Position numbers and translations under genes: made by a program. 64,000 nt of DNA from Thalia democratica (lineage: Eukaryota), in contig OZ241829.1 of the NCBI GenBank assembly GCA_965202585.1, positions 5,146,001-5,210,000 of the forward strand, in the 5' to 3' direction. This document shows positions 1 through 64,000 of this stretch, in pieces; position 1 is the first letter of the stretch; every line of letters begins with the position of its first letter. Under the pieces are notes generated by a model, which saw nothing but the letters and a program-made list of their open reading frames with translations, made no database searches and was not told the DNA's origin.

Positions 1-2287
1 TACAACTTTTTGTTATATTAAATAACTATGTTATTGTTTTTAGATACCATCTTTATACAAACAAGTTAATATGTATAAAACAGCAACTTAGTTTCAAATA
101 GCTGCTAGTTTCACTTTGTCTATATACATTTTGTTTTAATTGTGCAAAATAAAACTAAGATAATAATAAAAAGTTATTTTTATTTTGTTAAATCAAAGTC
201 ATTTAAGCTAAATATTTAAATGTTTAAAAATTTGAATAGCTCTTTACTGTTAAAAAGTCATAAACATCTAGATTTTGTTATTAAATTTTATATATTTCAA
301 TATCTACAATTTTTTTGGAGTTTTCGACAAGCTTTTTACAATATTTTAACGTTTAAAATGCTGAGGTGGTATTTTTATCTGGTATACTTAACTTTCTTAT
401 GTTTTTTAAAGTAGTTTTTTTTTAAATTGTTTTATGAAAAACACGTTAAAAATTTCGATGTTTTGTTAAATAAATATAAATTCTTAGTACTAACTTTAAA
501 ACATTGTTTTTTTTAGCTTTAAACTTTTTAAAGCTCAAAATGTTTTTGTTTAAATACTAACTATTAAAAACATTCAACTAAATAAACAGAATGTTCAAAC
601 ACATAATCTAACAATTATTCAAACAACGGAGAAACTTTTATCTTAATTGTATAAAAACAAACACATAAAATTGTAATTAATTTAGAAAAATTAATGCAAA
701 GTTGTACCTGTTGAATTATATAAGCAAGTTTCAAAAAATAATCTCATTTTAAGTTTTTGTGCAAAACTCATTATATGTTTAGAGTTATCAAATTCTTAAG
801 CTAGTATAATGTACTTTTTTTTAAACTTCTGTGAGTTCTAGTAGGTGTACAGTCTTTGTATTTTAATTTTAATACTTTCTTATAAAAGTAAAAACTGATA
901 AAAACCATTCTGGTTAACTTTAGCACTTATTACATGGTATAAAAATTAAGTTAGCTTTTTGCTTCTAAAAGTTCAATGATTTAGATAAAAAACGCTAAAA
1001 ATCAACTACCGTTAAATATACTGATTAGTAATGTAATCAGGAATTATTAGGTAAAAGAATTGTATATTAGTTGAAGAAATCTAATGATAACACTGGTAAT
1101 TTAAAGAGCTAGAGGAAACATCTTTTAGTCAAAAATAACTTGGAGTAGTAAAACTTTTAAGCAAGGTAGGTTTAGGGTTAGATAAGTTGTTTGAAAGGTT
1201 TAAGAGTTAACTATTGATAAATCATAAAAAAAAAAAATTAATTATGTGGATTTATGTCAAATAAATATAGTGAAAACTTTTCTTGTTTCTTATTGCTACA
1301 TGTCATTAATATTCTTGTATAAAATACTTTTTTATACAATTTCTTTACTTGTTTCAAAGTAAAAGATCAATAGCCAAATATCAGGATATAAACATTAAAC
1401 TAATTTCATTAGTTATAATTTCTGTTTTTACCATTTAAGTTTTTGCCTTGATAATTTTCAATAGTTTAATATTAAGATTTTGTGCAATATGTTTAATTAA
1501 AAAACAGTATCTGACCTTGGCTTGTTCATTTTCTTTTTTCAAAATCTTAAGTTAGATTTTATCAATTAAGAGTATTTTTCATCTAACTTATAGGTACTAA
1601 TTTTTATATTGTTACTACAAACGGATAGTTTTTTAAGCCTAAATGATTTTTTTTTTCAGATTGTCTATTGATTTTAACTTATCTTAAATCAGGCTGACTT
1701 AGGCTAGATAGATGTAGCTTAAGCAAGTTTTTGAAAACCAAGATGAACTTTTGCTTCCATAATCAGCAAGAATATAATCAATAAAAAGTAGATTTATTTT
1801 GCACATCTTTTTGACAAAAGGCAAGAGCTGTTTATGTTTAACACGTCATTAAATCTCGTCTGTTTTAATTGGAAGAGCCATAACATTTACCTGGATATAA
1901 ACTTGAGAGTTTTAAAACGTTAAAGTTTTATAAGTATTCGAAAAACATAGTTAACTAAGTTAAAATACAAACTGAAGTTGTATAAAAGTGATGAAGCTTA
2001 AATCCCTTTTGTTCACTGTATGTCTGTTTATAACGGCGTATTAATAAATTTAAACTGTTAGTAAGATAAAAGTACAAATAGTTGTTGTTAGATAGTTTTA
2101 CAAGTTTTTGTTTAAGGACATAAATTAGCAAAGGTTTAAATTATGTGAAATACATCGATATTAGTCATAACATCCAAAAATTATCATTTTATACTAAATT
2201 GACATATTGCTAAATAAAAAATATTTGTGTTACTTTCATTAATGTGTTATTACCTGTTATTAATTACAGCAATTTAACACAAAAAGT

Positions 2288-3137
2288 ATGACTTATGTTA
2301 AGTTGATAAAAGACGCTCAAGATTTCTTCGATCAGAACAAATGCTCTGACGCCATCCGATGCTGGGAGGAAGTTTTAAAACTGGGAAAGTCCCTAAACAG
2401 TGAAGGGTTTGGTCTTATGCTCAAGCCTTACATCAAAATGAAACAAGAATCATTGAGGCGTGTAAGATCTGGTAAGTTTCTTAAGTTTAGTTTAGTAAAA
2501 AAAAAACATATTTTTCTATATCTCAACTATACTGACGTTAAAATTTTAAACTCTAAACAATTTTGAATATTTTTAAAAATTTTGATATTCTTTTAACACT
2601 TAAAAACTATAAATATCTAAAGTCAGTGATTAGAAAACAAATATTATAATCAAAATTTAAAAGTATTTATTTGATTCAACAGGTGAAGATGATGAAGATA
2701 AACATAAGGAAGAAGTGGAACTCAGATGTAAAGAGATATTATACCACATTGATGACTACTTACTCAAAAACGAAAATCGTGTAGATCAGGCGACTTTCGA
2801 GAAGCTTTCAAGGCTCCGTGGCGAATGCTACTGTGATCTCTTCGAAGTAAAAGGCAATAGAAACACTATAGCGCGCATGTTTGGTTTTTACCTTGTGGTA
2901 AAATTTATTTGCTCTTTGCTTTATTTTATTGCTTGCAGGTCAATTCGCTTTCTTGGCAATACTTTGTCCCAGATTTGCTTGACCTTTTTTAATGCTTTTT
3001 GTCAAACTTCATCTTTTACAATAATCTATTGGCAAAAATTTTGTGCAAACTTCAAAAAGTTTTTCCAAACGTCAGAAGGAGAGCATTTGAAGGAAAACAT
3101 GCGCAAGATAGTAAATATAATCCATTTATTTGGATAA
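2288..3137 (+). CDS. T1: small TPR-like helical protein with C-terminal hydrophobic segment, 212 aa, 2 exons (2288-2471, 2683-3137)
   Basis: Donor TCT G|gtaag at 2472 and acceptor caacag|GT GAA at 2682 join two ORF-track pieces in frame (639 nt). KLIKDAQDFFDQNKCSDAIRCWEEVLKL resembles a TPR helix pair. The structure is the same in all 5 copies. The TPR assignment is by eye. Confidence 0.85.
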
Positions 3138-3813
3138 TTACTTTTTTTGTTCATTCTCGTAATATGTACTTAAACTAGAAATATTCTGTTTGTGCTTAAA
3201 AACAACTATGAATATTTTTTTTTTATTATTCTAAATAAACCTGTTAAATGATTTTTATTATGTTGTATTATTGTTTAGTCCAAACATGCTAAATCTTGGT
3301 TGAATAGACGATGAATTAGAAAAAAAAGTAATAAAAACGTCAAGTTTATCAAAATCTATAAAGCCATTGTGATATCTTTTTTTAATTCTAGTGTTTATCT
3401 AAAATATTATTTAAAAAAGTTCTGTTGAAACCAATTAAAATTATGCCACTTAAACGATAATGGTCATAAAGTTATACAAAATCTTAAAAAAACGCTCAAA
3501 ATAAAGATACCAAAGTAAAGTAACCAGTTAAAATCTATCTCTTACAGTATTATTCGCAATTGTTATAACTTCAGTCCAATCTTTAAAAAATTATTTACAC
3601 CTTAAAAATAATTTTTTTGTTCCTCAATATAAATAATCCTTAGTCATTTTGGTCGTAAATCTTTAAAAATCCGTTTTAAAATTAAAGAAAGTGATAGGCT
3701 TGCTAGACGACTTCTAAAAGAAAACAAAGTAAAACGTGATGAAGCGATTCGATGTGGTTGATTTCTAGAAAGTTTTACTAAAATTTATGTAATTTTTATG
3801 ATACAAATCAAAT

Positions 3814-3912
3814 CAGTGGTCGGCAACACGTGACCCGCATACAAACTGCGGTCCTCAAACAATAAATCTGCGGCCTGCGAGCATTTTGTTTATAGGGGGT
3901 GCTGCCGACGAA
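3814..3912. mobile_element. Truncated hAT-like DNA transposon terminal fragment (unit 1)
   Basis: Starts CAGTGGTCGGCAACACGTGACCCGC and contains repeated GCGGCC(C/T)GC motifs, as at hAT/Charlie-type element ends. No second end and no transposase seen. Confidence 0.55.
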
Positions 3913-4492
3913 TATTATTTTTTTACCCCTGTGTATTAAACAATTACGTTTTTGTTTTTAGTACTAGATAAGGTTGTAAAACATTTAGCCTAGTTTAGTA
4001 CTTTTGCAAAACTAGAATAACTTAATTTATAATTACAAAACTAAAACTAAATACTTTGCTTTTAAAATAAACATAGCCCAGCTTTTATATTGCAACTCTA
4101 AAGCTAGTTAAGATAAGAACATTTTTTTGAAAGATATAATTATATATTTTAAAATGTTAACATCTAGTCAAGTAGTAAACTACTTATATAAACAAAATAA
4201 TAATGACAAAAACACTTGATAAGCAGTGTTGGACATCGACTAGAAGGTTTTATTATTTTTGCATCAATTATCAAATCGAAAACATTTAGTTAATTTCAAA
4301 CCTTTTCATATTTGTTTACATTAAAATCACTTATATAAATGTGGCTTCAAGCAAATAACAATTCATCCGCATTAATGACATTTGATGTTAGTCGACTTTT
4401 TTGATTAAAAATATTATACAACCGCTAGTTGACGTACTTTTCTAAATGACATGTAGAAGTTAAATACCAATCACGTATCATGTTTCATTCAG

Positions 4493-5440
4493 CATGCAAT
4501 GATCATCAACTTTGCTTTGATCAGGCGGAACGTGATGTTACGCATTCGAGCATAACGAGATATGACGTATGCAGCCGAGCATAACGAGAGAGGGGAGGAA
4601 TTTTGTCGTTCGACAAGAAGCACCACCACGCCAACTTTCGATCCTTTGCCTTACTTACAACGCCGATCAAGTGTTGTCTGAGGCTTTATTACGTCACAAG
4701 TAGTGATTGCAAGCGTTCCAGAAAAGTTGTTTGCAAGCCTTGCTGGTGACTCAACTTTAGCAACGTCGACGGGGCGCATACTTCGAGTGAGTCGTTAGCG
4801 TGCCATTTAGCTTGTAGTTTGCAAGCATCGGGGCTTATAACTCGACATTAGTTTTTAACGTGCCATTGAGTTTAGAATTTATAGAATAAATTGCTTGATA
4901 TAATAACTTCTACAACCCACTACCAGCGATGACATTCCAACTGAGTCTTTGTTGAGCAACGCTTAAAACAGTGAATGTTCTTACTTTGTGTCAACTGTAT
5001 TTATCTGCCGCACTTCACGATTCAAGCGACCAATGCAACGATGCGTGATCAGCAGAAAATCTTCGACCCACGATCATCGGAGAAAACTGAATATCACTTT
5101 TAACCGGTGAAGCACAAGTATTGTTTTGTCTATTCACTTAAAAAATTAATCTTAAATCATTTATTTTGTATTGTAAATAATGAGGTACAATTCAAACAGT
5201 ATATTTAATTGTAGTTAGTTTTGAAAATTTCGTTCACTGTGAAAAGAAATTGAAATCATTTAAAGTTGGCCTCGAAGTCAATCTGCACCCTGTCGCAAAG
5301 TTATGAGCACAACCGGGGAATGCCCCGAAGCGAAGTTGAATCTAGCTACTGTCAAGGCTGCCAAGCTTGTTACAGAGGCGATTTCAAAGAAAACTAGAGA
5401 CGCAAGTAGCTTGGAGAGTATCAGCAGTGTTTCATGTTAA
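4493..5440 (+). pseudogene. GC/CpG-richer conserved module, probable decayed third gene (unit 1)
   Basis: Much GC-richer than the flanks and conserved in 4 units. Plus-strand segments 4682-4786 (GFITSQVVIASVPEKLFASLAGDSTLATSTGRILR) and 5303-5440 (MSTTGECPEAKLNLATVKAAKLVTEAISK...) show several synonymous differences between copies. Stops and indels that are not multiples of 3 break any long ORF. Confidence 0.4.
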
Positions 5441-6237
5441 ATTACAAGCTAACGTTTAGTTTTTTAGGTTATCAGAAAATAATATTAAAAGTTTAAAACA
5501 TTACGAGTATAATAAACGCATACAAAGATCAAAATAGTTAAAACAGGACTTATAATCACTTTATTTTTTTACAAGTAGCTATTAAAGCTAGGAAAATATT
5601 TTGAAGCTGTCTTACTTCTATTAATAGTGTCACAAATTTTTATTTCTAAAACGACTAGGAAAAAACGTTTTTTTTTTTAAATCTTTTCATCCCTACAAGT
5701 CGGTGGATATTTTTTGGAATTAGGAGTTGCTGTTGACTTAGTTAACTAAGATATTTTTCTTGTGTCTTTAAAACAAATTTGGTAAAACTATATTTTGTTT
5801 AGTCCTCTTGTAGTTTCAACGAGTTGAAGCTTAGCAATTTAAACGACATGTAAAAGTTAATATTCATTAAACTTAACTAAACTATAACTTTAAGGTAAGC
5901 TTATATTCATACGCAATAAATATTTTAATAGTTGTCTAACTGAATGTACACTTATTGTGAAATTTTAAATATAAATAATTTTTGAACTTTATAAATTTTC
6001 ATCTAATTTAAAATATAAATCTTTAACTTTTAATTAGTTGAAACTGCGCTGCGATTCATAGTAAACATAGACATTCAAATTTTAGTCTAGTAAATTTTAT
6101 TGATTTCGTTTCATAGTTTAGTTTAGTGTGTACACATGTTTTGTCAAGTGTTTTATTTTAGCATAGTTTTTGAAAAGCTTGGAACTACTCGTGTACGTAC
6201 TAAAGTTTCTCACTAGTTAATTTTTAATTTTCATTAC

Positions 6238-7028
6238 TATTGTTTATTGAACGAAAAAAAGCGCTCAAATATTTGGTCCAAGGACCTAATGTACGAAAAA
6301 ACCTTTCGGATATCGAGTCATAAACCAGGATAAAGTTTAAAGTCTTGTCCAGGACAATATTAAGTTATCTTCTTATAAAAAAAATTAGCTTTATATAAAC
6401 TTTAATATTTTTTCTTAACACTTAGACTATCATGTGCAAGTACAATTAAAAACATTACTGCAGCGCAATTGATGGTTAATGTTTTTTTGGTGTTAAGGTA
6501 ATTAATATTTCTCACTACAATTTTCCTTTATTTATTAAAAAACATTAACGAAAGTATTTGAAAGAAATTTAAAGCTACCTTAAAAAAATTACTTTAAACT
6601 ATAATTTGTATACGTATATGATACTTCTAGCTCATAATTTAAAATTACAGTTCAAACTACAAAAAACTAGAGACGCAAGTAGCTCGGAGAGCATCAGTAG
6701 AGTTTCATCGCTTTTTATGATAAATTACAAACTAGCGTTTAGTTTTTTAGCTTGACAGAATATCAATATTTAAAGTTTAAACATTACGAGTTTAATAAAC
6801 GCATAAAAGGGTCAAAATAGTTAAAATAGGGCTTATACTCACTTTATTTTTGGCAAGTAGCTATTAAAGCTAGAAAGATGTTGTTTGGCCGTCTTATTTC
6901 TAAAAATATTGTCACAAATTTTTATTTCTAAGAAGACTAGTGTATGACTTAGTAACCGATATGTTTTTTCGTGCTTCAGGTCTTTGGACCAAACTATTTG
7001 AGCGTTTTTTATCGGTCAATAAACAATA
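6238..7028. repeat. Fold-back element: ~85-bp imperfect inverted repeats (6238-6322 / 6943-7028) enclosing a direct duplicate (6664-6940) of 5391-5658
   Basis: Left arm TATTGTTTATTGAACGAAAAAAAGCGCTCAAATATTTGGTCCAAGG is the near reverse complement of right arm CTTTGGACCAAACTATTTGAGCGTTTTTTATCGGTCAATAAACAATA. The similarity extends inward to the GAGTCATA/TATGACT motif. Confidence 0.75.
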
Positions 7029-7992
7029 TATTTACAACTAAAATCATAAGAATTTAAAAAGACCGATTTTTATACCTATGAAAAGTTCAGATTAATTTAT
7101 AATCAAAACCGATTTGAAGTTCTAATTTTTGAATTTTGAAAGCAAAAAATAATTTGTTCCGAAAATGTATATATGTTTATATTGTTAATAAAACTGAAAG
7201 ACATACTTATTTTTTTCTATTTTTATATTAAAACTAGATTTTTAAAATAAGTATTGGAGTGTATCTAATTCAGCTAAAATATCTAAACGTTGAAAAAATT
7301 CAAAAAATTGTTTTAACTAGTGGTTAAATGTTTATTAAAAAATAAAATTAAATCCTTAGTATTAACTTTTTTAAATAGGAGAAAATAAGTTATCTCTGAA
7401 TTTAATGAACTAGTAAAAGTATTCTTTAGGTTATACTTGTAACAGTTTTTACATTGGTAACTTTTATTGTCAAAAACATAGTATATTAGTGAAGCACAAA
7501 ATAAACAAAGTTGAGATTAGTATATCTTCTTCTGTTAAGTAATCACATATTTTTATTTTCTTTCAAATAGTAAATACTCAAATAATTTTACATTTAAACA
7601 AAAATTGTTTGAATATGATGTTGAATAAGCTAATGATTTGTTTAAGAAGTTATAAAAAAACATTCAACAATTATTATATAAAAACCATTTGAAGCCTGTT
7701 TTAAAATTTAACGTATAATTAATCAAAACTTTCACGTTCAAAAGGAATAGGACTTATGTTTATATTTAAATAATCTATTATTTATAAGTAAAAATGTATA
7801 CATTTTTAAATTTTTGTATAATATTTTACGGAGGTCTATTGTTTCAATATTTAATGTTTGTTGAATAATTGATTTAGCATAAATATGACTACCTTCAATT
7901 TTCTCTAAACTGTAAAGTGTCTAAGCATACAAACATTTTTTAAAACACAGTTGATTAGGAGTTATTAAAAACCAACTTATACAGAACGTAAA

Positions 7993-7993
<1 letters not shown>

Positions 7994-8029
<36 letters not shown>

Positions 8030-8041
8030 TATATATATATT
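7994..8041. repeat. (TA)n microsatellite immediately upstream of the K1 start codon
   Basis: Direct TA run ending just before TACCAG|AAAAAAAT ATG. It is shorter at K2 and interrupted by an insertion at K4. Confidence 0.9.
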
Positions 8042-8054
8042 ACCAGAAAAAAAT

Positions 8055-11000
8055 ATGGATAAACACCATCCCCAACAATGTTCTGAGGAATTTTATGAAA
8101 ACCAACAACAAAACAGTGGTCAAGCACAAAAGAGAAGTGGTATGCTTGATGATGAAACCGCTAGTTGTAACTTAAAGAGAATTAAAAACGATTTACCTTC
8201 TCAACCTTTTGCAAACTCTCAAAATGATCAGGGTTGTGATGGCTGCATGAACCTATTGAGCTCTGACAAGAGTTCAACTAACCAGCATCAAGTAAACACG
8301 TTGCAACAAATTCCCCAGTCACGTGTTAGTCAACAGTCTCCTGCAAACTATCCATATGTGAGCATCCCTGATCAAAACCAGCCTTATGTTTCGAATTTCC
8401 CAAAAAGTTCTGTTGTTGACACTAACTACCAACTCAAACAAAATTACTTGCCTGATCGAAATCAAGCTGCTGTTTTGAAGCAGCAGCAAAAATGTTTTGA
8501 TGATTCCAACTACAATCGTCAACAACACAACATACCAACTCAAAATCAAGTTCATGATGCGACCTGTCAACAGCAAAGTGTTGATTATGCTACAAACTAT
8601 AGACACCAACATACAAACGTAGTTAACAATCCGATGACGCAACAGCAAAACTTTCAGGGATATCATGATCCGGGAAACAACTTTCAGAACTTCTCACAGA
8701 AGTATACGCATTCAACAAACCAGCAAAACCAGTTTAAAATAAAAGGAAATCATTCTCAGGGATATGACATCCAAAACTTAAGTTTACACGAATATATGTA
8801 TCATCAGTCTAGTATGTCAGTTCCCCAGTCGGTTGTTAATTCACAACAACCAGTTTATCAGTCGATTGTTAACTCTCAACAACCAATTCCTCAGTCGATT
8901 GTTAACTCAGAAATACCAAGTCCTCAGTCGATTGTTAACTCACAACAACCAGTTTATCAGTCGATTGTTAACTTCCAGCAACCAATTAATCAGTCGATTT
9001 TTAACTTCCAACAACCAGCTAATCAGTTGATTGTTAACTTCCAGCAACCAATTTATCAGTCGATTTTTAACTTCCAACAACCAGCTAATCAGTTGATTAT
9101 TAACTTCCAGCAACCAATTTATCAGTCGATTGTTAACCCACAACAGCTTCTTTCAGCAACGAATAAAATGCTGAACTTTGAAAACGATCCTTCGTATAAA
9201 TTACGAAACGATTTTGATCAGCACTACACAACTGGGAGGAGTATTTACAAGGATGATGTGCGAGAAATACTTACAGGTTATAAAAATATGTTTAAATATT
9301 TAAAAGAAGTTAAAATCCTTAAAACTATAAGTAAGCATATATAAACATATTTACATTTATTATTCGTTTTTATGCTTTTCAATGATTTTTTTTAAATACC
9401 AATATTTATTTAAAGTTTTTATTTTAGTTTCATAACTTATACTCTTACATTTGACAATATACTTAACATCAAAACATTCATATTAGTATGATTTTACGGC
9501 TCGTATACTTAAAGGTTAGTCTAAGCTGAAAAAAGAAGTTTTTTTTTTTGTAGTTTTTATTTTTAAGTTTTCAAATTTAATTTTTTTGATTATTTTTTAT
9601 TATGTTTGGGTAAAATTAAAAATAAAAAACTAAAAAAAGATTTAAAATAATTTACTGACCCATCTTTTATTCAGATTTTTTTCAGCTCAGACTGGTCTTT
9701 TAGTACACTTTCTTTTTTGATTTTACTAAAATGCGTTTCAAATCATGCAACTATATATTTTACCAATTTTAAGTTTTTTAATAAGCATTTTGTACCTGAA
9801 TTATTTTTTAAGGTACCCACATAAAAAATGGAGTTAAAGTAAGAGTGAAACATGTGGAATTTGGACAGTATAAATCCCACATGGAAATTCATTGTGGAAA
9901 ACACATTCCAATTGAAGTCTTAATGCACTGGAAAGCTATACACGATGAAGATAAGAACCTGGAAAGCAAAGGTTTATACAGATACGTTTTAATATTTGTT
10001 TTTATATAACAAACTGTTCTAGTTACGTAGGATAATACTATTACTATATATTTTTTGGTAGATTGCAATAAACAATATCTAGAGTATTTACTAACGTGTA
10101 GTCATAGCATTTTAAAAACATTAATTTGCTTTGGTTGTTTATTTAGTAGTTGATATTACAAATTTTTTATAAAAGTCTGCTTGATGTACTGAACTCAATT
10201 ACAATTTTAAAAAGTTTAGTTTCTACATTTCTTTAAATAAAAAGTTTTTAGATCATTATAAAGAAAACATTTTATAAAGTGTTTATATTTTATTTCGACA
10301 ATTTTTACTTCAAGTTAAAGATTTAAAAAGACTTATAAATAGTTTTCAAGTAGTGTTTCAATCCTAATAATAGTAATTTAAAAAATGAAATGTGCTTATG
10401 AATTATAATATGAATTTTTTGTTTTCTTACTTTAAGATAGTATTGCTATATTAAAAGAGCATAGGTTTTGCTAACGTGGCAAGAAAAAAAAAACTATGCT
10501 GTTTTATTTAAAAATGCTTGTAGCTGTTTTAATTTTAGGCATCGTTGAGATGTACGACTTTTTTGTAAAGGATCAGAAACATTATACGATAGTTACCGAA
10601 GAAAGTGAAGGATTTTGTACTTTAAAGAATTTGTAGAAAAACATGGTGTAATGAGTGAAAATACTGCAAAAATTATATTCTTCAAGGTGTGTTAAGATTT
10701 ATTAGAAAATGTTGGTTTTATGCGAATAGTTTTTTGTTAGCCTTTTAAGTAATGTTTATTACCTTATTAAAAACTATATAATTTACAGTATGGTATTCTT
10801 TAATTACTTTACAAAAGCTAGTGAAAACCTGTAAGGGCTTATGTAAGTCAGGGCTCTAAAAAAAAAATTATTAAATTTAAATACTTTCCAAACTTCTACT
10901 AACATACAATAACCGTTAACTAAATATAAAGTAGTTTTAGATATCTCCCTTTTTAGTTTGAGTATTATTTTGGACTAAGAAAATATAACAAATGTAAGCA

Positions 11001-12099
11001 AATCAAACTAATCGTTTTAATTTACAGTTGTGGTCTACCTTAAGAAAAATTCATCAACGAAAAGTTGTTTTGCGAAACATATCTGCTGAAAATATTATGA
11101 TTAACCCTATAACTAAAGAGACTAAATTCTCAAATTTTGATTGTGCTTCTAATTATCGCATAAGTTTACTATTTTTTTATTACATATACACAAATATAAG
11201 TAAACATTTTCATTAATTATTATAATAAAGTATTTTATATATCTAATAATACTTTCAAGTTTAGTATGATTTTTGTCAGTATTTTATTATAAAAACGCTT
11301 TTATAGTATTTGTTTTATTAATATACATTTGATGTAGTTTTTAGTTATATAAAAAAAAATTAAACTTTGGTATTTTTTTACTAAGTAAAATTTATTTCCT
11401 TAACTATTTCAATTAATAAGTTTTTATCACGACAATTAATTTTTTTAATAAATAATTAAAAGAAGTTTAATTTGGTCGTCCAGTATTTGAAGTTTGTATT
11501 AATAGTACGAAAAGTGTTTTAAACAAAACTAACAAAACTTGAAAAATTTACACTTTGCCTTTGCGGTTTACTTTTGTTGTATATTAGTTCAGAGAGTTAA
11601 AACTCATCATTAATCAGTAGTTTATTAACATACTGGTTTTTTTCACTCAACTTAGTTTAAATAAACACCTTTAAATGTAGCCTTGGGTCGCAAACCATTA
11701 TAGTGGACCCGAAGAAACTAAGCCCTTTGTCATTCAGTCGTACTCTGGACCGGAGCACTGCCAACTCCCAGAATTGTTCATCAAAAAGAAATTCTTCGAG
11801 TATGATTTGGATAGATGGAGCATGGGACTTGTTCTCTATTTCATAGTTTTTATTTGAATTGTTTCAATTATTTCGTTACTTTTTTCCTCATTATTTTTAT
11901 TTGTTGTTTTTAGGTTGAGGGCAAACCTGCGTTCAACAGCAAAGAAGAGGTGATCAGTAAGGATCCTGAAGTATCGGAAGCCTGGAGGAATTTTGAGTTG
12001 TTCATCAGGAAACTTCTGAACAAGGACAAGAAAGAGAGGTTCACTCACGCACTCATAACTGGCGGGGTGAAAACTTACCCTTGGTTTGAAGAAAAATAA
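8055..12099 (+). pseudogene. K1: Q/N-rich Pim-like pseudokinase gene, disabled. Exons 8055-9276, 9813-9971, 10539-10686, 11028-11159, 11681-11845, 11914-12099
   Basis: Exon 3 has one A fewer than K2 (TTTAAAGAAT vs TTTAAAAGAAT), giving a stop at 10634-10636. The exon-4 donor reads ATAAGT at 11160 where other copies have GTAAGT. Exon translations align colinearly with the Pim kinase fold. Confidence 0.85.
8826..9155 (+). repeat. 33-bp coding tandem repeat, 10 units (QSIVNSQQPVY-like)
   Basis: 330 bp = 10 x 33; units start CA(G/T)TCGATTGTTAAC. Confidence 0.95.
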
Positions 12100-15000
12100 T
12101 TTGGTTTAACAGTAACAATACATGTAAAATATAATTGACTTGTTACTTTTGTAACATGTTTTACTTTCTAAACTAGTTCCAGCTGTTTAATAACTGTTTT
12201 AAACTTGTATTTTAAAAAGTTACTTTTACTGAAACGAAGTATATATCTCAAATGTATTTACGTGGTTGTTTAAATAAAATTTAAACTAGTGTAATTTTCT
12301 GAAATTTTTTGAACCAATGATTTTCTAAGATTTTTTGAAAACTGATGAACTTAAACAACAGTGACAAATGTACATGTATTAATGATGTTTTAGATGTATA
12401 ATATGTTGAAAAATAAAAACTTAAGGGGTCTAAATTTGTAATGACTCACTTAGTTGTTTGTAAAATTAATTTTTGCACAGATATCCGTTCTATTTTGATT
12501 TTGTTAGACTGCGTAGATACACTTGATTGCAATGACTTCGAGTTATGGTAACTATAATAAAATTAACACTAAACTATATATTTTTTCGCTTTTTTTTAAA
12601 GAGAAGTAAAAAAAAATTCTTAGAAGTGATGTAGTGACTTGTTGTTAACTCTTATACTCCAGGAAAGTTTATCTGTGTTTTATTTTTATTTATCTTTTAA
12701 ATTGAAAGTTAACTCAACTCAGAAATGAAGGTATACTAGTGAACAAATATAACTATTAACAAAATTATGCTACCTGATTACTTTAAAGGTTTTACTAAAT
12801 GCCTTAGCAACAAAATTATATGTACTTAAGTTATTAACATGTTGCTTCCTAAAAATGTTAAAAAATCTTGCTGTTAAATTAGAAATGGGCATTTTTTCCT
12901 ACTTTCATAGTTAATTAGTTAATAAAATATAAAGTTAAATATAATTGTACATTCTTCTTCGGGTCGAATTTTTTTGAAATCTTTTCTCTAATCATTAATT
13001 GTTGTATTAAAAGTATAAAAGTACTTTAAAACTAATGCTGCAATTATATAACTATATAATAAAACTTCTATAACTACCAATCAAACCGAGAGCAAGTTGT
13101 AAAACATAAGTTGTGGACAAAATAAATAAAAGCTTCTATAGTTTGCATTTATTGTTAAATAAAAAAACAAATCGCTGGCTGTATTTTAAAAACTTAAAAA
13201 AATGTACAAAAGTTTTTGATGTAATGCAAAAACTGTAGTTACATAAATTACTCAGCTATTCAGTTCTTTTGTTATTTGAAGTGATTGAAGTAATAAAAAA
13301 TTACATAAATTCTTTTAAAATCCTAATACTAATTGAAAACATTTTTAATAAGTAAAGACAAATAATTAAAAATATTTAAAACCTAATACTAAAAACATGA
13401 CAAAAAAGATACTTAAACTTAAAAAAAGGTATACAAAACTAATATATTCAACCTTTAAGACTACAGAACTAAAAACATTTAATTGTAATATAAAACAGTC
13501 TGTAAACAATGAAGGTAGTTTTAGATTATTTTGAATTTTAAGAAAACTTACCAAAATTAAGAAGTTTAGCATTTTATTATTTACGAAGAAAAACAAAGAT
13601 TAATTATTTAAGATAAACAATGTTAATAGAGAATTAATTTATTAAGTCAAATGCAATAACTTAGATTAGATAAAAAATTTATAAACAAACTAATAATTTA
13701 GTTATTAAATAGTAAAATAAAACTTAATAAGTTTAAAAAATAAAAACGATATACAAATCATGTTGATCATCGAGTAATCAAGCCTAATATTATTATACTC
13801 TTTAGGGTAAACAGTACGGGATTTGAACTCAAGATCCTTGTGTACACCGCGCTTAACAGCCGATTTATTAAGATTTCAACCGAACTGCCACACGTTAAAA
13901 TCAAGTACTATCACTATTTAAATCTGTTTCAAAATAGAACAAAAAAATTATCTCATTCTTTTCAAATTAACTGAGACCTATCATGTTAAATAAAATATTT
14001 TACTCACTACTTAAATAAAGTAGATAAAACATTTTACTCCCAAGGTAATCAAATTTGAAAGTACCATAATTTTTGATAGAAAATTGAAAATATTTAAGCA
14101 ATAAAAAAAAATACGCCTTCGCCTGAACCTTTTAACTTTCACCTGGATTATAAATTTTAGTTACTTACTTGACTAACAATTGCTTGCGGGTCTATGATTT
14201 ATTGAATTCTAGTCTGACAAATAGATAAAAAAACACCAAGTTAAAATTTTATAATTGCTTATTTACAAAACAATATATTTTTCAATTGAAACAGGAAACA
14301 AAGTTTTAGGTTCACAACAGTTTTAATATCAAGTAAACAGGCTATATAGTTAAACGAAATAAATATAGAACTAACTTATAAGTATTTTTTCAATCTGTAA
14401 GGAATAAATCAAATCTGGTTTTTAAATTGACGATGTGCACAAATAATTTTAGTAATTACTTAAGTTACCAAACTGTAAATCAACGAAAATTTAACGCGTT
14501 CAAAAACAAAAATCATAAAAACGTCACAGTGATTATAGAGTATCTAAATATGCTTTAAGTTACTCTACTTAATAAAAAAGTATATAATAAATAAATATAT
14601 ACTTATTAAACAAGGGTAAATAAGCAGGTTTTGAACCCAACATCCAACTATACATACAAAATGTTCGAATAAAAAGAATCAAACAAGCATTCAAACAACG
14701 GAGAAGCTTATATCTTAATTATATAATCTTAGTTATATAACACAAACTATAAAAAATTGCATTTAATTAGAGAAAATAAATACAAAATTGTACCTTTTTA
14801 ATTATTCAACGTAATTTAAAAAATTAACCTTGTTTGAAGTTTTAGTGTAAAACTAATTATATGTTTAAAGTTATCAAGTTCTTAAGCTAGTATAATTTAC
14901 TTTTTTATAAACTTTTGTGTTTTCTACTAGAGATACAGTTTTTGTATTTTGATTTTAATGTTTTTTTAGAAGTAGAAACTGTTTGAAACCATTCTGGTTA

Positions 15001-16335
15001 ACTTTAGCTTTTATTACATGGTATAAAACAATATGTTAGGTTTTTGCCTCGAAAAGTTGAATGATTAAGATAAAAAACGTTTAAGATTAACTAACGTTAA
15101 AGAAACTGATTAGTAATGTATTTAGGAATTATTAGGTAATTGAATTGTATTTTAGTTGAAGAAATTTAATGATAACAGTTATGTTTAAAAGAGCTAGAGG
15201 CAACATCTTCTAGTTTTAAAATGATTTAAAAAAGAAAGATTAAGTTTATTGTTTGATAAGTTGTTTTGATATATCTAACAGTTAATTAGTTAATCATAAA
15301 AACATTTTATAACTATGTGCATTCATGTCAAATATGTATAGTGAAAACTTTTATTGTTTATAACTGATATACCTCATTACTATTCTTGAAATTAATACTT
15401 TTTTATACCATTTCTTTACTTGTTTAAAGTAAAAGAACAATAGTCAAAGGTTAGGACATAAAAAACAAACAAACATCATTATTTAAAATTTCTTTTTATT
15501 CAGTTTTACTTTTACCAATTAAATTTCTGCCTTGGTAGTTTCTAACAGTTTAATATTAAGATTTTGTGCAAAATATTAAGTAAAAAGACATAAGCCGCCC
15601 AAGGCTTGCTTTTAGTTATTTTATAAAAATCTTTGGCTAAATCTTATTTTATTATTAAAAATGTATAGTATTTCAAACCAACGACATTTTTCAGGTTGTT
15701 TGTTGATTTTAAATATTATTTTAAACATAGGCTAACTTGGGCAAAGGATGAAGCTTAAGGAAGTTTTGAAAACCAATAAAAATTTTTACTTCAATAAGTA
15801 GTTAGCATGTAAACAGTAAAAATTATCTTTATTTTGTATATTGTTTTAACAAAAGCTATGACCTGTTTAGGTTTAACACGCCAATAAATCTCTAACTGTT
15901 TTTACTGTTAATTAAAGCTTATTATCATGTTGTAGCAGCGATAAGATGTATCTGCTTGTAAACTTAAATGATTTAAAAAGTAAAGTATAAGCATTCGAAC
16001 CATCATAGCTTAAAGAGATGTAATACAAACTGAAAATGTTTTACAAAGTAACGAAGTTTAAACACCTTTTGTATAATTCATGTCTGTTATAAAAGGCGCT
16101 TTATTAGACTTAAATTATTAGTTAAATAATAGTTATATTATTTTACCAGTTTTCGTTGTTTAGGGACAACAGTTAGTGAAGGTTTCAATTATATAAAACA
16201 CAACAACATGAGTCATGACATCCAAGAAAATTTATTTTATACTAAATTGACATATTGCTAAATAAAAAATATTTGTGTTACTTTCATTAATGTATTATTA
16301 CCTGTTAATAATTTCAGCTATTCAACACAAAAAGA

Positions 16336-17191
16336 ATGACTCATATTAAGTTGATAAAAGACGCTCAAGATTTCTTCGATCAGAACAAATGCTCTGACGC
16401 CATCCGATGCTGGGAGGAAGTTTCAAAATTGGGAAAGTCCCTAAACAGTGAAGGGTTTGGTCTCATGCTCAAGCCTTACATCAAAATGAAACAAGAATCA
16501 TTGAGGCGTGTAAGATCTGGTAAGTTTCTAAAGTTTAGTTTCGTAAAAAAAACCATAATATTTTTCTATATCTCAACTATACTGACGTTAAAATTTTAAA
16601 CTCCAAACAATTTTGAATATTTTAAAAATTTTGATATTCTTTTAACATTAAAATAACATAAATATCTAAAGTCCGTAATTAGAAAACAAATATTATAATC
16701 AAAATTTAAAGTGTTTATTTTTACTACTATCAACAGGTGAAGATGATGAAGATAAACACAAGGAAGAAGTGGAACTCAGATGTAAAGAGATATTATACCA
16801 CATTGATGACTATTTACTCAAAAACGAAAATCGTGTAGATCAGGAGACTTTCGAGAAGCTTTCAAGGCTCCGAGGCGAATGCTACTGTGATCTCTTCGAA
16901 GTAAAAGGCAATAGAAACACTATAGCGCGCATGTTTGGTTTCTACCTCTTGGTAAAATTTATTTGCTCTTTGGTTTATTCTATTACTCGCTGGTCAATTC
17001 ACTTTCTTGGCAATTTCTTGTCCCAGATTTGCTTGACCTTTTTTATTGTTTTTTGTCAAGTTTCCTGTTACACCTCCACATATTGGCAAAAACTTCGTGC
17101 AAACTTCAAAAAGTTTTTCCAAACGTCGGTAGGAGAGCATTTGAAGGAAAATATGCGCAAGTTAGTAAATATAATCCATTTATTTGGCTAG
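16336..17191 (+). CDS. T2: TPR-like/hydrophobic-tail protein, 212 aa (exons 16336-16519, 16737-17191)
   Basis: Same phase-1 intron as T1; open reading frame intact. Confidence 0.85.
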
Positions 17192-17869
17192 ATACTGTTT
17201 TTTGTTCTTTCTTTTAATGTGTAACTTATAACTAGAGACTTTCTGTTTGTGCTTAAAAAAACTAATAAATAAACCTGTTAAATGATTTCATTATGTTGTA
17301 TTATTATTTAGTGCAAACATAGTAAATCTTGGTTAAATAGGCGATAAATTAGAATAAAACGAAATAACAAACGTCAAGTTTATCAAAATCGTTATCTCTA
17401 TAAAGCCATTGTGATATCATTTTTTTTAACGCAAGTGTTTATCTTCATTATTTTTTAAAAAAAGTTCTGTTGAAATCAAAGAAAATTTTGCTACCTAAGC
17501 GAACATGGTTGTAAAGTACTTATACTTGAGTTAAAAAATACTTATACTTGAGATACTAAAGTACAGTAAACCAGTTAAAATCTATCTCTTACAGTATTAT
17601 TCGTAATTGTTAAAAATTTTTCTCAGTTCTATCTTTAAAAAATATTGAAACCTTAAAAATAATTTTTTCTTCCTCAATATAATTAACCTTACTCATTTTG
17701 GTCATAATTCTTTCAAAAATCACTTTAAAATTAAAAAAAGTGACAGGTTTACTAGACAACTTCTGAAAGAAAACAAAATAAACGTGGTAAGGCGATTCGA
17801 TGTGGTTAATTTCTAGAATGCTTCACTAAAATTTATATCAGTATGTAAATTTTATGATACAAAGTAAAG

Positions 17870-17967
17870 CAGTTGTCGGCAACACGTGATCCGCATGCAA
17901 ACTGCGGCCCTCAAACAGTAAATCTGCGGCCCGCGAGCATTTTGTTTATAGGGGTGCGGCCCGCGAA
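17870..17967. mobile_element. hAT-like terminal fragment (unit 2)
   Basis: CAGTTGTCGGCAACACGTG followed by three GCGGCCC motifs; same position as 3814-3912. Confidence 0.55.
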
Positions 17968-18555
17968 TATAATTTTTTTAACCCTGTGTATTTTATCATT
18001 ACGATTTTGTTTTTTTCTTTTATTACTAGATAGGGTTGTAAAACATAAAGGTTAGTTTAATACTTTTGCAAAACCAGAATACTTTTATTTATAATTACAT
18101 AACTAAAACTAAATATTTTGCTTCGAAAATAAATCTAGCTTAACTTTTATATTGCAACTCTTAAGCTAGTTAAATAAGAACATTATTTTGAAAAATATAC
18201 TTATATTTTTTAAAATATTAACATCTAGCCAAATAGTAAACAACTTATATAAACAAAATAATAATGACAAAAATACTTGATTAGCATTGTTGGACATCGA
18301 CTAGAAGGTTTTATTATTTTGCATCGATTATTAAATCGAAATCATTTAAGTTAGTTTTAAACCTTTACTTTTTTGTTTACATTAAAATCACTTATATAAA
18401 CATTGCTTTATGCAAATAACAATAACAATCCGCATCAATAACATTGATGCTAAATTTTTTGATTGAAAATATTATACAACCGCTAGTTGACGCACTTTGT
18501 TAAATACCAAATAGAAGTTAACTACCAATCACGCCGGGTATCATGTTTCATTCAG

Positions 18556-19500
18556 CATGCAATGATCATCAACTTTGCTTTGATCAGGCGGAATGTAATG
18601 TTACGCATTCGAGCATAACGAGATATGACGTATGTAAGCAGCCGAGCATAACGAGAGAGGGGAGGAATTTTGTCGTTTAACAAGAAGCACCACCACGCCA
18701 ACTTTCGATAATTAGCCTTACTTACAACGCCGATCATTGTTTGAGGCTTTATTACGTCACAAGTAGTAATTGCAAGCGTTCCAGCAAAGTTGTTTGCAAG
18801 CCTTGCTAGTGACTCTACTTTAGCAACGTCGACGGGGCGCATACTTCGAGTTGATTTATTAACGTGCCATTAAGCTTGTAGTTTGCAAGCATCGGGGCTT
18901 ATAACTCGACATTAGTTTTTAACGTGCCATTGAATTTAAAATTTATAGAAATAAGTTGCTTGATATAATAACTTCTACAACCTACTACCAGTGAATACAT
19001 TCCAACTGAGTCTTTGTTGAGCAACGCTTAAAACAGTGTATATTCTTACTTTGTGTCAACTGCATTTATCTGCCGCACTTCACGATTCAAGCGACCAATG
19101 CAACGATGCGTGACCAGCAGAAAATCTTCGAACCACGATCATTGGAGAAGACTGAATATCACTCTCAACCGGTGAAGCACGAGTATTGTTTTGTCCATTC
19201 ACTTAAATAATTAATATTAAAGCATTTAGTCTTACTTGTAAATAATGAGTTACAACTCAAGTAGTATATTTAGTTGTAGTTAGTTTTAAAATTTCGTTCA
19301 CTGTGAAAAGAAATTGAAATCATTTAAAGTTGGCCTTGAAGTCACTCTGCACCCTGTCGCAAGGTTATGAGCACAACCGGGGAATGCCCCGAAGCGAAGT
19401 TGAATCTGGCTCTTGTCAAAGCTGCCAAGCTTGTTACAGAGGCGATTTCAAAGGAAAATAGAGACGCCAGTAGCTCGGAGAGCATCAGTAGTGTTTCATG
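18556..19500 (+). pseudogene. GC-richer module, probable decayed third gene (unit 2)
   Basis: Homologous to 4493-5440. ATG of MSTTGECPEAKLNLALVKAAKLVTEAISKENRDASSSESISSVS at 19367. Confidence 0.4.
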
Positions 19501-20311
19501 GCTTTTCATGTTAATTACAAAATAACGTTTAGTTTTTCAGCTTAACAGAAAATAATATTTAAAGTTTAAAACATTACAAGTATAACAAACGCATAAAGGG
19601 TTTAAAATAATTATAATAGGGCTTATATTCACTTTATTTTTTGGAAAGTAGCTATTAAAGATAGGAAAATGTTTTTTTGGCCGTCTAATTTCTATTGATA
19701 CTGTCACAAATTTATATTTCTATGACGACTAGGAAAATAAGTTTTTTTTTTATTCTTTTCATCCCTACAAGTCGGTTGATAGTTTTCGGAATTAGGAGTT
19801 GCTGTTAACTTAGTTAACAAAAAATATTTTTCTTGTGTCTTTAAAGCAAACCTGGTAAAACTATACTTTGTTTTGTCCTCTTGTAGTTTTAACGAGTTAA
19901 AGCTTAGCAATTTAAACGACATTTAGAAGTAAATGTTCATTAAACTCAACTAAACTAAAATTTTAAGGTAAGCTTATATCTCATACGCAATAATTATTTT
20001 GATAGTTGTTTAACTAAATGTACACTTGATGTAAAGTTTTAAATATAAATAATTTTTGAGCTTTATAAATTTTCATCTAATTGAAAATATAAATCTTTAA
20101 CTTTTAATTAGTTGAAACTGCGCTGCGATTCATAGTAAACATAGACATTCAAATTTTAGTCTAGTAAATTTTATTGATTTCGTTTCATAGTTTAGTTTAG
20201 TGTGTACACATGTTTTGTCAAGTGTTCTATTTTAGCATAGTTTTTAAAAAGCTTGAAACTACTCGTGTACGTACTACAGTTTCTCACTAGTTAATTTTTA
20301 ATTTTCATTAC

Positions 20312-21099
20312 TATTGTTTATTGAACGAAAAAAAGCGCTCAAATATTTGGTCCAAGGACCTAATGTACGAAAAAACCTTTCGGATATCGAGTCATAAACC
20401 AGGATAAAGTTTAAAGTCTTGTCCAGGACAATATTAAGTTATCTTCTTATAAAAAAAAATTAGCTTTATATAAACTTTAATATTTTTTCTTAACACTTAG
20501 ACTATCATGTGCAAGTACAATTAAAAACATTACTGCAGCGCAATTAATGTTATTTTGGTGTTAAAGTAATTAATATTTCTCACTACAATTTTCCTTTATT
20601 TATTAAAAAACATTAACGAAAGTATTTGAAAGAAATTTTAAGGCTACCTTAAAAAGAATTACTTTAAACTATGATTTGTATACGTATATGATACTTCTAG
20701 CTCATAATTTAAAATTACAGTTCAAACTACAAAAACTAGAAACGCAAGTAGCTCGGAGAGCATCAGTAGTGTTTCATCGCTTTTTATGTTAAATTACAAA
20801 CTAGCGTTTAGTTTTTTAGCTTGACAGAATATCAATATTTAAAGTTTAAAACATTACGAGTATAGTAAACGAATAAAAGGATCAAAATAGTTAAAATAGG
20901 GCTTATACCCACTTTATTTTTTGGCAAGTAGCTATTAAAGCTAGAAAGATGTTGTTTGGCCGTCTTATTTCTAAAAATATTGTCACAAATTTTTATTTTT
21001 AAGAAGACTAGTGTATAACTTAGTAACCGATATGTTTTTTCGTGCTTCAGGTCTTTGGACCAAACTGTTTGAGCGTTTTTTATCGGTCAATAAACAATA
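20312..21099. repeat. Fold-back element (unit 2 copy)
   Basis: Arms at ~20312-20396 and ~21014-21099, near-identical to the unit 1 arms. Confidence 0.75.
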
Positions 21100-22081
21100 T
21101 ATTTACAACTAAAATCATAAGAATTTAAAAAGACCGATGTTTATACTTATGAAAAGTTCAGATTAATTTATAATCAAAACCGAATTGAAACTCTAATTTT
21201 TAAATTTGAATGAAAAAAATAATTTTGTACCGAAAATTTATATATGTTTATATTGTTAATAAAACTGAAACACATACTTATTTTTTCTATTTTTAAATTG
21301 AAACTAGATTTTTGAGATAAGTATTGGAGTGTATCTAATTTAGCTAAAATATCTAAACGTTGAAAAAATTAAAAAAATTGTTTTAACTAGTGGTTAAATG
21401 TTTATTAAAAAATAAAATTAAATCGTTAGTATTAACTTTTTTAAATAGGAGAAAACAAGTTATCTCTGAATTTAATGAACTAGTAAAAGTATTCTTTAGG
21501 TTATACTTGTAACAGTTTTTACATTGGTAACTTTTATTGTGAAAAACATACTATATTAGTGAAGCACAAAATATACAAAGTCGAGATTAGTATATCTTCT
21601 TCTGTTAAGTAATCACAACTTTTTATTTTCTTTCAAATAGTAAATACTCAAATAATTTTACATTTAAATAAAAAATGTTTGAATATGATGTTGAATAAGC
21701 TAATAATTTGTGTAAACACTTATTATAAAAATTTATAAATACTATGTTAATTATTGTGTAATGCTTTTAGAATCATGTTTAACAGTTTAACATATAATTA
21801 ATCACAATATTTACGTTCAAAAGGAATAGGACTTATGTTAATTAGTAAATAATTTTTTAATTATAAGTAAAAATGTATACATTTTAAAATTTTTATATAA
21901 TATTTTATGGAGGTCTATTGTTTCAATGTTTAATGTTTGTTATCTTCAATTTTCTCTAAACTGTAAAGTGTCTAAGTATACAAAAATTTTTTAAAACACA
22001 GTTGATTAGGAATTATTAAAAACAAACTTATACAGAACGTAAATATATATATACATTATATATATATTACCAGAAAAAAAT

Positions 22082-25000
22082 ATGGATAAACACCATCCGC
22101 AACATTGTAATGATGCACATTATCAAAACCTACAACAAAACAGTGGTCAAACACAAAAGAGAAGTGTTATGCTTGATGATGAAACCGCTAGTTGTAACTC
22201 AAAGAGAATTAAAAATGATTTACCCTCTCAACCTTTTGCAAGCTCTCAAAATGATCAGGGTTGTGATGGCTACAACATGAACCTACTAAGCTCTGACAAT
22301 AGTTTAAATAACCAGCATCAAGTTAACACGTTGCAACAAATTCCCCAGTCGCGTGTTGTTCAACAGTCTCCTTCAAACTATCGACATGTGAGCATCCCTG
22401 ATCAAAACCAGCCCTATGTTTCAGATTTCCCTAATATTGACACTAACTACCAACTCAAACAAAATTACTTGCTTAATCAAAATCAAGCTGGTGTTTTGAA
22501 GCAGCAACAAAAATGTTTTGATGATTTCAACTACAGTCGTCAACAACACAACATACCAACTCAAAATCAAGTTCATGATGCGACCTCTCAACAGCAAAGT
22601 GTTGTATATGCTACAAACTATAGACACCAACATACAAACGTAGTTAACAATCCGATGACGCAACAGCAAAACTTTCAAGGATATCATGATCCGGGAAACA
22701 ACTTTCAGAACTTCTCACAGAAGTATACGCATTCAACAAACCAGCAAAACCAGTTTAAAATAAAAGGAAATCATTCTCAGGGATATGACATCCAAAACTT
22801 AAGTTTAAACGAATATATATATCATCAGTCTAGTAAGTCAGATCCCCAGTCGATTGTTAACTCTCAACAACCAATTCCCCATTCGATTGTTAACTCACAA
22901 CAACCAGTTTCTCATTCGATTGTTAACCCACAACAACCAGTTCCTCAGTCGATTGTTAACTCAGAAATACCAAGTCCTCAGTCGATTGTTAACTCACAAC
23001 AACCAGTTTATCAGTCGATTGTTAACTTCCAGCAACCAATTCCTCATTCGATTGTTAACCCACAACAACCAGTTCCTCAGTCGATTGTTAACTCAGAAAT
23101 ACCAAGTCCTCAGTCGATTGTTAACTCACAACAACCAGTTTATCAGTCGATTGTTAACTTCCAGCAACCAGTTTATCAATCGATTTTTAACTTCCAACAA
23201 CCAGCTAATCAGTTGATTGTTAACTTCCAGCAACCAATTTATCAGTCGATTGTTAACCCACAACAGTTTCGTTTAGCAACGAATAAAATGCTGAACTTTG
23301 AAAACGATCCTTCGTATAAATTACGAAACGATTTTGATCAGCACTACACAACTGGGAGGAGGATTTACAAGGATGATGTGCGAGAAATATTTACAGGTTA
23401 TAAAAATATGTTTAAATATTTAAACGAAGTTAAAATCCGTAAAACTAAGAGTAAGCATATATAAACATATTTACATTTATTATTCGTTTTTAGGCTTTTT
23501 AATGATTATTTATTTTAAATACCAATATTTATTTAAAATCTTTATTTTAGTTTCATAACTTATACTCTTACATTTGATAGTATACTTAATATCAAAACAT
23601 TCATTTTAGTATGATTTTACGGCTCGTATACTTAAATGTTAGTCTAAGCTGAAAAAAGAAGTTTTTTTTTTGTTGTTATTATTTTTAAGTTTTCAAATTT
23701 TATTTTTTTGATACTTTTTTATTATTTTTGGGTAAAATTAAAAAAAAAAACTAAAAAAAATTTAAAATAATTTGCTGACCCATCTTTTGATCAGATTTTT
23801 TTAAGCTCAGACTGATCTTTTAGTACACTTTCCTTTTTGATTTTACTAAAATGCGTTTCAAATCATACAACTATATATTTTACCAATTTTAAGTTTTTTA
23901 ATAAGCATTTTGTACCGGAATTTTTATTTAAGGTACCCACATAAAAAATGGAGTTAAAGTAAGAGTAAAACATGTGGAAATTGGACAGTATAAATCCCAC
24001 ATGGAAATTCATTGTGAAAAACACATTCCAATTGAAGTCTTAATGCACTGGAAAGCTATACACGATGAATATAAGAACCTGGAAAGCAAAGGTTTATACA
24101 GATACGTTTTAATAATTTGTTTATATTACAAACTGTTCTAGCTACATAGGATAATACTAATACTATATATTTTTTTGGTAGATTGCAATAAACAATATCT
24201 AGATTATTTATTGACGTATAGTCATAGCATTTTAAAACCATTAATTTGCTTTGGTTGTTTATTTAGTAGTTGATATTACAAATTTTTTCTAAAAGTCTGC
24301 TTGATGTACTGAACTTAATTACAGTTTTAAAAAGTTTAGTTTCTACATTTCTTTAAATAAAAAGCTTTTAAATTATTATAAACAAAACATTTTATAAAGT
24401 GTTTATTTTTTATTTCGACTATTTTTACTTCAAGTTAAAGATTTAAAAAGACTTATAAATAGTTTTCAAGTAGTGTTTCAATCCTAATAATAGTAATTTA
24501 AAAATGAAATGTGCTTATGTATTATAACATGAATCTTTTGTTTTCTTACTTTAAGATAGTTTTACTATATTAAAAGAGCATAGGTTTTGCTAACGTGGCA
24601 AGAAAAAAAAAACTATGCTGTTTTATATAAAAATGCTAGTAGCTGTTTTAATTTTAGGCATCGTTGAGATGTACTACTTTTTTGTAAAGGATCAGAAACA
24701 TTATACGATAGTTACCGAAGAAAGTGAAGGATTTTGTACTTTAAAAGAATTTGTAGAAAAACATGGTGTAATGAGTGAAAATACTGCAAAAATTATATTC
24801 TTCAAGGTGTGTTAAGATTTATTAGAATATGTTGGTTTTATGCGAATAGTTTTTTGTTAGCCTTTTAAGTAATGTTTATTACCTTATTAAAAACTATATA
24901 ATTTACAGTATGGTATTCTTTAATTACTTTACAAAAGCTAGTGAAAACCTGTAAGGGCTTATGTAAGTCAGGGCTCTAAAAAAAAAATTTTTTTATTAAA

Positions 25001-26222
25001 TTTAAATACTTTCCAAACTTCTACTAACATACAATAACCGTTAACTAAATATAAAGTAGTTTTAGATATCTCCCTTTTTAGTTTGAGTATTATTTTGGAC
25101 TAAGAAAAATTAACAAATGTAAGCAAATCAAACAAATCGTTTTAATTTACAGTTGTGGTCTACCTTAAGAAAAATTCTTCAAAGAAAAGTTGTTTTGCGA
25201 AACATATCTGCTGAAAATATTTTGATTAACCCTAGAACTAAAGAGACTAAATTCTCAAATTTTGATTGTGCTTCTAATTATCGCGTAAGTTTACTATTTT
25301 TTTATCACATATACACAAATATAAGTTAAACATTTTCATTAATTATTATAATAAAGTATTTTATATATCTAATAATACTTTCAAGTTTAGTATGATTTTT
25401 ATCAGTGTTTTATTATAAAAACGCTTTTATAGTATTTGTTTTATTAATATACATTTGATGTAGTTTTTAGTTATATAAAAAAATTTAAACTTTGGTATTT
25501 TTTTACTAAGTAAAATTTATTTCTTTAACTATTTCAACTAATAAGTTTTTATCACGACAATTAATTTTTTTAATAAAAAATTTAAAGAAGTTTAATTTGG
25601 TCATCCAGTATTTAAAGTTTGTATTAATAGTACGAAAAGTGTTTTAAACAAAACTAACAAAACTTGAAAAATTTACACTTTGCCTTTGCGGTTTACTTTT
25701 GTTGTATATTAGTTCAGAGAGTTTAAACTCATCTTTAATCACTAGAATATTAACATACTGGTTTTTTTCACTCAACTTAGTTTTAATAAACACTTTTAAA
25801 TGTAGCCTTGGGCCGCAAACCACTATAATGGACCCGAAGGAACTAAGCCCTTCGTCATTCAGTCGTACTCTGGACCGGAGCACTGCCAACTCCCAGAATT
25901 GTTTAACAAAAAGAAATTCTACGAGTATGATTTGGATAGGTGGAGCATGGGACTGGTTCTTTATTTCATGGTTTTTATTTGAATTGTTTCAATTATTTCG
26001 TCTCTTTTTTTCCTCATTATTTTTATTTGTTTTTAGGTTGAGGGCAAACCTGCGTTCAACAGCAAAGAAGAGGTGATCAGTAAGGATCCTGAAGTATCGG
26101 AGGGCTCGAGGAATTTCGAGTTGTTCATCAGGAAACTTCTGAACAAGGAGAAGAAAGAGAGGTTCACTCACGGACTCATAACTGGCGGGGTGAAAGCTCA
26201 CCCTTGGTTTAAAGAAAAATAG
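22082..26222 (+). CDS. K2: intact Q/N-rich, repeat-containing Pim-family pseudokinase, 701 aa. Exons 22082-23396, 23933-24091, 24658-24806, 25153-25284, 25806-25970, 26037-26222
   Basis: All junctions are GT-AG and phase-consistent (2106 nt in total). VRVKHVE and PIEV match Pim VAIKHVE and PMEV; LRNISAEN replaces HRDIKDEN; NFD replaces DFG; QLPE...DRWSMGLVLY matches subdomains VIII-IX; ends HPWFKEK. The exon-1 donor was chosen by gap-free alignment to Pim; an alternative in-frame donor lies 54 nt downstream. Confidence 0.85.
22847..23275 (+). repeat. 33-bp coding tandem repeat, 13 units
   Basis: 429 bp = 13 x 33. Confidence 0.95.
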
Positions 26223-29200
26223 TTTTGTTTAACAGTAATACTACACCTAATTTAAAACGAGTATTTGTTACTTAAAAAAAAAAAACAATTTCTTCCAAAC
26301 AGTTCCAATTGTTCAATAACTGTTGAAACTTGTACTTCAGAAAGTTATTTTTACTGAAACTAAGTATATATATTTGAACTGTTTAGCTAATAAAAAAAAA
26401 TAACATTTAAACTAGTGCAATTTTCTGAAGTTTTTTTCCACGAATGACTTGATAATTTCTTTTAAAAAACTGATAAGTTTAAAAAATAGTGACACATTTT
26501 AATGAATTAATAATGTTTTTGAATTAATGCTTTTAGCTAATGTTTGACTAACAGATAAAGTTGTAATTGAGCTTTTTTAGTAAATACTTTTTATATAGTA
26601 ACACGTATTATGATTTTTGCTAAGTAACTATTTTTAAACTTTTACTTGTATAAGACCTTGAAAAATAGAAGTTTAATGAATTTAAGTTTATAATAATTAA
26701 TTTAGGTGTTGGTAAAATGATTTTTTTTGCACACATTATATCCGTTCTATGTTGATTTTGTTAAACTGCATAGATATACTTATTTGCAATGACGTCAAAC
26801 TATAACAGTTATACAAATTTAAATATACACTTAACTATGTTTTTTTCTTCGTTTTTTTACGGTACGTAAAAAAAATAACTTCTTTAGAAAACAAAGTGAT
26901 AAGTTGTTTTTAACTTTTATAATCCAGTGGAATTTAAGTAAATTCATAAGTTTATTATTACTTTTTTTATTTAAATGTTAACTTTAACTCAAAGATGAAG
27001 CTCATTTAGTAAACAAATAATCCTGTTAACAAAATTATGCTACTCGAATTTTTTACAGATTTCATTAACTTCCTTAAGAACAAAACAGTATATACTTAAG
27101 TTATTTAAATGTTACTTAATGAAAACGTTGATAAAACTTTACTGTTAAAGTACAAATCTTTCCTATTCGCAGGGTCAACTTATTATCAGAAATGTCATCT
27201 TCAGGTCGAACTTCTTTAAAAGTATTCTTTGTTTTTATTAATTTTATTTAAAAAATATAAAAGCACTTTAAAATGAAAGTTGGATTGAAATAATCATTCA
27301 ATAAAACTGCTTTTAGAAGCAATTAAACTAAGAGAGCATTTAAAATCCTTTTTATTTGGACAAAAAAATTGTTTAGTTTGCAGTTGTTATTAAGTTTAAA
27401 ACAAATTGCTGACTTTACTTTAGAAACTCCAGAAATTGTACAATATCTTTATGCGATGCGAAAACTACAATTATTTAATATACTCAGCTATTTACTTCTT
27501 TATTTATGTATAAAGTGATTAAAACTAATCAAAAATTGAGAAAATCTAAATTTATTTACATAGATTTTTTAAAAACTTTAATACTAATTAAAACCATTTT
27601 TTTAAGTTTAAATAAATAATTAAAAATAATTAAAACCTATTTTTTTTATTTTCTAAAAAAAATACAAAATATATTCTTAAACTTAATAAAAGGTGTAAAA
27701 AATTAATTTATACAACCTTTAAGACTGCAGAATTAAAAACGTTAAATTGTGTTATAAAAAAGTCCGTAATTATGAAGGTAGTTTGAGATTGTTTCAAACT
27801 AAAAAAAAGATACTAAAATTAAGAAGTTTAGCCTTTATTATCAACATAGGTAAAAACAAAGATTAACTATTTAACATAAACGGTCTCAATAAAGTACTAC
27901 TAAAGAGTCAAATGTAATAGTTTAGTTAGATGAGATTAATTAATTTATTTTTAAACTAATAAATACTTGAATTTCAAACTAAATAAGTTTTAGAAATAAA
28001 AACGAAATACAAGTCATGGTGATCAACGAGTAATTGTACCTTAATTAAAATTACTCTACCTTCTTGAGTATACAATTAAACCAACGATCCTTGTGTATAC
28101 CCGGCTTATCGTTTAACAGCCGATTTATTAACATCTCGAACAAACTGCCAAGCATTAGAATTGAATTATATCAGCATTGAAACCTGTTTTAAAATAAAAC
28201 AGAAAACGTTTTGTCTCATTATTTTTAAATTAACTGAAACATATCATGCTGAATAAAATATTTTACTAACTTCTTAAATAAAGTAAATAAAATTTATCAC
28301 TTCCAAGGTATTTAAATTTGAAAATACTAAAAATTTTGATACAAAATTTACAATATGTAAGCAATGAAAAAACACACCTTCGCCTGAACCTTATAGCTTT
28401 CACCTAAATTATAATTTTAAATTAGTAACTTAACTAGAAATTGCTTTAATTAAAATTTTATCTGATAAATAAATAAATAAAAACACTAAGTTTGAACTAT
28501 ATAATTGCTTACTTACTTAAGAACGTATTTATCAATGGAACTAAGTTTTAGATTAGTCATCACAGTAATTTTAAATATCAAATAATAGGCTGTATATTTA
28601 TACAAAAAAACAAACTTAATAAAAATTTCTTCAATCTGTTTAAATAATTCGAAGTCATGTTAAAATAAACGGTATAAAAAATTCAAGTTAGTATTTACAA
28701 AAGTTATCGAACTGTATATCAACGAAAATTTAACGAGTTCGAAAAAAAAAATCATAAAAAAGTCACAGTGGTTATCGAGCATCTAAATATGCTTTAACTT
28801 TACTAAATAAACAACTCTACTTATTAAACAACTCTACTTATTAAACAAGGGTAAATAACCAGGTTTTGAACCCAACATCCAACTAAACAAACAGAATAAT
28901 AAAACACAAAATCTAACAAGCATTCAGACAACGGAGAAGCTTATATCTTTATTATATAAAAACAACCACATAATATTGTATTTAATTTAAAAAAATAACT
29001 GCAAAATTTTACGTGTTTAAATTATTTAAGCTAGTTTTAAAAAATAATCTCATTTTAATATTTTGTGCAAAACATAACAAATGTTTAAAGTTGTCCAATT
29101 CTTAAGCTTGTATAATTTACTTTTTTATAAACTTCCCTGTTTTCTCTACATATACAGTCTTTTAATTTTAATTTTAACACTTTTTAACAAAAGTAAAAAT

Positions 29201-30637
29201 TGGTTAAAATCATTCTGGTTAACTATAACACCTATTACATAGTACGAAAAAACAGGTTAGCTTTTTTGCTTCGAAAAGCTGCAACTTCAATGATAAAGAT
29301 AAAAAACGCTAAAAATTAACAAGCGTTAAAGATACTGATTAGTAATGTAATCAGGAATTATTAGGTAAATGAATTGTATATTATTTTTCTAATAAGATAT
29401 AATGAAACTAGTTGTATTTAAAAGAGCTAGATGCAACATCTTCAAGTTAGAAATAGTCTCAAAATGTAAAACTTTTAAGCAAGTCAAATTTTTGGTTAGA
29501 CAAGTTTTTAGGAAAAATTTAATGGTTAACTATTGATTAATTAAAAAATATTTTGTTAATTATGTGGATTTATGTCAACATAAATGGTGAAAACTTTTAC
29601 TGTTTGTAACTGCTACACCTCATTACTATTCTTAAAATTAATACTTTTTTATACCATTTCCTAACTTGTTTTAAAGTAAAAGAACAATAGTCAAAAGTCA
29701 GGATATGAAAATAAACTTACATCATCAGTAATAGTTTCTACTTTGACTAGTTAAGTTTTTGCCTCGATAATTTTAATAGTTTAACTTTAATTGTGCAACA
29801 TATTTAGTATAAAGACTGTAGCTGATCAAGGCTTGTTTTAATTTTTTTTTATTTTAAAGTTTCAAGCTTTATCTATAAATAAATTTTTTTGATTTGACTT
29901 AGATTTAGTAAATCTTAATTTATCATTACAAATGTATAGTTTTTAAGCATAAATATATTTTTTTCTCAAATTGTTTGTTGATTTTAAATTTTATCTTAAA
30001 CTAAGGCTTACTTACTAATATTGGAAAATCAAGATGAATTTTTGCTTCCATAAGTAGCAAGCATGTAAACAGTAAAAAGTAGATTTATTTTGCACATCTT
30101 TTTGACAAAAGGCAAGAGCTGTTTGTGTTTAACAAGCCAATAAATCTATAAAGTCTATTTTAATTGGAACAGCAATAACATTTAACTGGATATAAACTTA
30201 AAAGTTTTAAAACGTTAAAGTTTTAAAAGTATAAGTATTTAAAACATAAGTTTTAAAACGTTAAAGTTAAAAAAGTTTAAGTATTCGAAACAGCAGAGTT
30301 GATTGAGTTAAAATACAAAATAAAATTGTATTATAAGTGATGAAGTTTAAATCCCTTTTGTTTACTGCATGTCTAATCCATAAAGGCGTATTAATAAATT
30401 TAAACTGTTAGTAAGATAAAAGTACAAATAGTTGTTGTTAGATAGTACAAGTTTTTGTTACTTAGAGATAAATATTAGCAAAGGTTTAAATTATGTAAAA
30501 CACAACAATATTAGTCATAACATCCAAAAATTATCATTTTATACTAAATTGACATGGTTGCTGAATAAAAATATTTGTGTTACTTTCATTAATGTGTTAT
30601 TACCTGTTAACAATTTCAGCTATTTAACACAAAAAGT

Positions 30638-31503
30638 ATGACTCATAATAAGTTGATAAAAGACGCTCAAGATTTCTTCGATCAGAACAAATGCACTGAC
30701 GCCATCCAATGCTGGGAGGAAGTTTTAAAATTGGGAAAGTCCCTAAACAGTGAAGGGTTTGGTCTCATGCTCAAGCCTTACATCAAAATGAAACAAGAAT
30801 CATTGAGGCGTGTAAGATCTGGTAATTTTCTAAAGTTTAGTTTAGTAAAAAGAACCATAATTTTCTCATCATAAAATAATCTTAACAACCACAATTTTTT
30901 TTTATACTCAACTTTATTGACGTTCCAATTTAAACCCTATCAATTAATTTTGAAAATTAAAGATTTTGATATTTTTATAAAACTTTTTCTTAATAAGTTA
31001 ATTAAAGTTACAGGTGAGGAAATAAAAAATATTATAATCAAAATTTAAAATGTTTATTTTTACTACTATCAACAGGTGAAGAAGATGAGGATAAACACAA
31101 GGAAGAAGTGGAACTCAGATGTAAAGAGTTATTATACCACATTGATGACTACTTACTCAAAAACGAAAATCGTGTGGATCAGGGGACTTTCGAGAAGCTT
31201 TCAAGGCTCCGAGGCGAATGCTACTGTGACCTCTTCGAAGTAAAAGGCAATAGAAACACTATAGCACGCATGTTTGGTTTTTACCTCTTGGTAAAATATA
31301 TTTGCTCTTTGATTTATTCTATTACTCGCAGGTCAATTCGCTTTCTTGGCAATTTCCTGTCCCAGATTTGCTTGACCTTTTTTATTGCTCTTTTCCAAAT
31401 TTCATCTTTCAGCTCTAAATATTGGCAAAAACTTTGTTCAAACTTCAAAAAGTTTTTCCAAACGTCAGAAGGAGAGCATTTGAAGGAAAATATGCACAAT
31501 TAG
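30638..31503 (+). CDS. T3: TPR-like/hydrophobic-tail protein, 203 aa (exons 30638-30821, 31076-31503)
   Basis: Same intron; ends ...ENMHN*, 9 aa shorter than T1, T2 and T4. Confidence 0.85.
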
Positions 31504-31848
31504 TAAATATAATCCATTTTTTTGGCCTGTTATTTTTTTCTTGTTCATTCTTGTAATGTGTAACTTATAATTAGAAACTTTCTTTTCGTGCTTAAAAAAC
31601 TTCTATGAAAATTTTGTTGTCATTATTTTAAAAAAACCTTTTAAATTATTTTCATTATATTGTATTATTATTTAGTACAAACCTAACAATTAGTGGTTTA
31701 ATAGACGATGAATTAGAACAAAACGAAATAATTAACGTCAAGTTTATCAATTATTAACTCTTACTTCATTTTTTTAATGGTAGTGTTTATCTAAATTAAT
31801 ATTTAAACAATTTTGTTGAAATCAAAGAATCTTTTGCTACCTAAGCGA

Positions 31849-34450
31849 TAAAATTGAGCGACGCGTGGGGAGATACACTCTGATGAGTTGGAAAAAAAAT
31901 TTACAAAACGATTAAGTTTTATCCTTTTTGTTGTAATTTATAAGCTGAATAAATATTTCATATGTTTATTAAATATTCAAAAAAAATCTCAAATTGTTGT
32001 TCTAAAAAGCTTTTGAACATATAAACTTATATAAGAGTTAAGAAAGGAAGAAGCTGAGAGCTCTTTGGTGTTTAAACTGATTTGAGTCACCTACGAGGAA
32101 AAAGTACTAATTTATTTTAACAAATGTCCAAGCTTAATTTATTTTATAAAAACGGTTTAAGTATAAATAACACTACTTTATATACACCACTTTCAATACA
32201 CTATTAACTTTACTATACAAAAGAATAGGTATAAAATTTAATATATTTAACATATTTTTTGTAAGTAACTTCTAACTTAGATTAAAAGAGATTGATTCCA
32301 AGTCTGTACTATCAAATGGATTTATAAAACTCATTAGTTTCCAATACAAATAAGTCCATTAATTTATTTTAAATTAAAACTACTTACAAACACTTTAACT
32401 TTCTATTAGTTAACTAGTATTTTACTTATTAGAATAGAGTCCACTGTTACAAAAGAAAGGTCTTTAAAATAAATTTTAGGAAAATCATATTGAAAAAAGT
32501 ATATAAATATCGGATAATTTGTTTTAAAAGCTTAGTTATTTTTTTTATTTAACTTTCCGTTGTTATTTTGCATATAAAATATCTTCTATAAATTTAAATG
32601 AACAAAGAAAATTCAAAATGATGAACCATTGTTATACTGACAGTAATTTGGAAGAACTTCTGGATAGTCATTGACAATAACACCATGCTCCTAAGTAAAT
32701 AAGTGGAAATTAGCTTCAGAAATTGAAATGTGACACTACCGGTTTTTGAACTTACGAAACTCGTATTCATTGTGCTTGGCAGCCAGTGACTTAACGCTTT
32801 GCCCAAATTGCTACGCAGCAAAAACAGATTTTTCGCGTACATTCATTGTTTTTTTATCATTTATTTCTGTGCATCGAAAATATTTACGAGTAGCTTTTGC
32901 TGAATCTTACAAGTTAATTTACTTTTCATTCTATACTTAATAGTTATTTAAATAAATAAACAAAATGTTTAAAAACATAATTGCTTTGTTACAAAATAAC
33001 TTAAATCAACATTTTTTATTAATTTATGTTTAAGTATATAAAGGTTGAACAGATAATTCAATAACACTAGTATAAGGTAAATTAAAAAGTAGTTGTTCGC
33101 TAAAACTGTGTTCTAAAATTACTTTCTGCTTGAAAACCAAAGGTTATTTAATGAACTAGCTGCTTCGGCCTTTGCAAAGAATTTTTGATAATAAAAACAT
33201 TAAAAATGTTTTAATGTTTATTACTAGTATCAATCAATTTAAGTTTAAACTTAAAATTTTATTTACTTTTGAGTAACTTTCGACTTTTTTTTTTCTTTTT
33301 ACGTTTAAAAGGCTAAAAGATAAAATAAATTATAAATAGTACCAATAGTATAAAATTTGTTTTATTGTTTTCCTTTTTTACCAATTATTAGAACTTTATT
33401 TGATACTTAAGAAGATAACCTTATTTTAACAATAGGTACAAAAAAATACATTATATCTACTTTTTATAGTTTTGTTTATAAAAGTAAGAGTTAAAGTTGT
33501 CAATTCAGTTTCTTCTTGAAAAAGGAATTAATTAAATATTAATATATCTATTAGAGCGAAACATTGTTTTGTTACAGAACTATAAAAGAAGAAAACTGTA
33601 GGTATTTTTTATCACTGAAAAGTTTTATTGTAAAATCCTATAACTTTTTGCTAAGCATTATTTATCTTTTTACTTTCTTCAATAAAAAAAGTTTTTGTTT
33701 GCAACTTTTTTAGCATTTTAAAGAAATTTTGAAAAACTTTAATGCTTACTAATTTTTTTTATACCGTGATAACTTCAGCATAAGTCTATATTTTAAGTTT
33801 TTATAGTTCATAAACATTACAAACAGAGCTTTAAGAGTTCTTCTGGATTACTTAACAAACTTCAACTAATTCTAAAACAAAGTTTCATGCTCGAGAAATT
33901 TAGTGGCGATTTGCTTGTAGAAAATTGGCAACTTTGCTATTGATATATGCTGCTTTCATTCATTTGTAAGTTAAAAATATTAACAGTGTTTTATGTTTTC
34001 TTACTGTATATTTAAAACAATCTAACGTAATTTTAGAGATTTAATTTCTAGAGTCCTTAAAGTCTTGAAACTTTCATTTTTGTCTATTTAAATAATTTCA
34101 GAATAAATAAAAAAAATTCGAAATTATTCAATTTAGTTTTGTAAGTTAAGTTTAAAGTTAATAGACAACATAATATATTTCCGTTTAACTTTATTTAAAT
34201 ATTTTAAAACAAATTAAATTTCATAAAGGAAATAAAATTTTATGTAAAATAACGTCCGAGTTTAAGTTACTTAAAAAACATATTTTTTTATCGGTTTTGT
34301 TATTTATTATACCTACTTATGAATAAAAAGTTAAGTAAAAGTAATTTATTTTGTTTTCATTAAAAATCTGAATACATAAATTAAAAAATTTAATCTAAAC
34401 TGTTTATTAATTTTAAACAAACTTAAAGCAATATGAAGTTTTTGTTAATA
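31849..34450. other. Non-array sequence replacing the rest of unit 3
   Basis: Similarity to other units stops after CTACCTAAGCGA (31848) and resumes at about 34450-34500 in the pre-TPR spacer. The right boundary is approximate. Confidence 0.75.
32613..32810 (-). other. Candidate spliced exon pair of an unrelated gene (32810-32756 and 32690-32613)
   Basis: Minus strand has a cgtag| acceptor, a |gtaagt donor, a 65-nt intron and an acttag| acceptor. The joined frame reads NLGKALSHWLPSTMNTSF-EHGVIVNDYPEVLPNYCQYNNGSSF*. No homolog recognised. Confidence 0.3.
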
Positions 34451-36615
34451 AACTTCTTTCTATTTTTGGTCTTCTTTACAAATTTGACCCTTCAAGACAA
34501 CAGAGCTAGAAACGTTTAATCTTGTTTTAAAACAGTCTGTAAACAATTATGATAGTTTGAGATTATTTTGAACTTTAGGAAAACTTACTAGAGTTAAGAA
34601 GTTTAGTCTTTTATTATCCACATAGATAAGTGCAAAGATTAATTATTTAACATAAACGGTCTCAATAGAGCATTACAAACGCGTCAAATATAATAGTTTA
34701 AATAAGTTTAAGTAATTTATAATTAAACTAATAAATACTTAAGTTATTTAAGAGTAAAAATAATAAGTTTATGAAAGTAAAACGGTACAAAAGTCACAGT
34801 GGTTATCGAGTATCTAAATATGCTTTAACTCTACTTATTAAACAACTCTACTTATTAAACAAGGGTAAACAAGCAGGTTTTAAACCCAACATCCAACTAA
34901 ATAAACAAATTGTTCGAACACAAAAACTAACAAGCATGCAAACAACGGAGAAGCTTTTATCTTAATTATATAAAATCAAACATATAAAATGTTGTGTTTA
35001 ATTGAAGAAAATAACTGCAAAGTTGTACATGTTTCAATTATTTAAAGTCGTTCTAAAATTTATTTTCGATTGAGTTTTTGTGCAAAACTTAATAAATGTT
35101 TGAATTTATCAAATTCTTAAACTATTATAGTGTAGCTTTTTATAAACTTCTGTGTTTTCTAATAGATACACAGTCTTTGTATTTTAATTTTAATATTTTT
35201 TAAAGAAATAGAAACTGATTAAGACCATCCTGGTTAACTTTAGGACTTATTACATGGTATAAAAATTAGGTTAGCTTTTTGCTTCTAAAAGTTCAATGAT
35301 TAAGATAAAAAACGCTTAAAATCAACTACCGTTAAAAATACTGGTTAGTAATGTAATCCGGATTTATTAAGTAATTAAATTCTATTTTGGTTGAATAAAT
35401 GTAATGAAACCAGTTGTATTTAAAAAAGCTAGAGCCAATATCATCTAGTTGAAAATGATTTCGAATAGTAGAACTTTTACTAAAGTCGAGTTTACGGTTG
35501 GATAAGTTGTTTTGATATATCTAACAGTTAAATATTGTTTAATCTTAAAGACGTTTTAAAATTATGTGGTTTTATGTCAACACAAGTTTAGTGAATCATT
35601 TATTGTTTATAACTGCTACAATTCATTACTATTCTTAAAATTAATATATTTTTAAATCATTTCCTTACTTGTTTCAAAGTAAAAGAACAATAGTCAAAAG
35701 TCAGGATATGAAAATAAACTTACATCATCAGTAATAATTTCTACTTTGACTAGTTAAGTTGTTGCCTTTTAAGTTTTAATAGTTTAATTTCAATTGTGCA
35801 ACATATTTAGTACAAAGATTGTAGCTGATTAAGGCTTGTTTTATTTATTTTTTTTACAAAATTTCAAGCTTTATCCATAAATAATATTTTTGAATTAACT
35901 TTGATTTAGTAAATTTTTATTTATTATTACAAACGTATAGTTTTAAAGCCTAAATGATTTTTTTTCTCAGATTGTTTTTTGATTTATATTTTACTTAAAC
36001 TCAGGCTGACTTAAGCTTGATAGGTGTAGCTTAAGGAAGTTTTTGGAAAATCAAGATGAAATTTTGCTTCAATAAGTAGCAAGAATTTAAACAATAAAAA
36101 GTAGATTTATATTGCACGTCGTTTTGACTAAGAGCAAGAGCTGTTTGTGTTTAACACGCTAATAAATCTATAAAGTCTGTTTTGATTGGAACAGCCATAA
36201 CATTTACTTGGATATGAACTCAAAAGTTTTAAAACGTCAAAGTAAAAGAAGTATAAGTATTCGAAACAACATAGTTTATTGAGTTAAATTACAAACTGAA
36301 ATTGTATTGTAAGTGATAAAGTTTAAATACCTTTTATTTACTGCATGTCTGTTTATAAAGGCGTTACAATAAATTTAAACTGTTAGTAAGATAAAAGTAC
36401 AAATAGTTGTTGTTTGATAGTTTTACAAGTTTTGTTGTTTAGGGACAAATATTAGCAAAGGTTTAAATTATGTAAAACACAACAATATTAGTCATAACAT
36501 CCAAAAATTATCATTTTATACTAAATTTACATAGTTGATGAATGAAAAATATTTGTGTTACTTTCATTATTGTTATATAACCTGTTATTAATTTCAGCTA
36601 TTTAACACGAAAAGT

Positions 36616-37468
36616 ATGACTCACATTAAGTTGATAAAAGACGCTCAAGATTTCTTCGATCAGAACAAATGCTCTGACGCCATCCGATGCTGGGAGGAAG
36701 TTTTGAAATTGGGAAAGTCCCTAAACAGTGAAGGGTTTGGTCTCATGCTCAAACCTTACATCAAAATGAAACAAGAATCATTGAGGCGTGTAAGATCTGG
36801 TAAGTTTCTTAAGTTGAGTTCAGTAAAAAAAAACATAATATTTTTCTATATCTCAACTATACTGACGTTAAAATTTTAAACTCTAAACTATTTTGAATAT
36901 TTTTTAAAATTTGGATATTTATAGTTTTTTAAATGTTAAAAGAATATGTCAGTGATTAGAAAACAGATATTATGATCAAAATTTAAAATGTTTATTTTTA
37001 CTACTATCAATAGGTGAAGATGATGAAGATAAACACAAGGAAGAAGTGGAACTCAGATGTAAAGAGTTATTGTACCACATTGATGATTACTTACTAAAAA
37101 ACGAAAATCGTGTAGATCCGGGGACTTTCGAGAAGCTTTCAAGGCTTCGAGGCGAATGCTACTGTGATCTCTTCGAAGTGAAAGGCAATAGAAACACTAT
37201 AGCGCGCATGTTTGGTTTTTACCTCCTGGTAAAATCTATTTGCTCTTTGGTTTATTCTATTACTCGCGGGTCAATCCGCTTTCTTGGCAATTCTTTGTCC
37301 CAGATTTGCTTCACTTTTTTTATAGCTTTTTGCCACATTTCATCTGTCACAACAACCTGTTGGCAAAAGCCTCGTGCAAACTTCAAAAAGTTTTTCCAAA
37401 CATCAGAAAGAGAGCATTTAAAGGAAAATATGTGCAAGTTAGTAAATATAATCCATTTGTTTGGATAA
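36616..37468 (+). CDS. T4: TPR-like/hydrophobic-tail protein, 212 aa (exons 36616-36799, 37014-37468)
   Basis: Same phase-1 intron; ORF intact. Confidence 0.85.
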
Positions 37469-38179
37469 TTACTTATTTTTTGTTCATTCTTGTAATGTGA
37501 CTTATAACTAGAATCATTCTGTTTGTGCTTAAAAAACATTTTAGAATATTATTTTGCTGTCAATATTTTAAATAAACCTGTTAAATGATTTTCACTATGT
37601 TGTATTACTATTTAGTGCAAACATACTAAATCTTGGTTTAATAGACGATGAATTAGAATAAAACGAAATAACAAACGTCAAGTTTATCAAAATTATTAAC
37701 TCTATATAGCCATTTTGATAACTTACCTTTTTTTTAATGCTAGTGTTTCTCTAAATTAGTATTAAAAATTGTTCTGTTGAAATCAAAGAAACTTTTGCTA
37801 CCTAAGCGAACATAGTTATAGAGTTATACATAATCTCAAAAGAAGGTAGGTAGGTTCAACCTAAAATACCAAAGTAGAGTAAACCAGTTAAATTCTATCC
37901 TCACAGTATTATTCGTCATTGTTATAACTTTTTCTCAGTCCAATATTTATGAATTATTAACACCTTAAAAATAATTTGTACCTCAATATATCAATTCTTA
38001 CTCATTTTGTATATATATATTTCAAAAATCAGTTTTAAAATTTAAGAAAGTGACAGGCTCACTAGAAGAATTCCGAAAGAAAACAAAATAAACGTAACAA
38101 AGCGATTCGATATGGTTGAGTTCTAGAATGCTTTACTTAAGTTTATATCAGTATGTAAATTTTATGTTAAAAAGTAAAG

Positions 38180-38277
38180 CAGTGGTTGGCAACACGTGAC
38201 CCGGATGTAAACTGCGGCCCTGAAGTAGTAAATCTGCGGCCCGCGAGTATTTTGTTTATAAGGGTGCGGCCCACGAA
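38180..38277. mobile_element. hAT-like terminal fragment (unit 4)
   Basis: CAGTGGTTGGCAACACGTG followed by GCGGCCC repeats. Confidence 0.55.
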
Positions 38278-38857
38278 TATAATTTGTTTACTGTGTATTT
38301 GATTATTTTATTTTTTCTATAAGTACAATATAGGGTTGTAAAACATTAATGTTAGTTTAATTCTCTTGCAAAACTAGAATACTTTAATTTATAATTACAA
38401 AACTAAAACTAAACATTTGTTTTGAAAATAAATCTAGCTTAACTTTTATTTTGAAACTCTAAAGCCAGTTAAAATAAGAAAATTACTTTCAAAAACATAT
38501 TTATATATTTTAAAATATTAACTTCTAGCCAAATAGTAAACTACTTATATAAACAAAATAATTATGACAAAAATACTTGATTAGCATTGTTGGACATCGA
38601 CTAGAAGGTTTTATTTTTTTGCATCGATTATCAAAACGTAATCATTTAAGTTAATACGTTTGTTTTTTTGTTTACATTAAAAATCACTTATATAAACATT
38701 GCTTTAAGCAAATAACAATAAAAATCCGCATAAATACTATTTGATGCTAGTCGACTTTTGTGATTGAAGATATTATACAACCGCTAGTTGACGCACTTTT
38801 CTATTATACCATGTAGAAGTTAACTACCAATCACGCCGGGTATCATGTTTCATTCAG

Positions 38858-39510
38858 CATGCAATGATCATCAACTTTGCTTTGTTCAGGCGGAATGTAA
38901 TGTTGCGCATTCGAGCATAACGAGATATGACGTATGTAAGCATTCGAGCATAACGAGAGAGGGGAGGTATTTTGTCGTTTGACAAGAAGCACCACCACGC
39001 CAACTTTCGATAATTAGTCTTACTTACAACGCCGATCAAGTGTTGTCTGAGGCTTTATTACGTCACAAGTAGTGATTGCTAGCGTTCCAGCAAAGTTGTT
39101 TGGAAGCCTTGCTGGTGACTCTACTTTAGCAACGTCGACGGGGCGCATACTTCGAGTTGGGTCGTTAGCGTGCCATTAAGCTTGTAGTTTGCAAGCATCG
39201 GGGCTTATAACTCGACATTAGTTTTTAACGTGCCATTAGGTTTAGAATTTATAGAAATATGTTGCTTGATATAACAACTTTTACAACCTACTACCAGTTA
39301 TGACATTGCAACTGAGTCTTTGTTGAGCAACGCTTAAAACAGTGAATGTTCTTACTTTGTGTCAACTGTATTTTTTCGCCGCACGACTCAAGCGACCAAT
39401 GCAACGATGCGTGATCAGCATTAAATCTTCGAACCACGAGCATCGGAGAAGACTGAACATCAATTTTAACCGGTGAAGCACAAGTATTGTTTTGTCCATT
39501 CACTTAAATG
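38858..39510 (+). pseudogene. GC-richer module, 3'-truncated (unit 4)
   Basis: Homologous to the first two-thirds of 4493-5440; the last segment is removed at the Penelope insertion. Confidence 0.4.
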
Positions 39511-39668
39511 ATTCATGTTAAAGCAGTTATTTTGTCTTACTTGTTAATAATGAGTTACAATTCAAATAGTATATTTAATTGATAAAATATATATTTATTT
39601 AAATGACATATTTAATTGTAGTTAGTTTTAAAAATGTCTTTCACTGAGAAGAAATTGAAATAACTTAA

Positions 39669-40462
39669 AATGATCCGGCCAAGTTTATCGATGAACAAAT
39701 ACAAAAGAAAGACACCTTTGAGACAGAATTAATTGAAAATAAAGATGATAAGAAACAATTCTTTACAATACCATATGTTAAAAAGACATCAGAGAAATTC
39801 GCCAAGAACATAAAAGCAGTATTTGAAAGCATCGGGGTAAAAGTACGCATTACTTATAGATCAGAAAAAGTAGGGAAATATTTCTCCCTAAAAGATTCAA
39901 TAAGTAGCTTGTATCAGAGTTGTCTTGTCTATAAATTTATGTGTCCAGGAGATCTGAACAACCAGTACATTGGTGAGACAGAAAGACAACTTTTCGTCAG
40001 AATTAAAGAACATGTAACCCCAACCAACAGTGCGGTGTTTAAACATATTGAAAATTGTGTATTTTGTACTAATTGTAAAAATATTTATAATTGTTTCAAG
40101 GTTATTAAAACGTGCACTTCGTATAATGAATTATTATCTTCTGAAGCTCTACTCATAAAAAAATTCCAGCCAAATTTGAATAATCAGCTTGGTCCTGATA
40201 AAGGATCAAGAGTAACTATTAATGTGTTTAAATAATCCATTTTGTTTTAATTGTTTATAAAAATCCATTTTTGTTAGTTACTTGTCGTTTTAATTAGTTG
40301 TGTTTTTTACAAATGATATAATTTCACTCAATTTATTTTGTCTTAGTTTAACTAGAGAGTGTTTAGTATTTTGATAAGGGAATTTTGACATTCCGAAACC
40401 GCTTAAGTTTTAATAAAGTTTATAATGAAAAAATTTGTTTGTCTTGTAGTTAAATGGTACTT
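39669..40462 (+). mobile_element. 5'-truncated Penelope-like retroelement: linker plus GIY-YIG endonuclease (open frame 39669-40235) and 3' pseudo-LTR
   Basis: Frame reads NDPAKFI...TIPYV...FSLKD...LVYKFMC...YIGETERQLFVRIKEH...EALLIKKFQPNLN, the typical PLE C-terminus, followed by a hammerhead-like motif. Absent from other units. Confidence 0.85.
40361..40410 (+). ncRNA. Degenerate minimal hammerhead ribozyme motif in the Penelope pLTR
   Basis: TTGATAA core (U3/A8 variant), stem II GGAAT/ATTCC, then GAAA-CCGC-TT. The helix-III loop is not palindromic and stem I pairs poorly. Confidence 0.45.
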
Positions 40463-41166
40463 AAAAGAGAAGTGGTATGCTTGATGATGAAACCGCTAGT
40501 TGTAACTCAAAGAGAATTAAAAATGATTTACCCACTCAAACTTTTGCAAGCTTTAAAAGTGATCAGGGTTGTGATGACTACAACATGAACCTACTAAGCT
40601 CTGAAAATAGTTCAATTGACCAGCATCAAGTAAACATGATGCAACAAACTGTTCCCCAGTCGCGTGTTGTTCAACAGTCTCCTGCAAACTATCGACATGT
40701 GAGCATCCCAGATCAAAACCAGCCTTATGTTTCGAATTTCCCAAACAATTTTGGTGTTGATTCTAACCGCCAACACAAACAAAATTACTTGCCTGATCGA
40801 AATCAAGCTGCTGTTTTGAAGCAGCAACAAAAATGTTTTGATGATTCCAACTACAGTCGTCAACAACACAACATACCAACTCAAAATCAAGTTCATGATG
40901 CGACCTGTCAACAGCAAAGTGTTCAATATGCTACAAACTATAGACACCAACATACAAACGTAGTTAACAATCCGATGACGCAACAGCAAAACTTTCAGGG
41001 ATATCATGATCCGGGAAACAACTTTCAGAACTTCTCACAGAAGTATACGCATTCAACCAACCATCAAAACCAGTTTAAAATTAAAGGAAATCATTCTCAG
41101 GGATATGACATCCAAAACTTAAGTTTAAACGAATATATGTATCATCAGTCTAGTAAGTCAGATCCC

Positions 41167-42220
41167 CAGTCGGTTGGTAATTCACAACAACCAGTTTATC
41201 AGTCGATTGTTAACTCTCAACAACCAATTCCCCATTCGATTGTTAACTCACAACAACCAGTTCCTCATTCGATTGTTAACCCACAACAACCAGTTCCTCA
41301 GTCGATTGTTAACTCAGAAATACTAAGTCCTCAGTCGATTGTTAACTCACAACAACCAGTTTATCAGTCGATTGTTAACTTCCAGCAACCAATTAATCAG
41401 TCGATTGTTAACCCACAGCAACCAGTTCCTCAGTCGATTGTTAACTCACAACAACCAGTTTATCAGTCGATTGTTAACTCAGAAATACCAGTTCCTCATT
41501 CGATTGTTAACTCACAACAACCAGTTTATCAGTCGATTGTTAACCCACAACAACCAGTTCCTCAGTCGATTGTTAACTCACAACAACCAGTTTATCAGTC
41601 GATTGTTAACTCAGAAATACCAGTTCCCCATTCGATTGTTAACTCACAGCAACCAGTTTCTCATTCGATTGTTAACCCACAACAACCAGTTCCTCAGTCG
41701 ATTGTTAACTCAGAAATACCAAGTCCTCAGTCGATTGTTAACTCACAACAACCAGTTTATCAGTCGATTGTTAACTTCCAGCAACCAATTAATCAGTCGA
41801 TTGTTAACCCACAACAACCAGTTCCTCAGTCGATTGTTAACTCAGAAATACCAAGTCCTCAGTCGATTTTTAACTTCCAACAACCAGCTAATCAGTTGAT
41901 TGTTAACTTCCAGCAACCAATTTATCAGTCGATTTAATCCACAACAACCAGTTCCTTAGTCGATTGTTAACTCAGAAATACCAAGTCCTCAGTCGATTTT
42001 TAACTTCCAACAACCAGCTAATCAGTTGATTATTAACTTCCAGCAACCAATTTATCAGTCGATTGTTAACTCCCAACAACCCGCTTATCAGTCGATTGTT
42101 AACTTCCAGCAACCAGTTAGTCAGTTGATTTTTAACTTCTAACAACCAGCTAATCAGTTGATTATTAACTTCCAGCAACCAATTTATCAGTCGATTGTTA
42201 ACCCACAACAGCTTCTTTCA
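41167..42220 (+). repeat. 33-bp tandem repeat, 32 units minus 2 nt
   Basis: 1054 bp = 32 x 33 - 2. Confidence 0.9.
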
Positions 42221-44520
42221 GCAACGAATAAAATGCTGAACTTTGAAAACGATCCTTCGTATAAATTACGAAACGATTTTGATCAGCACTACTCAACTGG
42301 GAGGAGTATTTACAAGGATGATGTGCGAGAAATATTTACAGGTTACAAAAATATGTTTAAATATTTCAACGAAGTTAAAATACGTAAAACTAAAAGTAAG
42401 CATATATAAACATATTTACATTTATCATTCGTTTTTAGGCTTTTTAATGATTATTTTTTTTAAATACCAATATTTATTTAAAGTCTTTATTTTAGTTTCA
42501 TAACTTATACTCTTACATTTGATAGTATACTTAACATCAAAACATTCAAGTTTTAAAGTATTTTTAAATATATATCGTTATTTAAAAGAAATTAAAATCT
42601 TCAAAACAAAAAACAAGCGTATATAAACATACTCGTTTTTAAGATTTTTAGTTAAATTTTGTTTAAATGTCGATATTTTATTTAGAGTGTTTACTTTAGT
42701 TCTGTTTAATCTTAAGACTATTCTCATAGTCACAATATTATATCAAAAAAATTACTAAACATCTAAAGATTCAACTCAGTATGATTTTTGGCTGGTATAC
42801 TTAACGGTCAGTCTAAGCTAAAACAAGCTGAGTCAGAAAAAAAAAGCATTTAATTTCAATATTTTAAACTTTATTTTTTGATTCTTTTTTGATATAATTT
42901 GGTAATGTATAAATAAAAGAATAAAAACAAGCTTTAAAACAATTTTCTTATTCAGGTTATATTCAGCTCACATTGATCTTTAAGTATACTATCCTGTATT
43001 AAGTATTTAAGTATATATATAATTTTATACTTTACGCATTTTAAGTTATTTTAATAAAGATTTTGTACCGGAATTTTAAATTTAAGGTACCCATATAAAA
43101 AATGGATTTAAAGTAAGAGTGAAACATGTGGAAATTGGACAGTATAAATCTCACATGGAAATTCATTGTGGAAAACACATTCCAATTGAAGTCTTAATGC
43201 ACTGGAAAGCTATACACAATGAAGATAAGAACTTGGAAAGCAAAGGTTTATACAGATACGTTTTAATATTTGTTTTTTTATTACAAACTGTTCTAGTTAC
43301 GTAGGACAATACTATTACTAAGTATTTTTGGTAGATTGCCATAAACAATATCTAGAGTATTTACTGACAAATAGTCTAAGCAGTTTTAAAATATAAATTT
43401 TGTTTTAGATGTTTATTTAGTAGTTGATATTTTTTTTACTAGTCTTTTTAGTCTACTTGTTAAACTGAAGTTAATTAGAATTTCAAAAACTTTAACTTCA
43501 AAGAATCTTGAAATAGAAAGTTTTTAGATTATTATAAAAAAAAGATTTTATAAAAAGTTTGTCGTTTTTTTGGTAAATTTTACTTTAAATTTAAGATTTT
43601 ACTTCAAAGTGACCTTTAAATAGTTTATGAAAAAAATTTTAAGTAGTGTTTCAATCCTAAAAGTAGTAATTTAAAAACGAAATGTGCTTATGCATTATAC
43701 TATGAATCTTTTATTTTCTTACTTTAAAATAGTTTTGCTATATCAAAAATGCATAAGTTTTGTTAACGTGGTGAGAAAAAAAAACATACTGTTTAATATA
43801 AAATTATTAATAGCTATTTTTATACTAGGCGTGGTTGAGATGTACGACTTTTTTGTAAAGGATCAGAAAAATTATACGATAGTTACCGAAGAAAGTGAAG
43901 GGTTTTATACTTTGAAAGAATTTGTAGAAAAACATGGTGTAATGAGTGAAAATACTGCAAAAAACATATTCTTCGAGGTGTGTTAAGATTTAATACAATA
44001 TGTTGGTTTTATACAAATAGCTATTTGTTAATCTCCTAAGTTACGTTTATTAACTGACAAAAAACTGTTATAATTTACAGTATGTTTTATTAATTTATAA
44101 AAGCTAGTGAAAACCTGTAAGGGCTTATGTAAGTCAGTATTCTACAAATATAGTCTTTTATTAGTAAGTTTAAACACTTTTCAAACTTCTTTTTAGTTTG
44201 AGTATTATTTTGGACTAAGAAATAATAACAAATGTAAGCAAATCAAACAAATTGTTTTTATTTACAGTTGTGGTCTACCTTAAGAAAAATTCACCAAAGA
44301 AAAGTTGTTTTGCGAAACAAATCTGCTGAAAATATTTTGATTAACCCTAGAACTAAAGAGACTAAATTCTCAAATTTTGATTGTGCTTCTCATTATCGCG
44401 TAAGTTTACTCGTTGTTTATTATATATATATATATACAAAAAGATTTGCACAAATATAAGCTAAAAGTTTTCATCTATTTTTAAAATAACTATACAAATA
44501 GATTAATGCAAATTGTATAT

Positions 44521-44574
44521 TTTATTCGCGACCGGTTTCGGTGGCAAGAGATTGCGACCTTTTCAAGCAAAAAA
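44521..44574 (-). ncRNA. Minimal type I hammerhead ribozyme motif (U3-A8 variant) in intron 4 of K3
   Basis: Minus strand reads TTTTTTGC-TTGAAAA-GGTCGCAA-TCTC-TTGCCACC-GAAA-CCGG-TC-GCGAATAAA. Stem II has 7/8 pairs, the helix-III loop is the palindrome CCGG, the cleavage triplet is GUC and stem I pairs. Absent from the same intron in other copies. Confidence 0.8.
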
Positions 44575-46758
44575 TAACAAAATTAATTTTACTGTTTACT
44601 TTACGGTTTACTTTTGCTGCATATTAGTTCAAATTTTTTAAAACTAATTCATAATAAATCAATAATTTATAAACATACTCGTTTTTTTACTCAACTTAGT
44701 TTTAATAAACACTTTTAAATGTAGTCTTGGGCAGCAAACCACTATAGTGGACCGGAAGGAACTAAGCCCTTTGTCATTCAGGCGTACTCTGGACCCGAAA
44801 GCTTCCAACTCCCAGAATTGTTCAACAAAAAAAAATTCTACGAGTATGATTTGGATAGGTGGAGCATGGGACTGGTTCTCTATTTCATGGTTTTTATTTG
44901 AATTGTTTCAGTTTGTTATTTTATTTTTTTGAACTTTTTTCCTCAATATTTTTATTTGTTGTTTTTAGGTTGAGGGCAAACCTGCGTTCAACAGCAAAGA
45001 AGAGGTGATCAGTAAGGATCCTGAAGTATCGGAGGGCTCGAGGAAATTCGAGTCGTTCATCAGGAAACTTCTGAACAAGGACAAGAAAGAGAGGTTCACT
45101 CACGCACTCATAACTGGCGGGGTGAAAGCTCATCCTTGGTTTAAACAAAAATAATTAGATTTAACAGTAATAATACATCTAAAATATAATTGATTTGTTA
45201 CTTTTGTAACATGTTTTCCTTTCTAAAATTAGTTCCAATTGTTCAATAGTTGTTTTAAACTTGTATTTTAAAAACTGAAACGAAGTATATATCTTAAATG
45301 TATTTAAGTGGTTGTTTAAATAACATTTAAACTAGTGTAATTTTTTGAAATATTTTGTATCAATGATTTTCTAAGATTTTTTGGAAACTGATGAACTTAA
45401 ACAACAGTGACAAATGTACATGTATTAATGATGTTTTAGATGTATAATATGTTGAAAAATAAAAATTTAAGTGGTCTAAATTTGTAATGACTCACTTAGT
45501 TGTTTGTAAAATAATTTTTTGCACAGATATCCGTTCTATTTTGATTTTGTTAGACTGCGTAGATACACTTGATTGCAATGACTTCGAGTTATGGTAACTA
45601 TAATAAAATTTACACTAAACTATATATTTGTTCGCTTTTTTTTTTAAGAGAAGTAAAACAAAATTCTTAGAAATGATGTAGTTACTTGTTGTTAACTCTT
45701 ATACTCCAGGAAAGTTTGTCTGTGTTTTATTTTTTTTTTCTTTCAAATTGAAAGTTAACTCAACTCAGAAATGAAGGTATACTAGTAAACAAATATAACT
45801 ATTAACAAAATTATGCTACGTTATTACTTAACAGGTTTTACTAAATGCCTTAGCAACAAAATAATATGTACTTAAGTTATTAACATGTTGCTTCCTAAAA
45901 ATGTTAAAAAATCTTGCTGTTAAAGTAGAAATGGGCAATTTTTCCTACTTTCAGTGTTAATTAGTTAATAAAATATAAAGTTAAATATAATTGTATATTC
46001 TTCTTCGGGTCGAATTTTTAAAAATTCTTTTCTCTAATCATTAATTGTTGTATTAAAAGTATAAAAGTACTTTAAAGCTAATATTACAATTTTATAACTA
46101 TATAATAAAACTTCTATAACTACCAATCAAACCGAGAGCAAATTGTAAAACATTATTTGTGGACAAAATAAATAAAAGCTTCTATAGTTTGCTTTTATTG
46201 TTAAATAAAAAAACAAATCGCTGGCTGTATTTTAAAAACTTAAAAAATTGTACAAAAGTTTTTGATGTAATGCAAAAACTATAGTTACATAATTTACTCA
46301 GCTATTTAGTTCTTAAGTAATTTGAAGTGATTGAAGTAATAAAAAATTGAGAAAATCTAAGCTTATTTACATAAATTCTTTTAAAATCCTAATACTAATT
46401 GAAAATATTTTTTAATAAGTATAGACAAATAATTAAAAATATTTAAAACCTAATACTAAAAAAATGACAAAAAAGATACTTAAACTTAAAAAATGGTATA
46501 CAAAACTAATTTATTCAACCTTTACGACTACAGAACTAAAAACATTTAATTGTGATATAAAACAGTCTGTAAACAATAAAGGTAGTTTTAGATTATTTTG
46601 AATTTTAAGAAAACTTACTAAAATTAAGAAGTTTAGCACTTTATTATTACGGAGAAAAGCAGAGATTAATTATTTAAGATAAACAATGTTACGAACGAGT
46701 CAAATGCAATAATTTAGATCAGATTAAAACATTTATAAACAAACTAATAATTTAGTTA

Positions 46759-47391
46759 TGTTATTGTAAGTTTATTGTCGTACGAAGGACCCAGGCATCA
46801 AAACCTAGGCCACTTATACAGAAAGACATACAACAAAAGGACAAAAATAAACCAAAATTGTACATTAAAAAAAAAAACTGAGTTTAAGTAATTAAATTTT
46901 AAAATTAACATAAAAACACAAAAACTAAACCCCAAAATTTATAATTCCGGTGCTTCCGAAAAGAGAACAATAATATCCCACTTCAACTTCACCCGAACAA
47001 ATGGTTTCACTCCAAAACTGGTTTCACTTTCATTCGAACAACTGGCTTCACATTATTTGAACAACTGGTTCAGCCTTCATTTGAGTAACTGGTTTAACTT
47101 TTATCCATACAACTTGTATCACTTTTATTCGTATAACTAGAACCGCTTTTATCTGAACAACGTGTTTCACTTTTGTTAGGAGAGCCTGCTTCATGTTTAC
47201 TTTCAAATCTTTAATACTCAGATAACTCAGCGTTTGTTGGACTTTCGTAGTAGCTGATAAATGTTGACAACACTGACTATAAATAAAGCTTAAAAACCTA
47301 AGGTCCCAAACACTTTAACAGGCCAATTAACTATGTATTTAGGAACAGGTTTTGTTATACACAGAAAACATTAAACAGTAAAACAAGTACA
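46759..47391. mobile_element. ~630-bp insertion unique to this spacer with internal 24-bp tandem repeats (possible solo LTR or non-autonomous element)
   Basis: Interrupts ...TTTAGTTA|TTAAATAGTAAAATAAAAC of the unit 1 spacer. It begins TG and can be ended on CA. Repeats of AACTGGTTTCACTTTCATTCGAAC type lie at ~46999-47175. No clear target-site duplication. Confidence 0.45.
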
Positions 47392-50023
47392 GTATTAAAC
47401 AGTAAAATAAAACTTAATAAGTTTAAAAATATAAACGATGTACAAATCATGGTGATCACCGAGTAATCATGCTTAATATTATTATATTCTTTAGGGTAAA
47501 CAATACGAGATTTGAACTCAAGATCCTTGTGTATACCATGCTTAACTGCCGATTTATTAAGATTTCAACCAAACTGCCACACGTTAAAATCAAATACTAT
47601 CAGTATTTAGATCTGTTTCAAAATAAAACAAAAATAAAATTATCTCATTCTTTTCAAACTAACTGAGACCTATCATGTTATATAAAATATTTTACTCACT
47701 ATGTACTTAAATATAGTAGATAAAAAATTTTACTCCCAAGGTAATCATATTTGAAAGTACCAAAAATTTTGATAGAAAATTGAAGATATTTAAGCATAAA
47801 AAAAACACGCCTTCGCCTGAACCTTTTAACTTTCACCTAGATTATAATTTTCAATTACTTACTTGACTAACAATTGCTTGCAGGTCTATGGTTTATTGAA
47901 TTCTAGTCCGACAAATAAATTAAAAAAAAAAACACTAAGTTTAAATTTTTTAATTACTTATTTACAAAACAATATATTTTTCAATTGAAACAAGAAACAA
48001 AGTTTTAGGTTCACAACAGTTTTAATATCAAGTAAACAGGCTATATAGTTAAACGAAATAAATATAGAACTAACTTATAAGTATTTTTTCAATCTGTTAT
48101 GAATAAATCAAAGGTAGTTTTTTTAAATTGACGATGTGCACAAATCATTTTAGTAATTACTTAAGTCACCGAACTGTAAAACAACGAAAATTTAACAAGT
48201 TCGAAAAAAAAAATCATAAAAAAGTCACAGTGATTATCAAGTATCTAAATACGCTTTAACTCTACTAAATAAGCAAAGGTAAATAAGCAGGTTTTGAACC
48301 CAACATCCAACTAAACAAACAGATTGTTCGAACACAAAATCTAACAAGCATTCAAACAACGGAGAAGCTTTTATATTTGTTATATAAAAACAAACATAAA
48401 ATATTGTATTTAATTGAAAAAAATGAATGCAAAGATATACTTGTTTTAATTGTTTAAGGTGCATAGTCATAAAAAATAAGCTTGTTTGAAGTTTTTGTGC
48501 AAACTAAACAATGTTTAAAGTTATCAAATTCTTAAGCTAGTATAATGTACTTTTTTATAAACTTCTGTGTTTACTGCTAGATATACAGTCTTTGTATTTT
48601 TATTTTAATACTTTCTTCTAGAAGTAGAAACTGGTTAAAACCATTCTGGTTAATTTTAACACATAATATATTTAAAAAAAATTACCTTTATTGCTTCGAA
48701 AAGTTTCAACTTTAATGATTAAGATAAAAAACGTTTAACATAAACAAGTACTAAATATACTGATTAGTAATGTAATCAGGAATTACTAGGTAAATAAATT
48801 GTATATTAGTTGAAGAAATCTAATGATCCCTCTTGTAATTTAAAGACCTAGAGGCAGCATCTCAAGTAAGAAATAGTCCCAGAATGTAAAAATTTTAAGG
48901 TTTGACAAGTTTAAGGCAGAAATTTAATGGTTAACTATTGATTAATAAAAAACTATTTTATTAATTATGTGGGTTTATGTCGACATAAGTATAGTGAAAA
49001 CTTTTACTGTTGAAATATTTATTGTTTATAACTGCTACACCTCATTACTATTCTTGAAATTAATACTTTTTTATACCAATTCCTTACTTGTTTTAAAGTA
49101 AAAGAACAATAGTCAAAAGTCAGGATTTGAAAAACAAACCTAAATCATCAGTAATAATTTCTACTTTGACCAGTTAAGTTTTTGCCTGGATAGATTTTAA
49201 TAGTTTAATTATGAGATTTTTTGCAACATATTTAGTAGCTGTAGCTGATCAAGACTTATTTTAAGTTTTTTTTTTCAAAATCTCAAGCTTTATTAAAAAT
49301 ATTAATTTTGATTTAACTTTGATTTAGTAAAACTTACTTTATTATTACAAATGCATAGTTTTTAAGCCTAAGTGATTTTTTTTCTCAGATTGTTTGTTGA
49401 TAAGTTTTTACTTAAACTCAGGTTGACTTAAACTAAATAGATATAGCTTAAGGAAGTTTTTGGAAAATCAAGATGAATTTTTGCTATCATAAGTAGCAAG
49501 CATTTAAACAATAAAAAATAGACTTATTTTGCACATCGTTTTGACAAAAGGCAAGAACTGTTTGTGTTTAACACGTCAATAAATCTCTTAACTATTTAGA
49601 CTGTTTATTGAAATAACTTTTTATTGGAACAACTTTAATAAATAAAAGCTGTAAAAAGTAAAAGTAGAAGATATAAAAGTATTCGAAATATCATAGTTCA
49701 ATGAGTTGTAATATAAGTTAAAACTGTCTGACAAAGTAATGAAGTTTAAATACCTTTCGTATATTGCATGTCTGTTAATATAGGCGTTTTATTAGATTTA
49801 AATTATTAGTTAAAAAAAGTTTGATTACTCTACTAGTTTTTGTTGTTTAGGGACAACAGTTCGTGAAGGTTTCAATTATGTAAAACACAACAATATTAGT
49901 CATAACATCCAAAAATTATCATTTTATACTAAATTGATGTAGTTGTTGAATAAAAAAAATTTGAGTTACTTTCATTTATTTATTATTACCTGTTAATAAT
50001 TTCAGCTATTTAACACAAAAATT

Positions 50024-50863
50024 ATGACTCATAATAAGTTGATAAAAGACGCTCAAGATTTCTTCGATCAGAACAAATGCTCTGACGCCATCCGATGCTG
50101 GGAGGAAGTTTTAAAATTGGGAAAGTCCCTAAACAGTGAAGGGTTTGGTCTCATGCTTAAGCCTTACATCAAAATGAAACAAGAATCATTGAGGCGTGTA
50201 AGATCTGGTGAGATATTTTAATATATCTTATAGAAGGAACTTTATATTTTTTTCCTTATACCAAATGTATTGGCATTTCTATTTTGTACTGAATAAACTA
50301 ATTTTGAATTTTTATATTAAAGATTTTGATATTCTTATAACACTTTTTGTTAATAAAATAATTTAAGTCGGAGGTTAGGAAATAAAAATTAATTTATTCA
50401 AAATTTAAAATGTTTATTTTTACTACTATCAACAGGTGAAGATGATGAAGATAAACACAAGGAAGAAGTGGAACTCAGATGTAAAGAGTTATTATACCAC
50501 ATTGATGACTACTTACTCAAAAACGAAAATCGTGTAGATCAGGAGACTTTCGAGAAGCTTTCAAGGCTCCGAGGCGAATGCTACTGTGATCTCTTCGAAG
50601 TAAAAGGCAATAGAAACACTGTAGCGCGCATGTTTGGTTTTTACCTCTTGGTAAAATTTATTTGCACTATGGTTTATTCTATTACTCGTGGGTCAATTCG
50701 ATTTCTTGGCAATTTCTTGTCCCAGATTTGCTTGACCTTTTTTATTGCTCTTTGCCAAATTTCATCTTCCAGCTCCACATATTGGCAAAAACTTTGTTCA
50801 AACTTCAAAAAGTTTTTTCAAACGTTAGAAGGAGAGCATTTGAAGGAAAATATGCACAATTAG
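50024..50863 (+). CDS. T5: TPR-like/hydrophobic-tail protein, 203 aa (exons 50024-50207, 50436-50863)
   Basis: Donor G|gtgag; ends ENMHN* like T3. Confidence 0.85.
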
Positions 50864-51482
50864 TAAATATAATCCATTTTTTTGGCCTGTTATTTTTTTC
50901 TTGTTCATTCTTGTAATGTGTAATTTATAATTAGGAACTTTCTGTTCGTGCTTAAAAAACAACTATGAATATTTTGTTGTTAATATTTTAAATAAACCTG
51001 TTAAATGATTTTCATTATGTTGTGTTATTATTTAGTGCAAACATAGTAAATTTTGGTTTGATAGACGATGAATTAGAACAAAAAGTAATAAAAAACGTCA
51101 AATATATCAAAATCTGTAAGGCCATTGAGAAATATTCTTTAATTCTAGTGTTTATCTAAATTAATATCAAAAAAAAGTTCTGTTGAAATCAAAGAAACTT
51201 TTGCTACCTAAGCGAACTGGTTATAGAATTAATCAAAGTCTTAAAAGAATCTTTAAAAATTATTGACATCTTAAGATAATTTTTGTTCCTCAACATAGTA
51301 ATACTTACTCATTTTGGTCATCTTTTAAAAATCCGTTTTAAAATTAGAGAAAGTGACAGGCTTACTAGACGACTTCTGAAAGAAAACAAAATAAACGTGA
51401 CAAAGCGATTCGATGTGGTTGATTTCTATAATGTTTTACTAAAATTTGTATAAGTATGTAAATTTTATGATACGAAGTAAAT

Positions 51483-51590
51483 CAGTGGTTGGCAACACGT
51501 GACCCGCATGCAAACTGCGGCCCTCAAGTAGTAAATTTGCGGCCCTCAAACAGTAGATCTGCTGCATTTTGTTTATAGGGAAGTGGCTCG
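51483..51590. mobile_element. hAT-like terminal fragment (unit 5)
   Basis: CAGTGGTTGGCAACACGTGACCCGC followed by GCGGCCC repeats. Confidence 0.5.
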
Positions 51591-52187
51591 CTAATGTATT
51601 TTTTATACCCCTGTGTATTTTATCATTACGTTTTTGTTTTTCCTTAAGTACTAGATAGGGCTGTAAAACATTAAGGTTAGTGTAATACTTTTGCAAAATC
51701 AGAATACTTTAATTCATGATTACAAAACTAAAACTAAACATTTGTTTTGAAAATAAATCTAGCTTAACTTTTATTTTGAAACTCTAAAGCCAGTTAAAAT
51801 AAGAAAATTACTTTCAAAAACATATTTATATATTTTAAAATATTAACTTCTAGCCAAATAGTAAATTGCTTATATAAACAAAATAATATTGACAAAAATA
51901 CTTGATTAGCATTGTTGGACATCGACTTGAAGATTTTATTACTTTTGCATCCATTATCAAATCGAAGTCATTTAAGTTAATTTTAAAACTTTGCTTTTTT
52001 GTTAACATTAATATCACTTACATAAACATTGCTTCAAGCAAATAACAATAACAATCCGCATCAATAACATTCGATGCTAGTAGACTTTTTTGTTTATAAA
52101 TATTATACAACCGCTAGTTGACGCACTTTTCTATTATACCATGTAGAAGTTAACTACCAATCACACCGGGTATCATGTTTCATTCAT

Positions 52188-64000: not shown

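Follow-up and report, generated by a model that had tools for sequence, protein, structure and literature searches.

A predicted kinase-dead gene from a pseudokinase clade within a lineage-specific expansion of Pim-like kinases

Four tandem copies of one gene family (W1 to W4) lie in the window analyzed here, a stretch of 64,000 nucleotides from an 802-Mb, AT-rich animal genome. We consider it probable, at roughly 70%, that copy W2 is a kinase-dead gene of a pseudokinase clade that arose within a lineage-specific expansion of Pim-like kinases, that its catalytic motifs were lost stepwise, and that selection constrains its single-copy sister gene, L040, strongly and the array itself only weakly. 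Its product would consist of two parts, a Q/N/P-rich, probably disordered N-terminus with about thirteen 11-aa repeats, followed by a dead kinase-fold domain.

W2 is an apparently intact six-exon gene on the forward strand (22082-26222), with GT..AG exon borders recovered by direct translation and a predicted product of about 701 aa under our revised splice model. The initial annotation had its gene start at 23300, but the region 23300-26222 is only the kinase-like part; the actual start is at 22082, an ATG (MDKHHPQ...) conserved across W1, W2, W4 and the copies L033-36. Exon 1 (22082-23396), underlain by an open reading frame at 22082-23464, encodes about 250 aa of Q/N/P-rich N-terminal sequence, then tandem repeats of 33 nt (11 aa) at 22839-23265 (TRF: period 33, 12.9 copies) and, near its end, where the kinase-like domain begins, the degenerate Gly-rich loop IYKDDVR (23363-23383).

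Exon 1 had been thought to reach 23450, with YKNMFKYLNEVKIRKTK as coding sequence. We propose a donor at 23396 instead (ACAG/GTTATA), since its position and phase are common to L040 and to all intact Pim-like paralogues; YKNMFKYLNEVKIRKTK is thus probably intronic, and the 54 nt YKNMFKYLNEVKIRKTKS (23397-23450) probably form the 5′ start of intron 1. In the group B copies, the equivalent of this segment shows +9/+10-nt indels, a stop codon and ATAAG replacing the downstream GT donor, and the upstream ACAG/GT donor is retained in 12 of the 13 close copies. An alternative gene model that ends exon 1 at the strong donor of 23450 would make five more copies appear broken; it was dropped because the donor used in L040 and in every intact paralogue is homologous to 23396. 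From its sequence, this second in-frame donor (23450/GTAAGC) could give rise to a longer isoform of W2.

The kinase-like domain continues over the five remaining forward-strand exons. Exon 2 (23933-24091), whose AG acceptor and GT donor are present in 13/13 copies, encodes VRVKHVE with the beta3 Lys (codon 23968-23970) and IPIEV with the alphaC Glu (24034-24036). Exon 3 (24658-24806) covers beta4-beta5, the hinge and alphaD, and exon 4 (25153-25284) carries the catalytic-loop remnant VVLRNISAEN, replacing HRDxKxxN (25195-25218), and NFD, replacing DFG (25258-25266). Alignment to PIM-1 via the paralogue L045 assigns to exon 5 (25806-25970) an activation segment lengthened by 14 aa, with HYNGPE (25821-25838) and SYSGPE (25863-25880), then LPE within QLPELF (25890-25898) and DRWSMG (25935-25952). 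Intron 5, only 66 nt long (25971-26036) and bounded by GT and AG in 13/13 copies, is unique to the 13-copy family, a single fused exon corresponding to exons 5 and 6 in L040 and the intact paralogues; its in-frame TGA means that splicing is required before exon 6 can be read. Exon 6 (26037-26222) encodes C-lobe helices, HPW (26199-26207) and the TAG stop codon (26220-26222). The contigs of three sequencing runs (two studies; run type not on record) over 22000-26400 (4,401 letters) span introns and exons alike with no GT..AG joint at exon borders, which points to DNA, and are silent on expression.

Direct translation confirmed the motif replacements described initially, and all 13 close copies of the genome, including the four in the window, carry them: IYKDDVR for the Gly-rich loop, LRN(I/K)SAEN for HRDxKxxN and N(F/Y)D for DFG, with LRNKS in W3, NYD in L036 and KFD in the broken copy L039. 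The beta3 Lys, the alphaC Glu, DxWSxG and HPW are retained in all 13, again as first described. Two of the three canonical catalytic residues are absent: the HRD Asp, with LRN in 13/13 copies and HRN in L040, and the DFG Asp, with NFD, NYD or KFD in 13/13 copies and NYD in L040. The catalytic-loop Lys and the entire Gly-rich loop are also gone. The hinge reads TEESEGF in the 13-copy family, the Pim hinge Pro being replaced, versus MEKPKGF in intact paralogues and MEKPKEF in L040.

Analysis of the activation segment revealed 40 residues from NFD to LPE in W2 versus 26 in Pim-1 and L040, an excess of 14 that apparently stems from a tandem duplication of 42 nt (HYNGPEGTKPFVIQ / SYSGPEHCQLPELF). 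The extension noted initially was therefore correct, but the PE motif had been misplaced: the APE equivalent is LPE, whereas SGPE aligns with the Pim DGTR or ‘GT’ motif, which implies that the P+1-loop Thr is lost as well. Taken together, these residue losses support the prediction that the W2 domain is a protein-kinase fold incapable of phosphate transfer, in agreement with the pseudokinase assignment of the initial annotation.

The Pfam search proposed along with that assignment gave weak matches. Queried exon by exon, the Pkinase profile (PF00069) matched colinearly over four exons (profile positions 60-104 in exon 3, 110-148 in exon 4, 160-191, and 222-263 in exon 6), each match with an E-value of 0.02-0.06 and 13-15 bits, below the cut-off of 31.7 bits; scores were 25.5 bits for the C-lobe of L040 and 36.2 bits for L045, an intact paralogue. 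Within the genome, each exon proved homologous to bona fide kinases, matching paralogues with intact HRD..DFG at E-values of 1e-5 to 1e-14 (tblastn, HMMER), with shared intron positions.

Descent of the pseudokinase from Pim, also claimed at the outset, is supported only indirectly, by way of intact paralogues with the same architecture and intron position. Across the genome, L040 and W2 exon 4 are closest to catalytically intact Pim-like paralogues, and a Q/N-rich exon 1 with a phase-1 donor directly after the G-loop was found in all paralogues examined; nearest relatives and gene structure thus both place the family in the Pim-like lineage. Compared with PDB, the L045 C-lobe piece gave PIM-1 for all of its top 41 matches (E 3.5e-6; next PKC-theta, 2.6e-4), and its hinge piece gave PIM-1 or PIM-2 for 42 of 42. 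The pseudokinase exons did not follow: exons 2, 3, 4 and 6 of W2, taken singly, yielded no useful PDB match, a clade profile of exon 3 matched TLK2 and not Pim, and the L040 C-lobe had PIM-2 second (E 0.0055) among many kinases, so that PIM is the best match among characterized kinases for the intact paralogue L045 only. Likewise, the Pim hinge proline (E-R/K-P) is missing from the 13-copy family, whereas L040 and the intact paralogues have MEKP. In the phylogeny, the 13-copy family and L040 form a clade split from the intact paralogues with a UFBoot of 100, in a tree that contains no non-Pim outgroup.

Compared with PIM-1, PIM-2 and PIM-3 of the CAMK group, the pseudokinase keeps V-x-V-K-H-V-E around the beta3 Lys, P-x-E-V in alphaC, ENIL-x-N/D...K after the catalytic loop, the PPE-like LPE, D-x-W-S-x-G and the C-terminal HPW, and L040 keeps MEKP and GT..PPEW. 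Unlike them, it has no Gly-rich loop, HRD Asp/Lys, DFG Asp, hinge Pro or P+1 Thr, its activation segment is longer by 14 aa, and its N-terminus is extended by about 400 aa of Q/N-rich, repeat-bearing sequence, a feature that vertebrate Pim kinases are not known to have. With its catalytic residues absent, W2 would be a derivative of the Pim family and not a working member. The losses probably occurred in two steps. An ancestor shared with L040 would already have been without the G-loop and have had both catalytic Asp residues changed to Asn; the 13-copy family would then have lost the HRD His, the catalytic-loop Lys, the hinge Pro and the GT Thr, and gained both the 14-aa activation-segment duplication and the 66-nt intron.

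The wider expansion is lineage-specific and comprises 60 or more Pim-like loci with the same gene architecture; dozens of these paralogues have an intact HRD..DFG, and L040 reads HRNIKAEN..NYD. Relatives of the 13-copy family outside this genome were not found with the 456-aa exon-1 ORF or W2 exon 4 in a word-indexed protein search, nor with exon 6 in a JGI metagenome scan, which is weak evidence for restriction to this genome. ORFs of 131-140 aa located between the copies matched no Pfam family.

The motifs had been described as present in all copies, which holds for 13/13 close copies, but W1, W3 and W4 are disabled and the window contains no intact copy besides W2. All three are on the forward strand. 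W1 (8055-12099) carries a 1-nt deletion in exon 3 (~10630) and a GT>AT change in the intron-4 donor, and its tblastn HSPs are split between different frames. W3 (40477-45154) is disabled in exon 1, which is 5′-truncated with the conserved ATG region replaced and has lost one nucleotide near 41934 and acquired two nonsense codons, near 41957 and 42140; its kinase exons remain open, with LRNKSAEN as the catalytic-loop remnant. W4 (56782-60798) has an open exon 1 but lacks 1 nt in exon 5 (~60425), which disables it. Several of the single-base frameshifts, which occur in W1 and W4 and also in L035 and L039, fall within short homopolymers. Genome-wide, about seven of the 13 close copies look intact, among them W2, L032, L033, L034, L036 and L037, and six have frameshift, nonsense or splice lesions. 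For annotators, this calls for caution: motif sharing among tandem copies reflects common descent, and here most neighbors are broken.

The array is a young birth-and-death family under weak purifying selection, about half of its members being disabled. The dN/dS analysis that had been suggested for the exons gave a maximum-likelihood omega of 0.56 (CI about 0.45-0.69), for which omega = 1 is rejected (p = 1.3e-7, also with the long L038 branch set aside), yet this value is high for a kinase domain, and the pooled NG86 omega of 0.47 for the array compares with 0.27 in the intact control paralogue cluster. It could be argued that the entire array, W2 included, is non-functional and made of recent decaying duplicates, that among its relatives only L040, or some copy lying outside the array, is functional, and that the shared motif losses merely reflect common descent. 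The lesions in three of the four window copies and six of the 13 genome copies are in line with this, as are the equal omega values on intact and broken terminal branches (0.54 versus 0.58), where a branch model with internal, intact-terminal and broken-terminal classes fitted no better than a single omega, and the nearly flat distribution of variable sites over codon positions in the youngest group (0.141, 0.138 and 0.164; introns 0.20). Several observations besides the rejection of omega = 1 nevertheless make this reading unlikely. Seven copies hold frames of about 700 codons in a 26%-GC genome, whereas neutral simulation expects 3-7 stops per copy and gives a probability of 0.054 to 0.002 that the W2 coding sequence is stop-free at K = 0.02-0.05 per lineage. 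Splice dinucleotides are retained at 128/130 sites, indels in the N-terminal region are in-frame only, exons show 5-9 indel events per kb versus 31-54 in introns, and exon divergence between groups A and B is about fourfold below intron divergence. Finally, the lesions are private to individual copies, none being shared, and each is therefore recent.

Our preferred reading, a weakly constrained array within a conserved pseudokinase clade, also draws on L040, a single-copy gene on another chromosome (C7:14.56 Mb) that shares the dead motifs and is under strong purifying selection. The comparison of L040 with its metagenomic orthologue (Tara Oceans contig L048) gave an omega of 0.105 (p = 4e-8); both genes read HRN and NYD, and divergence amounts to 4-10% in exons versus 25-31% in introns. 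W2 and L040 share 43% amino-acid identity despite saturated synonymous sites. Given this strongly conserved older relative, the dead fold looks useful, and maintenance of a kinase-like fold by selection is supported at the level of the clade. The initial proposal of a fold kept under selection thus holds for the clade and, for the array, only weakly.

As for function, the domain would serve in binding and not in catalysis, most likely partnering or competing with the active Pim-like paralogues or their substrates, and dead and active members could come together through the Q/N-rich N-terminus they have in common; a role as scaffold, decoy or allosteric regulator may be envisaged, as was initially suggested. 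Nucleotide binding as a non-catalytic switch, of which STRAD-alpha and HER3 are examples, or weak atypical catalysis through the beta3 Lys, alphaC Glu and catalytic-loop Asn, would fit the residues that persist, as VRVK, IPIEV and the ..SAEN Asn show little or no variation among the copies and are shared by L040, and most copies still have the DFG Phe. Against it, the Gly-rich loop has become the bulky and acidic IYKDDVR, and the catalytic base Asp, the catalytic-loop Lys and the Mg-binding DFG Asp have all disappeared, which leaves such an activity improbable. We likewise give little credence to the kinase-like domain being a passenger of selection acting chiefly on the Q/N-rich repeat N-terminus, for example of a condensate-forming or structural protein: the exon-1 ORF is indeed open over 400-620 codons in nearly all copies, including those with broken kinase exons, its repeat number differs between copies and intact paralogues have the same type of N-terminus, but omega is higher in the N-terminal region (0.70) than in the kinase exons (0.47), W3 shows the opposite pattern with exon 1 broken and kinase exons open, and the kinase exons of L040 are strongly constrained.

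A binding role for the predicted pseudokinase has parallels in known systems. About one in ten members of animal kinomes is a pseudokinase, in most cases derived from an active paralogue. CAMK-like pseudokinases such as Tribbles (TRIB1-3) resemble the present family in description: they combine a kinase fold of CAMK-like ancestry with an altered DFG and a degenerate Gly-rich loop, and work through binding, as adaptors or scaffolds. The present family differs in being lineage-specific, tandemly amplified and fast-evolving. The teleost pim-related (pimr) genes, too, have multiplied in tandem into a large, lineage-specific set of Pim-like kinases, by a similar mode of amplification but independently and in another animal lineage. 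Catfish multi-kinase proteins were found among the distant matches. Allosteric or competitive regulation usually arises where one family contains both a dead paralogue and active ones, and the pairs JAK JH2, HER3-HER2, STRAD-LKB1, KSR-RAF, FAM20A-FAM20C and IRAK3 offer an analogy, though only that. FAM20A is described as activating FAM20C (PMC5865150), and IRAK3 as an allosteric negative regulator (PMC7955167). In the literature searched, we found no description of a Pim-derived pseudokinase, nor of a Pim expansion in tunicates or Hydra.

A bolder interpretation, which we regard as doubtful, is that of an undescribed Pim-derived pseudokinase clade in a pelagic marine animal, leading from active kinase to the half-degenerate L040 and on to the fully degenerate array, whose members, with prion-like repeat N-termini and a co-amplified unannotated neighbor gene, would be fast-diversifying decoys or regulators of the expanded set of active Pim-like kinases, possibly in a setting of conflict such as immunity or self/non-self recognition. 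A single genome here contains active parents, an older constrained dead sister and a young, partly decaying dead array, which provides a natural series for asking which features of the kinase fold persist once catalysis is lost.

Translation of window positions 21500-26300 revealed a plus-strand gene whose exons have GT..AG borders, W2 (22082-26222), one of four tandem copies in the window. It lies in an animal genome of 802 Mb that is AT-rich (about 26% GC) and contains introns. The most plausible reading of W2 is a genuine gene, probably functional, from a clade of pseudokinases that would have arisen within a lineage-specific Pim-like expansion. In W2, IYKDDVR occupies the G-loop position, where catalytically intact paralogues have GEGGQGS, HRDIKxEN is replaced by VVLRNISAEN (His, Asp and Lys lost, Asn retained) and DFG by NFD, whereas the β3 Lys (within VRVKHVE), the αC Glu (within IPIEV), DRWSMG and HPW are retained. 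These substitutions and retained residues, as described in the initial annotation, were confirmed in W2 and, with minor variants such as NYD in L036 and KFD in L039, in all 13 close copies in the genome. When aligned to PIM-1 through the intact Pim-like paralogue L045, SGPEHCQLPELF falls on DGTRVYSPPEWI; therefore, the APE equivalent is LPE and the Thr of the P+1 'GT' is replaced by Pro. The SGPE element instead aligns with the Pim 'GT' motif. The activation segment from NFD to LPE comprises 40 residues, compared with 26 in Pim-1 and in the sister gene L040, and the 14 additional residues look like the product of a 42-nt tandem duplication. Scored singly against the Pfam Pkinase profile, each exon gave a sub-threshold match, yet the matches are colinear along the profile. 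It is this colinearity of motif and profile matches that suggests the kinase fold is retained.

The end of exon 1 required revision. In L040 and in five of the five intact paralogues examined, the border with intron 1 is a phase-1 break in the Gly codon that directly follows the G-loop strand (..SV(Y/F)SG^gt). The homologous W2 donor, ACAG^GTTATA at 23396, is retained in 12 of the 13 copies and gives a G-loop-to-β3 spacing equal to that of Pim-1. The following 54 nt, previously taken as coding, behave like intron: half of the copies have +9/+10 indels there, together with a stop codon, and read ATAAG at the site of the downstream donor. With the donor at 23396, the W2 coding sequence measures 2,106 nt (701 aa). 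A 66-nt intron at 25971-26036 lies at the same place in 13/13 copies, while L040 and all intact paralogues have a fused exon (5+6); it looks like a gain specific to the tandem family. Exon 1 also contains a tandem array of 33-nt repeats (11 aa, QQPVxQSIVNS-like; 22839-23265), found as well in L031, L032, L037 and L039, whose copy number varies among paralogues. In group B (W3, L031, L032, L037 and L039), an extra Q/N/S-rich stretch of about 200 aa extends the exon-1 ORF beyond 600 codons.

The 13 copies were retrieved by a whole-genome search with exon 4 as query: eight form a cluster at 5.157-5.267 Mb of C5, the contig of the window, one lies at C5:4.83 Mb, and two each are on scaffold C155 and on C10. 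A further partial copy (G000:C5:5226868-5227240), matching exons 5 and 6, was missed by this search. Although the motifs are seen in all copies, as initially claimed, W2 alone is intact in the window, which is free of N. W1 (8055-12099) lacks 1 nt in exon 3 and has AT instead of GT at the intron-4 donor, and W4 (56782-60798) lacks 1 nt in exon 5. In W3 (40477-45154) the conserved start region is lost, and the exon-1 repeat array is interrupted by two nonsense codons and a 1-nt deletion. Genome-wide, six of the 13 copies are disabled by lesions private to each; W2, L032, L033, L034, L036, L037 and the divergent L038 appear intact under the revised splice model. Over a 4,401-nt stretch (22000-26400), contigs from three sequencing runs (two studies) span the introns and exons of W2 and lack exon-exon joints; they thus represent DNA and are uninformative on transcription. 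The stretches separating the pseudokinase copies repeatedly contain an ORF of 131-140 aa (2715-3137, 16769-17191, 37046-37468, 31108-31503 and 50468-50863), so the duplicated unit contains at least one additional gene; none of these ORFs had a Pfam match with a useful E-value.

Pim-like kinases with intact HRD(I/V)KxEN..DFG occupy at least 60 genomic loci, many in tandem clusters, and constitute a very large, lineage-specific expansion (loci L015-L030 and L041-L046; C1, C2 at 16.2-16.5, 24.5 and 81.4-84.8 Mb, C4 at 50.64-50.75 Mb, C6, C8 at 25-28 Mb, C9 and C10). The intact paralogues examined have a Q/N/P-rich first exon of 300-400 aa ending directly after the G-loop, and this long first exon and the identical phase-1 intron are common to the pseudokinase and the intact genes. 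Matches of L045 in the PDB identify the intact group as Pim: the best 41 for its C-lobe piece are all PIM-1 (E 3.5e-6; next PKC-θ, 2.6e-4), and 42/42 for its hinge piece are PIM-1 or PIM-2. Pim was not recovered with the exons of the pseudokinase: used singly they had no PDB match, and an exon-3 profile matched TLK2. The proposed Pim derivation is therefore a transitive inference, resting on genome-wide nearest neighbours and shared gene structure.

L040 is a single-copy gene at C7:14.56 Mb with five exons and all splice sites intact. It shares with the 13-copy family a Q/N-rich exon 1 and the RLAT(S/N)KM motif. Its degenerate G-loop PLFYDKVVQYYTG aligns with IYKDDVREIFTG, and its other dead motifs are HRNIKAEN and NYD; it still has the HRD His, the catalytic-loop Lys, the hinge MEKP, GT..PPEW and an activation segment of normal length, and has no intron 5. 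A partitioned protein tree, built with no non-Pim outgroup, contains a split with UFBoot 100 that sets the 13 copies and L040 apart from the intact paralogues, L040 being basal. The simplest reading is a loss in two steps: the G-loop would have been lost and both Asp replaced by Asn ahead of the L040 split, and the other losses would have followed on the family stem, where the 14 aa were also duplicated and the intron was gained.

W2 and L040 share 43% identity over 274 aligned residues, with saturated synonymous sites (pS 0.75). Exhaustive protein and word searches revealed relatives of L040 in marine metagenomes, including P0001, from a Tara Oceans scaffold, with 62% identity to L040 over the C-lobe. 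A 904-bp contig, L048 (ERZ907791, PRJEB4352; ERR1726895 k127_133065), encodes a close L040 orthologue that retains HRNIKAEN and NYD. The two differ by 4-10% in exons and by 25-31%, with indels, in flanking introns, and dN of 0.029 and dS of 0.276 give ω = 0.105 (Fisher p = 4e-8). Strong conservation between species thus extends, in this sister lineage, to a Pim-like domain that is catalytically dead, in agreement with the earlier proposal of a fold under selection. Both L047 (Tara scaffold_441287) and L048 are short Tara Oceans contigs, one near-identical to L040 in exons and one at 62%. The Tara relatives point to a pelagic marine source, related species being present in public metagenomes.

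For the array itself, that proposal stands in a weaker form. Selection tests were run per exon, and likelihood terms or counts were summed. Pairwise NG86 ω ranged from 0.2 to 0.77 (pooled 0.47; per exon 0.28-0.68), and codon-model maximum likelihood (MG94-F3x4, exon tree) yielded ω = 0.56, with a profile-likelihood interval of about 0.45-0.69 and rejection of ω = 1 (p = 1.3e-7). The same approach found no difference in ω among internal, intact-terminal, broken-terminal and L038 branches. As a control, seven catalytically intact paralogues of similar divergence in a C2 cluster, which likewise includes copies with a stop or frameshift, gave a pooled ω of 0.27. We counted as constraint the retention of splice dinucleotides (128/130 across copies), the low frequency of indel events in exons (5-9 per kb, versus 31-54 in introns), the exclusively in-frame indels of the N-terminal non-repeat region (ω = 0.70) and the open W2 coding sequence, for which neutral mutation at K = 0.02-0.05 per lineage predicts 2.9-7.2 stops (P(none) 0.054-0.002). 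Counted as relaxation were the six disabled copies and, in the youngest group, the nearly flat variation by codon position (0.141, 0.138, 0.164; introns 0.20). A further sign of constraint is that between group A (W1, W2, W4 and L033-L036) and group B exon dN is 0.045 and dS 0.13, against about 0.27 for introns. Introns of the two groups thus differ about twice as much as synonymous sites in the flanking exons (0.10-0.15), possibly through exon-biased gene conversion, synonymous-site constraint or misaligned low-complexity introns. Overall, the array around W2 is a young family that evolves by birth and death, with weak purifying selection.

By analogy with other kinase/pseudokinase pairs, in which a dead paralogue stands beside active ones, the W2 domain would bind rather than catalyse, either partnering the active paralogues or their substrates or competing with them. 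The Q/N-rich N-terminus common to dead and active paralogues may assist this role.
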